Virus record (IMG/VR): IMGVR_UViG_3300002143_000235 | Span: 1 to 64,000 of that record | Strand: one strand, 5' to 3' | Length of the DNA: 64,000 nt | Part shown: piece after piece, positions 1 to 64,000 of the stretch | How the letters are laid out: every line of letters begins with the position of its first letter | Position numbering within the stretch: the stretch's first letter is position 1 | The notes under the pieces: generated by a model | The model's input: only the letters and a program-made list of their open reading frames with translations | The model's database searches: none | What the model was told of the DNA's origin: nothing | Translations under genes and position numbers: made by a program

Positions 1-992
1 TAAATATCTGAAATGGTTGCTTCTATGATCTCCAAACGACTTGTTACTGAGTTATAATTGATAGTTGCATTTTTAATTGTATCACAGCCTTTAATCACAT
101 CAAATAGTTTACTTTTAAACTTATCCCACATATTTTTTACTGTTGTATAGTCGTCAACTAAATCTACAACAATTTTCATTCCATCTATGTTTGCTAAAAA
201 TTCATCATATGTTTTATAACGTTTTAACCAATTAATATTATCATCAAGATAAGAAGAAAGTCTAAGCATATCTTCTTGAGTAAGTTCGTCTGTAATAGCT
301 GATCGTGTTTGTAAAATAAAATAATCCATGAGTGCAAGAATATCTTCACTCTTGTTATGATAGTCTGCTCCACCAATATAACGAAACTCAAGGTAATTCT
401 TCCATTTTTTTTGAAAATTTACACCGTAATATTTTGTATCATCAGGTAGTGAAAACCCACCCATAATAGAATTTATTGCACCATCCGTATCAGTAAAACC
501 TTCAAAAGGTACAATCCATTTAATTGATCTTGCATAAATATTATTACGACGTGATGGAAATTTCGAATAAATGAAATCTTCATCAAGTGATAATATCATC
601 TTAATAACATTCAAATCTTTGACTTCCATATCTTCTAAAGATATATTGATATGAACAGAACAATGCTCATCTGTATAACCATTTTTCTTAATAAATTCAA
701 GCATTTTAATGATTGTCATTCGTGCATCCATCCATGTCATTGGACCGGTAATTAACTCCACCATTTCAGATCCACCCGAAAAATCTGGTTCAATTTTAAA
801 TGTTTTATCGGTAACCTCAAATGCTGTATGGTAAGCATTAAAACCCCAAACTTCTACAGGTTGTAGAGCAATGTTTAACATCTCAACAGTTTTTACATAG
901 CTGTGATTAGAAAAAAACTCAAACTCTATACCTACCTTGGCTTTCGAAAGTTCTTTCCAAGCATTCATGAAACGACTGTTGAATGTATCCAT
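1..992 (-). CDS. Amidoligase (COOH-NH2 ligase, Amidoligase_2-like), 3' end runs off the window
   Basis: Hand translation from ATG at 992, open to the window edge: MDTFNSRF..KVGIEFEFF..KIEPDFSGGSEMVELITGP..CSVHINIS..KYYGVNF..LEFRYIGG; CATATATAC promoter motif at 997-1005. Missing from the ORF track because it is partial. Confidence 0.75.
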   Translation of the reverse strand, partial: MDTFNSRFMNAWKELSKAKVGIEFEFFSNHSYVKTVEMLNIALQPVEVWGFNAYHTAFEVTDKTFKIEPDFSGGSEMVELITGPMTWMDARMTIIKMLEFIKKNGYTDEHCSVHINISLEDMEVKDLNVIKMILSLDEDFIYSKFPSRRNNIYARSIKWIVPFEGFTDTDGAINSIMGGFSLPDDTKYYGVNFQKKWKNYLEFRYIGGADYHNKSEDILALMDYFILQTRSAITDELTQEDMLRLSSYLDDNINWLKRYKTYDEFLANIDGMKIVVDLVDDYTTVKNMWDKFKSKLFDVIKGCDTIKNATINYNSVTSRLEIIEATISDI

Positions 993-1032
993 ACCTGTAT
1001 ATATGAAAATGGGTAACCTAAGTCACCCATTT

Positions 1033-1278
1033 TTATTTTTTCAAATCTGTAAGCATCATTGCTCGATCTCTAATAGCATCTTTTAGACATGCATTAGCTG
1101 TATCTGAATCGAACTGAACCTTATCTATTGTTAATTTTCTATATAGTCTATTATAAACAAATGTATAATTTTCCTCTGCTGTATTTAAGTACTGTAACAA
1201 ATCTGTCGCAGTAACACCACTTTCAAGGTAATCATCAAGTACATAATTTATGCAGACATAGATTGCATCTGTATTCAT
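1033..1278 (-). CDS. hypothetical protein
   Basis: 81 aa ORF co-directional with neighbours, no motif recognised. Confidence 0.6.
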   Translation of the reverse strand: MNTDAIYVCINYVLDDYLESGVTATDLLQYLNTAEENYTFVYNRLYRKLTIDKVQFDSDTANACLKDAIRDRAMMLTDLKK

Positions 1279-1284
1279 ATAGAA

Positions 1285-1683
1285 TTAAGAAAATTTAGAA
1301 GCTAACATATGAAAAAACAATGCTTTTTCTTGGATTGACATATTTGTTGATTTTTTTTCAGCAAGATCAAAAATATCAACAACTTGTTGTTTAACGTCTT
1401 CTTCAGAATCTTTAGCAATAATTGGTTTTGTTTTAATTTCAACTGACTCAACAACAGCTTCAATATTTTGAATATCATAAGGTAGTTGCATTTTTAATGA
1501 TCCGTGTTGTAAATATGATGATGAATCAATCATATTTTCAAGATCTGACATACAATTATCAACATGATAACCAGCATCACCTTCGCTTGAAGCTTCAACA
1601 GAACCTTCAACAACTACATTAACTGTAAATTTATACGTTCTTAGAGATTCATTCTCATTTACGTGATCTGTAAATTTTTTCAT
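1285..1683 (-). CDS. hypothetical protein with capsid-targeting-like N-terminus (MKKFTDHVNENES)
   Basis: 132 aa ORF; leader resembles T4 CTS ending in VNE. Confidence 0.6.
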   Translation of the reverse strand: MKKFTDHVNENESLRTYKFTVNVVVEGSVEASSEGDAGYHVDNCMSDLENMIDSSSYLQHGSLKMQLPYDIQNIEAVVESVEIKTKPIIAKDSEEDVKQQVVDIFDLAEKKSTNMSIQEKALFFHMLASKFS

Positions 1684-2402
1684 TATTTATCTTCTATCTT
1701 ATTTATTATTTCTTCTAGTACTGATGAAACTTCTGCAGTAAGTTCAATAAAATACTCGTCATTACCATCATTTTTATAGTACATCAATTGTTGAATTTCA
1801 AAATCGACACTACCATCATTTTCTGCAGGATTTTCATTTGTTTCTGGTGATGTTTCCCAAAAATTAGCATGATAATTTGATGTAACAACTAATGATACTT
1901 TTAAATCATCATTTATAAACGATGTCTCTTGTGTTGTTGTTTTATCATTTTCAAGATCTTTTACATATGGAATTTCATTTGCATATACATACCAACCGTC
2001 TCCAAATTCAACTACTTCAAATGTTCTATTAGGAACATTTGAATAGTTTGTTGTACGTTTTGTACGTGGCATTTTATACGCTTTAGCAACAACATTAACA
2101 AATGCTTCAATATCTTTTAAATGTTTAAGAGCTTCTAATTGTGCCTGAGTATTATCATCACTAAATTGCTCAAATGTTTTAATAACATATTCACGCTTTT
2201 CAGAAATAAACTTTGGGCTTGTTTTAATAGCTGTGATAATTTCACCCATGTTATCCTGTATAAATGTTGCAGATAATTCAGCAGGTGTATTTACAGGATC
2301 AACAAAATAGTTTTGTAAGATTTCAATTGCCTCTAGTTTATCAATATTCATTCCTGCCATGTAATCTACATAGAGTTGAATATCATTATATCTTCCGTCC
2401 AT
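1683..2402 (-). CDS. hypothetical protein
   Basis: 239 aa ORF, TAATG overlap with next gene, ATATATAA motif upstream (2424-2433). Confidence 0.7.
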   Translation of the reverse strand: MDGRYNDIQLYVDYMAGMNIDKLEAIEILQNYFVDPVNTPAELSATFIQDNMGEIITAIKTSPKFISEKREYVIKTFEQFSDDNTQAQLEALKHLKDIEAFVNVVAKAYKMPRTKRTTNYSNVPNRTFEVVEFGDGWYVYANEIPYVKDLENDKTTTQETSFINDDLKVSLVVTSNYHANFWETSPETNENPAENDGSVDFEIQQLMYYKNDGNDEYFIELTAEVSSVLEEIINKIEDK

Positions 2403-2446
2403 CTAAGGAATTATTTCATTTTTTTATATATATCAAACAGTTGAAA

Positions 2447-3334
2447 TCATATATCGAATTCACCAAAATCCATATCATCAGTATCTTGCTTGAAAGCCCC
2501 CGTTGTATAAGATATAATTTCTGTTTCCTGTATATTATTTGAAATAATAGAAAATTTAGTCCAACCTTTTGTTTTACCATATACTGGACTATTACCTGTA
2601 TTAATTCGTTTATCTAAGGTTGATAGTGAAATATTAAATTCAACACAAAATATTTTAAGATCTGATCCATTTACTTTATAAATAAATCCATTAGGAGCAA
2701 TAAATATATGATCAATAGATCTACTACTTTTTCTACCTTTATTAGCTATACTAATTTTATTACGCATTTCAGATGAAATTATAGCACCATAACGTGGATT
2801 ATTTTTTCCTTTAACTTTAGCTGAAATTTTTTCTTTACTGTTATTAGTGTGTTGATGTCCTTTAAAATAACCACCAACAGAAACTTGATGTGCTGTACGT
2901 AATTCTTTTTGAATTTTAGCTTGTTCAATACCATAAATTTCTTCGTAAGTTTTACCGCTATGATTAGGTGGACGATTATCTAAACAAAAATTACACAAAG
3001 GTCCACGTTTTACTGTTTCACCATCTATTGTACCAATTGCTTGAATACTTATAGTTTCATTGTTATATGCATCAGTTTCATTATTTGTAAAATAAATCTT
3101 TTCAATTATAGGTTCTAATCCTAATGATTGTATTTTTTCAAATTTATGTTTAAGAATTGAATTTAGTTTTTTGTTATTATTTTTAAAATTTTTAAAATGC
3201 TCTAAATAACGTTTATCTTTTCCTTTACCTAAATAAATAGGTTCAAATAAAAAACACAAATTTATGTTTTCATAAGTATATTTTCCAGGTTTTCTAGGAT
3301 CTAAATAAACATAATTATACCACATATCCATCAA
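2447..3334 (-). CDS. GIY-YIG homing endonuclease with NUMOD3-like repeats, fused in frame to an NrdB C-terminal tail
   Basis: YVYLDPRKPGKY..PIYLGKGKDKRYLEH GIY-YIG variant; HTNNSKEKISAKVKGKNNPRYG NUMOD3-like; ends QETEIISYTTGAFKQDTDDMDFGEFDI. Confidence 0.8.
   Translation of the reverse strand: MMDMWYNYVYLDPRKPGKYTYENINLCFLFEPIYLGKGKDKRYLEHFKNFKNNNKKLNSILKHKFEKIQSLGLEPIIEKIYFTNNETDAYNNETISIQAIGTIDGETVKRGPLCNFCLDNRPPNHSGKTYEEIYGIEQAKIQKELRTAHQVSVGGYFKGHQHTNNSKEKISAKVKGKNNPRYGAIISSEMRNKISIANKGRKSSRSIDHIFIAPNGFIYKVNGSDLKIFCVEFNISLSTLDKRINTGNSPVYGKTKGWTKFSIISNNIQETEIISYTTGAFKQDTDDMDFGEFDI
2471..2520 (-). repeat. direct repeat copy 1 of nrdB 3' end (49/50 identical to 3740-3789)
   Basis: catatcatcagtatcttgcttgaaagcccccgttgtataagatataattt; single mismatch at 2498 vs 3767. 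Confidence 0.97.
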
Positions 3335-3713
3335 TATAATTTATTTGTGTATTTTCAATTTTTATATATCGACCATCTGTATGAATTGATGCAAATTCCG
3401 GTAATTTATAACCATAAATAAATAATTTATTAACAAATACACATGGTGTAATATCAATTATTTTATCATTCTGTAATATTACAGAATGTTGGATAGCTAA
3501 TAATTCAGTATTTTCTTCATTTGTTAATAAATAGTATCCTAAAATTTTTTCACTATCGTGATTATCATAAATATATTTATTAACATTATTATGACAATCA
3601 TTCATTATGTAATTTGAAGTTAATGGTATATCTAAAATTAAACAATTTTCTGGTTTCATCTTTATAATAAAAGATGAAACCAAAGGAACAGATATTTCAG
3701 CTATTTTCCACAT
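3315..3713 (-). CDS. papain/transglutaminase-like protein with Cys40-His76-Asp87 triad, candidate protein glutamine deamidase
   Basis: DCHNNV..ILGYYLL..AIQHSVIL..KIIDITP; starts 2 nt after the nrdB stop. Confidence 0.55.
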   Translation of the reverse strand: MWKIAEISVPLVSSFIIKMKPENCLILDIPLTSNYIMNDCHNNVNKYIYDNHDSEKILGYYLLTNEENTELLAIQHSVILQNDKIIDITPCVFVNKLFIYGYKLPEFASIHTDGRYIKIENTQINYIDGYVV

Positions 3714-3715
3714 TT

Positions 3716-4789
3716 TTAAATATTAAAATCGTCAAAAATCATATCATCAGTATCTTGCTTGAAAGCGCCCGTTGTATAAGATATAATTTGAGTTTGTTGT
3801 GGCGCTTCTTGAACAGCATTTCCACCAATCCAGTTACCAATCCATCCAATAGGATTTGCTACTTTTTCAAAAATTGGTTCCATTTTGATAATCTTCATAC
3901 GCTGATTTGTTAAATACTTCATATACTGAATAAGAATTTCAGCATTTAGACCAATCATTGAACCATCTTTAAACAAATATCTTGCCCAATCCATTTCTTC
4001 TTGAGCAGCGTCGCGGTACATTTGTGCTGTAATATCTTTACATTCAGCAACAACCTCATGAAAACCTTCACTAGCATCTTCAGCCATGATTTTCAAAATA
4101 AGTGATGAAAATCCCATATGCAAGTTCTCGTCACGTGCAATAAGTGATATGATCTTTGCATTACCTTCCATCTTCTTATTCTGTGCAAAAGCAAATGAGC
4201 AAGCGAATGAAACGTAAAAACGAATACCTTCAAGAATGTTGATAGATACAAGTGTTAAATATAATTTCTTTTTTTGATTGTGAATTGTATCATCTGGAAT
4301 TGCATTAATCAATTCATCATAATATTTTGTTACCGACATTGCACGATCAAGTATACGTTGATCAGTAAGAACTGTATCAAGTACTTCAGAAGGATTTGTA
4401 TAAATCTGTTTGATGATGTAGGTATAAGAATACGAGTGAAGAGTTTCCATGAATTCCCATGCTTTAGCAAACGCTTCAACTTCTGGATTTGTACAGTTCT
4501 CAAGTAAATGCGAAATTCCACGTGATTGAATTGTATCAAGCAAAATCTGGTATTTAAGGTTGAGTGTGAATACAACTTGTTGAAATTCAGGAAGTGAATT
4601 AAAGTCCATCTTATCCTTACTCAAGTTAATTTCTTCTGGTCTCCACATGTAAGCAAGTTGTTGCTTGAACATGTTGAAGATCTTTTCATATTTTGGATGA
4701 TCGTATCGTTGAACTCCCAAACCATGTGGGCCAAAGAACATCGGCTGTGAACGTGTGTCCTCAGTGCTTGTATTTATTATCGATTTCAT
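3716..4789 (-). CDS. nrdB: class Ia ribonucleotide reductase beta subunit with atypical APQQTQIISY tail
   Basis: WRPEE (W48), YQILLD (D84), ETLHSYSY (E115/H118/Y122), ILEGIRFYVSFA (E204), RDENLH (D237/E238/H241); tail Tyr356 equivalent present. Confidence 0.96.
   Translation of the reverse strand: MKSIINTSTEDTRSQPMFFGPHGLGVQRYDHPKYEKIFNMFKQQLAYMWRPEEINLSKDKMDFNSLPEFQQVVFTLNLKYQILLDTIQSRGISHLLENCTNPEVEAFAKAWEFMETLHSYSYTYIIKQIYTNPSEVLDTVLTDQRILDRAMSVTKYYDELINAIPDDTIHNQKKKLYLTLVSINILEGIRFYVSFACSFAFAQNKKMEGNAKIISLIARDENLHMGFSSLILKIMAEDASEGFHEVVAECKDITAQMYRDAAQEEMDWARYLFKDGSMIGLNAEILIQYMKYLTNQRMKIIKMEPIFEKVANPIGWIGNWIGGNAVQEAPQQTQIISYTTGAFKQDTDDMIFDDFNI
3740..3789 (-). repeat. direct repeat copy 2 of nrdB 3' end (within nrdB)
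   Basis: catatcatcagtatcttgcttgaaagcgcccgttgtataagatataattt. Confidence 0.97.
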
Positions 4790-4818
4790 ATCTTATTTGT
4801 GTTTTGATTATAGACTAG

Positions 4819-4850
4819 AATGCACTGAAAGTCTGACCTTCCAGTGCATT
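4819..4850. terminator. stem-loop between nrdA and nrdB
   Basis: aatgcactg-aaagtctgaccttc-cagtgcatt inverted repeat. Confidence 0.55.
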
Positions 4851-4858
4851 TATTGGTA

Positions 4859-7141
4859 TTAGATAGAGCAAGCACCTCCTGCGCATGTTTCATCTGTACC
4901 CATATCATCAAGATCATCAGATTTTTTATCATCTGTGTTGGCATAGTAGATTGTCTTCAATCCCCATTTGTAGCTGTTGAAAATGTCAGTCATTACCGTC
5001 TTCAATGAGATTCCCTCAGCTGAGTACTCATAGTAGTGGTTTGCACTAATGGATTGATCAATCCATTTCTGAATGAAACCAACAATTTTTGTATAACCAT
5101 CATTAGATCCCATTTCAAATGCTTTTTGATATTTGTTCTTCAATCGAACAGACTCAGGAGCAACTTGTTTTACAACACCTGTCTTAGAACGCTTTGTAGT
5201 GATGAGTGATCTAATTGGTTCAATACCATTTGTAGCATTTTGAACTACTGCTGATGATTCTGCTGGCATAATAGCTGATAATACAGAATTGCGTAAACCT
5301 GCACCGTATTGTAATTCATATCTTAATGCTTCCCAATCACAAGAATATGGTCGTTTACATAATTCATCAAGATTTTTATTATATCGATCAATTGGTAAAA
5401 CACCTTGTGAATATGTTGTTTTATCATACCATTCACAAGCACCGAATTCTTTTGCTAATTTGTTTGATGCTACTAATAATGAATATTGAATTCGTTCAAA
5501 TAATTCATCAACTTTTTCGAGAGCCTCTGGATCAGTATATTTTAAATCTTGTTTAGCAAGCCAATATGCAAAATTAGTAACACCAACTCCTAAACTACGG
5601 CGTTTTAACATTTTTCTTGATGCATTAACTGGATAATCTTGGTGTTCAATTATAAAATCAAGTAATCGTACACAATATTCAGAACATTTATCTAGTTCTT
5701 CCATTGATTTTATATTTCCTAAATTAAGTGCTGCAAGTACACATAAAGCTATTTCACCTTCAGATAAATGTTCAGTTGATGGATCGTGGTCGATGTCATA
5801 AATTGATGTTAATTCTTTTGTTACTAAACATATTTCTACACATAGATTTGACATACGAACACGTTCAATGAATGGTGAATTAGAATTAACATTATCTATA
5901 TTCATGATATAGATTCTTCCAGTTCCAACACGCTCTTGGGCTATTAAATTCATTAATTCACGTGCCTTAATCGTCTTACGTTTTATTTTTTTATCATTTT
6001 CATATTTTACATACAATTCATCGAATTCAGCATTATCACCAAAAGCATCGTATAAACCTGGAACATCTGCTGGTGAAAATAAAGCAACATCTTCATTTTT
6101 TATAAAACGTTGAAAAATTAATTTTGATAATTGAATACCATAATCCATGTGTCGTACACGATTATCATCAGTTCCTTTGTTGTTCTTCAATATAACGACA
6201 TCTTCAATTTCTTGGTGCCACCAAGGAAAATAAATTGTTGCAGATCCTTTACGAATTCCACCTTGTGAACATGAATGTGTAGAGCTCTGAAATTGTTTAA
6301 AAAATGGAACAACTCCAGTATGTATAATTTCACCTCCACGAATCTCACTTCCAACACCACGAATTCTACCGCCATTAAGTCCAATACCAGCACGCTTAGA
6401 AACATATTTAGTAATTGCAGTATTTATGTGACAAATACTATCCAATGAATCACCAGTTTCTAATAATACACATGAACTATACTGTCTATTTGGTGTACGT
6501 ACACCAGCCATGATCGGTGTAGGTAATGATATTTTTTGCTGTGATATGAGATCATATAACTCTTTTACATGTTTTAATCTTACATCATGATCATAATTCA
6601 TAAATACTGTCATCGCTATAAGCATAAAAGCATATTGTGGCGTTTCGTAAATTGTTTTAGTTTTTCTGTGCTGAACCAAATACTTATCCATCAATTGCTG
6701 TAATCCAGCGTGTGTGAAATCATAATCACGTTTGTGTTTCAGATACAAATTCAATACAGAAACTTCTTCTGTTGTGTATTTCTCAAGAATGATTGGATCA
6801 TATACCTCACGTTTAATATTGTTAACAATCACATTCCATAAATGTGGCATATCTGTTTTTACCTCGAATACTTCTTTACGAAGAAGATAGTTTAAAAGAT
6901 TACCAGCCACATATTGATAATTCGGTGTACGCTCAGATATCATATCAACAGCAGATGTAATAAGTACATTGTGTATTTGACTTGTTTTAATTCCTGGAAA
7001 AAATTGAATTTCAGCATTCATAGCCACATCTGATGCTGAAACACCAGCAAGACCTTCTGTTGCCCATAAGAGCACCTTATTAATTTTTTCCGCATCTAAT
7101 GGTGTTTTTTCACCGTTTCGTTTAGTCACTTTTAACTCCAT
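4859..7141 (-). CDS. nrdA: class Ia ribonucleotide reductase alpha subunit with ATP cone
   Basis: VTKRNG ATP cone, PTPIMAGVRT..SSCVL, SNLCVEI, AIMPAESS, GLKTIYY, C-terminal CAGGACSI. Confidence 0.97.
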   Translation of the reverse strand: MELKVTKRNGEKTPLDAEKINKVLLWATEGLAGVSASDVAMNAEIQFFPGIKTSQIHNVLITSAVDMISERTPNYQYVAGNLLNYLLRKEVFEVKTDMPHLWNVIVNNIKREVYDPIILEKYTTEEVSVLNLYLKHKRDYDFTHAGLQQLMDKYLVQHRKTKTIYETPQYAFMLIAMTVFMNYDHDVRLKHVKELYDLISQQKISLPTPIMAGVRTPNRQYSSCVLLETGDSLDSICHINTAITKYVSKRAGIGLNGGRIRGVGSEIRGGEIIHTGVVPFFKQFQSSTHSCSQGGIRKGSATIYFPWWHQEIEDVVILKNNKGTDDNRVRHMDYGIQLSKLIFQRFIKNEDVALFSPADVPGLYDAFGDNAEFDELYVKYENDKKIKRKTIKARELMNLIAQERVGTGRIYIMNIDNVNSNSPFIERVRMSNLCVEICLVTKELTSIYDIDHDPSTEHLSEGEIALCVLAALNLGNIKSMEELDKCSEYCVRLLDFIIEHQDYPVNASRKMLKRRSLGVGVTNFAYWLAKQDLKYTDPEALEKVDELFERIQYSLLVASNKLAKEFGACEWYDKTTYSQGVLPIDRYNKNLDELCKRPYSCDWEALRYELQYGAGLRNSVLSAIMPAESSAVVQNATNGIEPIRSLITTKRSKTGVVKQVAPESVRLKNKYQKAFEMGSNDGYTKIVGFIQKWIDQSISANHYYEYSAEGISLKTVMTDIFNSYKWGLKTIYYANTDDKKSDDLDDMGTDETCAGGACSI

Positions 7142-7420
7142 AGTTGTTATTATGTTTTAATTATTGTAGTCTTATATATGTGTTGAATTCCTCAAAGTTT
7201 GAGTTCACACCTCTGCATTATGTGGTCAAAAAATATTATTAGTATATTTCAATATCGAAAATTAAAAAGTGTGCCACATATGTAATACATGCATACGTAT
7301 TAGACAAATGCTATGGATTTTGATATATAATAAAAACATTTTAAAAAAATATTTTTCAAAAGCATACCACGGATTAAATATTTTACCTATATTCGTATCG
7401 TTCAATTAATAATTAAGATT

Positions 7421-8500
7421 ATGTCTCAGAAATCACAAGCATTAAATTTTCTCGCTTTTCTTGAAAAAGGAGCACATACTAAAAAAGAAGCAATTCAATT
7501 GTTTGTTAATAGTAATCCTGAAGCAAATGTGAATAACTTCAAGTTCTATATAAACGCTGCAATCAAATCTGGTGAATGGACTCCAAAAGTAGAAGAGGTA
7601 ACTTCATCAATTCTTGGTCTTCCAGCGATTAAAGAATCAAATGTTGTTCCATTTAAAGTTACAACAGTAGATCCAACAATTCTTCGTGATGAAAATTTTA
7701 AAGCATTCAAAACGGGAACAGCAGTCGATCGCATTGCTTCTAAACGTGATGGTGTCATGCCTGGTTGTGTATATGTAGTTCCTGGTGAATCAGGTGCAGG
7801 AAAAACAACAGTTTGTGTAAATATTGCTACTTATCTTAAAAGAAACAATCCTGGATTTACGGCTGGTTTTATTTCAGCTGAAATGGTTCTTGAAGATTGG
7901 ACTGATGAAGTATATGACAATAAGGATCTTGCAGATCTTGAAACAATTTTCATGCTCGATTACCTTGATGCTGATAACTACCTTGATGTACTTGTTCAAG
8001 CATTGAGTACATGGAATTTTATTGTTCTTGATTCGTTTGAAGTTATTCTTGATCAAATTAAAGAGATTAAAGGATGGACAGGAAAAAAAGCTGAAGCATA
8101 TCTCATCAATATTTTACGTCAAGCAGCTGATGAAAGTCGTTGTACAATTTTCGCGATTCAACATTTCACTAAAGGTGGTACTTATGCAGGATCAAGCAAA
8201 TTAAAACATATGCTTACAGGAATGTTGTATGTTCGTTTTGATGAAGGCGGTGAACGTTACATCGAGTTTGCTAAAAATCGCCGCGCTGGACATATGGTTA
8301 ACAAACGTCTATACTTTACAAAATGTAAAGAAACTGGTAAATTATTGTTTGACGGTAACAAATTTGAAATGCATGAAGCACAACGAGAATTTTCTGTGTC
8401 TGAGGTTAGTAAAATCAAAGAAGAAGAAAATGAATTTGATGCATTATTAGAGCAAGTAAAACTTCGCGAAACTGAAACTTCTGTATTAGTTGAAGCATAA
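7421..8500 (+). CDS. RadA/Sms-like RecA-family ATPase (no Zn finger or Lon domain)
   Basis: GESGAGKTT Walker A, IVLDSF Walker B, KGGTYAGSSKLKHML and KNRRAG RadA-like motifs. Confidence 0.75.
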   Translation: MSQKSQALNFLAFLEKGAHTKKEAIQLFVNSNPEANVNNFKFYINAAIKSGEWTPKVEEVTSSILGLPAIKESNVVPFKVTTVDPTILRDENFKAFKTGTAVDRIASKRDGVMPGCVYVVPGESGAGKTTVCVNIATYLKRNNPGFTAGFISAEMVLEDWTDEVYDNKDLADLETIFMLDYLDADNYLDVLVQALSTWNFIVLDSFEVILDQIKEIKGWTGKKAEAYLINILRQAADESRCTIFAIQHFTKGGTYAGSSKLKHMLTGMLYVRFDEGGERYIEFAKNRRAGHMVNKRLYFTKCKETGKLLFDGNKFEMHEAQREFSVSEVSKIKEEENEFDALLEQVKLRETETSVLVEA

Positions 8501-8506
8501 AAAGAA

Positions 8507-8545
8507 AAAAAATCACATCAAATGTTTTGTGTGTGATTTTTTTTT
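8507..8545 (+). terminator. intrinsic terminator
   Basis: aaaaaaaatcaca...tgtgatttttttt after the stop of 7421-8500. Confidence 0.55.
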
Positions 8546-8546
8546 C

Positions 8547-8554
8547 TATATTTG
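8547..8554 (+). promoter_or_regulatory. Bacteroidota-type -7 promoter element TATATTTG (also 12934+, 29677+, 49847-, 53585-, 61352-)
   Basis: matches TAnnTTTG consensus, each intergenic and upstream of a co-oriented gene. Confidence 0.7.
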
Positions 8555-8597
8555 TATTGTAAAACAAACAATTAAACACATTTAACGTATAAAAATT

Positions 8598-9740
8598 ATG
8601 AGAAGACACATTAGCCAACACGTAGAAGCAAAAACAGCAGAACAGTTCTCGACCTTCAAACAAGGAGCCATGAATAGCGGAGTTGTTCGCAAGGTTGTTT
8701 TTCTTAATGAAATTGTTATCGTAAATGAAACCACTATTATGGTTAAGGGTGCTAAATTTGGTATGCACGCTGAAGCATTCAAACAACTCGTAAAATTCAT
8801 TGGACTTGATAGTAAAATTCTTGAGTCTATTGAAAAATCTCTTGGTGAACAAGTTTCACAAAAATTGCTTGATGTTATGAAACATGCAATCATGAGTCGT
8901 GATATTGCAAAACAACAAGTTTGTCTTTTGGTAAATACAAAAACAATTGAAATTGTTGGAATCAAAAAACGTGCTGAGGGAGTTCTTTCAAATAATGCAT
9001 TCTTTGATTTGTTTGAACAAACAATGAACAACCATACAGGAATGCAAATCAAAGATATGTCAGTAACACCCTCTGGCGGAATTACAATCTCTGTAACAAA
9101 CACCAATTGGGAATTTAATGTACCTGGAGTTACTGATGAAGTATTTCAATCAGGTTTGACATTCATCAATATGCACGATAAAACTATTGTTGTTCCATTT
9201 AATGAGCGTTTGACTTGTACAAATGGTATGGTAACAGCAGAAAATGGTTTGGCTATTACATTGACTGATGATAAAGCCGGAAGTCTTGAGGCATTCTTCT
9301 CAGCAGTTACAAAAATTCAACAAAATTCTCAATTTGAGGATGAATTTAAAGCACAAATTCGCAAATTGATGTCTACTCAAGCATCGTATTCTGAAATGCT
9401 TATGTGTCATAAAGCATTGGTTTATAATGTCCAAGATGAAACAAATCTTGAAGTTGCTGAAACAATGGAATCATTCATTCCAGTACGTGAAATGAAACAA
9501 GCTTACCTTGCTAAGAATGTTGATCTCAATACATTAAAAGCATCAACACACAAAACAATTCGTACAATGCTTACAGGTTGGGAACTTGTTAACGCTCTTA
9601 CAGACGTTGCATCTCACCCTCAACGTGAAGGATTGAATTTGAAATACGGAAACTCAATCTTCGAACTTCAAAGAACTGCTGGTAGACTTGCATTCAAATC
9701 ACCGTTAGATCTTGAAAATCGAGTAATTCAACTTTTCTAA
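8598..9740 (+). CDS. DUF932-like protein
   Basis: VVPFNERLTCTNGMV resembles the R(L)xCxNG motif of DUF932. Confidence 0.5.
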   Translation: MRRHISQHVEAKTAEQFSTFKQGAMNSGVVRKVVFLNEIVIVNETTIMVKGAKFGMHAEAFKQLVKFIGLDSKILESIEKSLGEQVSQKLLDVMKHAIMSRDIAKQQVCLLVNTKTIEIVGIKKRAEGVLSNNAFFDLFEQTMNNHTGMQIKDMSVTPSGGITISVTNTNWEFNVPGVTDEVFQSGLTFINMHDKTIVVPFNERLTCTNGMVTAENGLAITLTDDKAGSLEAFFSAVTKIQQNSQFEDEFKAQIRKLMSTQASYSEMLMCHKALVYNVQDETNLEVAETMESFIPVREMKQAYLAKNVDLNTLKASTHKTIRTMLTGWELVNALTDVASHPQREGLNLKYGNSIFELQRTAGRLAFKSPLDLENRVIQLF

Positions 9741-9770
9741 CAATTATTAATTGAACACTTTTAATTGTTA

Positions 9771-9799
9771 AAACCCGGACCAATTGGTCCGGGTTTTTT
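9771..9799. terminator. bidirectional intrinsic terminator
   Basis: aaaacccggac-caattg-gtccgggtttttt. Confidence 0.85.
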
Positions 9800-9800
9800 A

Positions 9801-9810
9801 GTATATAAAA
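9801..9810 (+). promoter_or_regulatory. phage-specific TATATAA promoter motif (also 7322, 11320, 13385, 13622, 18490, 18960, 38600, 41760, 45105, 55304, 56892, 60192, 61942 on +; 997, 2424, 7173, 28237, 35581, 51659, 53545, 54223, 61904 on -)
   Basis: recurrent intergenic (C/G/A)ATATATA(A/C/G), mostly a few tens of nt before start codons, reminiscent of the T4 late TATAAATA. Confidence 0.7.
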
Positions 9811-9829
9811 AGAAACGATACATTTCTGA

Positions 9830-10915
9830 ATGTTTACTAATATACATCATTGGCTTCTTATTGAATCTTTTACACCATCAAAATTACGCAGTCCTGAATC
9901 AGTAGTTGCTCCAGAAAATCTAAAGGATATTGATTGGAAAGATTTACAGATTGTTGAACTTGGTGATGATGGAAATAATATGATCAATCTTGGTATTCAA
10001 TTACCAGGTGAAGACAAACCAAATGATGGTATTGTTCTTGATATTCAAATGATACATGATGAGTTATACCAACCACATATGTTCTTCTCAGCTGAAATGC
10101 AAGGTGGTGGACTCGGTTTCAAAGTCCTTCTTAAATTTATTCATGAGTTTGGACACTTCTATTCTGGTGACGGGCGCCAACAAAATAAGACACAGATTCC
10201 TGTAATTTTTGATAAGTTAAAAGCACAAGGTGATATTGATGCATATCGGTTACCACATGGTCATTTATTTATATTAAAAAGCAATCCTGACCGTAACTAT
10301 TTGGTCAATAAATACGTAAATAAAGAGAAAAAGATGATTACAACAATAGATGAGTTCTGCTCTGTAAATGAATCTAGTTCTGAACCAAGAATGATGTCTT
10401 TTATCATTCCTGAAAAGAAAAACTGGATCGAGCAGGGTGAAAATGTAGGTATACGTTTCATGGGAAAAACATATTGGATTAAAGAATCAGATCGTAAATT
10501 TTTTGAAGACAATATTGGTAACTCTATTGGATTTAAATATTTTCCTAGTGCAATGTATGTTGAGATGCCAACAGTATTGAAACAAAACATTGTAGCAAAG
10601 ACTGAATCATTTATATCTGAGTCTGATCTACGTAACTATTCAACATTAAATAAAGTCCATCATCTTTTAAAAAATGATAAAGTCACTGTTTATTATTTTG
10701 GACCACATGATACTCCTGATACAGCATTAAAATTTGATGCAAAAATTGTTACACCGCCATACATCTCACGTAACAATGTAGAAGCTGTAGTTAGATCCAT
10801 AGATCCAACAGGTGAAAAATACTTAGGTGACGGAGTTGTATGGTATAAACGTGGACGTTGGGTACATGTTGGAAAATGGAATACCCGAAAAGTAAATAAG
10901 AGAATACTACGATGA
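9830..10915 (+). CDS. putative head-internal polyprotein; GNAT-like first module, internal second leader MITTIDEF
   Basis: MFTNIHHWLLIES leader; QGGGLG motif; internal KKMITTIDEFCSVNESS and TESFISES. Confidence 0.6.
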   Translation: MFTNIHHWLLIESFTPSKLRSPESVVAPENLKDIDWKDLQIVELGDDGNNMINLGIQLPGEDKPNDGIVLDIQMIHDELYQPHMFFSAEMQGGGLGFKVLLKFIHEFGHFYSGDGRQQNKTQIPVIFDKLKAQGDIDAYRLPHGHLFILKSNPDRNYLVNKYVNKEKKMITTIDEFCSVNESSSEPRMMSFIIPEKKNWIEQGENVGIRFMGKTYWIKESDRKFFEDNIGNSIGFKYFPSAMYVEMPTVLKQNIVAKTESFISESDLRNYSTLNKVHHLLKNDKVTVYYFGPHDTPDTALKFDAKIVTPPYISRNNVEAVVRSIDPTGEKYLGDGVVWYKRGRWVHVGKWNTRKVNKRILR

Positions 10916-11310
10916 TTACAACAATAAAACAATTCAAACGTATAAATGAAAATCACGATGGTGTTGCTGCAAGCATAATTAGTAGATTTAGTAACATTTC
11001 AACCATTGATGAGGTTCGTGCATTCTTCAAAGCATTAATAGATGAACTCAGTTTATCATTTCACCCAGATGATTCATTTGACGGATATGGAAATCATGTT
11101 AATGGTCAATGGGTTGATTTATTTACACCAGAAGAAGCTACACAACTTGATGCAATTATGCAACAGTGTTGGAAAGTTTGTTACGATAATAATACTGATA
11201 TTTATACAATAGGTATGATACTTATGGGATATGAACCTGAAACTGGTACAGACACAACAATCGACCCTGCTGATATACATATTTACAAAAGTGTATTGGA
11301 CATTCAATAA
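10912..11310 (+). CDS. putative head-internal protein (MITT leader)
   Basis: MITTIKQFKRINEN; ATGA overlap. Confidence 0.7.
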   Translation: MITTIKQFKRINENHDGVAASIISRFSNISTIDEVRAFFKALIDELSLSFHPDDSFDGYGNHVNGQWVDLFTPEEATQLDAIMQQCWKVCYDNNTDIYTIGMILMGYEPETGTDTTIDPADIHIYKSVLDIQ

Positions 11311-11349
11311 TACTCAAACCATATATAAAAAAAAGATATTTTAAACATA

Positions 11350-11745
11350 ATGTTCACATCAATAAATGAATGGAAGTCTCTAAATGAGATGAATCAACAA
11401 GAGATCAAATTATCATTTAATCTCAATACACCATACAAATGGGGACCTGGATGGACAGGAACACCAGAACAACATGAAGAGATGGATGGAATAGCTGCCG
11501 GTATAATTGGTATGTTACAATTACAAGATAAACATAATGAATGGAACGTTCCTGAAGCAACTGGAACTGGTATTGTGCAATATGCATATCTTCACCCAAT
11601 GGAATATGTATTCAGACTCAGTGAAAACGATCGTGTAACAATAGATAGAATTATCGATGTAGTAAAAAAGACTATAAGTATGACAGACTTTGTTAATATT
11701 GAAAGTATCAAACTGAAAACGCCAGAAGGTTATACAACATTATAA
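11350..11745 (+). CDS. putative head-internal protein (leader family)
   Basis: MFTSINEWKSLNEM; ATATATAA upstream. Confidence 0.7.
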   Translation: MFTSINEWKSLNEMNQQEIKLSFNLNTPYKWGPGWTGTPEQHEEMDGIAAGIIGMLQLQDKHNEWNVPEATGTGIVQYAYLHPMEYVFRLSENDRVTIDRIIDVVKKTISMTDFVNIESIKLKTPEGYTTL

Positions 11746-11773
11746 AGAAAGGACAACAATTGTTGTCCTTTTC
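11746..11773. terminator. intrinsic terminator
   Basis: aaggacaa-caattg-ttgtccttt. Confidence 0.8.
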
Positions 11774-11809
11774 TATTAAACAACTTGTGTTTAAATATGT
11801 ATAATCACC

Positions 11810-12916
11810 ATGACAAAATCAAACACATTAGACACAAAATACCTTGATCTGGTACAGGATATCATTTCAAATGGTTATGACAGCGGTGATCGTACTGGAA
11901 CCGGTACACGCAAACTTTTTGGTAAGATGATCAGACATAATATGTCTGAAGGCTTCCCACTCCTCACATCAAAGAAGATGTTCTTTAAAGGTGTATTCCA
12001 TGAACTTATTTGGTTTCTAAAAGGAGACACAAACATCAAATACCTTGTAGACAATAATGTTTACATCTGGGTAGGAGACTGCTACAAAAAATACGCAACA
12101 CTCTGTTCAGCTAACTCAGATGAATTCAATGAATGGATGCGTGATAATGGAGATGGAACACTTTCTATGTTTACCCGTGATGAATTCATTGAAAAGATCA
12201 AGACTGATGATATCTTTGCTGCAAAGTGGGGTGAATTGAATAAGGTTTATGGCGCAGAATGGGTAAACTGGCGCGACCAAGTGAATCAAATTCAGGAACT
12301 TATTGATACACTTAAAAACAATCCTGATTCAAGACGTATGCTAGTTACAGCATGGGATCCGATCAATGTTGCAAAGGCAGTTCTTCCACCATGTCACTAT
12401 GCTTTCCAGGTATTTACACGTGAACTTACCTTAGAAGAACGAAAGAACATTTTCTTTGATACAAAAAATAATTATTACCATCCTCATTATGATAATGATA
12501 CACGTAGTAATTTGAACAGTTATGCGATTGCTGACGGTGATTTATTTTTTGAAGATCTCATGAACGAACCGTCTATCAATGTTCCAAAGCGTTCAATATC
12601 ATTGATTTACAATATGCGTAGCGTTGATATTGGGTTAGGAATTTGTTTTGATGAAGCACTATATGGCTTATTATTACAAATGATTGCACAATGTGTAAAT
12701 ATGATACCAGAAGAACTTGTGTGCTCACTTGGGGATACACATCTTTATAATAATCATATCGAGCCTATCAAAGCCCAATTTAAAGCTGAACACTTTGATC
12801 TTCCTATTGTATCACTAAATCCTGACGTTACGGACATCTTCCAATTCAAGTTTGAAGACATCACTGTTTATAACTATCAATCAAGTCCAGTAATAAAATT
12901 AGAGCTTTCTAATTAA
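11810..12916 (+). CDS. thyA: thymidylate synthase family enzyme with N177D substitution
   Basis: DRTGTGT, FHELIWFLKG, SRRMLVTAWDP, LPPCH, MRSVD, GDTHLYNNH; GICFDEA instead of GLPFNIA. Confidence 0.85.
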   Translation: MTKSNTLDTKYLDLVQDIISNGYDSGDRTGTGTRKLFGKMIRHNMSEGFPLLTSKKMFFKGVFHELIWFLKGDTNIKYLVDNNVYIWVGDCYKKYATLCSANSDEFNEWMRDNGDGTLSMFTRDEFIEKIKTDDIFAAKWGELNKVYGAEWVNWRDQVNQIQELIDTLKNNPDSRRMLVTAWDPINVAKAVLPPCHYAFQVFTRELTLEERKNIFFDTKNNYYHPHYDNDTRSNLNSYAIADGDLFFEDLMNEPSINVPKRSISLIYNMRSVDIGLGICFDEALYGLLLQMIAQCVNMIPEELVCSLGDTHLYNNHIEPIKAQFKAEHFDLPIVSLNPDVTDIFQFKFEDITVYNYQSSPVIKLELSN

Positions 12917-12945
12917 ATTATCAAATAAATTAGTATATTTGTGGT

Positions 12946-13386
12946 ATGTGTGATACAAAACATACCATATATCTTAAAATGTGCATGGAGCTTGCAGAGG
13001 CATCAAAATGTCGCAAGCTCCATGTTGCATCACTTATTGTGCATAAACACAAGATCATTGCAACTGGTGTAAATGGAACTCTTCCAGGACACGAAAACTG
13101 TTGCGATAAATTTGCTCATCTTACAGATGATGAATTTGTAAATGCACATAATGGCTGGTCGAGTAGAAATGAAATTCATGCCGAGATGTCTGCACTTCTT
13201 ACTGCTGCAAAATCATCTACTGAGATCAAAGAAGACAGTATCATGTACTGTACACATGAACCATGTGACAATTGTGCTAAACATATTGCTTATACAGGAA
13301 TCAAAGAAGTATACTTTATTCATAAATATCATAACAATCTATCTGATAATATTTTTGGTTTGACTCTAAAACAACTTTCAATTTGA
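12946..13386 (+). CDS. dCMP deaminase
   Basis: IIATGVNG, HAEMSAL, HEPCDNCAK zinc-deaminase motifs. Confidence 0.92.
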   Translation: MCDTKHTIYLKMCMELAEASKCRKLHVASLIVHKHKIIATGVNGTLPGHENCCDKFAHLTDDEFVNAHNGWSSRNEIHAEMSALLTAAKSSTEIKEDSIMYCTHEPCDNCAKHIAYTGIKEVYFIHKYHNNLSDNIFGLTLKQLSI

Positions 13387-13412
13387 TATATAAGTGAAAG
13401 ATTTTTTTACTA

Positions 13413-13610
13413 ATGTTAACTAATATAAACGAATTTAAATCGGAAGCCCATAAATTTTGGTGGAATAGATTAGGACAATCTACAAAAATTGATATTTGTC
13501 GACGTTCTAGTTCTAAAGTTAGTGGGCTTAGTGGTTGTGGTTTATCAGATTTTAATCCTGATAAACTTTCAGATCATACAATTAAAGCTCTTTATAATTT
13601 GAATCATTAA
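13413..13610 (+). CDS. small leader-family protein
   Basis: MLTNINEFKSEA; GATATATAA upstream. Confidence 0.6.
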   Translation: MLTNINEFKSEAHKFWWNRLGQSTKIDICRRSSSKVSGLSGCGLSDFNPDKLSDHTIKALYNLNH

Positions 13611-13649
13611 ATTTATCAATTAATATATAAGTGAAACCGTCAATTTGAC

Positions 13650-14243
13650 ATGATCACTTCTATTGATAAATTTCGTCAACTTAATGAGAATCAGCAAGCT
13701 GATTTACAGCAGCTTGCATCAGAAATAAAACGTACTTATCCACAGTGTCGATTTAGTATTCGAACATCATACAATACTATTCGTATTGCAATTATTTCTG
13801 CACCTATAGAATTACGTCTTGATTCATCAAGAACAAACGAACCAGTAAATCATTATTACATCAAATCAAATTATGCTGATATGCCTCAAGCACAAGAGTT
13901 GCTTCAAGGTATTGCAGATATTGCTCTTCGTAATAATCGTGAAGTTTCACATGATGGTGATTATGGAAGTATACCCAATTACTATGTAACAATGACTGTT
14001 GGTGAATGGGATAAACCTTTCACTGTGGCTGGATCAACTGTTACACAATTACCTGTTGAATCAACAAATGAAGCAGCAATGAAAGAACATTATGTTCTTT
14101 TTAAAGGTGATGATGTATTAGGTGGTTTTAATACTAAAGAAGAAGCATTAATTGCTTTTGCACAACAACCTAAAACGGTTAATAGATGGAGAGAGCAAGC
14201 ACAGCTTTACAAATTAATCAAAGAAAATAAAATTGTTCGCTGA
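13650..14243 (+). CDS. putative head-internal two-module protein
   Basis: MITSIDKFRQLNEN; internal ESTNEA. Confidence 0.7.
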   Translation: MITSIDKFRQLNENQQADLQQLASEIKRTYPQCRFSIRTSYNTIRIAIISAPIELRLDSSRTNEPVNHYYIKSNYADMPQAQELLQGIADIALRNNREVSHDGDYGSIPNYYVTMTVGEWDKPFTVAGSTVTQLPVESTNEAAMKEHYVLFKGDDVLGGFNTKEEALIAFAQQPKTVNRWREQAQLYKLIKENKIVR

Positions 14244-15430
14244 TGAGAATCATATACACACAACAAGCCATTCCAAATCAGATAAATAAATCTATATTCT
14301 TAGCTGGTCCATCACTTCGTCCTGGACAGGATGGAATATCATGGCGTATAAATGCTTTAGAAATTCTTCGTGTACTTGAATACGATGGTGTTGTGTTTGT
14401 ACCTGAATCTGAAGATGGAAGTTTTGATGATAATTTCAACTGGAAAACACAAGTCATGTGGGAGTCGAAATGTCTACGTATGTCTGACAATATTTTATTT
14501 CACATTAATCGTAATATTGAATCTGGATTATTAGGTCTTACAACAAATGATGAATGGGGATTTTGGAAGGACTCAGGTAAATGTGTACTTTCTATTGAAT
14601 CTGGAGCAGACAAAACAGATTATCAAGAGTGGTGGGCTAAAGAACTTAAAGTTCCGACATTCAATGATTTATTTAGTGCACTTCGTCATATTATAAAGAT
14701 ACAACAAGATGCACCACGTGTTGATGGTGAACGAATGATACCACAAGAAATTTGGTTGCTTGATCAGTTTCAATCTTGGTATAAACAATTAAAAGCAAAT
14801 GGAAACTGGATCAGTGATGCTCGAGTTTTAAATACCTATCGCATTCCTTCAAACAATAAAATATTTGCATTTTCTCTTTGGGTAAACGTTTTTATTCGTA
14901 ATGAAAATCGTTACAAAAATAATGAATTTATATTCTCAAGACCTGATATCAGTTCATGTGTGATGTATTATCCAAATAATAATTTGATGGATACAGAGAT
15001 TGTTCTTGTATCTGAATTCAGATCACCAGTTAATAATACAAAAGGCCTTGTTTATGAAATACCGGGTGGTTCCAGTGTGAAACCTGGTGAAGATCCAATG
15101 GCTGTTGTTATTGAAGAACTCAAAGAAGAAACAGGAATCGGCGGGATGAATCTTGCACGACTTGAATACATTAGTGCACGTCAACTAGCAGCAACAATTC
15201 TTACACATAAATGTCATTTGTATGGTTATACTATGTCTGATGCAGAGTATATAAATGTTAAGAACAATGTAGGTAAGATTTTTGGAAACGAAGCTGACAC
15301 AGAAAGAACAGAACTACATATTTTTACACTGCAAGAGATTATAGATAATGATTATATTGATTGGTCGAATCTTGGTATGGTAATGAATGTATTAAACACA
15401 ACAACTATAAAAAACAGTCCTAATGTATAA
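14243..15430 (+). CDS. nucleoside 2-deoxyribosyltransferase-like plus Nudix hydrolase fusion
   Basis: SIFLAGPS..WR N-terminal domain; YEIPGGS..EELKEETGI Nudix box. Confidence 0.75.
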   Translation: MRIIYTQQAIPNQINKSIFLAGPSLRPGQDGISWRINALEILRVLEYDGVVFVPESEDGSFDDNFNWKTQVMWESKCLRMSDNILFHINRNIESGLLGLTTNDEWGFWKDSGKCVLSIESGADKTDYQEWWAKELKVPTFNDLFSALRHIIKIQQDAPRVDGERMIPQEIWLLDQFQSWYKQLKANGNWISDARVLNTYRIPSNNKIFAFSLWVNVFIRNENRYKNNEFIFSRPDISSCVMYYPNNNLMDTEIVLVSEFRSPVNNTKGLVYEIPGGSSVKPGEDPMAVVIEELKEETGIGGMNLARLEYISARQLAATILTHKCHLYGYTMSDAEYINVKNNVGKIFGNEADTERTELHIFTLQEIIDNDYIDWSNLGMVMNVLNTTTIKNSPNV

Positions 15431-15840
15431 TGTATACAACAATCAATGAATTTCGTACAAATGAAAGATATGACAATCATAATAGAGTAATACCGCGTGA
15501 TTTCTTCAATGAATCTAAATTATTGAAGTGTATGGGACAGCTAGCTTTAAAAATTCTTGATGGTAGAGTTCCTGAAGGAATAACTATTGAGATAGAAGAA
15601 TCTGGTGAAGCTTTCAATATTGCTTTATCTAATGAATATGATTGCTTATATGTTACAAACTATCCAATAACAGTTAATGGTGAAAATGTTTTTTTTGGTA
15701 CAACATATAATTCAAAAGCTTTGTACCCTATGGTATGTTATGATGATGATGTAGAATTTAATGTATTTGATGATCAAGGTAATTTTACAAATAAATTTAT
15801 TGAACAATTTGTAAATCAAACAGAAAATGTTCAGGCATGA
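15430..15840 (+). CDS. putative head-internal protein (leader family)
   Basis: MYTTINEFRTNE. Confidence 0.7.
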   Translation: MYTTINEFRTNERYDNHNRVIPRDFFNESKLLKCMGQLALKILDGRVPEGITIEIEESGEAFNIALSNEYDCLYVTNYPITVNGENVFFGTTYNSKALYPMVCYDDDVEFNVFDDQGNFTNKFIEQFVNQTENVQA

Positions 15841-16829
15841 TAACAACAATCAATGAATTTCGTGCAATTAATGAGATTGGTGAAGGTACGAAATCATATA
15901 ATTATACAATAGAACCATCACCTTTTGGTGGATATTCTGGATTTTTTATTACTGAACGTAATGAAGAATATGAAATTTATATGACACATACGTACACACA
16001 AGATGGTGAAAAAACAAATATTTCATTTGATTTAAAAGGATATGATCATGAAGCAGATAAAGAAACTAATACACATGATCAATATCGTATTATGACAACA
16101 ATTATATTAGTTGTAAAAGATGTATTAAAAAGAGAACCAGGTATTAATATTATTGAATTTGAGGCTAAAGAGAAAAAAATAGGGTCAACAAATCAACGAT
16201 TAATGTTATATCTAGCTTATGCTAAAAAACATCTTGGCCCAGAATGGCAAATATTAAAAGGTGTAAACTCCGCAACAATTATAAAAGGAAAACCAGGTTT
16301 AGAATATACAAAGAGTATTGATTCATTAAATGATGAATCAACTAATGAAAGTCTATCATTTCCAGCAGCACATGGCATCAACCAGGAAGTTGCTGTTGTT
16401 GATATTGATGGTAATCTCCAATACAGTGGAAGGGTGTCAAAGGTATCATTCACTGCACAGAAAGTTTTCTATGATGTAGTAAGTGATTATGACGGTACTA
16501 TTGAATGTGATATTGATTCAGTATTTGTAGAACGTTCTATTGGTATTATTTCTGAAACTGAAATGGAAGAGATGTTTGGTAAAGAAAAAACTGAAGAAAT
16601 TCTTACACGTAAAAATGAATCTAGGGCATCAAATTTACAATCTACAAATCTTACATATAAGAGTGTTGAACGTAATGACATTTTATGGCTTACGGTTATG
16701 CTAAAACCACGTAACTCAGCACCTGGTAACAGAATGGGTGAAATGGGTGTTGTTAAAGTTCGTGTACTTGATACTTTTTATGGTATGGATAAACTTAAAC
16801 ATTTGAAAGCAACAGATAAGATAATGTAA
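15837..16829 (+). CDS. putative head-internal polyprotein (three modules)
   Basis: MITTINEFRAINEI; internal STNES and RKNES. Confidence 0.7.
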   Translation: MITTINEFRAINEIGEGTKSYNYTIEPSPFGGYSGFFITERNEEYEIYMTHTYTQDGEKTNISFDLKGYDHEADKETNTHDQYRIMTTIILVVKDVLKREPGINIIEFEAKEKKIGSTNQRLMLYLAYAKKHLGPEWQILKGVNSATIIKGKPGLEYTKSIDSLNDESTNESLSFPAAHGINQEVAVVDIDGNLQYSGRVSKVSFTAQKVFYDVVSDYDGTIECDIDSVFVERSIGIISETEMEEMFGKEKTEEILTRKNESRASNLQSTNLTYKSVERNDILWLTVMLKPRNSAPGNRMGEMGVVKVRVLDTFYGMDKLKHLKATDKIM

Positions 16830-17689
16830 TGCCAGATCCAATAGTAACTATAGAAGCATACATAACTGAACTTGGTAATAATTTTGCTATAGATGTGGCC
16901 AGTATTGTAAATTTTGTAAATGTTGTGAATTTTGTAAATGATAACAAATATTTTGATAATTTGCATATTGCTGGTCAGTTATTATTTATGAATACATTTT
17001 TGGAAAATTTACCACAAGCAATAATTGATTTTAAGACATCAATTGGTGATATCAAACCAGACGAATTAACTGGATTTGATATCAATAAATTATTATGCGC
17101 ACTTGATTACGCAATTAATAAATTTCCAACTGAATTTGATGCTACATACTATAATGAATTATCGTCGCCAACAATTGGTACAAAATTCCCAGTTAATATA
17201 ATAACTGACCCAAAAACACAAGTTGAATGGATTACACTTGTAAATACTAATACAAGTGATGGTACTGTTGAAAAAATAACTGGTGGTACGGGTTGGAACG
17301 CAAAAGCAAATTTTAAAATACCTACTAATAAACAATTTAAAATAGAATTTAAGTTAGCTGGTGTATATAGCGATTCTTTTGGCGGTGTTACATATGCTGA
17401 TATTAATTCACATTACACTGATATTCAATATGCTATATCTGTTTCTGGTACATCATATTACCTATATTCTAATGGCACGAATTTAACATCATTTGGTGGT
17501 TATGTAGCAGGTGATGTGCAACGTATTGATCGGTTAAATAATGAAATTAAATATTATGTTAATGACGTTTTAAAATACACACTACCTACTTCTGGTGATG
17601 GTCCAAATTCTAATGGTTATATGTTATTTGATTGTTCAATTTATCAAGAAGGCGGACGCATAGAAAATATATTATTAACGTATCTATAA
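16829..17689 (+). CDS. hypothetical protein with C-terminal beta-sandwich (SPRY/ConA-like) domain, possibly structural
   Basis: GWNAKA..YAISVSG..GGYVAGDVQRIDR..IKYYVN beta-rich pattern. Confidence 0.45.
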   Translation: MPDPIVTIEAYITELGNNFAIDVASIVNFVNVVNFVNDNKYFDNLHIAGQLLFMNTFLENLPQAIIDFKTSIGDIKPDELTGFDINKLLCALDYAINKFPTEFDATYYNELSSPTIGTKFPVNIITDPKTQVEWITLVNTNTSDGTVEKITGGTGWNAKANFKIPTNKQFKIEFKLAGVYSDSFGGVTYADINSHYTDIQYAISVSGTSYYLYSNGTNLTSFGGYVAGDVQRIDRLNNEIKYYVNDVLKYTLPTSGDGPNSNGYMLFDCSIYQEGGRIENILLTYL

Positions 17690-17708
17690 ACTTATTCATT
17701 GATATTAT

Positions 17709-18476
17709 TTGATTATGTTAAACAATTGGATATTTTTTTATAAAATGTATATGAATAATACACATAACTTAATTGGTGTCGATCCATCTATTATATCTAC
17801 TGGTGTAGTGATAAATGGCAAAGCATTCAACTACTGCAGAGAATCAGATGCAAAGAATACAAAACTAACAAAGCTCAGCAAGTGGTTTGATTTATGTAAA
17901 GATGTCATTACTTATCGCTATATAAATCTTGATTATGTTGAAGGATACTCAGCTAATGAAATTCAAAAAATGAAATTGTATGATGCAATCACTACAATGA
18001 TTCTTGAAGACATTAAAAAAGAGATTGATTCAACACTCCCAACCAAGATTGCAATAGAGGGATACTCATATTCATCCGCTGCAGGTGATATAATCGACTT
18101 AGTGACGTTTTCTACGCTTCTAAGAAGGAAACTACTTACAATCACGTCAGACATCACCATACTCGCCCCAATGAGCTTAAAACTGGAAACATGCAAGCTT
18201 ACTTACATACCTACTGAAAAAAAAATAGGCGGAAAGAATCCAAGAATTGAATATACATATCGATCAAAGCTTGGAATTGCTGGTGGATCTTTCACTAAAC
18301 CAGACATGTACTTAGCACTCATTGAAAATGATAATCTAAATGATAAGTATTGTTCATTTCTTAAGGAACACAAGATGAGTATCATGTTTTTAAAAACAAT
18401 CAAGAAACCTCTTGAAGATGTCAATGATGCCTATTTGCTTTACTTATTGCTTTTAAACAATCGTGTTGGTGTTTAA
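17709..18476 (+). CDS. RuvC-like Holliday junction resolvase (likely start 17748 or 17754)
   Basis: LIGVDPSIISTG, IAIEGYSY, DVNDAY RNase H-fold acidic motifs. Confidence 0.75.
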   Translation: MIMLNNWIFFYKMYMNNTHNLIGVDPSIISTGVVINGKAFNYCRESDAKNTKLTKLSKWFDLCKDVITYRYINLDYVEGYSANEIQKMKLYDAITTMILEDIKKEIDSTLPTKIAIEGYSYSSAAGDIIDLVTFSTLLRRKLLTITSDITILAPMSLKLETCKLTYIPTEKKIGGKNPRIEYTYRSKLGIAGGSFTKPDMYLALIENDNLNDKYCSFLKEHKMSIMFLKTIKKPLEDVNDAYLLYLLLLNNRVGV

Positions 18477-18550
18477 TTTTATTATTTTTCATATATAAAA
18501 GAAAAATTCACGAACATGTTTATATCAATAAATGAATACCGTAAATCAAA
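18467..18550 (+). repeat. promoter plus leader cassette, copy 1 (copy 2 at 18937-19020)
   Basis: tggtgtttaattttattatttttcatatataaaa...aacatgtttRtatcaataaatgaataccgtaaatcaa duplicated. Confidence 0.92.
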
Positions 18551-18887
18551 TGACAAAAAAACTAGTTTATCATCAGAAAAATATAATATACAAGAATCAG
18601 CTTTTCATGATGAATCTGAATATGCAATAACATTAGCCAATGAAAATGGATTTCAATTTTCTATAGATCAAAAAAATAATGCACAATATGTTTATACATT
18701 ACCTGTTAATATAGGTAATATTTCTACAGTAACATATAAACTGTTACGTATTCCTGGTTCATTTCAACAATGGCGTATTAATTGTGAAGTTGTATTTAAT
18801 GATACAATAAAACAGCCTGGAAAATTAAAAAAATCTTTGTTTTGTATCTCATCTTTATGTGATTTTACAGTTAATATTTCACAATAA
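18516..18887 (+). CDS. leader-family protein, paralog of last module of 18987-19955
   Basis: MFISINEYRKS; LANENGFQF..YVYT..TYKL vs IANSLGFAF..YVWT..EYRL. Confidence 0.6.
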   Translation: MFISINEYRKSNDKKTSLSSEKYNIQESAFHDESEYAITLANENGFQFSIDQKNNAQYVYTLPVNIGNISTVTYKLLRIPGSFQQWRINCEVVFNDTIKQPGKLKKSLFCISSLCDFTVNISQ

Positions 18888-18936
18888 TGTTCACAAAGAT
18901 CTTAGACTGAAAAATATTTGAAGCGAAGACAAATAG

Positions 18937-19020
18937 TGGTGTTTAATTTTATTATTTTTCATATATAAAAAAAAAACCAACACAACATGTTTGTATCAAT
19001 AAATGAATACCGTAAATCAA
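18937..19020 (+). repeat. promoter plus leader cassette, copy 2
   Basis: see 18467-18550. Confidence 0.92.
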
Positions 19021-19955
19021 TCAATGAAACTATTACAAATTCACAAGATTTACTTACAGCATACCAATCATATGGTTTTGAATTAGATCGTAATACAGGT
19101 GGTATTGTTAAAGATTTATCAAATGATTTTTACATTATTATAAGATACGCTGATCCAATGGAAGAAATAAATGATACAACATTAGTTGTATGTAATGATG
19201 ATATTGAAAAATATATTGTTCTTACTGGTGATGATAATATCAAGACATTCCTAGATAATGGATTTAATGATTTTGAAAATGCTATTATTAACGATCCTAA
19301 TAAAGCCGATCAAATTGCACAACAATTTGGATTTGTTAATGAAATAATGGTTAATGAAACAAATCAAACATTAAATGGACACATAGGTGAATTTGATTGG
19401 AATGAAATTAATAATATTACAGCAAAATTACATGTTATTGGATTAAATGATGTTAAATTTTATTATGGAAATACAGATAATTTTCATTATTTGTATCCAG
19501 AATGGAATTTCATCATAAATAATGAAAAATATAAACTTGTAACACAAGATAAAGATTTAATAAATGGTGAATTTGTTATTCGTAAATATATAAATGGATT
19601 TTCGAAAGGATATGTTGTCAATGGATCATTAAATGATTGTATAACATATCTAACATCTATTATAAATGAACTTCATAATGAAGCTGTAAATCCAGTAGAT
19701 TATATGGGCCGTGACCAAGCTATTGAAATAGCAAATTCTTTAGGATTCGCTTTTGATATTTCATCAAAATACCATAGTCATTATGTATGGACTGAAAACA
19801 TTAACAGTTCTGTTATTAGTTCTATTGAATATCGATTATATAAAGTTAGTGGTATTCGATGGAAAATTTCAAGTCGTATAACTTATGCATTAATTAATTC
19901 TGAAAATGTTAGTGAAGTTAACACTATTAGTGATGTTTGTTGGTTTGATATTTAA
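18987..19955 (+). CDS. putative head-internal polyprotein
   Basis: MFVSINEYRKSINET; internal FVNEIMVNE and IINELHNEA. Confidence 0.7.
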   Translation: MFVSINEYRKSINETITNSQDLLTAYQSYGFELDRNTGGIVKDLSNDFYIIIRYADPMEEINDTTLVVCNDDIEKYIVLTGDDNIKTFLDNGFNDFENAIINDPNKADQIAQQFGFVNEIMVNETNQTLNGHIGEFDWNEINNITAKLHVIGLNDVKFYYGNTDNFHYLYPEWNFIINNEKYKLVTQDKDLINGEFVIRKYINGFSKGYVVNGSLNDCITYLTSIINELHNEAVNPVDYMGRDQAIEIANSLGFAFDISSKYHSHYVWTENINSSVISSIEYRLYKVSGIRWKISSRITYALINSENVSEVNTISDVCWFDI

Positions 19956-19958
19956 ATT

Positions 19959-20930
19959 ATGTATACAAAAATTTTAGACTGGAAAATATTTGAAGCAAAG
20001 ACAAAAAAGATGGGAGAATATGATCTTGTCATTGTCGATGTGCAAGAGCCTTTCAAAAAGTTCTTTGGTGATGCTTACTTGGAAGCATTAGAAGATTATT
20101 GTGAAGATTTTAGTCGTGTATTTCAGATCTATGATATAAACGATATTGACGAACCAGATTACCTCTTTCCAAATCAAACACTTACCATTACTAAAGAATA
20201 TGGTGGTGAACTTAATGAAGAAGATGTGGAATACTATTTCACTGAACCAATGCGTGAATCAATTTATCAAAAATTTGAAACAGGATTTCAGGAACGTGAT
20301 ATGTTTGAGACTATTAATGGTGATTATTTTATTTATGTAGATGGTGCACATGAGTGGTTTATATGTACCAGAGAAATGGCAGATCTTTTCAAAGGTTTTA
20401 AAACAAATGGTCGTAAAATTATACTTGTAGGTGGAGCAGCAAATGAATGTCTCAAGGACATCTACGTAACTATGCGAGCTTTTGATGTGAATGTTGAATA
20501 CAATGCACAATATGTGTATTCATCTAAAGGAAGTCAATATCAAAAACCTGTATTAGAACGTATAGAAATTGATAATATTATTAATGCATCAATTGGTACA
20601 AAATTACCTGAGAGTGATATTTATCAGTATGTTCAAAATATACATTCTGATTATGATGGAGGTTTTGTTGATGGTAATCTAGGTGAACGTATTGAAGAAT
20701 ACAACTATTATACTCTTAAGGATGTATCAATAAGTCATATAGATTTGGATGAATTTTACATTGACGATTCAATCGTAGATGAATATGAGGAGCAATTCAA
20801 ACATTCAAATACGTATCCGCCAATTGTTTTGGGTCACGATTTTAGTATAATTGATGGAACACATAGATCTAATGCATTAGCTCAAGCTGGTGTTACAACT
20901 ATTAAAGCATGGGTTGGTAGTTACGAATGA
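19959..20930 (+). CDS. isochorismatase/cysteine-hydrolase-like plus ParB/Srx-like fusion with leader
   Basis: MYTKILDWKIFEA; LVIVDVQEPF, ILVGGAANECLKD; YPPIVL..IIDGTHRSNAL. Confidence 0.6.
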   Translation: MYTKILDWKIFEAKTKKMGEYDLVIVDVQEPFKKFFGDAYLEALEDYCEDFSRVFQIYDINDIDEPDYLFPNQTLTITKEYGGELNEEDVEYYFTEPMRESIYQKFETGFQERDMFETINGDYFIYVDGAHEWFICTREMADLFKGFKTNGRKIILVGGAANECLKDIYVTMRAFDVNVEYNAQYVYSSKGSQYQKPVLERIEIDNIINASIGTKLPESDIYQYVQNIHSDYDGGFVDGNLGERIEEYNYYTLKDVSISHIDLDEFYIDDSIVDEYEEQFKHSNTYPPIVLGHDFSIIDGTHRSNALAQAGVTTIKAWVGSYE

Positions 20931-21559
20931 TCACAACAATAGCACAATATCGTTTCCTGTGTGAGTCTGTAGGTCAGATCAAATTTACAAATTTACACAT
21001 TGATCATGCATACCAGCAAGATGATTTCCGTCTTGAAGCGCATGTTGGCAATCATCTTGTTGCTTACGCTGATTATTCAGAATACCGTGGACAGTATTCA
21101 ATTAAAATGATTGAGGCACTTGTTAAAGGTCATGGGTATGGTAAAGCTATAATGCATGAACTTGCAAAAATGTATGGATATGAAAATATCACACGCGGTA
21201 ATTTCACAGAAGATGGATTCAAATTACGTCAAAAGGTTGATAAAGAATTGGGATTTGATTATGATAAGTGGTTAGAATCAAAAAACAAACATCTTACTAA
21301 AGAAGAAACAATTGATAAAATTGAAAAAAAATATCCAAGTATTGCTAAGTTTATGTCAGATTTGTGTTTGTTTGGTAAAGATGCATGGTTAAAGTTAGAT
21401 CGATCAGTGTCTAATTGTTTAGAAGCTGATACTGATTTAGATATGAATGATATAGCTGATATAGCATCATGGATTAAAAACTCTGCAACAAATGACAATC
21501 CTACTGATGTAGATGTACCATATCCTATACGAGCAGATTTGAAAAAACTTATAGAATAA
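20927..21559 (+). CDS. leader-family protein with GNAT-like domain
   Basis: MITTIAQYRFLCES; IKMIEALVKGHGYGKAIM. Confidence 0.6.
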   Translation: MITTIAQYRFLCESVGQIKFTNLHIDHAYQQDDFRLEAHVGNHLVAYADYSEYRGQYSIKMIEALVKGHGYGKAIMHELAKMYGYENITRGNFTEDGFKLRQKVDKELGFDYDKWLESKNKHLTKEETIDKIEKKYPSIAKFMSDLCLFGKDAWLKLDRSVSNCLEADTDLDMNDIADIASWIKNSATNDNPTDVDVPYPIRADLKKLIE

Positions 21560-21648
21560 TTTCAATATTTCTTTCATAATTACTAAACATTCATCTACCA
21601 TAGTGGTATAATATATGTAAATAGAATTAAAAAGAATTAAAGGAAATT

Positions 21649-22689
21649 ATGGCAACACAAGATGACGTTTTTAACCTGAAGAACAACGAGCAAGCAAGCA
21701 CGTATCTTCAAGAAAAAAAATCTAACAGCGACGGTCTACTTAGACCAAAATTAGAAGAAGGACGCGATGGAAAACGCGAATTAGTAGTTCGATTTTTACC
21801 AAACCTATCTAAACAGGGCAAGATTGGTCCTACAGCAATTGAAAAGCACATTCACTACGCAAATTTTAAAGCAAATCCAGAACTTCAAGGTTACTATGAT
21901 TGTTTAAAAAATGCAAATATTGGAGAAAAATGTCCATTGTGTGATGCATACTGGGCATTGAAAAACTCTAAAAATCCTGCTGAACAAGACAAAGCTGGAC
22001 TTATTAGTCGAACAACTAAATACTATGCTTACGTATTGGTTGTTGAAGACAAACAAGTTCCTGACAACGAAGGCAAAATATTTATCTTCCCATTCGGATA
22101 TAAAATCTTTGCTAAGATGAAAGCGATGGCTGAAGCGACACGTAAACCATGTCAAGTAGAAGACCTTATCCATGGTGCAAATCTTAACTTGGTTATCCAA
22201 GAAGTTGCTGGATTCTACAACTACGACGCATCTATGTTTGAAGCACCAGAGCCTATTGAAATTGATGGAAAAACTTTAAAAGTAGACGCAGACGGAACAA
22301 TTTCTCCAAAAGAACGTCAACGTGTTGTTGATTTCCTTTTATCAAGAGATAAAGAACTTGATGAGTTTATGCCACAACGTTGGACAGAAGAACAACACCA
22401 AAAAGTATCAAGCATTATTGCTATTTTAACAGGTGTACCAGTTAATGGAAGTAACTTCAATAATGCTGCTCCAACAGCTGCTCCCGTTACTTCTGCAGCA
22501 TTCTTTGGAGACGAAGATGACGAAGATGAACAGGAAACTCCTGCCGCAAAACCAGTAAAAGCTACAAAAGCTACAAAAGCACCGGCTGCTGTAGTTGAAG
22601 AAGTTGAGGTTGAGGAAGATATTGCATCTGAAAAATCAGTAGCTGCAGCTCGTAAACGCTCAAGTAAATTCTTTGACGATGAAGATTAA
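21649..22689 (+). CDS. single-stranded DNA-binding protein, T4 gp32-like
   Basis: VVRFLP, CPLC, YYAYVLVVED, GKIFIFPFGYKIF, Ala/Pro linker and acidic tail FFDDED. Confidence 0.85.
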   Translation: MATQDDVFNLKNNEQASTYLQEKKSNSDGLLRPKLEEGRDGKRELVVRFLPNLSKQGKIGPTAIEKHIHYANFKANPELQGYYDCLKNANIGEKCPLCDAYWALKNSKNPAEQDKAGLISRTTKYYAYVLVVEDKQVPDNEGKIFIFPFGYKIFAKMKAMAEATRKPCQVEDLIHGANLNLVIQEVAGFYNYDASMFEAPEPIEIDGKTLKVDADGTISPKERQRVVDFLLSRDKELDEFMPQRWTEEQHQKVSSIIAILTGVPVNGSNFNNAAPTAAPVTSAAFFGDEDDEDEQETPAAKPVKATKATKAPAAVVEEVEVEEDIASEKSVAAARKRSSKFFDDED

Positions 22690-22707
22690 TCATCATTAAA
22701 AAAGATG

Positions 22708-22741
22708 AAAAGACCAATCCAAAGATTGGTCTTTTTTTTTC
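22708..22741 (+). terminator. intrinsic terminator
   Basis: aaaagaccaatc-caaa-gattggtctttttttt. Confidence 0.85.
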
Positions 22742-22776
22742 TTAAGTTAACAATAACAAAAACGATAAATAACATA

Positions 22777-23766
22777 ATGGATTTTTTAAATAAACCATAC
22801 GTGCGCAGAGGTGCACCAGATTCTGATACATTTATACCCATCCAAGTAGACAACGGTTTTGTTGTTTTTGAAAATGGTGCACGATGTAAAGAAGAAACAT
22901 TTAACACAGATTTTGTTGCGGTAGGTACAGTTAATGAATCTGCAAGTCATGTTGATATTATTAACGCTGAAAAAATAGATCCAGATGCATTTTTTATGGG
23001 ATCCAGTGAAGCAACTAAAAAATTGATCATGGGACAAGTAGATAATCCAGGGCAAACAGCTCCACGTATTGTAAATCAACCAGGTGGTGTAGTTAGTATA
23101 GATGGTAATCCATCAGCATTAGCAAATACTATGTATGAAAATCCATATGAACGTGCTAATGTTGATGATACGACTTTAGGATCTACTCCCATGTCTACAA
23201 CACAACAAATTGCTTTAACACCAGCAGAAACAAGATTACCTGAATATGATGTATTTGATCGTGTTAAAAAGTCTGAAACAATTGACATAAATATTACATT
23301 TAAGTTATCTCTTCCTAGACCAGAAAAACTTGATGCTATGAATGATTTATTTGAAACATCATTCACTGCTTATCTTGCCAAACAATACATTAAAGAAAAT
23401 CTAGTAAAAAATCCTATTACTGTTCAAATGGCAATTAAAGACGCTATAGAAGAATGGATGGAAGAACAACTTTATGGTAAAACTAAATCAAAATCACGGG
23501 CTAAAGCTGGCGCAAAGAAAACTACAACACCAGTTAAACCACGTCGAAAACTAGTTACAAAGAAACCAGTAATAACTGATAAATCAACACCAGTTAATGA
23601 TATATTGTCTACGCTAAATCAAGGTGCAATAGTTTATACAATTAACAATGATGAAGAGCTTGCAGAAATGCGTAAAAAACTAGTAGATTTATATGATAAC
23701 AATCCACAATCAGATGATATTGTTGTCATAGAAGACGTAATTAATGCATATACTAATCCAGCATGA
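22777..23766 (+). CDS. hypothetical protein (likely start MDFLNKP)
   Basis: ORF 22705-23766; the first in-frame ATG lies in the terminator. Confidence 0.6.
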   Translation: MDFLNKPYVRRGAPDSDTFIPIQVDNGFVVFENGARCKEETFNTDFVAVGTVNESASHVDIINAEKIDPDAFFMGSSEATKKLIMGQVDNPGQTAPRIVNQPGGVVSIDGNPSALANTMYENPYERANVDDTTLGSTPMSTTQQIALTPAETRLPEYDVFDRVKKSETIDINITFKLSLPRPEKLDAMNDLFETSFTAYLAKQYIKENLVKNPITVQMAIKDAIEEWMEEQLYGKTKSKSRAKAGAKKTTTPVKPRRKLVTKKPVITDKSTPVNDILSTLNQGAIVYTINNDEELAEMRKKLVDLYDNNPQSDDIVVIEDVINAYTNPA

Positions 23767-24140
23767 GAGTAAGAGATTTATATATTACAGAATCAAAACG
23801 TATCATTGATGAATACAACACAGTGATGAGTAAATTAGATCATTATAATGATTTACTTGCTGAACACAAGATCAAAGTTAATGAGATGTTAATCATTCTT
23901 GGAAATATTGAGTTATCAACAGATCTTGATAATGTAAAGGGTGCTAGAATTAATGCACTGATGTCAGACTACGATCGAATCACACTTGACTTGGAGACAC
24001 ATCTCAAACAATACATCAAGGAAATTGAGACTCTAAAAGAAGCAAGTAAAGTTGTTTATCAAAAGATAATGACAGAATATGCTGATGTTCCAGAGACAGT
24101 GTTACAAACACAAATAAAAAAACAGTTAGAAGAACTCTAA
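23763..24140 (+). CDS. coiled-coil hypothetical protein
   Basis: 125 aa, ATGA overlap. Confidence 0.65.
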   Translation: MRVRDLYITESKRIIDEYNTVMSKLDHYNDLLAEHKIKVNEMLIILGNIELSTDLDNVKGARINALMSDYDRITLDLETHLKQYIKEIETLKEASKVVYQKIMTEYADVPETVLQTQIKKQLEEL

Positions 24141-24152
24141 CTGTTTTTTGTT

Positions 24153-27100
24153 TTATAACTGATTATAATCAAAGTTAAAATTATAATCAAATACACTCAA
24201 ATTAACTGGATAGATATTCAGTTGTGGTTGGATAGTAATAGGTAAAGAGTATGATTTAATTGCTTTACGTGTACAACCATATCCTGAATGCCAATAGACC
24301 TCAACCACAAAGTATGGATCCACTAATTCATTAACAGTAAATCCTACTTGGTCAAGAACAGTTTTATAATCACGAATAATTTGAACATTTGGTAATCGAT
24401 CAATTGATGTTTTTTCCCATACTGAACTTAATCCAGGTACTTGTGTATGTTGTGTAATAAGATTACTAACCCATATTGCATTGTTGTAAAAAACGTAGCT
24501 ATCAACAAGATATGAAATGTTTGTCCATTGTTCTAATTGGAATGTACGAATCTTATATTCATACCAATTTTGTGGCGCAGCAGATGTAAATTCAACACGA
24601 ATATCATAATTGTTTGAACCTTCTGTTACTGGCTGTAAATAACCAGACACATCAAAATCAATACTATCAGCATATTCCTCAACTCTGTAATTTTTTGTCA
24701 TATATGTATCATGTTGGATAATGAAATCATTACGCATTTGGTACTTACCATTTATATCAGTAATTTTTGTACCAATTGGTATAATATTCTCAGTCAACCA
24801 ACGCTTAAGACCTAACAATTTTACTTTGACTTCGTCAAGTGAATATGCATCAACAAAATTACCATCCTCATCAGTGATACGATAATTTAATGAAAACAAA
24901 TTTGTTTTTCTATAGCCAGCATTACGAAGTGTTTCATATCCAACATTAGAATACGTATATCCAGCAACATCCTTGTTAAGTAAGTTGAGCAGTTCAAGAT
25001 TAAAAAGTTGACCAAATTTCTTGTTTTCCGGGTCGATGTTTTGAAAATATTCAGTGAATGTCAAATCGTTGTATCCAAAGAAATTGATAGCCTGGATAAC
25101 ACTCTTGTATGAAGAAAGTGAGTTAAACAATTCACCATAGATTTCGATGAGTTCTTTTCTTTTTCTATTAAGTAAAATCCAGTCAACACCTTCTTCTTTG
25201 ATATCAGCCTCACGAAATATAAAGAAATCTTGCATTTTAAGAATATTCAAGTTTCTGTTATCAAGATTAATTCGGTGACGTTCATCTTCATCCTCTGATT
25301 CACCATATACATCAAAATATGACACAACTTTAGGTAATACTGATACAGACACTTCTAAACGTCTATTGAGCATAATTGGATCACCATTGATATCTACAAA
25401 AGGCATAGTATTCTTAGGAACAACACACACACTTGTTTCATTTGTCACATTTACTGTAAAATACAATCTATTTGTTTGAACATCACTAATTGTAAATTTT
25501 AAACCAGCATTCTTTAATATTCCAAGTTGTTGTCCATCGGCATCCATATCTTTTGCTGTAAATACAACATCTTGTCCAGTTCTAAACCCCAGCAAACGTA
25601 AATCAATAGGTATTGATAATGATTGTAATTCAACATAATTTTCATTAAATACCCATAAATCATCAATAAGATTGACATCAGTAAGTAAAGTAAATTTAAT
25701 ATCTTCAACTAATTCTAGGTGAAGACGTGCTTTGTTCCAACCTTCAAACCCTGCACGATATCCAATAAATACTTGCATAGGGTCTGGCTCAATATCTCCA
25801 TCAAATGCTTCATCCGTAAATGGTATTGTATATGATAACGTATCAAATATAGTTTGTTGCACAAGTGGATTACTAATTTGTGTAATATCTGTATTTGGTG
25901 TGAAATTCAATTGCAATTGAATTTCACCATCCAGTCCACAAAGTGGTATCGGACCGTTGTATGCTGGAAAGTATGGAAACGCTGGAACTAATTGTGATCC
26001 AGAGAAGTCATATAAGAAGAAATCATTGATTTGGGTATTGTACCAAGTCCATCTAAATTTAGCGCGTTCAGCGAGGTCTGTGGTACCCATACGTGGATAA
26101 CGTATAAAGTAATCAGATACTATATTTATAGCAAATGCTAGTGCTTGATTCCAGAAAGATCCTTGATATGATAATGAAATACGTTGATCAGTAATAGCAA
26201 CAACATTATATGATCTATTTTGTATATTCATAAACGCACCATTTATACTCAATTTCTGACCAACTGAATAATAAGATGAAAAATCATATAGACCTGGTGC
26301 ACAAATAATTTCATTACCTGCTACTACACCACCGTTGTTCACTGTAGAATAGAGTGTTTCATATACAGCTACATCACCCATCTTTGGAAGGTAACCAAGA
26401 TTATATGATATATCTAAACGTTTTTCTGGATCACGAACATCAATCTGAATGATAGAAGTAGCTGGAACATTTACTACAATAATATTCAATGAATCAAGAA
26501 TTGGACCATGTGTTGTTACCCAGTCAGCAACAGTCTGATCATCATCAGTATTGAATGGTGTTGCATATTGAATACCATCAATTGTAATAATTAATTGTGA
26601 TTTAATATTGTTGATGTTCGTATCCATGTAACGTGTTACACAGTTTGTTGCATCTGTATTAACAAGTGTGATAATTATAGGAACATTCGGATATGCTGCA
26701 GTAATACGAATTGTATCATTTACTATATTTGTTGTTGTATTGAGTATATCAATTCCAATTTTTGATAATTCTACTGTGTAACCTGCAACAAATGCAGCAA
26801 GTGTTGTTGCCACATCAGTAGTGAATGGTGTATAATAATTTCGTCCATTAATAATAATAGCAAGACCACTTGGATCAATAACTGAAAATACGATAGATCG
26901 TTGATAAACTGAACTGTGCTCTGTATATTCATGATAAATATCAAGTGATTCCTTAACACTAATTGGATAAACATCATATGTTTGGGTTGTAACAATAAGT
27001 GGTGTTACGACTTCAGTATTAGATATACTTGAAAAATTTACAACAATATATGAATCTGTAAACTCTGTAGTAATTTCAAGTGTATCAGTATCAACATTAT

Positions 27101-28232
27101 ATGTAAGATCAACACCACCAGCCATCTCAGCTAAAGCATTACTGTATTGTGCGACAATTGTGTCATATGTAAGAGGTAATGAATAAACGTTATTATTATC
27201 CAATACAACTTCTTGATCGATTAAAATATTGTTTCCTGCAAGAAAAATCTGACATGTTACTGTCTCTGTTACAAGAGACGTATTAACAGTTATTGTACTA
27301 GTTGTTCTATCAATGGATTCAACAATATGTGTAGCAAGGTTAGTAAGTGATACTACACCATTATCTAATACTTGAATTTGATCATTAACCTTCAAAAATG
27401 AAGGAATATATGGCATATAAATTGTTTGACCATTAAAATCTGTACTACCATTACTTACCATAATATTAGATGTACGGATCTGAATATTTAACAACACACG
27501 ATCTCCAGCAATTGGTGTGAATGCACCAGGAGCAAGGAAGAATGCATCTTTTTGACGAACATTACAAACTGTATCAACCGTATAGAGTCCGTCTGCATCC
27601 GTATTACCAACTAATGATAATTTTTTATTTGGATAAAGCTTTGCTGTAATACTAGTTTCATTATAAGCTGGTTCACCAACAGTTTTTTGTACAAGTTCAA
27701 TCACGTCAAGCGGTACAATCTGTGCATTCAAGATGTTAAATGTAGGAAGTGCGTTGTCATTTGTTGTTGTCGTGTATACAAGAACACGACCAGTCTCGAC
27801 AGCCAGAATCTTGAATACTTGTGTGTTAATAATATTTGTATCAAAATCATTATTATGAAAACCATTCAAATCCGTAAAATTACACCACATTCCTTTATAA
27901 AAATCTTTCTCTATACCTGCAGCATAGATCCACTTTGTATTATAGTTTGCATCGTTGTTTACAACCTGAATATCAGTAATGGTATAGGCATTCAACGCAC
28001 CGGGTATGGTAGTCATCCCATTCGTGTTGAATGCCTGGAAGCGCTCAAGTGTTGCGCTAAATGTATTGTTGCTACCATCCAATTTTTCGAATGCGTAAAT
28101 GCCTTGTGTCTTGTATGTATCTACAGAATTCTTGTCAAAGAATATAGAAGAAGAGTGAACCAATGTCTCAGCATTGAAATCAGTATTTAACTGGTGTCCC
28201 TCTTTGTTGAAGAAGATCAAATTTTCTGTCAT
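24153..28232 (-). CDS. large virion structural protein (baseplate/tail-associated, tentative)
   Basis: 1359 aa, Thr/Val/Asn-rich beta composition with internal repeated modules (YYTPFTTDV / YATPFNTDD); TATATAA promoter. Confidence 0.55.
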   Translation of the reverse strand: MTENLIFFNKEGHQLNTDFNAETLVHSSSIFFDKNSVDTYKTQGIYAFEKLDGSNNTFSATLERFQAFNTNGMTTIPGALNAYTITDIQVVNNDANYNTKWIYAAGIEKDFYKGMWCNFTDLNGFHNNDFDTNIINTQVFKILAVETGRVLVYTTTTNDNALPTFNILNAQIVPLDVIELVQKTVGEPAYNETSITAKLYPNKKLSLVGNTDADGLYTVDTVCNVRQKDAFFLAPGAFTPIAGDRVLLNIQIRTSNIMVSNGSTDFNGQTIYMPYIPSFLKVNDQIQVLDNGVVSLTNLATHIVESIDRTTSTITVNTSLVTETVTCQIFLAGNNILIDQEVVLDNNNVYSLPLTYDTIVAQYSNALAEMAGGVDLTYNVDTDTLEITTEFTDSYIVVNFSSISNTEVVTPLIVTTQTYDVYPISVKESLDIYHEYTEHSSVYQRSIVFSVIDPSGLAIIINGRNYYTPFTTDVATTLAAFVAGYTVELSKIGIDILNTTTNIVNDTIRITAAYPNVPIIITLVNTDATNCVTRYMDTNINNIKSQLIITIDGIQYATPFNTDDDQTVADWVTTHGPILDSLNIIVVNVPATSIIQIDVRDPEKRLDISYNLGYLPKMGDVAVYETLYSTVNNGGVVAGNEIICAPGLYDFSSYYSVGQKLSINGAFMNIQNRSYNVVAITDQRISLSYQGSFWNQALAFAINIVSDYFIRYPRMGTTDLAERAKFRWTWYNTQINDFFLYDFSGSQLVPAFPYFPAYNGPIPLCGLDGEIQLQLNFTPNTDITQISNPLVQQTIFDTLSYTIPFTDEAFDGDIEPDPMQVFIGYRAGFEGWNKARLHLELVEDIKFTLLTDVNLIDDLWVFNENYVELQSLSIPIDLRLLGFRTGQDVVFTAKDMDADGQQLGILKNAGLKFTISDVQTNRLYFTVNVTNETSVCVVPKNTMPFVDINGDPIMLNRRLEVSVSVLPKVVSYFDVYGESEDEDERHRINLDNRNLNILKMQDFFIFREADIKEEGVDWILLNRKRKELIEIYGELFNSLSSYKSVIQAINFFGYNDLTFTEYFQNIDPENKKFGQLFNLELLNLLNKDVAGYTYSNVGYETLRNAGYRKTNLFSLNYRITDEDGNFVDAYSLDEVKVKLLGLKRWLTENIIPIGTKITDINGKYQMRNDFIIQHDTYMTKNYRVEEYADSIDFDVSGYLQPVTEGSNNYDIRVEFTSAAPQNWYEYKIRTFQLEQWTNISYLVDSYVFYNNAIWVSNLITQHTQVPGLSSVWEKTSIDRLPNVQIIRDYKTVLDQVGFTVNELVDPYFVVEVYWHSGYGCTRKAIKSYSLPITIQPQLNIYPVNLSVFDYNFNFDYNQL

Positions 28233-28304
28233 GAATTATATATTGAAAAGACTTCAATTTGTCTGAATGTTCAAACAATTATAAAACAAGGATGTAAAAG
28301 AAGT

Positions 28305-28856
28305 ATGACAAATTCAAAACAAAATAAACAAACAATACATGTAAATCTGTTTGCAGGACCAGGAACGGGTAAAAGCACAACGGCAGCAGGCGTCTTTTCA
28401 AAATTAAAGCAGCAGGATATTGACTGCGAATTGATATCTGAATACGCAAAACAGTTGGTATGGGAAGAATCATTTCCTAAGATGTCTAATCAAATTTATA
28501 TTTTTGGTAAACAGCACAAAAGACATCATATTCTTGATGGTAAGGTTGATGTTGTTATCACTGATTCACCATTTCCTTTGGGACTTATATATGATGAAGG
28601 TAGAACTGAATTTCTAAAAGAGTTATGTATGTCAGAATATAACAAACTCAACAATATAAGCATCTTCATCAGTCGTAAGAAAAAGTACAATCCTAATGGG
28701 CGCATGCAAACACTTGATCAAGCAATTGAAAAAGACAACGAAGTTCGTTCATTCTTAGAAGAGAATGGTATACACTATATAACACTAGACGGCGACGAAA
28801 CATTGATCGATCAGGTCGTTACATTGGTGAACAATGCCCTTAAAAATAGGAAATAA
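28305..28856 (+). CDS. P-loop kinase/ATPase (AAA_28/NadR-like)
   Basis: NLFAGPGTGKST, ELISEYAK, VITDSP; likely start MTNSK. Confidence 0.75.
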   Translation: MTNSKQNKQTIHVNLFAGPGTGKSTTAAGVFSKLKQQDIDCELISEYAKQLVWEESFPKMSNQIYIFGKQHKRHHILDGKVDVVITDSPFPLGLIYDEGRTEFLKELCMSEYNKLNNISIFISRKKKYNPNGRMQTLDQAIEKDNEVRSFLEENGIHYITLDGDETLIDQVVTLVNNALKNRK

Positions 28857-28861
28857 TCCAC

Positions 28862-29668
28862 ATGACTATAAACACAATAGAAAGCGTTCGTAAAAAACTT
28901 AAGCATTTCGATGACGATAAATTTGTATTCGATCCTGAAGCACACGTTTATACATATGATGGTAAAATTATGTATGGAACAACATCGCTTCTGGATAAAC
29001 GCTTTATAAAACAATTTGATTCAGATTACTGGTCTAAAAAGAAAGCAGCTGAACGCGGTGTTGATCAAAGTGTTGTTCTTGGTGAATGGGACGCAAAACG
29101 TGACCGTTCATGTGATCTTGGTCACATGGTCCATGATTATATTGAAAACTTTTACGAACTCAATTCAACTCAACTTCCACCAGATGAAGAAGCTGTTGAA
29201 CGTATCGAAAAGTGGCATGCAATCTATGAAAGTAGATTGAATCAACTTGAATCAATTGGATCTGAAATCCGTGTCTTCTCAAAGAAATGGAACATTGCAG
29301 GGATGATCGATAAGCTTTATCTTTTTCAGAATGCAATAATCATTGGTGACTGGAAGACAAATAAGCAGATCAAGACTGATAAAGATTTTGCGTTTGATAA
29401 GTTGCTGTCACCATTCGATAAGTATAAAGCAAACGAGATTAACAAGTATTCATTACAACTTTCTATCTATGCACTAATTCTTGAAGAGGCTGACATAAAT
29501 GTTGAATATTTCTTCATCTGTCACATACCATCTAAGGGTGATGCACAGATTTACAAGCTTAAAGATTTCAGATCAGAACTGAGAACTTACTTCAATCACC
29601 AATTGATTGTTGAAAATATTGATTTTGACGTAGCAAAAAATCCAGATAAAATGGACATTATTTGGTAA
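28862..29668 (+). CDS. PD-(D/E)xK exonuclease
   Basis: GHMVH, AGMIDKL, IIGDWKTNK, YSLQLSIY. Confidence 0.8.
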   Translation: MTINTIESVRKKLKHFDDDKFVFDPEAHVYTYDGKIMYGTTSLLDKRFIKQFDSDYWSKKKAAERGVDQSVVLGEWDAKRDRSCDLGHMVHDYIENFYELNSTQLPPDEEAVERIEKWHAIYESRLNQLESIGSEIRVFSKKWNIAGMIDKLYLFQNAIIIGDWKTNKQIKTDKDFAFDKLLSPFDKYKANEINKYSLQLSIYALILEEADINVEYFFICHIPSKGDAQIYKLKDFRSELRTYFNHQLIVENIDFDVAKNPDKMDIIW

Positions 29669-29701
29669 TTATTTCGTATATTTGTATTAAATATCAAAGA
29701 A

Positions 29702-30301
29702 ATGAGTAAAGCAATAATTATTGAAGGCTCACGAAACGTAGGTAAAACACATCTACTCAAATCGTTGGATCTTCCAAATAACACATATAAATTTCCATTT
29801 GCATCGTACTTCAACGATTGCTTTAAGAATGATTTTGAGGGAGACTGGACGACTGTAAATGGACGACCAGAACTTTCATATTTTTCATTAGCATCTGACA
29901 TTGCCGTTCTTGATTTTATTAAACAAGGTCATATCACACACGACATCTTACTAGATCGTAATTTCTTATCTACACTAGTATTTGGAATTCTTACAACACG
30001 AATTACGTATGAACAAGCGTTAAATCAATTACAATGGATAATGAATAACTATGGTGATATTATAAATATCATCTGTATTCGTTCAAATTCTAGTGATAAA
30101 GATTCACGTGATAAAGATTCATGGGAAGTATACAATAAAGAGGAAACAGATCGTTTGTATAACACATTACTTTATGAATGTGATAAATGTAATCATGCAT
30201 CATTTTTTGCAAATGATTATAGCACACAAGCAATGAGTGAAGATTCACTTATTAAATTTAAACAAAAGATTATGTCACTTATGACAGATCTTCCACGATA
30301 A
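29702..30301 (+). CDS. dNMP/thymidylate kinase-like
   Basis: IIIEGSRNVGKT, ILLDRNFLS. Confidence 0.65.
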   Translation: MSKAIIIEGSRNVGKTHLLKSLDLPNNTYKFPFASYFNDCFKNDFEGDWTTVNGRPELSYFSLASDIAVLDFIKQGHITHDILLDRNFLSTLVFGILTTRITYEQALNQLQWIMNNYGDIINIICIRSNSSDKDSRDKDSWEVYNKEETDRLYNTLLYECDKCNHASFFANDYSTQAMSEDSLIKFKQKIMSLMTDLPR

Positions 30302-30310
30302 TTACTAGTT

Positions 30311-30359
30311 GGGCATGTCACAGTGAGTGTTTAGATGGGTTTGAATCCCAGCTTGTCCT
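30311..30359 (+). other. tRNA-like minihelix (acceptor stem plus T arm only)
   Basis: GGGCATG/CTTGTCC stem with one mismatch and G3:U70-like pair; TGGG-TTTGAAT-CCCA T arm. Confidence 0.3.
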
Positions 30360-30422
30360 TAAAGTGTAAAATAGGAAACTTTTTACTGCTAGTATTTTTT
30401 TTAATTAATAAACAGATAAACT

Positions 30423-30962
30423 ATGTCAGCAATTACACAAGATTTTATGTTTGAGACAGACGACTTAAACGATTTTTTACATGTTGCCAAAATGATGTTA
30501 CCAGTTTTATTTCATGCTGGTAATAATGAAAATCTACAATACCATAACATGTATTATGATAAATCTGAAAAACCACGTTATTGGTTTATGTTACCAGATG
30601 CTACAGGTAAAAAAGTACCAAAACGTAAATATGTATTATGTCTTACACATCATTTGTCAAAACCGTCCTCACCAAATGAAAATATTGTACCAATGGTATT
30701 CAAATTGAATGATGATGCAGTTATTCCATGGGATAGAAAATTGAAGTGGAAAAAATCAAGTTATAAACCACTACTTGAAGCAATTCGTGAATCTATTAGT
30801 ATTGATGAATCAAATTTTCGAAAAGAATTTCCAATAAATGGTTGGATTAAAGATGAATGTGAATATGATGGTTCATCAGGAATGAATTATAAAATGGAAT
30901 GGAAAGACTGTACACCTGAATCATTATACATCTCATTAGGTTATACTTATTATAGTAAATAA
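30423..30962 (+). CDS. hypothetical protein
   Basis: 179 aa ORF. Confidence 0.6.
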   Translation: MSAITQDFMFETDDLNDFLHVAKMMLPVLFHAGNNENLQYHNMYYDKSEKPRYWFMLPDATGKKVPKRKYVLCLTHHLSKPSSPNENIVPMVFKLNDDAVIPWDRKLKWKKSSYKPLLEAIRESISIDESNFRKEFPINGWIKDECEYDGSSGMNYKMEWKDCTPESLYISLGYTYYSK

Positions 30963-31192
30963 TGTTAACAAGCAAATTCTTAAAGCAATACATACTTCAA
31001 CATGAAGCATTGAAACTAATGACCAATTTCAAACGTACTCATGGTCTTACTTTACATGATAAAATATTGATGAAGAATGTAAATAGATATTTAAATAAAT
31101 TACAAAATTTAAATACTACACCTGATGTAGGTGACGTTGTAATTGATAAGAAAAATATTGAAATCTACAGACGGCGTTATACGTTAAAATAA
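30962..31192 (+). CDS. hypothetical protein
   Basis: 76 aa ORF, TAATG overlap. Confidence 0.55.
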   Translation: MLTSKFLKQYILQHEALKLMTNFKRTHGLTLHDKILMKNVNRYLNKLQNLNTTPDVGDVVIDKKNIEIYRRRYTLK

Positions 31193-31500
31193 CGGAATCC
31201 TTGAAATCCCTTCATTGGAACTGGAACAATTCTATGTAATTGTCCAGTTCTTTCAATGAATTTTCCTATCCACTGTTGTCCAGTAGTAGAGCATGTGAAA
31301 GTTTTTTCACTCTTTCCTGATACAATGTGGTATCCGATTACATTTCCATTGTAACAAATATAACATTTTGAACCAGTATTAACATCTGGAAAATTTGCTA
31401 CTTTAAAATTAAGTATAGCACCTTGTTCAGCAGCATCTAATTCTTTTTGATACTCTTCCCATTTTATTGATTTAGGAATAGTTATAATAATATCTCTCAT
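31177..31500 (-). CDS. hypothetical protein
   Basis: 107 aa ORF ending the minus-strand leader-family operon. Confidence 0.65.
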   Translation of the reverse strand: MRDIIITIPKSIKWEEYQKELDAAEQGAILNFKVANFPDVNTGSKCYICYNGNVIGYHIVSGKSEKTFTCSTTGQQWIGKFIERTGQLHRIVPVPMKGFQGFRYFNV

Positions 31501-31532
31501 ATTTTTGTATTATAATTTATTAATAAATGATA

Positions 31533-32135
31533 TTAATACCAAGGTTTGTTAGTTTTGACAGCTGAAAAATTATAATTAAAATTATTACCAACATCACCTT
31601 TCTTTATGATGTTAACTACTGCACCTTTTTTGTAATAATTTGGAATATCTTCATTTATATCCATTGTATCAAGTTTAGCAATTATTTCATTTGCACGTTT
31701 CTTAGAAATACGAAGAAATTGAATCATTCTTTCTTTAAACTCATTTACATTTTTATAAGTCTCTTCAAATCCCATTGATTGTCTTGAACCAATTTCTTCA
31801 CTGTGTTTAATAAATATGTAGTACACAGGATCGATATATTTTTCTTTCACTCTTACATGTACCCATTCGTCCACAATATCAACATTAACATCGTATATAG
31901 GCCATTTTAATTTGATCTCTTTAGCTACTTTGTATGCATCATCAATATCTTCTTGACCAGGTGTTTCATCTCCACTGTGTTCACGTGTTGTAAACATAAT
32001 TTCATTGTCATCAGAATTACCATCATTATAATATAATGTGGTACCTATATAGTTTTCCATAAAATCTATAATTTGTTGAAAGTCTGAACTACGTGATTCA
32101 TTTATTTTTTTCCATTCGTTAATTGTTGTTATCAT
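31533..32135 (-). CDS. putative head-internal protein (leader family)
   Basis: MITTINEWKKINES. Confidence 0.75.
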   Translation of the reverse strand: MITTINEWKKINESRSSDFQQIIDFMENYIGTTLYYNDGNSDDNEIMFTTREHSGDETPGQEDIDDAYKVAKEIKLKWPIYDVNVDIVDEWVHVRVKEKYIDPVYYIFIKHSEEIGSRQSMGFEETYKNVNEFKERMIQFLRISKKRANEIIAKLDTMDINEDIPNYYKKGAVVNIIKKGDVGNNFNYNFSAVKTNKPWY

Positions 32136-32755
32136 AGTAGTGGTTTTGAATTGTTTCCTATTTCTGATCCATCTGAAGTTCTTCCAGCGTTGATCTCTTG
32201 AGCTGTCACCAGCTTTATTTTTGAATCTGGTTGATCAAGTAAATCCATAATAATAGCTTGTTTTTCAGGTGTAAATGATACATCATAAATTTCAAAATAC
32301 CTGTAACTTTCTACATTATTGAATACACCCTTATCAAATATAACAGTTTTGTATGTCGCTGTAAAATCAGATACCCCAAGTGCATCAAAGATGTGTTCTT
32401 CTTCAACTAATTCTTCCATCAATTCGCGATCGATACTTGTTTCACGACCTTGTTTCATATTGAACCATTCAAGGTATTCATTAAGATTACTTTCTGGCAT
32501 CCAAAATCTAAGATCTGGTGTCTCCCGTTCGAATTCACAACCTAATCCTTGTAGAAAAGATAATGCTTCCGTATGGTACTCTGTAGCACCACCAAATGGA
32601 GTATAGATAGTATTTCCCTTAGCTGCTGAACTATGATTGACACATAACAAGTATTTACCATCTATGACGATACGAGCCAAAGCAGAACAACTCACTCTGA
32701 TTTTTTGATCAGTTGATTCGTATATTTTACGCCATTGGTTTATTGTTGTTATCAT
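32132..32755 (-). CDS. SMODS-associated NUDIX-like domain with capsid-targeting-like leader
   Basis: MITTINQWRKIYES; IRVSCSALARIVIDGKYLL..YTPFGGA..DLRF..WFN..RETSIDRELMEEL. Confidence 0.65.
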   Translation of the reverse strand: MITTINQWRKIYESTDQKIRVSCSALARIVIDGKYLLCVNHSSAAKGNTIYTPFGGATEYHTEALSFLQGLGCEFERETPDLRFWMPESNLNEYLEWFNMKQGRETSIDRELMEELVEEEHIFDALGVSDFTATYKTVIFDKGVFNNVESYRYFEIYDVSFTPEKQAIIMDLLDQPDSKIKLVTAQEINAGRTSDGSEIGNNSKPLL

Positions 32756-33351
32756 TATTCAAAGTTAACAATTTTATATACATTATTTGGTAAATATGTT
32801 TTAAGATATTCTTGATTACTTTTAGATGTAGTTATTTTAACTATTTTTTTTACAATATTAGTTATATCACCAGATGTTGAGCGAAACTCTTTTTCATGAC
32901 TAAGATTTTCACCGGGCATACTATCATCATATTCATAAATAAGAGGTAAATCTTTAATATCAAACATTAATCTAACATCTATTTCTTGACCATCGTCAAA
33001 TTGTTTAAATACCCATAAGTCACTATCAACAGTAAAAGATATTGCATTATTAAACTGTTTTAATGTATTTGAATTAATAATTTCAATTAAATGTTTTATA
33101 GTAGTAAAATGATAAACGAATTGTATTGCTGATATTTCACCACCAGCCCACTCATATTCCTTCGAATCACCGTCTAAAATCACAAAATAAATTAGATCGT
33201 CTCCATCATTATTAATTTTTGATATTCGTGCATTATGATAATCACCATTCCAATCATGGACATAAACTGGTTGATTGATTGTAAATATTGGTTTTGTTTT
33301 ATATGAAATACTTTCGTTAAATTGTTTCCATTCATTAATTGTTGTTATCAT
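32755..33351 (-). CDS. leader-family protein, C-terminal ADP-ribosyltransferase-like motifs (tentative)
   Basis: MITTINEWKQFNES; YHFTT..ISFT..EKE. Confidence 0.5.
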   Translation of the reverse strand: MITTINEWKQFNESISYKTKPIFTINQPVYVHDWNGDYHNARISKINNDGDDLIYFVILDGDSKEYEWAGGEISAIQFVYHFTTIKHLIEIINSNTLKQFNNAISFTVDSDLWVFKQFDDGQEIDVRLMFDIKDLPLIYEYDDSMPGENLSHEKEFRSTSGDITNIVKKIVKITTSKSNQEYLKTYLPNNVYKIVNFE

Positions 33352-34211
33352 ATCTTGTCAGGTGGGCATTCTATCCATTCATTACCTGTCCATTTAAACC
33401 AACCTGGTTCATTAGGACAGCCAACTTCATTTTCTATTTCTACTGATATTTTATCAGATTGTTTATAATCAATTGCAACAGCGTCTTTCATAAAGTATTC
33501 TAAGTCTTCAGAAAACGGATTTGCATCACCCAAACAAACAAATATTTTTATTTGATCTGGATTATAAAATACATCACCGTATTCACCATTACAAATAATA
33601 GCGATGGCTGTTGCATATCTTTGCAATTTATCATTATCAATAACATCATTTTGAACAGAAACAAAATGTATTGTTTCTGTTACAGATCTATCTGACATTA
33701 AACTTAATGGCTGATCAGTTGGAGAAAAATATCCTAATTGTTTTTCTATTTCAATACGTCCTGAATCTTTATCATTTAAAAAATTAGGACAATATCCGTC
33801 TTCAAGTTCTAAAACACGCTTTTGAACATACGACATTATTGTAATATATTCTTCACCATTATCATGAAGAAAATCATCTTGAGGTACATTTTCAAGGTTT
33901 TCTTCTAAAAGTGTTTTTACATGATTAAGAACCTCATTCCATAAACGAAAACCTTTTTGCATACAAACAAGGGCCATTGTAATACAAAATTGATTATGCC
34001 AAAATTTTGAACCGTGCCATGAATTATCAACATTGTTAAAATAACCTTGAAGTTTATCATTTACAAAATTATCAATAGCTGGTGTTAATTCAGCTCCAAA
34101 AGTATCAGCAATAGAATCATCATAATACTGACTCGGCCAATATGACATTGATCCTTCTTTAATTAAATTATTCTTGTTATGAATGCGCCATTCATTAATT
34201 GTCGTTATCAT
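33348..34211 (-). CDS. putative head-internal protein (leader family)
   Basis: MITTINEWRIHNKNNLIKEG. Confidence 0.7.
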   Translation of the reverse strand: MITTINEWRIHNKNNLIKEGSMSYWPSQYYDDSIADTFGAELTPAIDNFVNDKLQGYFNNVDNSWHGSKFWHNQFCITMALVCMQKGFRLWNEVLNHVKTLLEENLENVPQDDFLHDNGEEYITIMSYVQKRVLELEDGYCPNFLNDKDSGRIEIEKQLGYFSPTDQPLSLMSDRSVTETIHFVSVQNDVIDNDKLQRYATAIAIICNGEYGDVFYNPDQIKIFVCLGDANPFSEDLEYFMKDAVAIDYKQSDKISVEIENEVGCPNEPGWFKWTGNEWIECPPDKI

Positions 34212-34729
34212 AAAGTATAAAGTTTACTTTCTATCTCTGGAAATTCACCAGGAAATAATTCAAAATGACGTTCGTATGACCCATCGATTCTAATGGGTTT
34301 ATCCATTACTAAAAATTTTCCATCACCAAAATCATCACCTATCTGACCTTTGATATATTGATTGTCAGATACTTTATAATAAATAATATCATTTAATTTT
34401 AACGATGATAAATCTGTAACTAATTTATAAGCTGCTTCAACTGGTGCACTATTGTTTAGAACATCTAATGCTTTTTTAATAGCCCCAGGATTAAGAATAT
34501 TTACTTGATTATTTTCATCTTTTACTGCAAGGTACGTACCAGTAGGAATGTGATATCCCATAGGATTGTGTGGAACTTGTACATTAAATTTTTTATATAA
34601 ATCAAGTCGTTCGCCGTAACCCAAAATGGTTACCACACCGCGATTATAGAGATCAAGCTTTTTACCGATAAGCTTATCGTAATGTGCATTTTCATTGTGT
34701 TGCATCCACTCATTAATTGTTGTTATCAT
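34208..34729 (-). CDS. putative head-internal protein (leader family; true start 34729)
   Basis: MITTINEWMQHNEN with ATGA overlap at 34726-34729. Confidence 0.7.
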   Translation of the reverse strand: MITTINEWMQHNENAHYDKLIGKKLDLYNRGVVTILGYGERLDLYKKFNVQVPHNPMGYHIPTGTYLAVKDENNQVNILNPGAIKKALDVLNNSAPVEAAYKLVTDLSSLKLNDIIYYKVSDNQYIKGQIGDDFGDGKFLVMDKPIRIDGSYERHFELFPGEFPEIESKLYTL

Positions 34730-35574
34730 ATCTTTATCATGTACCAATTGAACCAGTAATATACTGGTTTTTTTATATAAATTGTTTTTTCTTTGTAGAT
34801 AGCTTTGATTCTATTTTCATCACTATGAATAACATCAATTGCATCACCCTCTAATATCCTTATGTACTGACCAAGTTCAGTCTGTACAATAATTTCATGT
34901 GCTACAGATCTGTATACACCAGGTTTCACCTTAAACCAATCCTTTATGTGTGACCAGACACGTCCTACAACACGTATTTGAGATTCTTTGTCAAAGCTTT
35001 TCATGTCTGGTGTAACAAACTGTGGTCTATCACCTAGTTCACTATCATTACCAACATTTAAGAATTTACCCCATATTTCATCTTCCATATCGTTTAATTT
35101 GAAACGGATATAGATATTTAAACCAAGTCCATGTGAGCATGGAACCATTTGCATAATACGCAGTCCAGAAATAGTTATTACATCCTGGTCATTCAATGTT
35201 TTCATGTTAAGATAAGCAGCAATACCATTCGGAAACATCTGCTTAATTACCATAGTTGCATTGTGGTAATTTTGTATTGTACTTTTTTTAGAACCTGTTG
35301 GATGAGCACCAAACCGTGCACTCCACGTACTCATTGGATTATTATTAAAATAAATTGCTGCTGGTACTAAACGGTCAGATTTTATATCTGTGTCACCTTG
35401 TTGAATTTTTTTTGATGATTTAGGATTTGGACAAGAATCATCACGCATCCAATCAGGAAGTTCATAATTTGGATCAAAACAAATATCTGTAAAATCAACA
35501 CTATTTGACGTACTACCGTCAAGATAAGGATTAAAATTTTCTAAAACTTGTTTTTTTGTTTGTAAGTACTTCAT
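34726..35574 (-). CDS. hypothetical protein with CTS-like N-terminus
   Basis: MKYLQTKKQVLEN; TGATATATAA upstream. Confidence 0.65.
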   Translation of the reverse strand: MKYLQTKKQVLENFNPYLDGSTSNSVDFTDICFDPNYELPDWMRDDSCPNPKSSKKIQQGDTDIKSDRLVPAAIYFNNNPMSTWSARFGAHPTGSKKSTIQNYHNATMVIKQMFPNGIAAYLNMKTLNDQDVITISGLRIMQMVPCSHGLGLNIYIRFKLNDMEDEIWGKFLNVGNDSELGDRPQFVTPDMKSFDKESQIRVVGRVWSHIKDWFKVKPGVYRSVAHEIIVQTELGQYIRILEGDAIDVIHSDENRIKAIYKEKTIYIKKPVYYWFNWYMIKI

Positions 35575-35645
35575 GTCAATTTATATATCAATTTCAAACA
35601 TTTTGTATTATAATTAATACAATTAAAAAAAAATATATTATCTTT

Positions 35646-35849
35646 ATGGCAACAAAAAGTAAACACCGTAAAAATCATAAAGCAAAGGTTCAATCGCGTA
35701 ATAATCAAAAGTTACAAGAAAAAAAACATCATACACATCGTCTAACTAAAATGTTTGCAGAAATGCTAAAAGAACAACAAGAAAACATTACAAAAGAAGA
35801 TACAAATGTTACTGATGTAATACTACCTGAAACAGTGTCAATTACATAA
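35646..35849 (+). CDS. small basic protein (likely start MATKSKHRK)
   Basis: Lys/His-rich ORF. Confidence 0.6.
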   Translation: MATKSKHRKNHKAKVQSRNNQKLQEKKHHTHRLTKMFAEMLKEQQENITKEDTNVTDVILPETVSIT

Positions 35850-35859
35850 TAACAAACAT

Positions 35860-36531
35860 ATGGAAAATGATTATAAACCACCTGTTTTTAAAAACAGGCA
35901 TAACGAAAAGTACGATACCGTTGATGGTGTTAAATGGGATTCTAGAGCGTGTGCAGTTGTTGCTCACGTATGGTGTCAAGTAATCCACACAAATGACATG
36001 ATCACGAATTATGTTCTTGTAGGCAAACGTGGAACTGGTGGTGACAATCCAGGTTTACTTAATCTTCCGTGTGGATATATTGATTGGGATGAAACATTAG
36101 CAGAAGCTGCTGCACGTGAAGTGTGGGAAGAAACTGGTCTTGATCTTAATTTTTATGCTGACAAAATCAGTGTGATGGCATTGGATGAACCTTGGTACGT
36201 TAATACAAATCCAACTGAAAATCGTCAAAATATATCATTACATACAGCAGTTGTTATCACACTGAACGAGACTGATAAACTTCCTGAATTGTCTCTTGAC
36301 AACATGGAAGAGGATGAAAGTGATGGTGCTTACTGGTTTCCAATTCACGATATCCTTGAATCGGATCCTGAATTGTGGGCTTTTAAACACAAAGAGCGTA
36401 TCATTCATTTTATGAATTACTTAGTTGCTTTTCTTGATGAAAATGTTCCTGATGTTCTTGATGAAAATGTTCCTTACTTAGTTGATTTTCTTGATGAAAA
36501 TGCTCCTGATATTTCTAGTGAACTAGATTAA
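35860..36531 (+). CDS. Nudix hydrolase
   Basis: LPCGYIDWDETLAEAAAREVWEETGL Nudix box; C-terminal LDEN(V/A)P x3 repeat. Confidence 0.9.
   Translation: MENDYKPPVFKNRHNEKYDTVDGVKWDSRACAVVAHVWCQVIHTNDMITNYVLVGKRGTGGDNPGLLNLPCGYIDWDETLAEAAAREVWEETGLDLNFYADKISVMALDEPWYVNTNPTENRQNISLHTAVVITLNETDKLPELSLDNMEEDESDGAYWFPIHDILESDPELWAFKHKERIIHFMNYLVAFLDENVPDVLDENVPYLVDFLDENAPDISSELD
36418..36512 (+). repeat. short tandem repeat TCTTGATGAAAATGYTCCT x3 in coding tail
   Basis: direct reading of sequence. Confidence 0.9.
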
Positions 36532-36540
36532 ATAAATATG

Positions 36541-36570
36541 AGAAGAGGGAGAATTTATTCTCCCTCTTCT
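36541..36570. terminator. bidirectional terminator between convergent genes
   Basis: agaagagggagaat-tt-attctccctcttct. Confidence 0.8.
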
Positions 36571-37265
36571 TCTTCACGTGATATACGTTCTCGTTCTTTT
36601 TGTGCTGCAACAATATCATGAATGTTTTGAGTCAATTCTGCTTGACTTACTATCACACGTTTATCTTCTACATTTTTTGTATCTAATTCAGCTGCAATTT
36701 TTTCTTCTTCATTTTCAAATCCGAATGTAGCTGCATAATTTTTCCAATATGTATCACATTTGTTAAGTAATGTATCTGTAGCATTCATATTGTTACGAAG
36801 TTCTTGCTGTGCTTTGTTTACAGAATCAAACATTTCTTTACTCGGATCCCCACCGTCAATTGTTTCCTGAAGTTGAATGAGGTTTGCTTCACTAATCTCT
36901 TCCATTAATAATAACCGGGCGTATTTACGTGCATCATTTTGTTGTAAATCTTTTACACGTGGTGCTTCAAGTGTTTTTGGATTTTTGACATATGTCTTAA
37001 TAATATTCAATATTACTTGATCAGCATATCTATTATGATTAGTTTTCTTTTCATCATAATCTATATACTTAATATCTGTAGATGTAGGTAAATCAGACTG
37101 ATCTGCAGTAAACGAAGATGTATCAAACTTATGTGGATCAGAATGTAAAATTGCTTCAAGTTCATCAAGACGCTCTTTAGTAGCTGATATTTTTTTAACT
37201 TTTGGTACGACTGGTTTTGCACCACCACTATTGGCTGGATCTAAAATATTATCGATGTCGCTCAT
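36555..37265 (-). CDS. hypothetical helical protein
   Basis: 236 aa ORF. Confidence 0.65.
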   Translation of the reverse strand: MSDIDNILDPANSGGAKPVVPKVKKISATKERLDELEAILHSDPHKFDTSSFTADQSDLPTSTDIKYIDYDEKKTNHNRYADQVILNIIKTYVKNPKTLEAPRVKDLQQNDARKYARLLLMEEISEANLIQLQETIDGGDPSKEMFDSVNKAQQELRNNMNATDTLLNKCDTYWKNYAATFGFENEEEKIAAELDTKNVEDKRVIVSQAELTQNIHDIVAAQKERERISREEEEGE

Positions 37266-38563
37266 AATTTATCTGTTTTCTTTGTTAATTTTTTCTTATC
37301 ATCAGTAGCATTTGTATCACCAAATAATGATCCAATTTCTGGATAGACATATCCTTTTGCATCAGTTTCCCATTTAATATTAGGAAACTTAGACATGTCT
37401 GTAAGTTTGCTATAATTTGATAATTTAGTATTAAAATTGAATAATGACTCAACGCGTACTTGAATCTTGCGTACCAACGTATTGAGATGTTCAAGAGCAA
37501 TTTCATTTATAATACCAATTCCTTGTTTGTGCGGTCGCTGAAATGAAGAAAGTAATATTTTTAACAAGTATTCCAATTTAGAATGCATATTAACATTTTG
37601 AATTGTTGTTTTATCCTGAATCAGAGCTTGATTAATACGAAATTTATCAGTATTAAAAAATGCTGGAACAACAAATTTAAACTGTAGTATGTTGTCTCTA
37701 TTTTTTTCAACATACATATTAAATAATTTTGATATTAAATTAATGTATACTAATTCACGTACTGTACCCTGTATTTCAATTGTATCTAAATCTATGGTCA
37801 ATAACCATTGCATAAAATTAAAAAGTAAAATTGAATACACGTCTGAAAATTCAGAATCTGTTTTTAATATCATTTTTTGATATAATGGATTTAATATCTC
37901 CATTGTAATTTCCTGTTGTTCGTTTGTAAAGCGAATAACAATTTTTTCAAGATTATTCTGATATCCTGATGTTTTTAAATATGATGTTTGTGTAAATGGA
38001 TTTAAAATCTTGTAAAAAAATTCAGCGAAATTTGATTCTTTAAATACTAATGATAAATCTTTTTCTGATGTATTTAAAAAGAAATTGATTGCTGAAAGTT
38101 GTTTATCACTCAATCGTCCTTTATAAATAATAGGGAGTGTTTCAACACCGAGCAAATCAGCATAAGTATTTAGTTCGTTTATATCACGTGAATATATTTT
38201 TCCATATTTACAGATACATGTCAAAATTAGGTGATTCTTTGGAATGCGATCATAGCGAATATTTGCTGGTTGTTCATCAGGAAAATATTCGAAACAAAAA
38301 TACATATTTGCACGAATTAAATCTGTTACTTCATTTGGAAGCGAAAGTAAATAAGCCCAAGCCCATTTGTAATATTTTTGTGTAGCTAAATCAATAATAT
38401 TTACTGGTGTTTGGTTGATATTTTTTGGTCGAATATTCCAATTACCGTTTGCATAGTTACACCATATTTTACTTGCTTGTACATCTTCGTACACAACGAT
38501 CTCTTGGTTGGATAGTTTATTGATGAAGACATCGGACTCCATATTAGTATTTCTTAAAATCAT
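37262..38563 (-). CDS. hypothetical protein with degenerate RNA-ligase-like nucleotidyltransferase motifs
   Basis: VYEDVQASKI, FCFEY, LLGVETLPIIYKG, EKIVIR. Confidence 0.4.
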   Translation of the reverse strand: MILRNTNMESDVFINKLSNQEIVVYEDVQASKIWCNYANGNWNIRPKNINQTPVNIIDLATQKYYKWAWAYLLSLPNEVTDLIRANMYFCFEYFPDEQPANIRYDRIPKNHLILTCICKYGKIYSRDINELNTYADLLGVETLPIIYKGRLSDKQLSAINFFLNTSEKDLSLVFKESNFAEFFYKILNPFTQTSYLKTSGYQNNLEKIVIRFTNEQQEITMEILNPLYQKMILKTDSEFSDVYSILLFNFMQWLLTIDLDTIEIQGTVRELVYINLISKLFNMYVEKNRDNILQFKFVVPAFFNTDKFRINQALIQDKTTIQNVNMHSKLEYLLKILLSSFQRPHKQGIGIINEIALEHLNTLVRKIQVRVESLFNFNTKLSNYSKLTDMSKFPNIKWETDAKGYVYPEIGSLFGDTNATDDKKKLTKKTDKL

Positions 38564-38611
38564 AAAAATAACAATATCTGTTTTTATTGCTTGTAGATTT
38601 ATATATAGACT

Positions 38612-38860
38612 ATGGACTTATCCACACTTCATAATTTTAGCAAAGATGCGTGGTATCGTGGTCACAAACGCATCAAAGTTTTATCAGGAACAGATGAAGT
38701 TCTTTACTTTTCTAATAATGATGTTGTTCAAGTAAAGGGTACTGAACTCTATATAAACAAACAGCTTGTATCAAATATCCCAGACATGACTGCTGAAGAA
38801 GTGATAATACTTTATATAAATTACCTGAAAACAAAGGGATATAAATTTTTGAATATGTAA
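38612..38860 (+). CDS. hypothetical protein
   Basis: 82 aa, TATATAG motif upstream. Confidence 0.6.
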   Translation: MDLSTLHNFSKDAWYRGHKRIKVLSGTDEVLYFSNNDVVQVKGTELYINKQLVSNIPDMTAEEVIILYINYLKTKGYKFLNM

Positions 38861-38861
38861 T

Positions 38862-39410
38862 ATGGATCTAATGAGTTGCACACCACCAACACCAACAAAA
38901 GTGTTATTTGAAACACCTGAAATTAAAGTATTAAAGGTCAATGGACAAACAGTAACACAATCTTCTGATGTAATTGTTTGCCTTCCATATCTTGTAGAAC
39001 GTGCATCTTTACTATTTCGTTACACCCCAGAAAAAGCATTCTCTGTTGTTAATCCAAACATAGATAAATATGTTACAGCTCTTAACATTACAATGGAAGA
39101 AGGCGAAACACCAGCTGAAGCGATTAAAATTGGTCTTAAATACATATATGGTCTCGAATTAAAGAATTTTGAACCTGAGATCCAACCAGCAATGTTTGTT
39201 GCGCCAGGATCAGCTACACGCTATCATGTTTGCATCATGCCATTAATGAATCATAATTTTGAACAAATACAACCAGACGAATCAATGAAACTACAGATGA
39301 TAAATTCGAATGTTATTTTTCAAACTAATGAACTTAATAACCTTATAATTTACGATATCTTGACAAAATATACACTTGATATTTTCAAAGATAAATATCT
39401 TCTTTATTAA
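38862..39410 (+). CDS. degenerate Nudix-fold protein
   Basis: MEEGETPAEAIKIGLKYIYGL lacks the REUXEE glutamates. Confidence 0.5.
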   Translation: MDLMSCTPPTPTKVLFETPEIKVLKVNGQTVTQSSDVIVCLPYLVERASLLFRYTPEKAFSVVNPNIDKYVTALNITMEEGETPAEAIKIGLKYIYGLELKNFEPEIQPAMFVAPGSATRYHVCIMPLMNHNFEQIQPDESMKLQMINSNVIFQTNELNNLIIYDILTKYTLDIFKDKYLLY

Positions 39411-39411
39411 T

Positions 39412-39480
39412 TGCGTCACCGTAGGTGAATGCATTGGCATCGTGAAGCCGTACTCACGCACAGCACCTGGGTGCTGTTTT
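39412..39480. ncRNA. GC-rich multi-hairpin element ending in a terminator
   Basis: TCACC/GGTGA, ATGC/GCAT, CGTGA/TCACG and CAGCAC/GTGCTG stems followed by a T run. Confidence 0.35.
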
Positions 39481-39484
39481 TATT

Positions 39485-41755
39485 TTAAATATTACCATAC
39501 TGTGGTAGTTTAACCTGCGGTGATGCATCATCAACAAGAATTGTAAGATGTGCATCATTTACAAACGATTGGTTTAATACAATATTACGTTTCCCTGTAG
39601 CAATAGGCTGATTGAACACAAATAAATTAGTAATATACCAACGTTTTAAATTACCTTGATTACTCATAGTATCATTTCCTCCTATAAACATATCACTTGT
39701 ATGTGTAAATAGATCTGGTACAATATCAAATATGCGTCCTTTTAACTTAATTAACTTAGAATCAGTATTTAGCATACCGTCTTCAGTTTGACGCTTATAT
39801 ACTACAATATCAAGCTTCTGTTTGATTTGATCCATACTGACTAAAAAACATCTCCATTCACCATTTGTCATAACATCAGCAATCGGTAATGAATACACAG
39901 ACTGATTGAATGTGAACGTAAATAAGCCATCAAACAGATTAACTTTGTAACCCTTGTTTGTGGTATAATCGTAATTACTAAAAATTGTTGTATCATGTGT
40001 CGGATCATACAATTCAGGTTTAAACCAGAACGCTATTGATCTGTTGTCGGCCTTTCCAACAACACCATCTTTGTAATTGTACTCAACAAGTTTAACACCA
40101 GGTGATTTCACCGGCATATCATAATGTTGTTTTGATATAGTAAGCGTTGCATTCCAGATATCTGTAACAATGTGTTTAACTGATGGTGCAACAGCTTTGA
40201 TATGATTCATAACTGTTGTATCTGTAATTTGTTGTGACGGATTAACAACACCAATAGAGTCTTTATCCGGTGCAATCTGTGCTCCGTATTCATCTGTATC
40301 AATATCAAAGAGTCCATCAAGTGTAGTATATTTAACAAGAGAATCTGTAATATCTTTTGCTGTTTGCCCTTGTGTTGTATTTGCATACTGACGATTTGCA
40401 TTTTGATCGTATTTTTTAAGCATAACACGGTAGTATGTCTCAGCCAGCATTAATCCACGTGATGGGAACATCTGTTCGACCTCCCACAATTGATTCATGT
40501 TACAGAAATACAAATAATCCTTTTTACTTGGTCTAAACTCTACACCAAATACACGCTTGAATGTATCCTTCATAATGTGAATTTCAAACGATTGAATAAG
40601 ATCCAGGTTAAATCCAGAAAAAGTAACGTTCTCAGTAGGAAATGCGTTGTCAGGAACAATAATTCGCATATCCTTCATTGCAATGACATTTGTCAATGTG
40701 TGAGTGTGTAAAAAATGATCAGTACCTTTCTTATCTGTATCTGTGAGAAAATACTGAACAGCCCAAGAGTTAGTTGCCTCAACATACTGATTCAATTGAT
40801 TTTGTAGATCAATTTGATTCTGAAATAACGTTGTATCATTCAACTGTTTGAACATACTTGTTGAACATGCATCACCGCAATCAGTAGTCTCATTAAGTCC
40901 TGGTGTTACAATTGCACATGATGAACAGCAAGAGCCATCAACTTTATCAGCACAACCATCAATACATGGGTCCGAAGGTGTTGGTGTTATTGGTTTTGGT
41001 AAACATTGCGATTTTAGACCATACTTTGCAGTTGTCTTGTAATTTGCAGAAATGTTTTGAAAATCACCTAATAGTTCAAGATCTTCAAGTACTACATTAC
41101 CTGTTCCATTATTTGTAAATGAGAATTGAAAGTTGGTAAACTTTAATCTCTCGAATCTACTTTTACGTAGATTATCTTCAGTTAAGAATGTCCAATCAGA
41201 CCAGTGTCGTCCTTGTGTTGCAGTATAACGATACCTGATCGTTATATCACTCTCTGATCCTGTAATAAATGCAATATTGTATCCAGTGATTGCAAAGACT
41301 TTGTACGTATCCTGATTCATGTAGACGCGTGTATCACCAGGCCCAAGGATAATACCATCAGTTGCTTCAATAAACGGTAATCGTGTTCCATTTACGGTCA
41401 TTGACACCAACTGGATAGGTTGAGCATCAGTAATTACCGTAGTAAATTTAAATTCTAACCAAACATCACTATTTGTAGGAAAACTTGGTATTTCATTAAA
41501 ATCAAGAGATAGTGGTTGCCAGTTACTATACAATTGATTATCAAAAGTCCATCTGTATTCGATGTTAAAATAATTTGTTGTACTAAGACCATTAGCAATA
41601 TAAGACCATCCAGTAAATTCATTTACATGTGCAATTCCTGGAAGGTGACGTACTATAAATGATTGTCCATCAGCTATAAAATTACCTTCTTCTATTTCGA
41701 ATGTAATTATTAATGACTGTTCTAATGTGTCGTTAATTGAAAAATGATTGATCAT
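39485..41755 (-). CDS. virion structural protein, T4 gp14 neck-like middle region plus C-terminal LamG-like domain (tentative)
   Basis: FEIHIMKDTF..PSKKDYLYF..LWEV; SIAFWFK..WRCFLV..ITNLFVFN. Confidence 0.5.
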   Translation of the reverse strand: MINHFSINDTLEQSLIITFEIEEGNFIADGQSFIVRHLPGIAHVNEFTGWSYIANGLSTTNYFNIEYRWTFDNQLYSNWQPLSLDFNEIPSFPTNSDVWLEFKFTTVITDAQPIQLVSMTVNGTRLPFIEATDGIILGPGDTRVYMNQDTYKVFAITGYNIAFITGSESDITIRYRYTATQGRHWSDWTFLTEDNLRKSRFERLKFTNFQFSFTNNGTGNVVLEDLELLGDFQNISANYKTTAKYGLKSQCLPKPITPTPSDPCIDGCADKVDGSCCSSCAIVTPGLNETTDCGDACSTSMFKQLNDTTLFQNQIDLQNQLNQYVEATNSWAVQYFLTDTDKKGTDHFLHTHTLTNVIAMKDMRIIVPDNAFPTENVTFSGFNLDLIQSFEIHIMKDTFKRVFGVEFRPSKKDYLYFCNMNQLWEVEQMFPSRGLMLAETYYRVMLKKYDQNANRQYANTTQGQTAKDITDSLVKYTTLDGLFDIDTDEYGAQIAPDKDSIGVVNPSQQITDTTVMNHIKAVAPSVKHIVTDIWNATLTISKQHYDMPVKSPGVKLVEYNYKDGVVGKADNRSIAFWFKPELYDPTHDTTIFSNYDYTTNKGYKVNLFDGLFTFTFNQSVYSLPIADVMTNGEWRCFLVSMDQIKQKLDIVVYKRQTEDGMLNTDSKLIKLKGRIFDIVPDLFTHTSDMFIGGNDTMSNQGNLKRWYITNLFVFNQPIATGKRNIVLNQSFVNDAHLTILVDDASPQVKLPQYGNI

Positions 41756-41788
41756 ATCTTATATATAAAAGAAATAGAAGATCAAGCA

Positions 41789-43150
41789 ATGACTGTATTT
41801 AGTAACAGCATCTTACCATCATCTGGTAAAGTAATCAAGGTGTATAATAGTAAATTTGTTGCTGTTAATGGTGCAAATACGCTTAATTCATTACCATTAT
41901 GTGATGTGAAGATCCCGTTTCAAAACTATCAACGATTAAATATTACAATTGCAAAAGCACAGACAGATTTTATTCTTGCTTTTAATACACTTGGTATCAA
42001 ACCGACATTTCTTGCAATCACTGTAAAATACTGTGGTACAACGTCTTCTCTTAATTACCTTAAATGGAAATTTCAAAACAGTTCTGATATAAAGCGATCA
42101 TTAACATCTATGATGGTACTTACTGCAACTACGTCAAATCCTATTGAACCAATCTTAATTGATAATCCAAATCCTGATTGTCCTGTAACACTTGAAATTC
42201 TTGTTGCAACTACATCAAATGATTATTTAGGAGATACTTCAGCATTTATTTATCTTAATGAACTTACATTTGATAAGGTTCATACATTCCAAGAAATAGC
42301 ATCTGAAATATTTGCATTTCTTAATTCAACTGAAACACTTGTAGGTACCGTTAATGTGTCTGATATTACAAATGCTTATTACGTATCAGCAAACAATCGT
42401 ATTGTACTTGATGTTGCAAGCAACAACGATATTGTACTTGATTTTATTGATGAATACAATGCACTCCAAGCTTTATCTGCTATTAGTTGGGTAATGGCAG
42501 ATCCTATAAATAGAGCTCTTCCAAAAACGGCTGATATTATTGCACCAGTAATTATTTATACTGGACAAGTAATTACTGGTGAAGCCAATGTGGATCTTCA
42601 AGATTACACTGCAACTACATATACAAAACTTGATTTTATAACACAATGTATTGCTACTGTTACAGATAACATAGATGGAGCTATTACACCGTCTGCTGCA
42701 GATATAACATTTACTTCGCAGACCACAGTTGTCAATTCTATTGTTGAATCTGGAACATATACGGTATCTATAAATATCAGCGATATTGCTGGTAATGTAA
42801 TAACCGATGAAATAATGCTTATTGTTACTGGTGTTGCATCAGATAATATTCCACCTGTTATCAATTACACAAATATTGTTACTGGTGTTACAATCACACC
42901 TATGTCGCTTGCATCAGCTGGTGGTGTGATATCAAAAAACGATATCAAAATTGCTACTATTCTTTCTGTAACGGATAATGCTGATGGGAACATTCCATTG
43001 AGTAGTGTTGCTGTATCTATTATTGATGATGGAACATTAATGGCCGTAACATCTATTACTGCTACTGGATCCTATTCAATAACATTTACTGTTCAGGATG
43101 CTGTCGGAAATATAAAATCTGAAACATTAGGATTAATAGTCAACGCATAA
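41789..43150 (+). CDS. Ig-like repeat structural protein (likely start MTVFSNS)
   Basis: DIIAPVI, VTDNIDG, DIAGNV, DNIPPVI, VTDNADG, DAVGN; ATATATAA at 41761. Confidence 0.6.
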   Translation: MTVFSNSILPSSGKVIKVYNSKFVAVNGANTLNSLPLCDVKIPFQNYQRLNITIAKAQTDFILAFNTLGIKPTFLAITVKYCGTTSSLNYLKWKFQNSSDIKRSLTSMMVLTATTSNPIEPILIDNPNPDCPVTLEILVATTSNDYLGDTSAFIYLNELTFDKVHTFQEIASEIFAFLNSTETLVGTVNVSDITNAYYVSANNRIVLDVASNNDIVLDFIDEYNALQALSAISWVMADPINRALPKTADIIAPVIIYTGQVITGEANVDLQDYTATTYTKLDFITQCIATVTDNIDGAITPSAADITFTSQTTVVNSIVESGTYTVSINISDIAGNVITDEIMLIVTGVASDNIPPVINYTNIVTGVTITPMSLASAGGVISKNDIKIATILSVTDNADGNIPLSSVAVSIIDDGTLMAVTSITATGSYSITFTVQDAVGNIKSETLGLIVNA

Positions 43151-43158
43151 GGCTATTT

Positions 43159-44826
43159 TTAAGTTCGCTGAATAGTTGTCATATTTGAGAATGTTGTCTT
43201 ATTGACAGCAATGATTTTATCAAAAAACCATTCCTTCAATTCTGTGTGGTGTACAAGAAAGATATTAATTTTTCGTTCGTGTGCAAATGCTTTCAACAAA
43301 ATTAATATGTCATCAATACCCTCTAAATCAATAGTTGTAAATACTTCATCAAGAATAAGAATATTCATATCCTTACGTTGTCTCAATATTTTGATATAGG
43401 CAAGCATAATAATCAAATTAATACGTTTTGATTCACCGGACGATAATGTCTCTGGATCGATCTCATTATTGAATTCATAAATATGTGCATCAAAATTATT
43501 ATCTAATTCAACTTTGAAATACATTCTTAAATGTTCAAGATCTTCTTTGATATATGCATTGATAGGATCTAATACAGAATTGATAAAATCACGTTTAACA
43601 CCATTCTCACCCCATATTGGAAGCAATGTATCATATACAAATTTCATCTTTTGTAACTCAAGATATTCTGATGATTTTTCTTGAAGTTTATCTTCATTTG
43701 ATTTGATATTAATTTCAAACTCATCCAGATCATCCGTTTTCTGACTTTTAAGGAGCTTTCGCTCGCTTTTGAGTGCTGATGCATCAGATAAAATAGTTTG
43801 TAGCTCCTGTGTGATTAAATTGAATTGTATTCGAAAATCTGAAAGTTCTTTCTTTGCCTCTGTAATTTTTGTTTTTACCGATTCATCAACATTTGTCAAA
43901 GCTAAAAGTTTATCTTCTAACTCAGGAATAATATCAAGTTCAGCACTTAAATCTGAATGACATGTAGGACACTTACCACTTTTATACAAAGTTATCTTTT
44001 GCTCAGTCGAACGATAATCGCGTGAGATATTACTTCTTTTTGTATCCAGCTTTGAAATTCCGTTTTGAAATTCGATAATAAGTTCATCAAGTTCTTTTTT
44101 TTGATCTTCAACTGTAATGAATTGTAATTCATAATCAGCAAGCAATTCAGCTATCTCAGCAAGACGATCATCGTTGTTTGTTTTTTTCTTTTCTGTAAGA
44201 CGAACAACTGACTCACGAAGTTCTTCAATGTTATCATGATAAATCTGTAATTCACGACTGAGCCCTGAAACATTAATGTCGTTATTCTTTTGAAGTTGTT
44301 TTAAAATTTTGTTGAGGTCATTGATCTCCTCAAGTGTAAACAATTTATCAAGGAGCATGCGTTTCTCCTCTGGTGTCATTGAAATAAAATTACGAAAATT
44401 ATTTACATTCATTGAAATAATCGATTTGAAAGTATTATAATCAAGTCCAATCTTTTCAACTATTTTTTGATCTATTTTTCCAGCTTTCGTATAGGGTATG
44501 TTATCAATAGATAAATTTGTCTTAATGGCTGATGAAGTAGATTCCATAGATCGTTTAATCTGTAACTGTTCATCTGTATCTAAAATAACACCTACTTCCA
44601 TACCAGAATTAGTACGATTTGGAAAGTTTATCTTGGGAAGTTTTTTTCCACGTTTGTTATGTTCTTCACCAAATACAGCAAGATCTAAAGCTGTTAACGC
44701 ACTCGATTTTCCTGATCCGTTTTTTCCTACTAATAATACTAATTCACCTTCATCTCCAAGTGTTATTGAATGTTTTACATTTCCGTATGATTTGTAGTTT
44801 TTCCACCACCAACTTCTAATTTTCAT
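43159..44826 (-). CDS. SbcC/Rad50/T4 gp46-like recombination ATPase (likely start MKIRSWWWKN)
   Basis: GKNGSGKSS, CPTC zinc hook, LSSGE signature, ILILDE, H switch. Confidence 0.92.
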   Translation of the reverse strand: MKIRSWWWKNYKSYGNVKHSITLGDEGELVLLVGKNGSGKSSALTALDLAVFGEEHNKRGKKLPKINFPNRTNSGMEVGVILDTDEQLQIKRSMESTSSAIKTNLSIDNIPYTKAGKIDQKIVEKIGLDYNTFKSIISMNVNNFRNFISMTPEEKRMLLDKLFTLEEINDLNKILKQLQKNNDINVSGLSRELQIYHDNIEELRESVVRLTEKKKTNNDDRLAEIAELLADYELQFITVEDQKKELDELIIEFQNGISKLDTKRSNISRDYRSTEQKITLYKSGKCPTCHSDLSAELDIIPELEDKLLALTNVDESVKTKITEAKKELSDFRIQFNLITQELQTILSDASALKSERKLLKSQKTDDLDEFEINIKSNEDKLQEKSSEYLELQKMKFVYDTLLPIWGENGVKRDFINSVLDPINAYIKEDLEHLRMYFKVELDNNFDAHIYEFNNEIDPETLSSGESKRINLIIMLAYIKILRQRKDMNILILDEVFTTIDLEGIDDILILLKAFAHERKINIFLVHHTELKEWFFDKIIAVNKTTFSNMTTIQRT

Positions 44827-45071
44827 ATAACTTTTAGTAATTCTATTAATGTGTATTTGTTGAGTATCCATGTAAGAATGATATCACAATTAAGTTCATT
44901 ATCGTCTTCATGTAGTGTAATAAATGGCGGCAGATGTTCATGAACAAACATGATACATTCACATGTACAAACATCTGTAATTATATTGAATATGAGAGCC
45001 TTACCAAGTGTAGTCTCAGTTTTTACTGCACCTAGTAGTGAAGCAAACTCAATATCTATAATATTCTCCAT
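44823..45071 (-). CDS. hypothetical protein
   Basis: 82 aa, ATGA overlap with gp46-like start. Confidence 0.55.
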   Translation of the reverse strand: MENIIDIEFASLLGAVKTETTLGKALIFNIITDVCTCECIMFVHEHLPPFITLHEDDNELNCDIILTWILNKYTLIELLKVI

Positions 45072-45117
45072 CGTGAGTTATACGTAAAATTTCAACAGTT
45101 GTTTGATATATAATTAT

Positions 45118-45471
45118 ATGAAAAAATTCATTTCCAAAATTTTAAGTAAAATCGCGGCATCATCTATTCAAGGTAATACTACATCAACACCACGTGTACA
45201 GTCATATATTATTCTAGTACCGATTCTTTTGATGTCTACTATTTTTATAGGTTTTGAAGTGAGTCATCTTATTTATTGCCTTTATTATACAAAAGACTAT
45301 GTAATATCATCTGAAATTATTATCATATTTGGAATGCTTTTATCACATCACTTAGCACTCATTTTCTCTCGTAGAAAATCACAATCTATTGAAGATATAA
45401 AAGGATCAAAAAAAGAAGAGGTCAGCAAATTGCCAACCTCTGAAATGAATAATGATAATTCAATTAATTAA
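45118..45471 (+). CDS. two-TM membrane protein, holin-like (tentative)
   Basis: two hydrophobic segments, charged tail; promoter motif at 45105. Confidence 0.45.
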   Translation: MKKFISKILSKIAASSIQGNTTSTPRVQSYIILVPILLMSTIFIGFEVSHLIYCLYYTKDYVISSEIIIIFGMLLSHHLALIFSRRKSQSIEDIKGSKKEEVSKLPTSEMNNDNSIN

Positions 45472-45950
45472 CAAATTCTATTAATTATTTTTTTTACTTG
45501 TCCACTTCGAACACATTGCCAATCTTGGACAGTCACTGTTTGAAGATTTTCAATATTTATTTTGAATAATTCATGTAATGTATCAAGATTTGTAATTCCA
45601 ATATTAAATGCTGGATCATTACTCTGGTAATTTGTAGGAACTTTTCTCAAAAATGTACGAACATTGTCAAGTAACAATTGTTTGTTCATATGTAAACGCT
45701 TTTCAAATTCAAAGCTTTTATTTTCAATAAGCTCTTTAACATACTGTTTGAATTTATAAGCAATATCATTAGTATAGATTACACCTGTTAATCCAATAAC
45801 AAATGCATCCTCCTCTTTCATAATAAATTCTTCATCCTGTTGAACTATTTCTACAATAGTTGCTTTAGGTACACCATGTAAACAGAAGTGTACGTATTTG
45901 TCCCATACAAAACGCTCGATAAGATCTGATGGTTTGATTGTAATTGTCAT
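45468..45950 (-). CDS. hypothetical protein
   Basis: 160 aa ORF. Confidence 0.6.
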   Translation of the reverse strand: MTITIKPSDLIERFVWDKYVHFCLHGVPKATIVEIVQQDEEFIMKEEDAFVIGLTGVIYTNDIAYKFKQYVKELIENKSFEFEKRLHMNKQLLLDNVRTFLRKVPTNYQSNDPAFNIGITNLDTLHELFKINIENLQTVTVQDWQCVRSGQVKKIINRIC

Positions 45951-45968
45951 ATTTTTATCTTCTTTGTT

Positions 45969-46295
45969 TTAGTATATTGAAAAGTTATTCTTCTTTAAAA
46001 TAACTCTAGCTAGTGTTTCGTATAATGTACAATATTCAATAAATAATATTTCATTTAATGCTATATGTTCCATCCACTCACCACCAATATTAAATGTTTT
46101 TAAATTTTTCTTTAATATAGCTTCAATTCTATATGCGACAGCACGATCATCTACTTCATAAAGCGCATTAATGCCTATGATATTCGGATTTGCTGTCTTC
46201 AGTTCTTTAAGACGCTTCTCTGGATGCCTAGACAATCCAACTTTCCATTGAACAAGACCCTCAATATTTGCACTTATAAGGTAAATGTTATACAT
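45969..46295 (-). CDS. GIY-YIG / T5orf172-like protein
   Basis: IYLI..WKVGLSRHPEKRLKELKTANP..GGEW. Confidence 0.75.
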   Translation of the reverse strand: MYNIYLISANIEGLVQWKVGLSRHPEKRLKELKTANPNIIGINALYEVDDRAVAYRIEAILKKNLKTFNIGGEWMEHIALNEILFIEYCTLYETLARVILKKNNFSIY

Positions 46296-46551
46296 TTGTT
46301 CTTAATTTATTTGGAGTGAAGTTACCTTGTTCATCAATAATGTTCCACATAGAATTCACCCAGCGTATATATAATCGTTGTGAAATTGTAGATTCTTCGG
46401 CTTTTCGATATCCACTACACCAGTTTTTGTACTTCATCACTAAAACATGTACTTTTGCATCATGGTATGGATTATCTGAAAAATGCACACCCTGACTGAA
46501 AGCTTGAAATCCCTCTGCCTCACCACCATGTAACTGTAAATAATAACTCAT
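46288..46551 (-). CDS. hypothetical protein
   Basis: 87 aa ORF. Confidence 0.55.
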   Translation of the reverse strand: MSYYLQLHGGEAEGFQAFSQGVHFSDNPYHDAKVHVLVMKYKNWCSGYRKAEESTISQRLYIRWVNSMWNIIDEQGNFTPNKLRTNV

Positions 46552-47153
46552 CCTTTTAATTGTGTTAGTTCAGCATAGCGTTGTTCTTTAACAGCATCCC
46601 ATTTTGCCTGCATAGAAGCCATGTAAAATTTCATATTATCGTAGAACTTAAACTGTTCATCAATAAAAGGTGATAGCTGTTTTCCAAACTCTATTCTAAG
46701 TCCCTGGAAAAGTTTAACAATACTCAAATCCTGGATGAGGTATCCCATATCAGCATCACGAATAATTTTTGCACCGACTGTCAAATTTTCTTCAGATGTA
46801 GTATAAGGGAATTCTGTAACTTTGATTAAATATTCGACCTCTTTAACATTGAACGATGCACCATTTAATATCACATATGTTCTAAGCCCAATAATAGCAT
46901 TATTAATATTTTCACTGTCTTTTAGTTTACCACCACTATGTGCATAATCATGAAATAAAGCTGCAACATAAAGTTCTAATTCATTTACTTTATGTTGTGT
47001 TTCAGACTCATTATTGTAAATCATGTTTGCTGTTTCAAATACAACAAACAAATGATCAATTCCATGATATGGTAGATTATTGGATGGATTATTTAGATTT
47101 ATGTATCTGATGATTTTTATCAATTCTGGATACCGTTCGTAAATTTGAATCAT
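46548..47153 (-). CDS. HD-domain phosphohydrolase
   Basis: PYHGIDH, ALFHDYAH, IIRDAD. Confidence 0.8.
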   Translation of the reverse strand: MIQIYERYPELIKIIRYINLNNPSNNLPYHGIDHLFVVFETANMIYNNESETQHKVNELELYVAALFHDYAHSGGKLKDSENINNAIIGLRTYVILNGASFNVKEVEYLIKVTEFPYTTSEENLTVGAKIIRDADMGYLIQDLSIVKLFQGLRIEFGKQLSPFIDEQFKFYDNMKFYMASMQAKWDAVKEQRYAELTQLKG

Positions 47154-47183
47154 GTCAATTATACGAACAATATATGAAAATGT

Positions 47184-47645
47184 TTAAGATTCTCTACGTC
47201 TTTCTCGTTCTAAGTCTTTTTCTTTTAAACTAGCTCTTTTATCGTATAATTTTTTACCTGTAACGACAGCTATCTCAAGTTTCCACTTACCATCTTGATT
47301 ATAAAAAAGTTTTGATGGAACAACTGTATGACCTTTAATTTCCAAGCGCTCACGGATTTTGTTAAGTTCTTTTTTGTTCAGTAGTAATCGTCTATTCTGC
47401 GCTTCTTTATCTGTTACATTTTTATTCTGAACCATATGATTTTTCATTGGTGTGATTTTAGAATTATGTAAAACAAAATCATTATCTATAAAAATACAAT
47501 AAGCAGCATCTAGTATACATCCATTAGTTTTTAAGGATGCAACCTCCCATCCTTCTAACATAACACCAGCAGTAAATTTATCGTGTACTGTATAAAGAAA
47601 ATTTAATTTTTTAAATGTATAACTGCGCTGTTTCATATAATTCAT
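47184..47645 (-). CDS. smpB: SsrA-binding protein SmpB
   Basis: AGVMLEGWEVASLK, RRLLLNKKEL, GHTVVPSKLFY, KLEIAVVTGKKLYDKR. Confidence 0.9.
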   Translation of the reverse strand: MNYMKQRSYTFKKLNFLYTVHDKFTAGVMLEGWEVASLKTNGCILDAAYCIFIDNDFVLHNSKITPMKNHMVQNKNVTDKEAQNRRLLLNKKELNKIRERLEIKGHTVVPSKLFYNQDGKWKLEIAVVTGKKLYDKRASLKEKDLERERRRES

Positions 47646-48477
47646 ATTTTTTTAATAATTCAACAAGTTTTGGTTGATTCAAATCAATTGAAATAACATC
47701 ATTTTTTACTGGATTTATTCCACGTGTAACAATTTTTATGAGATTTGGTTTCCACCAATCTGGAAGAAATTTAGGTTTTCCATATTTAATAAAATGTAAC
47801 TTCCAAATAACAATCATATTTTCTACACCCAAATAATTTATAACTTGTTCTATTGGATCAGGAAAAAGTATAGATTCCATTCCACGTTGTAGTTCAGCAT
47901 CAGTAAAATTCCATCTATCACGAATACCATCAATTCTCATTTGCATATAAACTTGTATCGATGGTGGAATTTGATGTTTATGATTTATTAAAGCATTTAC
48001 ATATTTAGTAATTTCTCTCCACTCTCGATACTTATCACTATTACGTCGAAAATCAAAATCAGCATAAAGAATATGTTTAAATAATGTTGCATGTTGCTCG
48101 TAATCATTATGCGCTTCACGTGTAAGCAATAATAAATCCATTGAATTTTTATCCTTGTACGCATTAGGAAACAATTTTCTAAATTGTGTAGGAACAACAT
48201 GATGTTTAGTTAAATTATTTGACTCACCTGTTATAACACAAATATTTTCTCTATTACCAAGTATTACATTTGGATCACCATATCCACGTGGTTCAAATGT
48301 CAATCCAAACGATTTAGGACCGATTTGTTCAGCTAAACCACGTTGTAAATACCAATTTGCACGTTTAGCTGAACAGAAACACATAAGTGTACCATCAGGA
48401 TGAAAAAGACTATAATTTTCATATGGTGCTGATTCAAGGCAATGCATAGAATTTGAATTTATTGTTGTTGTTTTCAT
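47611..48477 (-). CDS. HNH-like protein resembling the EXD2 C-terminal domain
   Basis: CSAKRANWYL..FEPRG..ENICVITG..LTKHHVVP..FRKLFP. Confidence 0.55.
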   Translation of the reverse strand: MKTTTINSNSMHCLESAPYENYSLFHPDGTLMCFCSAKRANWYLQRGLAEQIGPKSFGLTFEPRGYGDPNVILGNRENICVITGESNNLTKHHVVPTQFRKLFPNAYKDKNSMDLLLLTREAHNDYEQHATLFKHILYADFDFRRNSDKYREWREITKYVNALINHKHQIPPSIQVYMQMRIDGIRDRWNFTDAELQRGMESILFPDPIEQVINYLGVENMIVIWKLHFIKYGKPKFLPDWWKPNLIKIVTRGINPVKNDVISIDLNQPKLVELLKKYELYETAQLYI

Positions 48478-48538
48478 GTTTACAATTCAATATTTATTGT
48501 AAATAATTTATTATTGTATGTGTACCCGGTCGCTTTGT

Positions 48539-49093
48539 TTAAAAACGATCAATGTACTTGCGGAAGATCTTTGCAATATTAATAGCATCATCAATTCCCC
48601 TGTGTGGTGTTCCATCAAATGTTAACTTTTCAAACATGATTGCGCCACCAAGACCCATTCCTTTTTTAAGCTTATTCCACTCAGCATGAAGATGTTTCAA
48701 ACTACGATGATTATCCTCTGTGATGAAGTCCACATCCATTTTGTTCAATTTTAAATCATCACGCAATTGATTACGATCGTAATGACCCCAACTCACAAAC
48801 ATAGCATCGCCTGCCCATTCAAAGAAATCATTTAAAACCTCTTCAGCTGGTTCTGCATTGTCTACATCTGACTGTACTATTGTCGTCAGACTTGTACAGA
48901 AATTGGAGATGTGTTTGAATTTCTTTGGTTTCAGAAAGTGTGAGAACACATCGATCTGATTTCCGTCCTGGTCAAGTTTTACAGCGCCAATTTCGATGAT
49001 TTCGTTCTGAAATCCTACTGGTTTTTTTTCACTTGTATTTTCTCGATCATAGCATGTAGCTTCTAAATCGACTATCACGTATATTTTTTGCAT
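48539..49093 (-). CDS. DEDDh 3'-5' exonuclease (ERI1/KapD-like)
   Basis: VIVDLEATC, EIIEIGAV, SWGHYD, HRGIDDA. Confidence 0.9.
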   Translation of the reverse strand: MQKIYVIVDLEATCYDRENTSEKKPVGFQNEIIEIGAVKLDQDGNQIDVFSHFLKPKKFKHISNFCTSLTTIVQSDVDNAEPAEEVLNDFFEWAGDAMFVSWGHYDRNQLRDDLKLNKMDVDFITEDNHRSLKHLHAEWNKLKKGMGLGGAIMFEKLTFDGTPHRGIDDAINIAKIFRKYIDRF

Positions 49094-49230
49094 AATTCTT
49101 CGTATTTATTAAATTTTCTAGTTAAATAAGTCTCACTATCATTGTAAAGATAGCACAATATTTTAAATGCATTGTTGTTAGAGAAAGATACTATAAATGT
49201 CTTTGTTTTCATATTTTTAATTTTATAAAA

Positions 49231-49258
49231 AAACCGGAGTCTTTTAAACTCCGGTCTC
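49231..49258. terminator. intrinsic terminator
   Basis: accggagt-ctttta-aactccggt flanked by A run. Confidence 0.7.
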
Positions 49259-49274
49259 TTCGTGTTTTTATTTG

Positions 49275-49820
49275 TTATTCAAAAGCGTTCTCATAAGTAT
49301 CCACACCTGTTCGCATGGTCTCTTTCGTTTGTGCGGTAGAGGTAACTTCGTATTTCAACTCACTGTTATTTGATAGAAACATACGTGACCAGAATTTGGT
49401 ACGCAATTGATCGTGTTGATTCTTAACATCGGCTAAACGTTTCTGCACATTTGCATAGTCTTTACGTAAAGCTTCTACTCGCTGCATCAAATCGGTATAC
49501 ATTTTATCACTAAAATTTGGATTATCCTCTTTAATGAATGTCATCAAAGCACCTTCGTTTGAGTTACGACCAGTAACAACTGTTGCATACAAGTCTTTAA
49601 TTGTTCCTTCGTATGATTTTTTCAAACCTCCAAAATCTTTCATCGTGTTCTTGAACGCGTCAAACTGACCTTCACGATTTGCTAGTTCCGCTGTAAATGT
49701 TGCGCGAAGTTCTGCATCACGATCGTAAACCGATGTGTACTGTGAAAATGTTACCAATCCCATGATTGCGATAAATGCTACTATCACTAGTGCAATTGCT
49801 TTTCCTTTTGTAATTTTCAT
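49275..49820 (-). CDS. membrane-anchored coiled-coil protein (LemA-like, tentative)
   Basis: N-terminal TM segment then helical domain. Confidence 0.5.
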   Translation of the reverse strand: MKITKGKAIALVIVAFIAIMGLVTFSQYTSVYDRDAELRATFTAELANREGQFDAFKNTMKDFGGLKKSYEGTIKDLYATVVTGRNSNEGALMTFIKEDNPNFSDKMYTDLMQRVEALRKDYANVQKRLADVKNQHDQLRTKFWSRMFLSNNSELKYEVTSTAQTKETMRTGVDTYENAFE

Positions 49821-49872
49821 ATTTGTTTATTTGAATTTGTATGACACAAATATACTAAAAAAATATTACGAA

Positions 49873-50412
49873 TTACGAAATAGGAATATTTTTTTCAGTT
49901 GGCAACTGAATCGTCACACTCAGCACACCATTTGCATAGACAGAACTTTCTACTGTTGCACCAATTTCCACCGATGCTTTCAATAAAAAACTAGAATTAT
50001 CTGCAGTTAAATTATCATGATATAATGTAAGGTGTTGTTTACTATGATTAAGAATTAACTCACCCTTTGGAATACCTGGTACAAAAAATTTGATATCATA
50101 ACGATTATTTTTGACTGGTGTTGTATTGATCACAAACGGATTTGGTTGTTCTAAATTAGATTCATCACTTACTGTTACAGAACTTGATTCTGGTTTACAC
50201 ACATCTTTATCATGTAAAACATCCTTAAAAAATTTATCAATGATCTTTTCTATTTGTAATATCATGATATCATTCAAAACAGTATTGTTTGTATTTACCA
50301 TGAATTTACTTTTTACCTTATCAAGAATTGTATTCAATGACGAATTAGGTTTCTTCAATTCTTCACGAATAAAATTTGTAATTTGTTCAATTAATTTGCT
50401 ATCTATTAACAT
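49873..50412 (-). CDS. protein with C-terminal HSP20/alpha-crystallin-like domain
   Basis: YDIKFFVPGIPKGEL..SSVYANGVLSVTIQLP. Confidence 0.55.
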   Translation of the reverse strand: MLIDSKLIEQITNFIREELKKPNSSLNTILDKVKSKFMVNTNNTVLNDIMILQIEKIIDKFFKDVLHDKDVCKPESSSVTVSDESNLEQPNPFVINTTPVKNNRYDIKFFVPGIPKGELILNHSKQHLTLYHDNLTADNSSFLLKASVEIGATVESSVYANGVLSVTIQLPTEKNIPIS

Positions 50413-50459
50413 AATATCTTTTTTACAAATATGCTAATCATATGTCAACCGAAGAAATA

Positions 50460-50675
50460 TCAACTCATATAATTAGCATGGTTGCTCACAGTAAAACACA
50501 ATTCCAATGCATATATAAATTTTCTTATAACATTATCTTTATTTGCATCACTTACAATTGGTCCACCTTTTCCTTTTTCTGTAAACGACATTGTATAGGA
50601 TCTTCCGTCAAAAGCAATAGTAGCATGTTTAACCATCTCCACTCCATCCTTCAACCCAAAAAAGAAATTGGTCAA
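50460..50675 (-). CDS. hypothetical protein
   Basis: 71 aa ORF co-directional with neighbours. Confidence 0.5.
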   Translation of the reverse strand: MTNFFFGLKDGVEMVKHATIAFDGRSYTMSFTEKGKGGPIVSDANKDNVIRKFIYALELCFTVSNHANYMS

Positions 50676-50713
50676 GCACCAAGCCGTTGAAGTAGTAGAT
50701 TATGTCTATAGTT

Positions 50714-51649
50714 TCAAATGTGTTCGTGTTTATTCATATTTTTTCTTTTAAAGCATTTGTTTTCATAAAATTCAGGCATAAAACGTTTCATCCAACCATT
50801 AACTTTTTGATATGGTTTTTCAATCAATTTAGCAACACTTTGTACCCAACCAGTTTTAGAAAAATCAATATTGCTATTAATAATTTTTTCAATTTTTATT
50901 TTTTCAATTTGATTATATATTTCAGTAACTGCTTTATTATAATCATAGCGTTTACCATATTTAGCTTTTGACTTTTTTATTTCTGTATAAAAATATAATC
51001 GATCATCATAATTTTTCATCTTAGATGTACCTATAAAATCTAAAAATTCAGCAATTTTTAGATTTATATCATCATCATAGCGAATTCTAAAAATTCGCCA
51101 ACCTTGTTCTGTTAAATACAAATCACGTTTTATATCATGTTCTACTCTTTTATTACCATTAATAAAATGACATTTACCGTCTAACTCAACTGCGACTTTT
51201 TCATTTATAAATGCAAAATCAATAAAATATGGAAATACACAATATTCAGATACAACATCATATTTTTTAAATATATCAATAGCTGTAGCCTTATCAAAAA
51301 AAGATGATTCTAAAAAAGACATTTGTCCTAAACTTCTTCTTTCCCAAGCTGTTTTACCAGTACGTTTTTTTAAATAATCAACTCGTTTAATTCGCATTTT
51401 TTCGCGTGTTTCATCGGTAATAATTATTTGTGATCTAAGTTTTTTATAACAATTATTATCACCACATGTTTTATTAAAACTAATTCCACCACGATGTGAA
51501 CATAATTTATTACATATTGTACATTTTGGAATCACAAAATTTTCATATTGCTGATAATATTCCAAAACTGAAATATCATATCTTTTTAAATATTGTGTTA
51601 AAGCTTTAATACTAATTAATTCTTTATTATCTATTTTACAAAATACCAT
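50714..51649 (-). CDS. DUF559/Vsr-like putative homing endonuclease with Zn-finger N-terminus
   Basis: CTIC..TCG..C; YFIDFAF..VAVELDGKCH..HDIKRD..GWRIFRI; adjacent to tRNA cluster. Confidence 0.75.
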   Translation of the reverse strand: MVFCKIDNKELISIKALTQYLKRYDISVLEYYQQYENFVIPKCTICNKLCSHRGGISFNKTCGDNNCYKKLRSQIIITDETREKMRIKRVDYLKKRTGKTAWERRSLGQMSFLESSFFDKATAIDIFKKYDVVSEYCVFPYFIDFAFINEKVAVELDGKCHFINGNKRVEHDIKRDLYLTEQGWRIFRIRYDDDINLKIAEFLDFIGTSKMKNYDDRLYFYTEIKKSKAKYGKRYDYNKAVTEIYNQIEKIKIEKIINSNIDFSKTGWVQSVAKLIEKPYQKVNGWMKRFMPEFYENKCFKRKNMNKHEHI

Positions 51650-51700
51650 GTTTTACTTTTATATATCAAACTTTAATTATCAGTCAATGCCATGATTTTG

Positions 51701-51787
51701 TTATCCAGGTAGGGCTCGAACCTACAGTGGGATTACTCCTCTCTTCCGATTCAAAGTCGGACGTGTTGCCAATTACACCACTGGATA
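51701..51787 (-). tRNA. tRNA-Gln(UUG) with long variable arm
   Basis: TATCCAG/CTGGATA acceptor (U1-A72), TCCGA-CTTTGAA-TCGGA, 19-nt variable region, GTAGG-TTCGAGC-CCTAC. Confidence 0.88.
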
Positions 51788-51840
51788 ATTTAATATTTTT
51801 TATTGTAACACCACGTGATGCCATTTCACTAATCAACAAT

Positions 51841-51870
51841 AAAAAAAGCCGTTCAATTTTGAACGGCTTT
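51841..51870 (-). terminator. attenuator terminator upstream of tRNA-Gln
   Basis: AAAGCCGTTCAA-AA-TTGAACGGCTTTTTTT on minus strand. Confidence 0.85.
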
Positions 51871-51897
51871 AGTAAACTTTAAAGAATACAATACCAT

Positions 51898-51951
51898 TCA
51901 ATCCGAAAATTGTTGCTGTTGAAGTTGTTGGTATGTGCTCATTAATGTCAT
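51898..51951 (-). promoter_or_regulatory. Gln-rich leader peptide MTLMSTYQQLQQQQFSD*
   Basis: 6 Gln codons (5 CAA, 1 CAG) in 7 positions; TTGAATGGT across the stop is complementary to terminator arm GCCGTTCAA. Confidence 0.8.
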
Positions 51952-51961
51952 AATCGTTCTT

Positions 51962-52357
51962 TTAAAAATTATTCTTGTTATTAAATAGCTGATAGTCATA
52001 TGACAAGAATGCATATGTCTTTGCTTTATTATAAATACTAATCCTAGTATCATTTACTTCTTCAATTGTTGGTGATTCTGATAACAGATATCTACTTACC
52101 CAATCTGCTATTGGAATTGCCTGAATATTAAATTGTGCCACACTCCATTCCTGTCTTGTGTAAACTATAGGTGCATCATCCAATCTTCCTTCAAAAAGCA
52201 TGAAAAACTGTCGGTAATCGAAAGAATTATCATACGATGCTGGAAGCGGTGGATTTGAACTAATTTCAGGATAAAAAGTTTTTGAAGTCAAAATCTTTAT
52301 AATCTGTTGTTTATCAGCCAATGTTGCGCCGGTAATTTTAAAATATCTACTAGCCAT
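51962..52357 (-). CDS. hypothetical protein
   Basis: 131 aa ORF. Confidence 0.55.
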   Translation of the reverse strand: MASRYFKITGATLADKQQIIKILTSKTFYPEISSNPPLPASYDNSFDYRQFFMLFEGRLDDAPIVYTRQEWSVAQFNIQAIPIADWVSRYLLSESPTIEEVNDTRISIYNKAKTYAFLSYDYQLFNNKNNF

Positions 52358-52404
52358 CTGTGTTTTTTATTTATTGTTATATATTCATCGTCACAAATGA
52401 TTAA

Positions 52405-52797
52405 TTAAACACTATTACGTTTATCAAATAATTTCTGATTGTGTATTCGTTTTTTCTTATCAATTCTGTTTTGAAAATCTAGTAACAATGGTTCAGGAAT
52501 CTTGATGTTACGTGTAGTAAACTCTTTCAAGATTTCCTCTTCAGTAAAAGACCAATCTGCAATCCCGTCACTCCATTCATTTACCCATAAACCCCAACTC
52601 TTTTTTCCTGTCAATACACCTGTTAAGATATTTGAGTGTCTTGTAACAGGAATCTTTCCAAGTTGGTATTCACCATTTTCAATTTTTCTAAAACAAAATT
52701 TTCCGTCGTCCTCGTTTGGATCGAACTCTATCTTGACAGCAGAACCACAGAATGTACAAATACCTGATCTGTATATTTGAAGAAAGAAAGTGAACAT
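52405..52797 (-). CDS. hypothetical protein
   Basis: 130 aa ORF. Confidence 0.55.
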   Translation of the reverse strand: MFTFFLQIYRSGICTFCGSAVKIEFDPNEDDGKFCFRKIENGEYQLGKIPVTRHSNILTGVLTGKKSWGLWVNEWSDGIADWSFTEEEILKEFTTRNIKIPEPLLLDFQNRIDKKKRIHNQKLFDKRNSV

Positions 52798-52897
52798 CTC
52801 ATTGAAACCATCACTGTATTTCTTTAACTTCCTGTGTGTCCTACTGTCGTTTATGCGTCCAGCCTTTTCATCTCTATCATTTTATTTTTAATTTTTG

Positions 52898-52970
52898 TGG
52901 ATGTAAGGTGATTCGAACACCTATCAACATGACCAATACAGCGGTTATTTTACTATTAAAACTATACACC
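52898..52970 (-). pseudogene. tRNA-like gene with distorted anticodon arm (isotype undetermined)
   Basis: GGGTGTA/TACATCC acceptor, AGGTG-TTCGAAT-CACCT T arm, no canonical 5-bp/7-nt anticodon arm. Confidence 0.6.
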
Positions 52971-52981
52971 CATTTATAATG

Positions 52982-53055
52982 TGGAGAAGATGAGAATCGA
53001 ACTCACCACAAAAATCTTGCAAGGATTCTTCGCCAGCCTTGGTACATGCTTCCCC
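52982..53055 (-). tRNA. tRNA-Ala(UGC)
   Basis: GGGGAAG/CTTCTCC with G3:U70, GAATC-CTTGCAA-GATTT, A73. Confidence 0.85.
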
Positions 53056-53093
53056 AATTTCGGTTTTATTTCACAGACCGAAAACTGTCTCAG

Positions 53094-53167
53094 TGCGAGA
53101 AGTGGGACTCAAACCCACAACTCCTGACTTGGAAGGCCAGTACTCTAATCAATTGAGCTATTCTCGC
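53094..53167 (-). tRNA. tRNA-Gly(UCC)
   Basis: GCGAGAA/TTCTCGC, CTGGC-CTTCCAA-GTCAG, GTGGG-TTTGAGT-CCCAC. Confidence 0.9.
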
Positions 53168-53238
53168 AATTTCAATAAACCTCTTTTTGTCTCAATAAAC
53201 TTTAACACTTTATCGTTACAATTTTTACTTTATTGTTG

Positions 53239-53311
53239 TACACCCTGCAGGATTCGAACCTGCGACATCTTCCATGTAAAAGAAGCGCTCTACCAACTGA
53301 GCTAAGGATGC
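53239..53311 (-). tRNA. tRNA-Val(UAC)
   Basis: GCATCCT/AGGGTGT, CTTCT-TTTACAT-GGAAG, GCAGG-TTCGAAT-CCTGC. Confidence 0.92.
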
Positions 53312-53321
53312 ATATCTTTTG

Positions 53322-53392
53322 TACTCTTTGAAGGAATCGAACCTTCTCCCTTAGCATGTCGAGCTAGTATTCTACCGTTAAACCAAAAGAGC
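53322..53392 (-). tRNA. tRNA-Val(GAC), atypical C33
   Basis: GCTCTTT/AAAGAGT, TAGC-TCGACAT-GCTA, GAAGG-TTCGATT-CCTTC. Confidence 0.75.
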
Positions 53393-53400
53393 ATAAAATG

Positions 53401-53428
53401 AAAAAGTCCGGCGGGTTGGCCAGACTTT
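53401..53428 (-). terminator. attenuator terminator upstream of tRNA array
   Basis: AAAGTCTGGC-CAACCC-GCCGGACTTTTT on minus strand, 8 nt before tRNA-Val. Confidence 0.75.
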
Positions 53429-53448
53429 CAAATGTTATTATTTAAATT

Positions 53449-53532
53449 TTAACATAGAATGATCTGGCTGGGAAGTCTCCCGGCTTGGCCTTGCACCGCT
53501 TGTGCTACTACTATGTTAAAAATTGTTTTCAT
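53449..53532 (-). promoter_or_regulatory. leader peptide MKTIFNIVVAQAVQGQAGRLPSQIILC*
   Basis: 11 consecutive codons are all Val/Ala/Gln/Gly; GCCAGAT can pair with terminator arm GTCTGGC; promoter TATATTTG at 53585. Confidence 0.7.
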
Positions 53533-53642
53533 GTTTATTATATTGTATATATCAAGAAAGTTTGTTCCTTCTATCAATTTTTTACAAATATACGTCTTAT
53601 TTTTTAATTAACGAAATATATTTGCATTTTTTTATTAATTAA

Positions 53643-54200
53643 TCATGATACGACCCATGCATTTCCATATGTCTTGCATATAGCTCGGCATCGTTCTAAA
53701 AATTCATTAAACTCCTCATCAGAATTAAATTCTTCAGAATTATCAAAAGCATCAGAAAAATGTCGTGACAATACGTTATTGGCCCAATCGTAATCTTTAC
53801 CTTCAGCAATGTGCATATCTATATCAATTACACCATCATATTGAAGTGCCACCACTTTAGCCAACAATAGACTTAATTCATAGGCATCTGTTACTAATCC
53901 TGTCTGTGCTGATTTTGCAGGTGACATAACTTTAAAAGATTCATTCATCCATTTTTCTTTTGGATTTTTGATATCAAGTTTATCAAGTTCTTTTTCAGTT
54001 ACAACTTTGTAATTTTTATCACCATCGAAATCTTTTAATGCATCTTTTGCATCATTTTTAAATTCCCATCCTGATTCAACTTTCTTTTTAGAAATATTAA
54101 CTACAAAGAATTTATAAGCTTCAACGTCTTTCTTGTATTGTTTATCAGCCTTCTTTCCTTCATTTATGAATTGCTTAAACTGATTAAATTCTGTTATCAT
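53643..54200 (-). CDS. putative head-internal two-module protein (true start 54200)
   Basis: MITEFNQFKQFINEG; internal WMNES; TATATAA at 54223. Confidence 0.7.
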   Translation of the reverse strand: MITEFNQFKQFINEGKKADKQYKKDVEAYKFFVVNISKKKVESGWEFKNDAKDALKDFDGDKNYKVVTEKELDKLDIKNPKEKWMNESFKVMSPAKSAQTGLVTDAYELSLLLAKVVALQYDGVIDIDMHIAEGKDYDWANNVLSRHFSDAFDNSEEFNSDEEFNEFLERCRAICKTYGNAWVVS

Positions 54201-54237
54201 ATAGTTTATTGGTATCTTTTTTATTATATAGTATTTA

Positions 54238-55242
54238 TCAGAAATAAGTACGTGGTTCGATGATGATTCCAAGCTTTGGAATAGATTTTGTCTTCTCCTT
54301 GCTGTAGAAATTGAATTTAACAATCGGTCCCATGAAATGAAATTCTGCACCGTCTTCAAGATTAAATGCATCAATCAATTGTTTGTACTCTTCATTCGCG
54401 ATCTTTGGTGAAATAATAAATCTATCACCTGGTTTAAGTTCCATTGGTTTTAATGTATTTTCAAACTCAAGACTGAATTTTCTTGAACTTCCTTTTTCAT
54501 CAATAACAAGACGACGAATTTTCTTTTTCTTTGGACCTTCAGGATAGTTAACCAAAATCTCCATACCATCATAAATCACAAATTCTTTATTCGGTACAAG
54601 TTTCTTTAATTCCATTGGAATAGCTGTTGGTGAATATATAGCAGCTTTTGGTTGATTTTTGTTTTCTTCAGCATTTAATTCTTTTTCTGCTGGTGTTAAC
54701 ATTGTGTCTGGATTATTCTTAAGATTAACAGCAGGGTAAAGTTTTGCAAACTCAATATCAGTAATATCTAAATCAATAATTGTATTCTTACGTTTACGAT
54801 CATCAAATGATAAAACATTCATATCAATATCACGAAGCTGCTTGAGTTCCTTTGCATCATGCGCAAGTATTTTATTATAAATATCTCGGTTACTAAATGA
54901 AAAAGGATAAAGTAATAATGTTACCACTGTCTGATTCACAACAAGTGCAACATAAACATTACCAACACTCTTATCAATTTGAATTTCTGCTTGAATTAAT
55001 CTACCACCTTGACGAAAATAAAGATTTCCAAATGTTATAGCTATCGGTGAAATGGCTGTTGCTGTCTTATCTAATATATTCAATCCATAATGATACATTG
55101 CCTTACGGAAACGGTACTCAGCTTTTTGTGGATCATCCAACTTATTTAAAATTACTGCGTTACGTATTCTAAGACTAAAACGGTTATCACTATCATATGC
55201 ATAATGCTTAGAGAAGAAGAATTCGTTAATGGATGTAATCAT
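54238..55242 (-). CDS. leader-family protein (likely start 55242)
   Basis: MITSINEFFFS. Confidence 0.65.
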   Translation of the reverse strand: MITSINEFFFSKHYAYDSDNRFSLRIRNAVILNKLDDPQKAEYRFRKAMYHYGLNILDKTATAISPIAITFGNLYFRQGGRLIQAEIQIDKSVGNVYVALVVNQTVVTLLLYPFSFSNRDIYNKILAHDAKELKQLRDIDMNVLSFDDRKRKNTIIDLDITDIEFAKLYPAVNLKNNPDTMLTPAEKELNAEENKNQPKAAIYSPTAIPMELKKLVPNKEFVIYDGMEILVNYPEGPKKKKIRRLVIDEKGSSRKFSLEFENTLKPMELKPGDRFIISPKIANEEYKQLIDAFNLEDGAEFHFMGPIVKFNFYSKEKTKSIPKLGIIIEPRTYF

Positions 55243-55316
55243 TTCTTTATTTTGATACAAATTTGTATAATTGCTAACAAGGGTTCGTTAAAACTCTGCA
55301 CAGTTATATATAGATT

Positions 55317-55604
55317 ATGGATAATAAATTAATAGAAGCATTTGATGCTTTCATGAGACAACAGGCTAAACGTGTAGAACGATTTGACAATGACAATGCA
55401 ATTATCTACAATATCTACAAATCGTTATTTAAAAACGACACGGACGATGAACAAAAATTACTTAATATTACTGAGGAGTTTGTTGAATTAGATATAATTG
55501 TTCATATTCCAGCAATGATTCTTACAGAAGACGGTACATATTACCCTGGTGAAGATAATTATGATCCAAATATTGAATTCTTTTCTGTCATGATTTCAAA
55601 ATAA
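55317..55604 (+). CDS. hypothetical acidic protein
   Basis: 95 aa; promoter motif at 55304. Confidence 0.6.
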   Translation: MDNKLIEAFDAFMRQQAKRVERFDNDNAIIYNIYKSLFKNDTDDEQKLLNITEEFVELDIIVHIPAMILTEDGTYYPGEDNYDPNIEFFSVMISK

Positions 55605-56817
55605 GACGTTCAAGACAATTATCAAATATTTGTTTGACTTCATTATAATACTTCTCTTGAACAATAACACTATCATGTACAGTAATAAATTTTACATGTG
55701 GTAGTTTAAACATTAATTCAGGTACAACAGTTCGGTACATAAATTCCGACTCTAATCTTTGGAGTTGTTGGGCAATTACTTTGTAGTTGCCCTGTTCTCG
55801 TTTAAAATCACTTATCCATTTATAAACATTTGGATAAAGTGAATTAAATAATTGATTCCAGTAACCTTTATTCATATTTCTACCAAATAATACTGAATAA
55901 GTATTTACCTTTACTTCTTTGCGTGTGAATTCATTATTTGCTGCATCTTTCAATCGCTCATAAATTTTACCACTAAGTACATCTTTATCAAATGAATCAA
56001 AATCAGTAAATTTATGCTGTTGCATAAGTAAATACAGAAAAAATGGTTGCGAATTACTGATGTCAATCTCCTTAAGTGGTTCTCCATCAATTGATAAAAA
56101 TCGTGATCGAATTTCGCGTTTCAACACTGTATAATTTGTATGAAATCTTCCATAGATATCAAAACTATGATAGATGTCCTTTGATGTAATTTTAGCACAA
56201 GTAGTTGAATTAACAAACATTGCCCGCTGATCTGTTTTCATGTTTTCACGCAACCAGTTTATTGCACCAGTATGATCAAGCTCAACAGTATACAAATCAG
56301 ATACAAGTTTGTTTTTTACACGCTCATCTACCTGATCGAATGTTGATCTAATATTTTCCATTTTAGATACAATCTGATTTGCTATCTCAACACCAGTTGT
56401 CATATATTCTAAATCCTTTGCTATCTCAGTTAGTTTATATGTTTTACTTCTATTACCAGCACTATAATTTTTAGACATGTAAATAAATCCACCTTCCATC
56501 AAATATTCAATATAACGCAAATAATAACCGCCATACAACCACTTCATTATTTTTGAACTGAGCTTCATAGAGTCCTTGTTAAACATCACATATTTTGAGA
56601 TAAACATGTCAATGATATTTATCAGATGAGCTGTTTTGAGTCGATTACCACGAAAGACAATTGTCTTTGCAGTATAGAGCTCATCAAACATGGGGCTTAT
56701 GTACTTTATTTGTCGCATTCTGCTATTCATACTGAATGCTGACAAGTTTGTTTGAAAGGGTTGAAGAAAAAACTGTACATTTTTGTGCCACATATGTATT
56801 ATAAGCACATAGTGCAT
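55588..56817 (-). CDS. family-A polymerase-like palm protein without exonuclease (start uncertain)
   Basis: GRFHT, motif A EIDISNSQP, motif B RKEVK..VLFG, LQRLES, motif C TVHDS. Confidence 0.6.
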   Translation of the reverse strand: MHYVLIIHMWHKNVQFFLQPFQTNLSAFSMNSRMRQIKYISPMFDELYTAKTIVFRGNRLKTAHLINIIDMFISKYVMFNKDSMKLSSKIMKWLYGGYYLRYIEYLMEGGFIYMSKNYSAGNRSKTYKLTEIAKDLEYMTTGVEIANQIVSKMENIRSTFDQVDERVKNKLVSDLYTVELDHTGAINWLRENMKTDQRAMFVNSTTCAKITSKDIYHSFDIYGRFHTNYTVLKREIRSRFLSIDGEPLKEIDISNSQPFFLYLLMQQHKFTDFDSFDKDVLSGKIYERLKDAANNEFTRKEVKVNTYSVLFGRNMNKGYWNQLFNSLYPNVYKWISDFKREQGNYKVIAQQLQRLESEFMYRTVVPELMFKLPHVKFITVHDSVIVQEKYYNEVKQIFDNCLERLILKS

Positions 56818-56930
56818 ATGTGTGTATGTGTGTAAATAATTTTACAATAAATATTTTTATTAAACATTTTAATTTTTTGCAAATAAAAGAACATATATAA
56901 GCATGAAAAATTTATCGGCAATCAACTAAA

Positions 56931-59900
56931 ATGGCAAAGGAAAAAAGCATTGAAGATGTTTACAAAAAACTCTCACAGGAAGAACACGTATTAGTAAGAC
57001 CTGATACCTATGTAGGTTCAGTAATACCACAAGAAAAAATGATGTGGTGCTACGAAAACGATGCAATTATAAAAAGAAACGTGCGGTATATTCCAGCATT
57101 TTTAAAATTATTTGATGAGATTCTTACAAATGCTTCTGACCATGTACAACGTGGTGGAAAAGTAAAAAATATTAAGGTAAACATTACAGATGATTGGAAA
57201 ATCACCGTATGGAATGATGGAACGGGTATTCCTGTTGTTTTACATAAAGAACACAATGTCTATATTCCTGAATTAATTTTTGGTCACTTATTAACTGGAT
57301 CTAATTATGATGATGATGATGAGCGTTTTGGTGCGGGTCGTAATGGTCTTGGATCTAAACTTGTATCAATATTCTCAAAAGAATTTGTTATTGATTGTGC
57401 AGACGGAAAGAAACATTACTTTCAAACATTTAGTAACAACCTTGCTATCAAATCTGTGCCTGAAATAAAAGCAAGTAAACAATCATATACATCTATTTCA
57501 TATCTAACTGATTTTGATCGTTTACCAATCAAGGGATTGGAACGTGACACACTTGCACTTTGTATGAAACGTATGCTTGATATTGCTGTATACAATCCTA
57601 CAGTTAATGTGTATTTCAATGATGAATTGATTAAAATTAATAATCTTGCAGACTGGTGTCAGATGCACATCGATAATGATGACGAATTGTTTTTAGAGAC
57701 TGTAAATGATAGATGGTCAATTGGTCTTGCTCAATCTAAATCAGATGTGTTTGATCACTGTTCTATTGTTAATGGTAACACGACATGGCAAGGGGGAACA
57801 CATGTTGATGCTATTATGAATCAAGTTGTAAAGAAACTTGTTGAAGACCTTACAAAAGGAAATAAAGGTATCAAGATTAAACCAGTTGATGTAAAAAATA
57901 AGTTTCATTTATTTTTGGTTTGTAAAGTAGCAAACCCAACTTTTGATACACAAACAAAAGAAAACTTAACTATCAAGATTCAGGATAAATTTGAACTTTC
58001 TGAGAAGTTGTACAAACAACTCATGAAGTCAGAAATTATTAAATCTATTATTGAGTGGGTTCAATTACGTGAACAGGCTGAATTAAACAAACTGAATAAA
58101 AAATCTGCTGGTAAGACAGTACGTATTGAAAAACTTGTTGATGCACACAAAGCAGGAACAAATGAAGGTCACAAATGTTCAATTATTTTAGCTGAAGGTG
58201 ACTCAGCTCTTCAATCTGTACTTTCAGGTTTATCTGTTGTTGGTCGTGATTATTTTGGTGTCTTTCCACTCAAGGGTAAAGTATTGAATGTTCGTGATGT
58301 TAAAATAAGTCGTATAACAGACAACGAAGAAATTAGAAAGATCTTACAATTTATTGGACTTGTTCCAGGTAAAAAATATGAATCACTAAGTGAACTTCGT
58401 TATGGACGTGTTATATTCATGACGGATGCCGATGTCGATGGAACTTCAATTAAAGGACTACTTATCAACTTCATTCATAATTTTTGGCCGGAGCTTCTTG
58501 AGCTTGGATTCTGTTTTGAGTTCATTACACCGATCGTGGTTGCACGAAAAGCAAAACTAGTAAAAGAATACTACAACTTATCAAACTATCACACAGACAA
58601 AGAAAATGGTAAACTGAACGGCTACACGATTAAATATTATAAAGGTCTTGGAACAATTAAAGGTGAAGAGATTAAAATCATGTTCAAGGATTTGAACAAA
58701 CACCTTATTCCGTTTGAATACAATGCAATTCGTGACAATGATAAAATTGACATGGTATTTAGAAAAGATCGTGCAAACGATCGTCGTGAATGGTTGCTTG
58801 GTTACAAAGGTGAGATCATTCCAGACAAGTTTGGAAAATCAAATCGCATTGATGAATTTATCGATACAGAATTCATTCAGTTCTCGAATGCTGATAACAT
58901 TCGTTCTATTCCAGGAATGATTGATGGATTTAAACCATCACAACGTAAGATCATGTTTGCAGCTTTTAAGAAGCTTGGACATACAGAGCGAGATGAAATC
59001 AAGGTAGCACAATTTGGTGCTTACACAGCTGAGGTGAGTAGTTACCATCACGGTGAGGTATCATTGATGCAAGCAATTGTTGGAATGGCACAGGATTTTG
59101 TAGGAGCAAACAATCTTTCACTATTAATGCCATCTGGTCAATTTGGAACAAGAACAAATCCAAGTGCAAGTGCAAGTCCTCGTTATATTTTTACATACTT
59201 GAATCCGTTAACACGTTACATATTCAGAAAAGAAGATGATTCAATCTTGAATTACCTCAATGAAGATGGTCAGAATATTGAACCAGAATTTTATCTTCCT
59301 ATTATTCCAATGCTTTTGGTTAATGGTGCAGCAGGGATTGGTACAGGGTGGTCAACAGACATTCCAAAATACGATCCAATGGATCTCATCGAAATTGTAA
59401 AACGTAAACTTGTTAAGGAAAACTTAAAATATCAAGTTAGTCCATCATATAAAGGTTGGAAAGGTGAATTAGATTGGAATGAAGAAAAAAATAGTTATAC
59501 ATCAAAAGGAATATTTAAAACATCTAAGAAAGGTGTAATTGTTACAGAATTACCGATTGATATATCAACTGACAAATTCATCGCAACACTTGACAAATTA
59601 GTTGATGAAAAAAAGATTAAATCATATATTGATAACTCTACAGATACAACAGTTAATGTCGAGGTTGTTTTAAATGGTGTGAGCAAAGATGTTGCAGGGT
59701 TGCTAAAATTAAGTAACAGTATCTCAATGAATAACATGAACACTTTCTTGGATAACAAGATTGTGAAGTGGACAACAACTGAAGACATGATTAACACATG
59801 GATTGATATCAGACTTAGTTGGTACGAAAAGCGTAAGATTCAATGGATGAGTGTTTTGGAACAACAGTTTGATCGTTACGATAATTTGCTTGGATTTATC

Positions 59901-60179
59901 AAGGGTGTAATTGATGGTGAAATTTTAATCAATAATCGAAAGAAAGACGTGATTATAAAAGATCTTGAAACAATGGACTTTATGAAAATTAATGATAGTT
60001 ATGATTACCTCTTGAACATCCCAGTTTATCACTTTACGACTGAAAAGTTTGATGAATACAAAAAGATGGCAAAAAATATGCGATTAGAACTTAAAGAATA
60101 CAAATTGATGAATCCTGCTGATATATGGCAGAAAGATTTAAAGGAACTTGAAGAACAACTGATTAAGGCTGGTTATTAA
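56931..60179 (+). CDS. type IIA DNA topoisomerase, single-chain (B+A fused)
   Basis: RPDTYVGS, GRNGLG, AEGDSA, PLKGK, MTDADVDG, YYKGLGT, DGFKPSQRK, YHHGE, catalytic SPRYIFT. Confidence 0.96.
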   Translation: MAKEKSIEDVYKKLSQEEHVLVRPDTYVGSVIPQEKMMWCYENDAIIKRNVRYIPAFLKLFDEILTNASDHVQRGGKVKNIKVNITDDWKITVWNDGTGIPVVLHKEHNVYIPELIFGHLLTGSNYDDDDERFGAGRNGLGSKLVSIFSKEFVIDCADGKKHYFQTFSNNLAIKSVPEIKASKQSYTSISYLTDFDRLPIKGLERDTLALCMKRMLDIAVYNPTVNVYFNDELIKINNLADWCQMHIDNDDELFLETVNDRWSIGLAQSKSDVFDHCSIVNGNTTWQGGTHVDAIMNQVVKKLVEDLTKGNKGIKIKPVDVKNKFHLFLVCKVANPTFDTQTKENLTIKIQDKFELSEKLYKQLMKSEIIKSIIEWVQLREQAELNKLNKKSAGKTVRIEKLVDAHKAGTNEGHKCSIILAEGDSALQSVLSGLSVVGRDYFGVFPLKGKVLNVRDVKISRITDNEEIRKILQFIGLVPGKKYESLSELRYGRVIFMTDADVDGTSIKGLLINFIHNFWPELLELGFCFEFITPIVVARKAKLVKEYYNLSNYHTDKENGKLNGYTIKYYKGLGTIKGEEIKIMFKDLNKHLIPFEYNAIRDNDKIDMVFRKDRANDRREWLLGYKGEIIPDKFGKSNRIDEFIDTEFIQFSNADNIRSIPGMIDGFKPSQRKIMFAAFKKLGHTERDEIKVAQFGAYTAEVSSYHHGEVSLMQAIVGMAQDFVGANNLSLLMPSGQFGTRTNPSASASPRYIFTYLNPLTRYIFRKEDDSILNYLNEDGQNIEPEFYLPIIPMLLVNGAAGIGTGWSTDIPKYDPMDLIEIVKRKLVKENLKYQVSPSYKGWKGELDWNEEKNSYTSKGIFKTSKKGVIVTELPIDISTDKFIATLDKLVDEKKIKSYIDNSTDTTVNVEVVLNGVSKDVAGLLKLSNSISMNNMNTFLDNKIVKWTTTEDMINTWIDIRLSWYEKRKIQWMSVLEQQFDRYDNLLGFIKGVIDGEILINNRKKDVIIKDLETMDFMKINDSYDYLLNIPVYHFTTEKFDEYKKMAKNMRLELKEYKLMNPADIWQKDLKELEEQLIKAGY

Positions 60180-60203
60180 ACCGGCTTTTGTCATATATAC
60201 AGT

Positions 60204-60713
60204 ATGATAACAACGATTAATGAATGGCGCATATTTAATGAATCACAAGAACGTGTGACGATCTTGATGCGTGGTATTCCAGGATCTGGAAAATCTACAC
60301 GTGCCAAACAATTAGTAGGTAATGGTGTTATTCATTCTACAGATGATCTGATAGAAGCACAGGGCGATTATAATGATTTTTTTGCTAAAATGATTGAAGC
60401 AAAAGATTTTACACCACTCATCGAGTTACATGGGAAAAATCTAGCCAATGCAATTGAATCTATGAAATCTGAAATATCACCAGTCATCATAGATAACACA
60501 AATCTCAAAATGGTGGATGTTAAGCCGTATGTCGTAGCTGCACAAGAATTAGGATATGTTATTGTGATAGAAGATATTGGAACAGGTGGATTAACAGCTG
60601 AAGAATTAGCTGCTCGAAATACACATGCTGTACCATTGAATGTTATCGAGAATATGATCAAAACACATCAAGCTGAAAGTCCTTTTACAGTTGAAAGAAT
60701 TCTAAACGCTTGA
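60204..60713 (+). CDS. AAA_33/N4BP2-like polynucleotide-kinase-fold protein with leader
   Basis: MITTINEWRIFNES; MRGIPGSGKST, IIDNTN, RNTHAVP. Confidence 0.8.
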   Translation: MITTINEWRIFNESQERVTILMRGIPGSGKSTRAKQLVGNGVIHSTDDLIEAQGDYNDFFAKMIEAKDFTPLIELHGKNLANAIESMKSEISPVIIDNTNLKMVDVKPYVVAAQELGYVIVIEDIGTGGLTAEELAARNTHAVPLNVIENMIKTHQAESPFTVERILNA

Positions 60714-61337
60714 TTATTTGAAATCGTTTGGTCCTACTGGTTGAAAGTTTTGAATATTTTCAGCAATCTGAAAAGCTGAATTAATTATAGGTACAAGATC
60801 ACTTGTGATGATATCTGTTGTAAGTCTGTGTCCGAAATGTGCATAATGTACATTACCTGGAAATTGTTTTTCACACAGTTTTGAGCAATTTACTATATCG
60901 TCTTGTGTTCCAATAAGGACATGTGTACTTTTTCGATCTTCCCAACTCATATTATTGAACTGAGTAGATTGAAGTCTATACAATTCTGTCATCTGAGCTT
61001 CTGTAAATATTACATCAGTTTCATTGTTTACACGTCTATTGTGAAATATGTGCCCACCAGGATAGATTACTTTTGTAGGTATTTCGAAAGCTGGATTTAC
61101 AAGTATTTTATTTGTGCCGTGTAGTAAATTTGCGTAGAATCCACCCAATGATGTACCAATGATCAGATCAGGCTTTTCAGACGATACCAAAGCATGAAGC
61201 ATAGTTATAGCTTCAGTAGGATCTACTGGTATATCTGGAGTGATAAATGTAGAATTAGGAAATGCACGTTGAAGAAAATTCGACGTGGTGGAGATGCCAG
61301 CAGATAACCAGCCATGTATGTAGAGTATTTTTTTCAT
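60714..61337 (-). CDS. YqiA/YcfP-like alpha/beta hydrolase
   Basis: LYIHGWLS, GTSLGG, LVNPA, QDD, FGH. Confidence 0.85.
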   Translation of the reverse strand: MKKILYIHGWLSAGISTTSNFLQRAFPNSTFITPDIPVDPTEAITMLHALVSSEKPDLIIGTSLGGFYANLLHGTNKILVNPAFEIPTKVIYPGGHIFHNRRVNNETDVIFTEAQMTELYRLQSTQFNNMSWEDRKSTHVLIGTQDDIVNCSKLCEKQFPGNVHYAHFGHRLTTDIITSDLVPIINSAFQIAENIQNFQPVGPNDFK

Positions 61338-61372
61338 ATTGTTTTACATTACAAATATAACAACATTTTTTG

Positions 61373-61900
61373 TTATATAATATTTCCAATAAGCATTTTT
61401 TCTATTTCTTTTCCAGCTATAAGACGTGTATAATGAAATCCATCCGGATTTAAATTCAATAATTCTTTGTTAAGTATCTCACCAACAAGTGTATTAGGTA
61501 CAGGTAATCCACCCATTTTTAACATTTTATTTTCAAGAGCACCACTAACTTCAGCCCATGCATTACGATCAATCATACGCAAATCTTCTTCAAGAATATG
61601 AAATAACCATTGTTTTCCCAACATGGAACCATCGCTTCCACCTCCAACTAGTTTACGTCCTCGAAGATTTTTATATACTGCAACAGCAACAACTTTACCG
61701 CCCTTTTTAACAAGTTTCCAAAGCCATGACTCTGCTATTAATGATTCTACATCAGGTGCTGATAAAAATCCACCAATAGGAGCATAACTCATCTGTAGAA
61801 TATCCCAAACTTCATTAGCATATTTACGCATGTCGTCTTGAAATAAGTTCACAAATCCTTCGTGTATATGATCCCTGTAATCATTATATAATGTTATCAT
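61373..61900 (-). CDS. leader-family protein
   Basis: MITLYNDYRDHIHEG; TATATAA upstream. Confidence 0.65.
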   Translation of the reverse strand: MITLYNDYRDHIHEGFVNLFQDDMRKYANEVWDILQMSYAPIGGFLSAPDVESLIAESWLWKLVKKGGKVVAVAVYKNLRGRKLVGGGSDGSMLGKQWLFHILEEDLRMIDRNAWAEVSGALENKMLKMGGLPVPNTLVGEILNKELLNLNPDGFHYTRLIAGKEIEKMLIGNII

Positions 61901-61968
61901 ACATTATATAGATAAAATTGACAATCTATTTTCAATGTTTTGATATATAAAAAAAATGTTTCAAATAG

Positions 61969-63051
61969 ATGATAACAATATTTAATGAATTCAAACAATC
62001 ATTGGTGAAACCAACATCTCAAATTAATGAGAGTTCTGAAAATACATATGCAAAAGGTTTAAGTGATATAAATGAACCGCGTCCATCAAGGATGAAAGCA
62101 CCAAGTAGTGAATATCCACATGAATTCCCACTTTTTAATAGTAGAAATCCGCGTGGTGGATTATATATTCAAGATCAAATGAATGACATGTTTATTGATA
62201 AATATGGTGAAGAACGTGGAAATGCAATGTTCCAGGGTATTTTAAATGCACCTAAACATGGGGCATTTTTTCAATTAGGAGATAAGATTGCACGTGAAAA
62301 ATCAACAATGATTAATGATCTTGGAATTGCATATGGTCCAGGTACAGATTTTAATGGTGATTATTTTATGTATTCATATTTTTCGCTTTGGAAGGCTTGG
62401 ATGGATAAGAATGGCTACAAATATGTCATTCCAACTCCGGAGGAAACAGAAGCAAAGAAAGCAATGAAAATTGCAGCTGAAGAACTTGCTAAAGAACAAG
62501 AACGTCAAGCAGAAGTAACAAGACGTAATGAGGGCAATAAAAAAATATTTGATAGTAAAATGCAAGCATTAAGACAACGTTTTGGAAAACTACTTGACAT
62601 TAAACCTGATGCAAAAGATTTAGATCGCCTTAAAAATATAACTACAAAAAGTCCTTGGTCAATGGAAACTTTTGTTCAGAAGATGTCTAACTCTATTAAA
62701 GATGCTACAAAAGCAGCAAGACGTGGAACAGCTATTATTTCATTAATTGGAACAAATGTATCAAAATATAATGCACTTGATCTTGCTGAAATATTTTTTA
62801 AAAGAGCATTACAATTAGGAGCTGTAACAGAAGGATTAGTATATGAAGCTATCATGCAATCAACCGATGAATATGATGTAAAAACTATCAATCTTAATAC
62901 ACATACCTACATGTATGGTAATTCTAAAATACAAAGAAAAATTGATTCTTATGTCAAAGCCAACAACTTAACACGTTTTGATAATGAATGGCAATATGGT
63001 GCACATCTTGATGGAACATTTAATGTTAATTTCAAAGTTTTAAAACAATGA
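61969..63051 (+). CDS. putative head-internal polyprotein
   Basis: MITIFNEFKQ..QINES; internal LVYEA. Confidence 0.7.
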   Translation: MITIFNEFKQSLVKPTSQINESSENTYAKGLSDINEPRPSRMKAPSSEYPHEFPLFNSRNPRGGLYIQDQMNDMFIDKYGEERGNAMFQGILNAPKHGAFFQLGDKIAREKSTMINDLGIAYGPGTDFNGDYFMYSYFSLWKAWMDKNGYKYVIPTPEETEAKKAMKIAAEELAKEQERQAEVTRRNEGNKKIFDSKMQALRQRFGKLLDIKPDAKDLDRLKNITTKSPWSMETFVQKMSNSIKDATKAARRGTAIISLIGTNVSKYNALDLAEIFFKRALQLGAVTEGLVYEAIMQSTDEYDVKTINLNTHTYMYGNSKIQRKIDSYVKANNLTRFDNEWQYGAHLDGTFNVNFKVLKQ

Positions 63052-63332
63052 TAACCTCAATCAACGAATGGCAAAAGATAAATGAGGAATTTCCACCGAG
63101 TAATTTTGATGATGTTGAATCAATATCTGACACAAAGTGTAGTGAATTTACCCCAGAAGAATTGGATCAAGCCTTAGGTTTCTTGGTTAATTATGGAATG
63201 GATTATATTGAGAATGAAGGAAGTGTTTATGAATTTATTCAAAATAGAGATGAAGATAATCTAAATGATGAAAGTGTCAAAAAGATGCTTGACTTATTAA
63301 TACGAATTAGAGCCAAATATGAAGGATCTTAA
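63048..63332 (+). CDS. putative head-internal protein (leader family)
   Basis: MITSINEWQKINEE. Confidence 0.7.
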   Translation: MITSINEWQKINEEFPPSNFDDVESISDTKCSEFTPEELDQALGFLVNYGMDYIENEGSVYEFIQNRDEDNLNDESVKKMLDLLIRIRAKYEGS

Positions 63333-63337
63333 ATAGA

Positions 63338-63364
63338 AAAGGAGAGCAATTGCTCTCCTTTTTC
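63338..63364. terminator. bidirectional terminator
   Basis: aaaaggagag-caattg-ctctcctttttt. Confidence 0.85.
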
Positions 63365-63365
63365 A

Positions 63366-63743
63366 TTATAGTTTGTCTTTAGTAACATAGACAGTGATTG
63401 TCTTCTCTTTCGGAAAGACTTCAGGACCAATTGTATCAGCAGCTATACCATTATATGATGTGTAATATCCAGAAATTCTGATGAAAACATCGTGACGCTC
63501 AAAATAAAAAACCCCCCACCAATCTTCATTTTCATGAGATCCACTTGAATCCACTTCTTTGAATGGACCAAAGTCTTCAAGTTTTACTGCATTTTCGTCT
63601 TGTTCATCATCATCATCGTCATCAAAACTATGACGATCATCGTAATCTTCATCAGCAATTTCGTTTGCATCGATATCCGAGTTCCATAACAGCTCAAGGA
63701 TTTGATCCCCGGTAAGTTTTCCTTCTGGAATTTTTGTTGACAT
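63366..63743 (-). CDS. acidic hypothetical protein, paralog of upstream partial ORF
   Basis: YFERHDVFIRISGYYTSYNG..EVFPKEKTITVY. Confidence 0.7.
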   Translation of the reverse strand: MSTKIPEGKLTGDQILELLWNSDIDANEIADEDYDDRHSFDDDDDDEQDENAVKLEDFGPFKEVDSSGSHENEDWWGVFYFERHDVFIRISGYYTSYNGIAADTIGPEVFPKEKTITVYVTKDKL

Positions 63744-63765
63744 TGTATTGTTTATTAATTGTTAC

Positions 63766-64000
63766 TTATTCATAAACTGTAATCATTACTTTTTTAGGAC
63801 GAACTTCTTCACCGTATCCATTTTCAAATTCTGCCCCTTCGTATGATGTATAATATCCAGTAGTTTTGATGTAAACATCGTGATCTTCAAAATATTTTAC
63901 AGAGTACCAGTCATCACCTTGACCTTCACCACCATACTGATCAACTTCTTCCCAAAGTCCAAGACCTTCCAGATTTTTGTTGAAATCACACCCTGCAAAT
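63766..64000 (-). CDS. hypothetical protein, 5' end off window, paralog of 63366-63743
   Basis: hand translation ..YFEDHDVYIKTTGYYTSYEG..EVRPKKVMITVYE*. Confidence 0.7.
   Translation of the reverse strand, partial: FAGCDFNKNLEGLGLWEEVDQYGGEGQGDDWYSVKYFEDHDVYIKTTGYYTSYEGAEFENGYGEEVRPKKVMITVYE

Follow-up and report, generated by a model that had tools for sequence, protein, structure and literature searches.

A homing-endonuclease cassette in a phage nrdB gene carries a Glu-to-Gln recoded tail and a small Cys/His/Asp protein inferred to restore glutamate

Overview of the insertion

A mobile homing-endonuclease cassette has replaced the end of a phage ribonucleotide reductase (RNR) small subunit gene, nrdB, with a copy in which conserved glutamates are written as glutamines, and in our survey such glutamine tails occurred only where a gene for a small Cys/His/Asp protein lies next to nrdB. 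We infer that this protein most likely converts the glutamines back to glutamate on the finished NrdB, a kind of repair that has not been described before, although the chemistry rests on context rather than on any match to a known enzyme. The locus lies in a 64,000-nucleotide stretch of DNA from an IMG/VR virus record (hereafter, the window). An earlier note, made from the sequence alone, had pointed out that nrdB ends in a tail recoded at the positions of E. coli NrdB E350 and E352, that an unrecoded copy of the tail lies 1.27 kb downstream, and that a Cys-His-Asp ORF and a GIY-YIG gene lie between the two. We found this observation to be correct in every detail.

Anatomy of the nrdB insertion

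The nrdB gene (3716-4789, minus strand, 357 aa) encodes a class Ia small subunit, matches Ribonuc_red_sm (PF00268, E 4.6e-51, covering residues 32-313) and ends in ...EAPQ-Q-T-Q-IISYTTGAFKQDTDDMIFDDFNI, with CAA codons at 3796-3794 and 3790-3788. The second copy of the tail reads CAG GAA ACA GAA, with GAA at 2527-2525 and 2521-2519, followed by IISYTTGAFKQDTDDMDFGEFDI and a stop codon, and it lies in frame at the end of the GIY-YIG ORF. A repeat search reported the two copies as an 81-nt direct repeat (3720-3800 versus 2451-2531) with 85% identity and a spacing of 1269 nt. The central ~57 nt differ at only one base, while the differences cluster at the four Q/E-T-Q/E codons and in the last 8 codons. 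The repeat is not a chance resemblance, as the second copy is base-for-base the tail of an uninterrupted nrdB in a near-identical relative (98% identity), which we designate L002.

Comparison with L002 defines the insertion as an AT-rich cassette of 1269 bp (2532-3800), placed in frame at codon 331 of nrdB. L002 lacks the cassette but is otherwise collinear, with the right junction lying exactly before CAG GAA (window position 2530) and only 5 mismatches in the remaining ~3.7 kb compared downstream. The composition of the insert is foreign, with 22-25% GC (22-28% as given for the cassette 2532-3800) against 35% for nrdB. The nrdB body (codons 1-330; 3801-4789, minus strand) is identical in amino-acid sequence to that of L002, and NrdA (760 aa) likewise shows no amino-acid difference between the filled and the empty phage, so nothing else compensates for the E350Q and E352Q changes. 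The downstream flanking gene (1683-2402, minus strand, 239 aa) is the same neighbour as in the empty-site relative.

The cassette begins with its own nrdB tail (3716-3800, minus strand), encoding Q331-I357 plus the stop codon and ending in ...MIFDDFNI, with Gln332 and Gln334 at the positions of E. coli E350 and E352. The recoded codons (3788-3796, minus strand) read CAA ACT CAA where the native sequence is GAA ACA GAA, and the replacement tail differs from the native one by these two E-to-Q changes and by 4 residues in the last 8. The tyrosine of the radical-transfer pathway (E. coli Y356) is present, but the conserved Glu-x-Glu that precedes it in class Ia NrdB proteins is absent from the expressed tail. 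Next comes ORF132 (3315-3713, minus strand, 132 aa), whose ATG lies 2 nt after the nrdB stop codon and which contains Cys40, His76 and Asp87. A 15-bp hairpin inside the 5' part of ORF132 (3649-3684, minus strand) is terminator-like and could attenuate expression of the cassette; its folding gave a z score of -4.5, with 0 of 200 shuffled sequences folding as well. The homing endonuclease proper (2532-3334, minus strand) overlaps the end of ORF132 with its start and matches GIY-YIG (PF22945, E 6.7e-9), NUMOD3 (E 1.3e-7) and the homing endonuclease family PHROG 655, thus combining a GIY-YIG catalytic domain with a DNA-binding module. Homologues sit in the same position in two other loci, L033 and L039. 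The displaced native tail (2447-2531, minus strand; QETEIISY...MDFGEFDI plus stop) is now read in frame as the C-terminus of the endonuclease.

As an in-frame native tail is preserved downstream in the window, L033 and L039, we considered whether the cassette might be removed by a group I intron, an intein or translational bypass, such that mature NrdB would carry the QETE tail. An Rfam scan of positions 2000-5000 at E<=10 returned only chance miRNA/snoRNA hits and no group I or group II intron. The nrdB ORF ends in a stop codon, ORF132 is a separate frame, and no Hint or Intein_splicing domain was found in the window ORFs. In addition, most Gln-tailed loci (the L112 and L013 types described below, L035, L037, L117 and L203-L208) have no intact second tail copy to splice to. 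Removal at the RNA or protein level is therefore very unlikely. A sortase-like model, in which the old tail would be transferred from the endonuclease onto NrdB, was rejected because most loci have no second tail.

Glutamine tails and the ORF132 family

The earlier note had proposed that its reading would fail if Gln tails proved common in nrdB genes lacking the adjacent ORF, and we examined this by surveying nrdB tails. A search with the NrdB tail in a set of 5.8 billion proteins returned only 9 proteins, and as such the survey relied on IMG/VR loci (given L numbers; proteins and their contexts found by other routes have P numbers). Among 125 distinct nrdB tail alleles, Gln at position 350, 352 or 354 (E. 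coli numbering) occurs with an ORF132-family gene next to nrdB in 41 and without it in 0, whereas all-Glu tails occur without the gene in 82 and with it in 2 (Fisher 5e-31). On a tree of the nrdB body, which contains at least 23 state changes, 16 independent supported contrasts all go in the same direction (sign test 3e-5). Sets sampled through NrdB likewise contain no Gln tail without the domain. Seven further contexts fit, one reached through the NrdB tail (P0162) and six through distant family members, each having nrdB directly upstream with at least one Gln. No decayed remnants of the domain were found in Glu-tailed loci. The recoded set is wider than the earlier note had seen, covering positions 350, 352 and 354 in variable combinations, including tails in which 350 stays Glu.

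The partner of the Gln tail is the domain and not a particular endonuclease. A GIY-YIG gene follows the domain in the window, L033 and L039, and precedes it in loci of the L112 type. The domain is fused to the N-terminus of a GIY-YIG protein in P0052, P0057, P0060 and P0064, and to the C-terminus of a DUF723 plus Vsr-like nuclease in loci of the L013 type. In L035/36, L037, L117 and L208, no endonuclease lies beside the domain, yet both the domain and the Gln tail are retained. The coupling of the domain gene to nrdB, seen in the window as a 2-nt spacing, also occurs in L035, where the start codon of the domain gene and the nrdB stop codon overlap.

Positions 350 and 352 are only ever Glu or Gln, and in 82 of 82 distinct domain-free alleles both are Glu. 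Gln is the one residue that hydrolysis turns into Glu. The tail remains under constraint, with 315 codons showing synonymous changes against 94 showing other non-synonymous changes over 800 tail codons in 20 pairs. In the E. coli enzyme, substitution of E350 disrupts radical transfer, and cryo-EM shows that this residue positions the beta tail (PMC11482829), although the effect of E350Q is known for E. coli and not for these phage enzymes.

The endonuclease probably acts at the region of the Glu codons, with cleavage itself being inferred. In 7 of 7 closest filled/empty pairs, the left edge of diverged donor-type DNA falls within about 30 nt of the E350 codon. This sharp rise in divergence, together with the presence/absence polymorphism between the window and L002, is as expected for a free-standing homing endonuclease with a co-converted flank.

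The same observations raise the possibility that linkage alone explains the association. In that reading, the Gln codons are cleavage-immunity mutations that hitch-hike with the cassette by co-conversion, phage NrdB tolerates Gln at these positions (or the phage relies on host RNR), and ORF132 is an endonuclease accessory, such as a target-recognition, regulatory or immunity module, that never touches NrdB protein. The Gln codons lie within 0.1-0.7 kb of the cassette, so co-conversion plus endonuclease immunity could produce much of the association. The frequent fusion of the domain to GIY-YIG or DUF723/Vsr-like nucleases also fits an accessory module, as does the absence of any fold or profile link to an amidohydrolase. 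Two loci (L062 and L094) carry an intact domain and endonuclease with an all-Glu tail, and distant family members occur away from nrdB (P0059). However, only Glu-to-Gln changes are seen at the two positions that are otherwise invariant, endonuclease-free loci keep both the domain and the Gln tail, and no Gln tail survives without the domain although endonucleases are repeatedly lost. The endonucleases already carry DNA-binding modules of their own (NUMOD3 or DUF723 repeats), the invariant residues of the family are Cys, His and Asp rather than basic ones, and E350 substitution disrupts radical transfer in E. coli. Isoelectric points, compared as a means of telling an enzyme from a DNA binder, are unremarkable for the family (median 6.7), which is compatible with the linkage reading, while ORF132 itself is acidic (5.2), which counts against it. 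We regard linkage alone as possible but unlikely.

Sequence and predicted structure of ORF132

A search for relatives of ORF132 yielded 207 representatives at E<=1e-3. In 49 diverse members, C40 and H76 are invariant, and H41, N43, G59, S77, D87, I88, T89 and P90 are conserved at 90% or more. In the AlphaFold2 model of ORF132 (pLDDT 89.3), C40 begins a helix (40-50), H76 lies in a strand (71-81), and D87 follows a strand (84-86). A second confident model of the family (pLDDT 92) shows a similar order of elements, and judged from the order of secondary structure elements alone, the predicted arrangement is papain-style, with Cys at a helix N-terminus and His and Asp on neighbouring strands.

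Nevertheless, we were unable to assign ORF132 to any known family. Pfam gave only a sub-threshold Fin hit and PHROGs nothing usable. Scanning the 49 members against Pfam gave no shared family for the domain, with one member having an isolated Peptidase_C47 hit at E 0.016, which is not significant after multiple testing. A profile search against PDB sequences gave nothing significant; one weak hit, possibly to an intein-like stretch, at E 0.28 was treated as chance. Foldseek searches of both models against the PDB gave best E-values of 0.26 and 0.49 with TM about 0.2, and thus recovered no known papain-like, transglutaminase-like or other deamidase. A search of BFVD returned only other uncharacterised phage proteins, including a GIY-YIG fusion. 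The assignment as a candidate NrdB-tail glutamine amidohydrolase is therefore an inference from context.

The pairing of this family with a recoded tail is common in uncultured phages, with about 100 loci found here, but is absent from 50,697 isolate phage genomes at the tblastn thresholds used, apart from one weak partial hit. ORF132 and the L112-type domain found nothing in these searches, the family member P0063 gave the weak partial hit (E 2e-3) in an unannotated faecal "Bacteriophage sp." contig from an uncultured phage, and P0064 matched only through its GIY-YIG part. A blastn search for close relatives of the locus among isolate phages found only distant nrdB matches, and a search of cellular genomes found one short MAG contig only.

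Interpretation

The analysis establishes that a homing-endonuclease cassette is inserted in frame at the Q349/E350 codons (E. coli numbering) of a jumbo phage's class Ia nrdB, that it supplies its own copy of the last 27 codons such that NrdB stays full length, that the native tail has been pushed 1.27 kb downstream onto the end of the endonuclease ORF, and that the new tail writes the conserved glutamates before the radical-transfer tyrosine as glutamines. Comparison across many phages also establishes that such tails, among those sampled, exist only where an ORF132-family gene lies next to nrdB, whatever endonuclease accompanies it. The remainder is inferred, namely that the endonuclease cuts naive nrdB at or next to these Glu codons, that the CAA/CAG alleles are immune, and that ORF132, translated together with NrdB, uses its conserved Cys/His/Asp to hydrolyse the side-chain amides of Gln350, 352 and 354 back to Glu, restoring an active tail. 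In this view, a by-product would be addiction, as a phage with a recoded tail could not lose ORF132 even after the endonuclease decays. We consider this explanation somewhat more likely than not. The earlier note had inferred a cleavage-immune GAA-to-CAA allele supplied together with a glutamine deamidase; everything in this interpretation that could be examined computationally came out in its favour, but with the enzymatic activity only inferred, it is partly supported.

Two other roles for ORF132 share the association and the conserved Cys/His/Asp. In the first, ORF132 would act on the tail glutamines through the same thioester chemistry but resolved by an amine (transglutaminase-type), for instance cross-linking Gln350 to the alpha-subunit lysine that E350 contacts, or would make another Gln modification; in the E. 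coli complex, E350 hydrogen-bonds K154 of alpha (PMC11482829). The recoding of up to three alternate positions in variable combinations better fits a situation in which any of them may be Gln because all end up as Glu than it fits one specific cross-link, and NrdA is unchanged between the filled and empty phage. We consider this reading doubtful. In the second, ORF132 would be a protease or modifier that attacks Glu-type NrdB tails of the host or of rival phages, with the Gln tail as the element's resistant allele. The cysteine peptidase-like residues and the strict pairing with a changed tail are compatible with such a system, but it would require Gln-tailed NrdB to be active on its own, against the invariance of Glu in all cassette-free alleles and the E. 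coli data. Additionally, RNR made in a co-infected cell is a shared good, and the element would gain little. This reading appears quite unlikely.

Homing endonucleases aim at codons that cannot change because the protein needs them. If our explanation holds, the cassette has found a way round that rule by changing the codon and repairing the protein. In its fullest form, which we judge about as likely as not, a selfish cassette would rewrite essential Glu codons of its host's RNR as Gln, making the site uncuttable, and would carry a dedicated, previously unknown protein-glutamine amidohydrolase that restores Glu after translation, locking the host into keeping the element's enzyme. Enzymatic side-chain editing would then join RNA splicing, protein splicing and subunit reassembly among the ways by which mobile elements neutralise their own damage, being a third way, besides intron and intein splicing, of keeping the host gene working. 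It would also define a new enzyme family with a fold not seen in the PDB, show an addiction mechanism that explains why the gene outlives its endonuclease, and give RNR enzymologists a natural switch at E350, E352 and E354 of the beta tail, a region whose role in radical transfer is still being worked out. Should linkage alone prove to be the answer, the finding would reduce to a further form of an already described type of mobile element. Even if the chemistry proves different, the strict pairing of a new Cys/His/Asp family with Glu-to-Gln recoding of an essential enzyme is unexplained by anything known, and we found no publication describing it.

Comparison with known systems

The proposed chemistry, Gln to Glu, is that of Cys-His-Asp protein glutamine amidohydrolases such as the N-terminal Gln amidase Ntaq1 and bacterial protein-glutaminase. 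In the models of ORF132, a conserved Cys at a predicted helix start is followed by His and Asp on later strands, an order of elements that would fit such enzymes, and the protein may bear a motif resemblance to Ntaq1 (C-x-x-N-[IV] ... H-[VS]-V ... D-[LI]-[DT]), but with no profile or fold match to any solved structure, its membership of this group is only putative.

Free-standing GIY-YIG and HNH homing endonucleases of T4-like phages, including the Seg proteins and MobE at nrdA/nrdB, are examples of intronless homing. As in those systems, a GIY-YIG plus NUMOD3 enzyme here sits next to an RNR gene, close relatives differ in its presence, and flanking markers are co-converted. Known cases obtain immunity from silent or tolerated differences or from disruption of the site, and none is reported to recode essential residues or to carry a protein-modifying partner. 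Our literature search found no paper combining homing endonuclease, RNR and deamidase.

Inteins and group I introns in RNR genes, as well as the mobE-split nrdA of Aeromonas phage Aeh1, are selfish elements that keep the host gene functional by a repair step at the RNA or protein level (e.g., PMC3045599). In the present case, there was no sign of splicing, and the proposed repair is a side-chain amide hydrolysis by a separate enzyme rather than excision or subunit reassembly.

The closest anatomical parallel is found in mobile endonuclease ORFs that insert with a foreign gene C-terminus, as in Allomyces macrogynus atp6 and Glomus atp6, atp9, cox2 and nad3 (PMC3630166). There too, an inserted C-terminal coding piece in phase with the host gene is followed by an endonuclease ORF and then by the displaced native C-terminus, which is identical to that of close relatives. 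Those insertions are in fungal mitochondria, and their inserted C-terminus encodes an equivalent protein sequence, whereas here the host is a phage gene, the inserted tail changes functionally critical Glu to Gln, and an extra conserved Cys/His/Asp gene always comes with it.

Organization of the nrdB locus and the empty site

The window is one end of a 313.7-kb uncultured jumbo-phage contig, IMGVR_UViG_3300002143_000235, and all of the window features discussed here lie on the minus strand. The nrdB gene occupies positions 3716-4789 and encodes a 357 aa product that matches Pfam Ribonuc_red_sm (E 4.6e-51) and ends ...EAPQ-Q-T-Q-IISYTTGAFKQDTDDMIFDDFNI, with CAA codons at 3796-3794 and 3790-3788. 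ORF132 (3315-3713) starts two bases after the nrdB stop, and its end overlaps the start of a GIY-YIG/NUMOD3 ORF (2447-3334; PF22945, E 6.7e-9; NUMOD3, E 1.3e-7). The last 28 codons of that ORF are a second nrdB tail, Q-E-T-E-IISYTTGAFKQDTDDMDFGEFDI, with GAA codons at 2527-2525 and 2521-2519, and a repeat search found an 81-nt direct repeat at 85% identity and 1269-nt spacing. As such, every part of the observation made in an earlier note, that nrdB ends in a Gln-recoded tail with a Glu-type copy downstream and a Cys-His-Asp ORF and a GIY-YIG gene between them, was found to be correct. A perfect 13-bp stem (15 bp with extension) with a 6-nt loop was also found about 30 nt into ORF132 (3649-3684, minus strand); its MFE z-score is -4.5 and it was flagged by a terminator scan, and it may throttle expression of the cassette genes relative to nrdB.

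A relative, L002 (IMGVR_UViG_3300002138_000145), is collinear with the window and provides the empty site. Its nrdB is uninterrupted, its tail is base-for-base the downstream copy of the window, and it is followed by the same 239-aa gene. The insert is 1269 bp (window 2532-3800), with its right edge lying exactly before CAG GAA, while to the left the two phages are identical from the 5' part of nrdB up to the Ala codon three codons before the first recoded Glu. The few differences between the window and L002 outside the cassette are clustered in two short patches, 9 silent changes at the 5' end of nrdB (4685-4754) and 10 changes (7492-7603) within the 359-aa ORF at 7421-8500, which suggests small recombination patches in otherwise identical genomes. 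The insert has 22-25% GC in ORF132 and the endonuclease, against 35% in nrdB. NrdA (760 aa) and NrdB residues 1-330 show no amino-acid difference between the two phages, and therefore at the protein level the whole difference in the reductase is E350Q, E352Q (E. coli numbering) and four residues in the last eight.

Among those further differences, the new tails of the window and of the related locus L033 both carry Asn where the old tails have Asp, three residues from the C-terminus (window 3722-3724 versus 2453-2455; FNI versus FDI, and FNF versus FDF). However, locus L039 has Asn in both copies, so this may be ordinary variation. In these three diverged cassettes (window 2447-2531, L033 6235-6315 and L039 about 5085-5171), the GIY-YIG ORF has no stop of its own and reads in frame into the displaced native NrdB tail. 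The endonuclease would therefore carry the NrdA-binding peptide and the pathway Tyr at its C-terminus, which may matter, perhaps through binding to NrdA, or may only be a consequence of in-frame insertion.

Absence of support for splicing

A search of positions 2000-5000 against Rfam found no intron or other RNA family, no intein domain was found, and most of the related loci described below have no intact second tail to splice to. We therefore consider removal of the cassette by splicing or bypass a remote possibility. In two relatives that carry the cassette, L033 (362-3883) and L035 (5523-9079), nrdA is broken into two ORFs that each bear half of an intein splicing domain, with a 249-250-aa ORF between them (a weak GIY-YIG hit in L035). 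This is the "fractured gene" arrangement; the window's own nrdA (4859-7141) is intact.

Association of Gln tails with the ORF132 domain

To assess whether Gln tails are common without a relative of ORF132, which the earlier note had set as a refuting condition, we sampled loci from IMG/VR in several ways. When loci of the window clade were sampled by NrdB, five of the 29 with a visible tail had Gln at 350 and/or 352 (the window and loci L009, L013, L017 and L025), and all five, and none of the other 24, had a gene immediately downstream encoding a relative of ORF132. Sampling by the ORF132 domain instead gave 80 of the 103 loci found, and every locus with enough upstream DNA has nrdB directly upstream. 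The tails of these loci read QQTQVQSY, QETQVQSY, QQTQISSY, QQSQITSY and so on, while cassette-free relatives read QETEVESY, QESEITSY and the like, and thus a third position, 354, is recoded as well. In the converse sample, of 80 loci taken by the NrdB of that second clade, 77 had all-Glu tails with no domain and three had Gln tails, all with the domain.

Pooling these samples and counting distinct tail alleles, Gln at any of positions 350, 352 or 354 was found in 41 alleles with the domain and in 0 without it, while tails with no Gln were found in 2 alleles with the domain and in 82 without it (Fisher 5e-31, not corrected for phylogeny). On a tree of the nrdB body built without the tail, domain presence changes at least 23 times, and in 16 independent supported contrasts the Gln tail follows it every time, or in 15 with one tie (sign test 3e-5). 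Additionally, a QQTQ NrdB found through a tail-directed protein search has a family member as its next gene, and six distant family members looked up blind, including domain-GIY-YIG fusions, all lie just after an nrdB with at least one Gln (QQTQISSY, QQTEKEAY, QQTEVESY, METEKQSY, QEVQLSSY and QQSEIQSY).

The constant partner of the Gln tail is the domain and not the endonuclease. In the window, L033/34 and L039, the order is nrdB, domain, and GIY-YIG plus old tail, while in the type represented by locus L112 the order is nrdB, GIY-YIG and domain, with two different GIY-YIG lineages. In family members P0052, P0057, P0060 and P0064, the domain is fused to the N-terminus of a GIY-YIG, and in the L013 type it is fused to the C-terminus of a DUF723-repeat, Vsr/DUF559-like nuclease. 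Loci L035/36, L037, L117 and L208 have the domain with no endonuclease beside it and a tail that is still Gln. In L035/36 a 31-aa remnant of endonuclease plus old tail survives; in L035 this 31-aa ORF (5401-5496; MDIFYNYIKNYEEEGAIKQDVYDQDFSDFDI) is what remains of the endonuclease start joined to the end of the old tail, a deletion scar left while ORF132 and the QQEQ tail are intact. Near the nrdB-domain pair of L208, on a 148-kb phage contig, lie (at 5262-8396) an IS605 OrfB/TnpB (Cas12f-like) gene, a glutaredoxin, and Acb1 and Acb2/Tad1-like anti-defence genes. Some stand-alone family members (P0024, P0028 and P0040) themselves end in an NrdB-like tail (for example ...QETEKESYVIGSFDNDMDDTNFEEDFDF), and in some lineages the domain ORF, rather than the endonuclease, abuts the displaced native tail. 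Two loci, L062 and L094, have an intact endonuclease and domain but an all-Glu tail, and look like arrivals without co-conversion or revertants. No Glu-tailed locus was found to hold a decayed domain.

Sequence features of the recoded tail

At positions 350 and 352 the only residues seen are Glu and Gln, with Glu in 82 of 82 alleles without the domain and Gln in 30 of 43 and 40 of 43, respectively, with it. No Asp, Lys, Ala or Gly appears, although each is also one base from GAA, and Gln is the only residue that a single hydrolysis converts to Glu. The combinations vary (QxQxQ, ExQxQ, QxE, ExQ and 354 alone), which is what relaxed Glu/Gln choice or partial co-conversion would give. In domain-bearing alleles the tail carries about twice the synonymous divergence of the body, yet the changes remain mostly synonymous apart from Glu-to-Gln, with 315 synonymous, 52 Glu-to-Gln and 94 other changes over 800 codons in 20 pairs. 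The tail is therefore donor-derived DNA under continued protein-level constraint and not a decaying gene.

In the seven closest filled/empty pairs, the mismatch density jumps within the 30-nt bin that holds the E350 codon, which places the recombination or cleavage zone at the Glu codons, as the earlier note had inferred. In E. coli, substitution of E350 disrupts radical transfer between subunits, and cryo-EM shows that the residue positions the beta tail through K154, S647 and bridging waters (PMC11482829). The recoded positions are Tyr minus 6, minus 4 and minus 2, which is one face of an extended strand, while the invariant Gln349 lies on the other face; we infer that this would explain why Gln349 is left alone.

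Sequence and predicted structure of ORF132

ORF132 belongs to an unnamed family with 207 representatives at E<=1e-3 among 1.84 billion proteins, and searches against Pfam and PHROG assigned it to no family. It is essentially confined to uncultured phages, as tblastn against 50,697 isolate genomes found nothing for the domain except one weak partial hit (E 2e-3) in an uncultured faecal phage contig, and a search of GTDB genomes found only one MAG scrap. Distant members of the superfamily also occur away from nrdB. One is a GC-rich protein with two tandem copies of the domain (P0089, L199 337-1320), and another is a 140-aa protein among bacterial-looking genes such as EamA and DUF6641 (P0059, L200 4925-5347). 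The family may have other substrates.

Across 49 diverse members, C40 and H76 are invariant and H41, N43, G59, S77, D87, I88, T89 and P90 are conserved at 90% or more, giving the motifs C-H-x-N, G-Y-Y, H-S and D-I-T-P. Two AlphaFold models are confident (pLDDT 89.3 and 92.2, pTM 0.83), and both place the Cys at the first turn of a helix, the His in the middle of the second following strand, and the Asp just after the next short strand, which is the order found in papain-like Cys-His-Asp hydrolases. However, Foldseek found no PDB relative for either model, with best E-values of 0.26 and 0.49 and TM about 0.2, and a BFVD search returned only uncharacterised phage proteins. The motifs may resemble those of the N-terminal glutamine amidase Ntaq1, but membership of any known deamidase family is not shown. 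ORF132 itself is acidic (pI 5.2), against 9.6 for the endonuclease part, although the family as a whole is not consistently so.

Proposed mechanism

Our analysis establishes the insertion and its replacement tail, the strict and repeated pairing of Gln tails with the domain, the interchangeability and loss of the endonuclease, and the absence of compensating change elsewhere in the reductase. What we infer from these is that the endonuclease cuts at the Glu-codon region, that the CAA/CAG alleles are immune, that ORF132 hydrolyses Gln350, 352 and 354 to Glu on NrdB, and that recoding makes ORF132 indispensable, which would explain its survival after endonuclease loss. The interpretation offered in the earlier note, of a cleavage-immune allele supplied together with an enzyme that deamidates Gln back to Glu on the protein, is thus supported in part, with the chemistry remaining an inference.

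The main caveat is that the Gln codons lie within a few hundred bases of the cassette, and therefore co-conversion plus self-immunity could generate much of the association by linkage, with ORF132 being an accessory module. The arguments that go beyond linkage are the Glu-to-Gln exclusivity, the invariance of Glu elsewhere, the endonuclease-free loci that keep both the domain and the Gln tail, the absence of Gln tails without the domain, and the enzyme-like invariant residues. On balance, we consider the full explanation slightly more likely than not and linkage alone possible but doubtful, while some other Gln-directed chemistry is unlikely and a poison-and-resistance scheme is more unlikely still.

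Comparison with known systems

Full-text literature searches found no paper linking homing endonucleases, ribonucleotide reductase and deamidation. For the recoding of essential residues together with a dedicated partner protein, we could find no precedent. In contrast, the cassette architecture does have a precedent in fungal mitochondria, where an inserted C-terminus in phase with the host gene is followed by an endonuclease ORF and then by the displaced native C-terminus, as in Allomyces atp6 and in Glomus atp6, atp9, cox2 and nad3 (PMC3630166).

Follow-up and report, generated by a model that had tools for sequence, protein, structure and literature searches.

A small gene beside phage nrdB as a candidate protein-glutamine deamidase for a recoded ribonucleotide reductase tail

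The locus and the question it raises

How can a phage rely on a class Ia ribonucleotide reductase (RNR) whose small subunit is encoded with glutamine at a position where glutamate is conserved and essential? The question is posed by the window, a stretch of 64,000 nucleotides taken from a 313,708-bp virus record in IMG/VR, in which the C-terminal tail of NrdB reads APQQTQIISY. Glutamate 350 of the beta subunit (E. coli numbering) is described as both conserved and essential, and radical transfer is disrupted when it is replaced (PMC9248007, PMC11482829). On alignment with E. coli R2, Q332 of the window protein takes the place of E350, T333 that of V351, Q334 that of E352 and Y338 that of Y356, and the essential tail glutamate is absent from the protein as encoded, although the equivalents of D84, E115, H118, Y122, E204, E238, H241 and Y356, comprising the diiron ligands, the radical tyrosine and the tail tyrosine of a class Ia NrdB, are all kept. 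In E. coli the E350Q change specifically is reportedly inactive, and the more than a hundred phage genomes with glutamine encoded at this position would surprise RNR specialists. The source record holds one full nrdB and one copy of the gene discussed below; with E350 reportedly essential and this nrdB the sole copy in the genome, we infer that the recoded glutamine needs rescue.

A candidate for the rescuing factor lies immediately downstream, in a minus-strand run of four genes that consists of nrdA, nrdB, a 132-codon gene termed ORF132, and an open reading frame for a 295-residue endonuclease. The features of the locus, in window coordinates, are as follows.

4859..7141, minus strand: nrdA, class Ia RNR large subunit, 760 aa, uninterrupted in the window (ATP-cone, Ribonuc_red_lgN and Ribonuc_red_lgC domains)
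3716..4789, minus strand: nrdB, class Ia RNR small subunit, 357 aa (PF00268, 174 bits)
3788..3796, minus strand: recoded tail codons CAA-ACT-CAA for Q332-T333-Q334, which include the proposed substrate glutamines (alignment to 1jpr_A)
3315..3713, minus strand: ORF132, putative protein-glutamine deamidase, 132 aa (conserved residues and AlphaFold2 model)
3594-3596, 3486-3488 and 3453-3455, minus strand: proposed catalytic codons of ORF132 for C40, H76 and D87, respectively (invariant in 88/88 homologs)
2447..3334, minus strand: free-standing GIY-YIG/NUMOD3 homing endonuclease, 295 aa (PF22945, 36.3 bits; PF07460, 31.9 bits; both above their cut-offs)
2447..2531, minus strand: displaced Glu-type copy of the nrdB 3' end (QETEIISY...), in frame at the endonuclease C-terminus; it is the right-hand member of the direct-repeat pair of the cassette described below

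The stop codon of nrdB (TAA, 3716-3718) and the ATG of ORF132 (3711-3713) are separated by a spacer of only 2 nt, and therefore translation of the two genes could be coupled; the start of the endonuclease gene in turn overlaps the end of ORF132. A search of sequencing runs returned no run with the window itself, only freshwater relatives that shared 5-7% of words.

A family of small proteins in uncultured phages

ORF132 was described in the initial annotation as a small orphan enzyme of the Cys-His-Asp kind. The motifs on which that description was based are present exactly where they had been placed, namely D39-C40-H41-N42-N43-V44, G59-Y60-Y61, Q75-H76-S77-V78 and I86-D87-I88-T89-P90. The term orphan holds for the curated resources, as no family in Pfam, PHROGs or NCBIfam was matched, and a tblastn search with two family members found no counterpart among 50,697 GenBank phages and so identified no cultured phage with the gene; it does not hold for uncultured phages, 107 stretches of IMG/VR viral contigs being found to encode relatives. 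Protein databases added 10 close relatives and about 20 more distant ones. Across 31 diverse homologs the invariant residues are C40, H41, N43, Y61, H76, S77, D87, I88 and T89, and among the homologs derived from contigs C40, H41, H76 and D87 are unchanged in 88 of 88.

When the 31 family members were compared with Pfam at E <= 1, and likewise with NCBIfam, none of the families CheD, Gln_deamidase_2, Nt_Gln_amidase, Cif or Gln_amidase was recovered. ORF132 thus does not appear to be a member of any known deamidase family, and the claim made for it here is limited to its possibly working like one. A single family member showed a weak match to Peptidase_C47 (E 0.016), and a profile search with the family against the sequences of the PDB gave no meaningful match. 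A YunG-like identity, suggested by embedding scores of 0.85-0.87, was set aside, hmmscan having failed to confirm it.

Gene presence and the recoding of the NrdB tail

The relationship between ORF132 and the NrdB tail was followed in two sets of viral loci, 80 collected through the ORF132 family and 80 through an NrdB profile, which yielded a pooled count of 69 loci with the gene and 64 without it, absence being scored within 1.5-3.5 kb of nrdB. Every ORF132 locus for which upstream DNA was available presents nrdA, nrdB, an optional endonuclease gene and the ORF132 homolog, with the endonuclease placed after ORF132 in the window's own lineage. The position beside nrdB was observed in 80 IMG/VR loci and again in independent contigs from ENA, JGI and Logan.

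The tails divide along the same line. Among the loci gathered with the NrdB profile, the 78 of 80 without the gene have tails of the form APQETE(V/I)ESY, whereas the 2 that possess it have APQQTQVQSY. In the pooled loci without ORF132, position 350 is glutamate in 64 of 64 and position 352 is glutamate in 61 of 64, with glutamine in two; where the gene is present (n=69), position 350 is glutamine in 52 and glutamate in 17, and position 352 is glutamine in 63 and glutamate in 6, with no residue other than these two found at either position. Two loci (L037 and L071) combine the gene with a tail that is entirely of the glutamate type, an arrangement that the deamidase model permits. A scan of all NrdB columns against gene presence placed three tail columns (332, 334 and 336) in the lead, with p values of 5e-29, 7e-27 and 2e-22, the next-best column reaching 7e-10. 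In a nucleotide scan of 115 closely related cyanophage-like sequences, only three G-to-C changes at first codon positions stand out, at 1e-20 to 1e-30. The corresponding scan of NrdA columns against presence of the cassette gave a best p of 4e-7, and this lack of compensation in NrdA fits a mature tail that would again be of the glutamate type.

The association is not confined to one clade. On a tree of the NrdB body, from which the tail was excluded, presence of the gene changes at least 21 times, and in 8 supported independent pairs glutamine follows the gene in about 7 and opposes it in none (median sign-test p 0.016). An independent replication set, drawn from ENA, JGI and Logan as the 120 nearest NrdB proteins, behaved in the same manner: all 5 of the 5 Gln-type NrdBs with readable surrounding DNA adjoin an ORF132 domain, while the 2 nearest Glu-type relatives (2/2) have none within 3.5 kb. 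A metagenome search added two further loci of the same architecture. The tail adjoins the gene, so their joint transfer contributes to the association. The Gln codons are not accompanied by an association of synonymous sites with the cassette, a pattern that would favour direct selection over hitch-hiking and is supportive rather than conclusive, because saturation of synonymous sites could produce the same result.

The initial annotation had proposed that ORF132 is a glutamine deamidase that modifies NrdB, and had named as damaging to that proposal a consistent lack of genes with E-to-Q changes next to its homologs. The opposite was found: all homologs with readable upstream DNA lie just downstream of nrdB, and glutamine at position 350 occurs in 0/64 loci without the gene versus 52/69 with it. 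The proposal gains support from this linkage, from the recoding and from the predicted order of structural elements, which also agrees in two models with the papain/transglutaminase-like core that had been suggested for the protein.

A homing endonuclease cassette at the nrdB 3' end

The locus contains a direct repeat of 81 nt (positions 2451-2531 and 3720-3800, 85% identity, 1269-nt spacing). The endonuclease ends in ~27 residues that reproduce the NrdB tail in frame, and the NrdB profile matches the DNA at 2450-2596. A second locus (L123) can be compared with its closest Glu-type relative, from which it differs by a 1061-bp insertion that contains an endonuclease remnant and an ORF132 homolog and that is flanked by a duplicate of ~35 nt of the nrdB 3' end. 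ORF132 belongs to a ~1.3-kb homing-endonuclease cassette that has been inserted into the 3' end of nrdB. In the window, as in two related loci (L001 and L011), the displaced copy is of the glutamate type (QETE...) and the working tail is of the glutamine type, and therefore the recoded tail, ORF132 and the endonuclease arrived together. Neither the cassette nor the displaced Glu-type tail on the endonuclease was mentioned in the initial annotation.

The endonuclease has the features of a GIY-YIG homing endonuclease, namely a nuclease domain joined to NUMOD3, a free-standing gene, a conserved target gene and a patchy distribution; its cleavage activity is putative. Of 66 loci, 20 have a full-length endonuclease, 37 a partial one and 9 none, and ORF132 is intact in every one of them. 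The ORF132 domain also occurs in fusions, with DUF723 repeats and a PD-(D/E)xK-like domain in five loci (L019, L058, L171, L172 and L176) and, in BFVD, with a GIY-YIG_COG3680 protein. The possibility that the two tail copies are bridged by a group I intron, or by an RNA element of another kind, was considered and rejected: Rfam had no match in 2000-7400, and one related locus (L003) is without a usable second 'exon'.

The predicted fold of ORF132

The AlphaFold2 model of ORF132 (pLDDT 91, pTM 0.83) places C40 as the first residue of a helix (40-50), which is followed by strand 55-65, strand 71-81 with H76, strand 84-86 with D87 directly after it, and then three more strands. A model of the homolog P0012 presents the same order of elements, the equivalent cysteine, C31, opening helix 31-42. 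In the papain-like core the cysteine stands at the N-terminus of a helix, while the histidine and a polar residue lie on the second and third strands of an antiparallel sheet (PMC10318531). The order of elements assigned by DSSP in ORF132 agrees with this definition in both the cysteine at the helix start and the succession of histidine and polar residue on the strands.

Searches for a solved relative gave little. Foldseek returned no match in the PDB at E <= 0.001 and no usable match in Swiss-Prot, and the best hit of an exhaustive VIA-align search with the model, at Z 3.4, was not significant. Weak VIA-align matches (Z 2.5-3.1) over residues 29-132 included PeiP, TglA, arylamine N-acetyltransferase and staphopain C, with members of the papain superfamily interspersed with NTF2-like proteins, and a Transglut_core cluster was matched at TM 0.42. 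In the AFDB clusters, ESM Atlas and BFVD, only uncharacterised proteins, SEC-C-motif proteins and the one GIY-YIG fusion noted above (BFVD) were encountered. It is plausible, going by the models, that ORF132 is a member of the papain-like fold, albeit one with no significant match to a solved structure. Co-folding of ORF132 with NrdB residues 320-357 counts neither for nor against binding, and in P0012, in which a homolog is naturally fused to a remnant of the tail, the tail was modelled at low confidence.

Proposed role and alternative explanations

The reading preferred here, to which we assign a probability of about 55%, is that ORF132 is a protein-glutamine deamidase that restores glutamate in the NrdB tail. 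ORF132 would be a small cysteine amidohydrolase, probably with a papain-like core, in which C40 acts as the nucleophile, H76 acts as the base and D87 completes the triad, and its targets would be particular glutamines of the flexible tail at the C-terminus of the NrdB that the phage itself encodes, that is, Q332 and Q334 in the window and three glutamines, arranged as a Q-x-Q-x-Q run, in cyanophage-like relatives. Deamidation would regenerate the glutamates that cassette-free relatives encode directly, including the equivalent of E. coli E350. With such an enzyme present, Glu and Gln codons would become interchangeable, so that Glu-to-Gln changes would be neutral and could be fixed. The Gln codons, which differ by G to C at codon position 1, a non-wobble base, may have conferred immunity by making the site resistant to the endonuclease. 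Once they had been fixed, the RNR would depend on ORF132 and the enzyme could no longer be lost, a dependency that would explain its retention despite decay of the endonuclease. A deamidase may be the simplest account because glutamine at position 350 occurs only with ORF132, glutamate and glutamine alternate there, NrdA shows no compensation, and ORF132 stays under strict selection even after decay of the endonuclease. The fuller scenario, offered as a tentative possibility, is a selfish module of three parts, in which an endonuclease that reads the non-wobble bases of the Glu codons, a Gln-type tail that escapes cleavage and a deamidase that restores glutamate would together render nrdB permanently dependent on the cassette.

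The location of ORF132 inside an endonuclease cassette, between duplicated nrdB 3' ends, could equally suggest a role at the level of DNA, with the protein serving as part of the endonuclease machinery (DNA binding, specificity or a second nuclease) and the Gln codons representing a cleavage-resistant allele that the RNR tolerates. The fusions to DUF723/PD-(D/E)xK proteins in five loci and to a GIY-YIG_COG3680 protein agree with such a role, as does the fact that the two tail types differ by first-codon G-to-C changes, non-wobble positions of the kind that endonucleases read. However, an accessory should decay alongside its nuclease, and ORF132 is intact in 88/88 whereas 46/66 loci have the GIY-YIG endonuclease only in part or not at all; a tolerated glutamine should also outlast loss of the cassette, yet 0/64 cassette-free loci have it at position 350. 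Moreover, glutamate at this position is invariant elsewhere and reportedly essential, and function of the RNR without it would be left unexplained. We consider a DNA-level role unlikely. A similar gap attends the proposal that ORF132 is a metal-binding RNR accessory, with a role like that of YfaE or NrdI, in which C40, H41, H76 and D87 would serve as ligands and the Gln-rich tail as a docking site. The four invariant potential ligands, the adjacent C40-H41 among them, and the conserved position directly downstream of nrdB, where RNR accessory genes are found (as yfaE is in E. coli), speak for it, but it explains neither a working RNR without the essential glutamate nor the restriction of the recoded positions to glutamate and glutamine, and ORF132 has no similarity to ferredoxin or flavodoxin families; such a function is very unlikely.

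Two further alternatives retain the cysteine chemistry and change its outcome. If ORF132 were of the transglutaminase type, the tail glutamines would act as acyl donors and not be hydrolysed, so that NrdB became cross-linked to a lysine (of NrdA, for instance) or an amine was attached. Cys-His-Asp chemistry also supports transamidation, the weak structural matches include PeiP, TglA and the Transglut_core cluster at TM 0.42, and E350 of beta contacts K154 of alpha in the E. coli holoenzyme. Nevertheless, the free alternation of glutamate and glutamine at 350 and 352 fits conversion of Gln to Glu and not a required cross-link, two or three glutamate positions have been recoded rather than one, and no NrdA column covaries strongly with the cassette (best p 4e-7), all of which makes a cross-linking enzyme distinctly unlikely. 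A cysteine protease that cuts the beta tail of an RNR, whether the enzyme belongs to the phage itself, to a host or to a competitor, would be in keeping with the papain-like order of elements and with the weak matches to Peptidase_C47 (E 0.016) and staphopain C. A cut near 332-334 would, however, deprive the genome's only NrdB of Y338 and of the end that binds NrdA, and proteolysis gives no reason for recoding glutamate specifically to glutamine; this alternative is hardly credible.

If the deamidase reading is correct, conversion of Gln to Glu would add a new step to the maturation of an enzyme that is central to DNA synthesis, the RNR concerned would be the first known to need post-translational Gln-to-Glu maturation, and ORF132 would found a new family of protein-glutamine deamidases of very small size. 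For the biology of mobile elements, the locus may represent a new route by which an element recodes an essential gene and becomes indispensable, and the selfish module, if true, would be the counterpart of RNA editing at the level of protein and would act as an addiction mechanism.

Comparison with known systems

Encoding glutamine where glutamate is needed has precedents in CheD/CheB, which act on chemoreceptors, and in Dop, which acts on Pup; in these systems a dedicated enzyme, often encoded nearby, converts the residue after translation. ORF132 is proposed to do likewise, converting an encoded glutamine to the glutamate required in the mature protein, but it is unrelated to these enzymes by Pfam, its substrate would be an essential RNR residue, and it resides in a phage homing-endonuclease cassette. 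Small proteins encoded with class I RNR genes are also familiar, as in the ferredoxin YfaE and the flavodoxin NrdI, which act on the metal cofactor. ORF132 resembles them in its size, in its position beside the genes for RNR subunits and in being proposed as a need of the active beta subunit, and differs from them in having no ferredoxin or flavodoxin fold or cofactor motifs.

With respect to chemistry, the closest comparison is with the papain-like glutamine deamidases and amidases (protein-glutaminase PF18626, NTAQ1, Cif and OspI), in which a triad of Cys, His and Asp or another polar residue hydrolyses the side-chain amide of glutamine (PMC10318531). As in these enzymes, the cysteine of ORF132 is predicted to lie at the N-terminus of a helix, with the histidine and aspartate on consecutive strands. 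Unlike them, ORF132 has no detectable sequence match or significant structural match, is much smaller (132 aa), carries an extra invariant histidine beside the cysteine, and has as its proposed target the phage's own enzyme rather than a host protein.

With respect to mobility, free-standing homing endonucleases are found beside RNR genes in T4-like phages, an example being mobE between nrdA and nrdB of T4 (PMC2790892). The endonuclease of the window likewise adjoins nrdB and was presumably mobilised by cutting a conserved neighbour and co-converting the flanks. What sets the window cassette apart from mobE is that it carries an extra enzyme gene that is always conserved, a duplicated nrdB 3' end and a non-synonymous recoding of essential codons.

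Nuclease fusions at the cassette and among its relatives

The homing endonuclease of the cassette that carries ORF132, the putative protein-glutamine deamidase gene downstream of nrdB, ends in frame in a copy of the C-terminal tail of NrdB, that is, of the NrdA-binding peptide, with glutamate encoded in the copy (Glu-type).

Window 2447-2596, minus strand: in-frame end of the homing endonuclease, a Glu-type NrdB tail copy

The endonucleases of the related viral loci L001 and L006 are only about 57% identical to that of the window, yet they retain the same tail fusion.

ORF132-like domains are themselves found at the C-termini of larger proteins, at five of the related loci.

L019:2636-4267, larger protein with ORF132-like C-terminal domain
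L058:2720-4363, the same
L171:3343-4062, the same
L172:3861-5474, the same
L176:3992-4987, the same

These five proteins carry DUF723/treble-clef repeats and a PD-(D/E)xK-like nuclease segment, and in one protein of the structure database BFVD the domain is joined to GIY-YIG_COG3680; an ORF132-like domain has thus been joined to nucleases of no fewer than two families.

With respect to the proposed substrate, the NrdB tails of two loci without an ORF132 gene (L086 and L094) have glutamine at the equivalent of E. coli E352 and glutamate at 350, and position 352 is therefore less strictly linked to the enzyme than position 350.

Neighbouring genes and habitat

Beyond the cassette, one further ORF and two of the tRNA genes were noted.

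Window 3-992, minus strand: ORF of more than 330 aa, extending past the window start; Pfam Amidoligase_2, 29.7 bits (cut-off 22)
Window 51700-51787, minus strand: tRNA-Gln(UUG), unusually long at 87-88 nt
Window 52898-52971, minus strand: fifth tRNA, matched by Rfam and absent from the ARAGORN output

The Amidoligase_2 ORF does not seem to be cassette-specific, because a gene of 445 aa, matched by position alone, occupies the syntenic place in the cassette-free L173, which is the closest of the Glu-type relatives and has an NrdB 83% identical to that of the window. Curiously, 1.5 kb separates this match to an amide-forming enzyme from a putative enzyme of amide hydrolysis.

Public runs sharing words with window 2300-4900 are of freshwater origin, being metagenomes from lakes, rivers and drinking water; L001 came from activated sludge. 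The phages of this group appear to be uncultured inhabitants of fresh water.

Arrangement of the ribonucleotide reductase genes

In L173 the anaerobic RNR genes nrdD and nrdG are an insertion between nrdA and nrdB (L173:1-4571). The nrdA gene of the window is in one piece; several close relatives have it divided between two genes.

L001:1362-4883, split nrdA
L003:6523-10079, split nrdA
L170:1-2954, split nrdA

Intein-splicing halves are found on the split genes, and the ORF that lies between the two is either GIY-YIG or unnamed; this is a ‘fractured gene’ arrangement.

Follow-up and report, generated by a model that had tools for sequence, protein, structure and literature searches.

Organization of the nrdAB locus

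The analyzed window is a stretch of 64,000 nucleotides of jumbo phage DNA, and all coordinates refer to it. All genes of the locus described here lie on the minus strand. The gene nrdA (4859-7141) encodes the large subunit of a class Ia ribonucleotide reductase (RNR) with 760 amino acids. It is uninterrupted and matches the Pfam families ATP-cone, Ribonuc_red_lgN and Ribonuc_red_lgC with E-values down to 2.9e-130. The gene nrdB (3716-4789) encodes the small subunit with 357 amino acids (Pfam Ribonuc_red_sm, 4.6e-51) and its tail ends with APQQTQIISYTTGAFKQDTDDMIFDDFNI. In a residue-by-residue alignment to PDB chains of Escherichia coli NrdB, Q332 matches E350, Q334 matches E352 and Y338 matches Y356.

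The open reading frame ORF132 (3315-3713) encodes 132 amino acids and starts 2 nt after the nrdB stop codon. It is followed by a GIY-YIG homing endonuclease ORF (2447-3334) of 295 amino acids with a probable ATG at 3331, which combines a catalytic domain (Pfam LEM-3_GIY-YIG, 6.7e-9) with an accessory DNA-binding module (NUMOD3, 1.3e-7). Homologous ORFs of 294 amino acids are found in the same position in the related loci L034 and L042 (L numbers denote the loci compared in this study). The last 28 codons of the nuclease ORF are an old, resident nrdB tail read in frame (2447-2530, QETEIISYTTGAFKQDTDDMDFGEFDI plus stop). A 239-aa gene (1683-2402) marks the downstream edge of the locus.

The inserted cassette and the empty site

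The phage contig L001 was identified as the empty site. In a blastn comparison, window 1-2531 is 99.96% identical and window 3735-10789 is 99.55% identical to L001, with the tail region of L001 being matched twice. L001 lacks the 1269 bp at 2531-3799, which comprise a replacement nrdB tail, ORF132 and the body of the GIY-YIG gene. The insertion lies at the codons matching E. coli NrdB Q349-E352. The old tail of the window is identical to the tail of L001 (85/85 nt), whereas the new tail differs from it at about 15 positions. In L001 and in L210-213, which are also empty sites, nrdB is directly followed by the 239-aa gene. Such presence/absence polymorphism at one site between otherwise near-identical genomes is a feature of free-standing GIY-YIG homing endonuclease genes.

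The recoded block (3788-3799) reads CAA CAA ACT CAA (Q-Q-T-Q) in the window and CAG GAA ACA GAA (Q-E-T-E) in L001. Two G-to-C changes at first codon positions convert glutamate to glutamine, and the other two changes are synonymous. The same layout occurs in L034, L035 and L042. In L042 the two tails are identical over 81 nt except for the one G-to-C change that makes E into Q. A group I intron or other RNA across the insert and an intein were ruled out, as no Rfam match was obtained for 1500-5200 at E-values up to 1 and no intein domain was found in Pfam.

The direct repeat

The repeat observed in the earlier note is real. The stretches 2471-2520 (inside the old tail) and 3740-3789 (inside the functional, cassette-borne tail) are identical at 49 of 50 positions, the single mismatch being C at 2498 against G at 3767. 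They are spaced by 1269 nt, and the pair can be extended to 81 nt at 85% identity (2451-2531 against 3720-3800). Chance does not give such a pair in 64 kb. Both copies lie on the minus strand in nrdB-tail reading frames. The upstream copy reads APQ-Q-T-Q-IISYTTGAFKQDTDDM at the end of nrdB, and the downstream copy reads IQ-E-T-E-IISYTTGAFKQDTDDM at the end of the GIY-YIG ORF.

The codons that differ are the E350-equivalent (3794-3796 against 2525-2527) and the E352-equivalent (3788-3790 against 2519-2521). They directly abut the identical stretch on its gene-proximal side, as the note had stated. Upstream of the Gln349-equivalent codon the two copies share no homology, with the nrdB body on one side and the nuclease ORF on the other. 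Any crossover between the repeats would therefore delete ORF132 and the nuclease and leave nrdB coding for QQTQ, so that this part of the note's argument holds.

The note had named natural deletion derivatives as evidence that would speak against retention of the cassette, and had suggested read mapping for the deletion junction. No natural deletion product was found. L001 was considered as a repeat-mediated deletion derivative but was rejected, because it carries QETE and not QQTQ, and L210-213 are likewise un-invaded QETE alleles. Assembly of reads from four freshwater runs on window 1600-5000 gave only short contigs of low depth, none of which spans either repeat copy, so that a deletion junction could neither be seen nor excluded in these data. 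Searches of a cultured-phage collection, by similarity to the locus and at the protein level, returned no relative of the locus or of ORF132, and thus no isolate is at hand.

Association of glutamine-coded tails with ORF132

About 180 related loci were compared. Of the 82 glutamate-coded loci, 78 have neither gene, two have the nuclease only (L173, L199) and two have the nuclease and ORF132. Of the 98 glutamine-coded loci, 13 have ORF132 only and 85 have both genes, and none lacks an ORF132-family gene. Part of this association is hitch-hiking, since the Q tail and ORF132 are physically linked inside one mobile unit, and the loci are not phylogenetically independent, although they cover at least nine NrdB backgrounds. 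In samples drawn by NrdB similarity alone, 23 and 58 glutamate-coded loci have no ORF132-family gene, whereas 4 and 5 glutamine-coded loci all have one. All 74 family loci with upstream sequence sit just after nrdB. The glutamine codons track ORF132 and not the nuclease, the gene of which lies between them in the marine clade.

At least seven loci lost the nuclease but kept ORF132. Nuclease-less derivatives are L036/37 (with a 31-codon nuclease remnant), L038, L043-46, L057 and L104, and ORF132 is under purifying selection there (dN/dS 0.09-0.18). The glutamine codons vary between CAA and CAG among Q alleles without reverting. The changes at these codons are always E-to-Q, and D-to-Q in L012-type tails. 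No other residue appears, although synonymous GAA-to-GAG changes were available. Four lineages (L008, L038, L039, L042) change only the E352-equivalent and keep E350.

The duplicated tail is not a conserved part of the system. Most ORF132-family loci, namely the marine clade, L043-46 and L104, have no old tail at all, and others (L036, L057, L089) keep only fragments.

The ORF132 family

ORF132 belongs to a small uncharacterized family with 27 representatives in 1.8 billion proteins. Neither Pfam, PHROGs nor PDB sequence searches gave a match. In an alignment of 35 sequences, nine residues are invariant (C40, H41, N43, Y61, H76, S77, D87, I88 and T89). The AF2 model (pLDDT 90.5) places C40 at the N-terminus of a helix (40-50) and H76 and D87 on the following hairpin (strands 71-81 and 84-86), which is a papain/transglutaminase-like order of Cys, His and Asp.

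Similarity to characterized enzymes of this type is weak. VIA structure comparison gave Z values of 2.5-3.0 to PeiP, TglA, arylamine N-acetyltransferase and staphopain, and a Transglut_core cluster was matched with a TM of 0.42 over 68 residues. These hits are thematically consistent but below significance (Z 3.1 or less), and they leave the membership of ORF132 in this enzyme class undecided. Foldseek against PDB and Swiss-Prot models found nothing significant, and AFDB clusters gave only uncharacterized proteins. A feature search in a protein atlas pointed weakly to YunG-like families (score 0.85-0.87, below the threshold for a lead) and was not pursued. A complex prediction of ORF132 with NrdB residues 312-357 gave no answer (score 0.00), which counts neither for nor against an interaction. 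The pI within the family ranges from 4.6 to 9.5, so that it is not uniformly basic, and the ORF132 of the window is acidic.

Interpretation

The comparisons establish that 2531-3799 is a mobile homing-endonuclease cassette inserted into the 3′ end of nrdB at the codons for the QExE motif of the beta tail. It carries its own replacement tail, so nrdB stays intact, and the resident tail is pushed downstream to the end of the GIY-YIG ORF, which creates the direct repeat. They also establish that the replacement tail differs from the resident tail mainly by the G-to-C changes that turn Glu into Gln codons, and that homology between the tails begins only at these codons. What follows is inferred. 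The E-to-Q changes would destroy the target of the nuclease and give self-immunity; this rests on the four nucleotide differences at 3790-3797 only, as cleavage of either allele was not assayed. ORF132 would be a Cys-His-Asp enzyme acting on the NrdB tail, most likely deamidating Gln back to Glu, so that the mature protein is normal. Once nrdB is Q-coded, ORF132 could not be lost without crippling the phage RNR, which would explain why the nuclease decays in several lineages while ORF132 and the Q codons persist. In this view, the repeat geometry is a consequence of the design and not a separately evolved lock. The confidence in this explanation as a whole is about even.

In favor of this explanation, E350 is described as conserved and essential (PMC8463856, PMC9248007) and its substitution disrupts radical transfer (PMC11482829); these statements rest on papers citing the study of E350 mutants by Ravichandran et al. 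(2017). However, E350 is not universal in other RNR subclasses (PMC8463856), and E352, the only one of the two positions changed in four lineages, is not known to be essential. Moreover, L173 and L199 have the nuclease with Glu codons and no ORF132, so immunity can be had without Q. There is no biochemical evidence for deamidation or for inactivity of Q-coded NrdB, and neither conversion of Gln to Glu nor the fitness of carriers without ORF132 was measured here. Loss of the phage RNR may only lower fitness, because host RNR can supply dNTPs, as in T4. The interpretation in the earlier note, that recombination would leave a presumably dead RNR and that the duplication thereby selects for retention, is thus only partly supported. 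The natural data fit a dependence of Q-coded nrdB on the gene which the note had called an editor, but any addiction rests on the pairing of Q codons with ORF132 and not on the repeat.

An alternative, which appears possible but less likely, is that the Q codons serve immunity only, that the RNR of this phage group tolerates Gln at these positions and that ORF132 has another role, such as a homing accessory, target recognition or something unrelated. The repeat would then be a plain target-site duplication, and recombination across it would give a viable phage without addiction. The co-transfer of the Q tail and ORF132 as one unit, the lineages keeping E350 and the lack of conservation of E350 in other subclasses are in line with this. 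In addition, ORF132 is fused to a Vsr-like/DUF723 nuclease in L008, L012, L016 and L024 and is paired with GIY-YIG elsewhere, which resembles a shared targeting module. On the other hand, all 80 cassette-free loci keep Glu at both positions, so Gln is not neutral there, and the exclusive change to Gln, the purifying selection on ORF132 where the nuclease is gone and the absence of Q alleles without ORF132 speak against it, as does the wide variation in pI. The nuclease, in contrast to ORF132-free Q alleles, does occur with E alleles.

Two further readings seem improbable. The strong form of the note's claim is that the placement of the repeat is itself an evolved anti-excision device maintained by selection. 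The same geometry occurs in the window, L034, L042 and L039, and the high similarity of the tails suggests ongoing conversion that never erases the Q codons. However, the geometry follows automatically from a cassette that carries a replacement tail and inserts at the recoded codons, and the duplication decays and is not needed for persistence. Alternatively, ORF132 could compensate for the Q-coded tail without deamidating it, either as a transglutaminase-type enzyme cross-linking the tail Gln to NrdA or as a non-catalytic factor that helps the altered tail to dock. Transglutaminases share the Cys-His-Asp arrangement and also act on Gln, and the tight linkage to Q-coded tails is equally compatible. 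Against this, cross-linking would block the subunit dissociation required for turnover (PMC8463856), and nine invariant polar residues argue for catalysis rather than mere binding.

In its furthest form, which is rated slightly less likely than not, the inference describes a natural cleave-and-rescue drive locked in by protein editing, in which a homing element recodes essential Glu codons of the RNR beta tail and carries a dedicated, previously undescribed Cys-His-Asp protein deamidase that restores Glu after translation. The host gene would become dependent on the element, and this would explain the persistence of editor and Q codons in many freshwater and marine phage lineages despite decay of the nuclease. 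If the inference holds, this is a new way for selfish DNA to become indispensable, by changing the genotype of an essential residue and supplying the enzyme that restores the phenotype. It would add a new family of protein-modifying enzymes as well as a natural substrate in one of the best-studied radical enzymes, at the very residue (E350) whose role in gating radical transfer is still debated. About a hundred phage nrdB genes that look like E350Q mutants may encode normal enzymes, which is a caution for annotation. Even if editing is wrong, naturally tolerated Gln at E350/E352 would be of interest to RNR biochemistry.

Comparison with known systems

Gene-encoded Gln that is deamidated to a functional Glu occurs in the chemoreceptor QEQE sites with CheB/CheD and in Pup Gln64 with Dop, where a dedicated amidase belongs to the same system. 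In the present case this is only inferred, the enzyme family is uncharacterized and not detectably related to CheD, CheB or Dop, and the arrangement is part of a selfish mobile element. In toxin-antidote and cleave-and-rescue gene drives, and in addiction by restriction-modification or TA modules, a nuclease attacks the wild-type allele of an important gene, the element carries a cleavage-resistant rescue copy and loss of part of the element is penalized. Here, the rescue would work at the protein level through a recoded residue plus an editor, no toxin is involved and the penalty is loss of RNR function. The locus would be a natural counterpart to engineered cleave-and-rescue drives.

Phage RNR genes are also targeted by insertions in which a GIY-YIG or HNH nuclease shows presence/absence polymorphism between close relatives and the function of the host gene is preserved. 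In the cassette there is no intron, intein or split gene; nrdB is kept whole by a carried replacement tail and essential codons are recoded.

Mobile ORF elements (mORFs) with a replacement C-terminus are described in fungal mitochondria, in atp6 of Allomyces macrogynus and in atp6, atp9, cox2 and nad3 of Glomus (PMC3630166). There, as in the window, an endonuclease ORF is inserted in the 3′ part of a conserved gene and brings a foreign in-frame C-terminus, while the native C-terminus is left downstream, identical to that of the un-invaded relative and sometimes in phase with the ORF. The cassette differs in lying in a phage nrdB gene, in the targeted Glu-to-Gln changes at functionally critical residues instead of general divergence, and in the second, conserved enzyme-like gene of the ORF132 family that always comes along. 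Furthermore, its two tails stay nearly identical, against 64-81% identity in Glomus.

Architecture of the nrdB locus

All genes in window 1-7200 are located on the minus strand. These are nrdA (4859-7141), nrdB (3716-4789), a gene of unknown function encoding 132 amino acids (ORF132, 3315-3713), a 295-aa ORF with GIY-YIG and NUMOD3 domains (2447-3334) and a gene encoding 239 amino acids (1683-2402). The direct repeat described in the earlier note was confirmed, as window 2471-2520 and 3740-3789 agree at 49 of 50 bases and lie 1269 nt apart. In the orientation of the gene both copies encode IISYTTGAFKQDTDDM. In nrdB this stretch is preceded by APQ-Q-T-Q and followed by IFDDFNI and a stop codon, whereas at the end of the nuclease ORF it is preceded by NNIQ-E-T-E and followed by DFGEFDI and a stop codon. 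The identical stretch starts at the second base of the last Q/E codon, and upstream of the Gln codon that begins the motif the two copies are unrelated.

A contig from another metagenome (L001) is 99.96% identical to window 1-2531 and 99.55% identical to window 3735-10789, but lacks the 1269 bp in between. In this contig nrdB ends with QETEIISYTTGAFKQDTDDMDFGEFDI and is followed directly by the gene encoding 239 amino acids. The downstream ("old") tail of the window is identical in DNA to the tail of L001 over all 85 nt. The tail which is now attached to nrdB differs by changes from Glu to Gln at positions 3796 and 3790, by synonymous changes at positions 3803, 3797, 3791 and 3767, and at nine further positions in the last 24 nt. 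Therefore, the region 2531-3799 is an inserted cassette consisting of three parts, a replacement nrdB tail, ORF132 and the nuclease. Four more samples hold a 94%-identical NrdB, which is also cassette-free and QETE-coded. No RNA family, and hence no group I intron, matches the insert.

This architecture, in which an endonuclease ORF brings a replacement C-terminus and leaves the native one downstream, is known from fungal mitochondria, e.g., from Allomyces atp6 and from Glomus atp6, atp9, cox2 and nad3 (PMC3630166). A literature search found no description of it in phage nrdB. The last ORF of the cassette repeatedly reads in frame into the old nrdB tail and uses its stop codon. This was observed in the window (2447-2530) and in the cassette loci L034 (6232-6315), L042 (5783-5866), L039 (4325-4411), L055 (about 3280-3369), L041, L057 and L089, with the last ORF being the nuclease in some loci and the ORF132 homolog in others. 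As the NrdB tail is the NrdA-binding peptide, these proteins might be recruited to, or compete at, NrdA, but this could also be just economy of the junction. Additionally, a 15-bp hairpin is located inside the first 20 codons of ORF132 (3649-3684, minus strand), just after the nrdB stop codon, which may affect translational coupling or transcript stability.

The nrdA gene of the window is uninterrupted. In relatives, however, nrdA is interrupted by an intein-like split with a GIY-YIG ORF between the halves (L034 362-3883, L036 5523-9079 and L047 1-3454), and the RNR genes of this phage group are hit by several different mobile elements.

Recoded residues of the NrdB tail

The alignment to E. 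coli NrdB places Q332 of the window on E350, Q334 on E352 and Y338 on Y356. E350 and Y356 are described as the two tail residues essential for turnover (PMC8463856), and E350 is called conserved and essential (PMC9248007). Its substitution disrupts radical transfer, and it positions the tail in the active complex (PMC11482829). Near the extreme C-terminus (window 3716-3739 compared to 2447-2470) the new tails also carry an acid-to-amide change at the third-to-last residue, which is FDI to FNI in the window and FDF to FNF in L034. This may be chance or a further site of the same logic.

The pattern of the changes varies between lineages and comprises QQTQ, QQTE, QQEQ, QEEQ, QEVQ, QESQ, QETQ..Q and QQTQ.Q, but the change is always from an acid to Gln. 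In L042 the two tails are identical over 81 nt except for the single G-to-C change that makes Glu into Gln. The Q codons drift between CAA and CAG without reverting.

Association of Q-coded tails with the ORF132 family

ORF132 has no match in Pfam or PHROG. It belongs to a small family with 27 representatives among 1.8 billion proteins, plus C-terminal domains of 541-aa Vsr-like/DUF723 nuclease fusions. In this related clade (L008 7120-8745, L012 7120-8745, L016 7119-8747 and L024 7120-8298) the ORF132 domain is the C-terminus of a protein of 392-541 amino acids with DUF723/DUF4379 zinc-finger repeats and a DUF559/DUF2726 (Vsr-like) nuclease region. Thus, the same small domain is paired with two unrelated nuclease types at the same nrdB site. 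Every family member whose upstream sequence is available lies just after nrdB, namely all 74 such IMG/VR loci plus those found through protein look-ups.

In samples chosen by NrdB similarity alone, 23 loci with QExE in the clade of the window have no family member within 6 kb, whereas the 4 loci with Q substitutions all have one. In a marine clade, 58 QETEVESY loci have none and the 5 QQTQVQSY loci all have one. Pooled over all loci, Glu-coded tails were found 78 times with neither the nuclease nor a member of the ORF132 family, twice with the nuclease only and twice with both. Gln-coded tails were found 13 times with an ORF132 family member but without the nuclease, 85 times with both, and 0 times without an ORF132 family member, irrespective of the nuclease. 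These loci include some contigs retrieved twice and are not phylogenetically independent, but they cover at least nine different NrdB backgrounds. Some of the 13 nuclease-less loci are contigs which end inside ORF132, so that their nuclease status is unknown.

The Q codons track ORF132 and not the nuclease. In the marine clade the nuclease gene lies between the Q codons and ORF132, and the loci with only the nuclease (L173, L199) carry Glu. At least seven loci in five lineages have lost the nuclease but keep an intact ORF132 next to a Q-coded tail, which are L036/37, L038, L043-46, L057 and L104. In this situation ORF132 shows a dN/dS of 0.09-0.18. The decay of the nuclease is visible in close relatives, as it is split by a frameshift in L035 (2523-3408) and reduced in L036/L037 (L036 5401-5496) to a 31-codon remnant fused to a piece of the old tail, while ORF132 and the Q codons stay intact in both. 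The loci L081 and L115 (Glu-coded nrdB, GIY-YIG and ORF132 homolog) as well as L173 and L199 (Glu-coded nrdB and GIY-YIG only) are rare intermediate states. They suggest an order of events with the nuclease first, then ORF132, then the E-to-Q recoding and then the decay of the nuclease, and they also show that the nuclease can reside next to a Glu-coded tail.

Predicted properties of ORF132

Thirty-five sequences of the family share the invariant residues C40, H41, N43, Y61, H76, S77, D87, I88 and T89. The AlphaFold model is confident (pLDDT 90.5) and puts C40 at the N-terminus of a helix and H76 and D87 on the following hairpin, which is the order seen in papain-, NlpC/P60-, transglutaminase- and arylamine-acetyltransferase-type enzymes. 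Fold searches gave no significant match. The weak ones share this theme, with PeiP, TglA, NAT and staphopain at Z 2.5-3.0 and a Transglut_core cluster at TM 0.42 over 68 residues with an rmsd of 2.4, whereas good matches are only to uncharacterised proteins. The pI of the family ranges from 4.6 to 9.5, which does not suggest a conserved DNA binder.

Enzymes of this kind act on the side-chain amide of Gln. Gene-encoded Gln that is turned into the functional Glu by an amidase has precedents in chemoreceptors and in Pup. A Gln-to-Glu deamidase of the NrdB tail is therefore the most economical reading for ORF132, but it is an inference.

Consequences of the repeat geometry

The earlier note proposed that recombination between the repeats would delete the editor and nuclease genes but keep the QQTQ allele, presumably giving a dead RNR, and that the duplication would thereby select for retention of the cassette. 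This interpretation is partly supported. The geometry is correct, because the upstream edge of the cassette is at the recoded codons and a crossover between the tails can only fall downstream of them. The product would be nrdB QQTQ joined to the old extreme end, without ORF132 or the nuclease. If Q-coded NrdB needs ORF132, such deletions are counter-selected, and the comparative data agree with that, as Q is never found without ORF132 and the nuclease is lost while ORF132 is kept. However, the inactivity of Q-coded NrdB, the editing itself and the fitness cost are all untested, and host RNR may buffer the loss. The geometry is moreover an automatic by-product of a replacement-tail cassette which inserts at its own recoded target. 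The duplication is not conserved, since most family loci have no old tail and others keep only scraps. The lock, if real, is the pair of Q codons and ORF132 and not the repeat.

Naturally occurring deletion derivatives had been named as evidence that would speak against such a retention, and no natural genome with the predicted deletion product was found. The 90% cluster of the window's NrdB holds only the window allele and two QETE alleles. This is only a weak test, as public sequencing runs hold the phage only as thin, short contigs, none of which spans a repeat copy. Taken together, the analysis demonstrates the architecture of the cassette and its recent mobility, whereas the dependence of Q-coded nrdB on ORF132 is strongly suggested by the comparative data and its mechanism is inferred. 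The idea that the repeat geometry is itself a retention device is not supported beyond being a consequence of the design.

The near-identity of the middle 50 nt, set against diverged flanks, suggests either conversion between the two copies or a mosaic homing product, and the data did not separate these two possibilities. The few differences between the window and the empty-site genome L001 are clustered, with 9 in 70 nt at the 5′ end of nrdB (window 4685-4754) and 10 in 110 nt near 7.5 kb (7492-7603), whereas 880 nt next to the cassette are identical. These clusters look like small mosaic recombination patches unrelated to a co-conversion tract.
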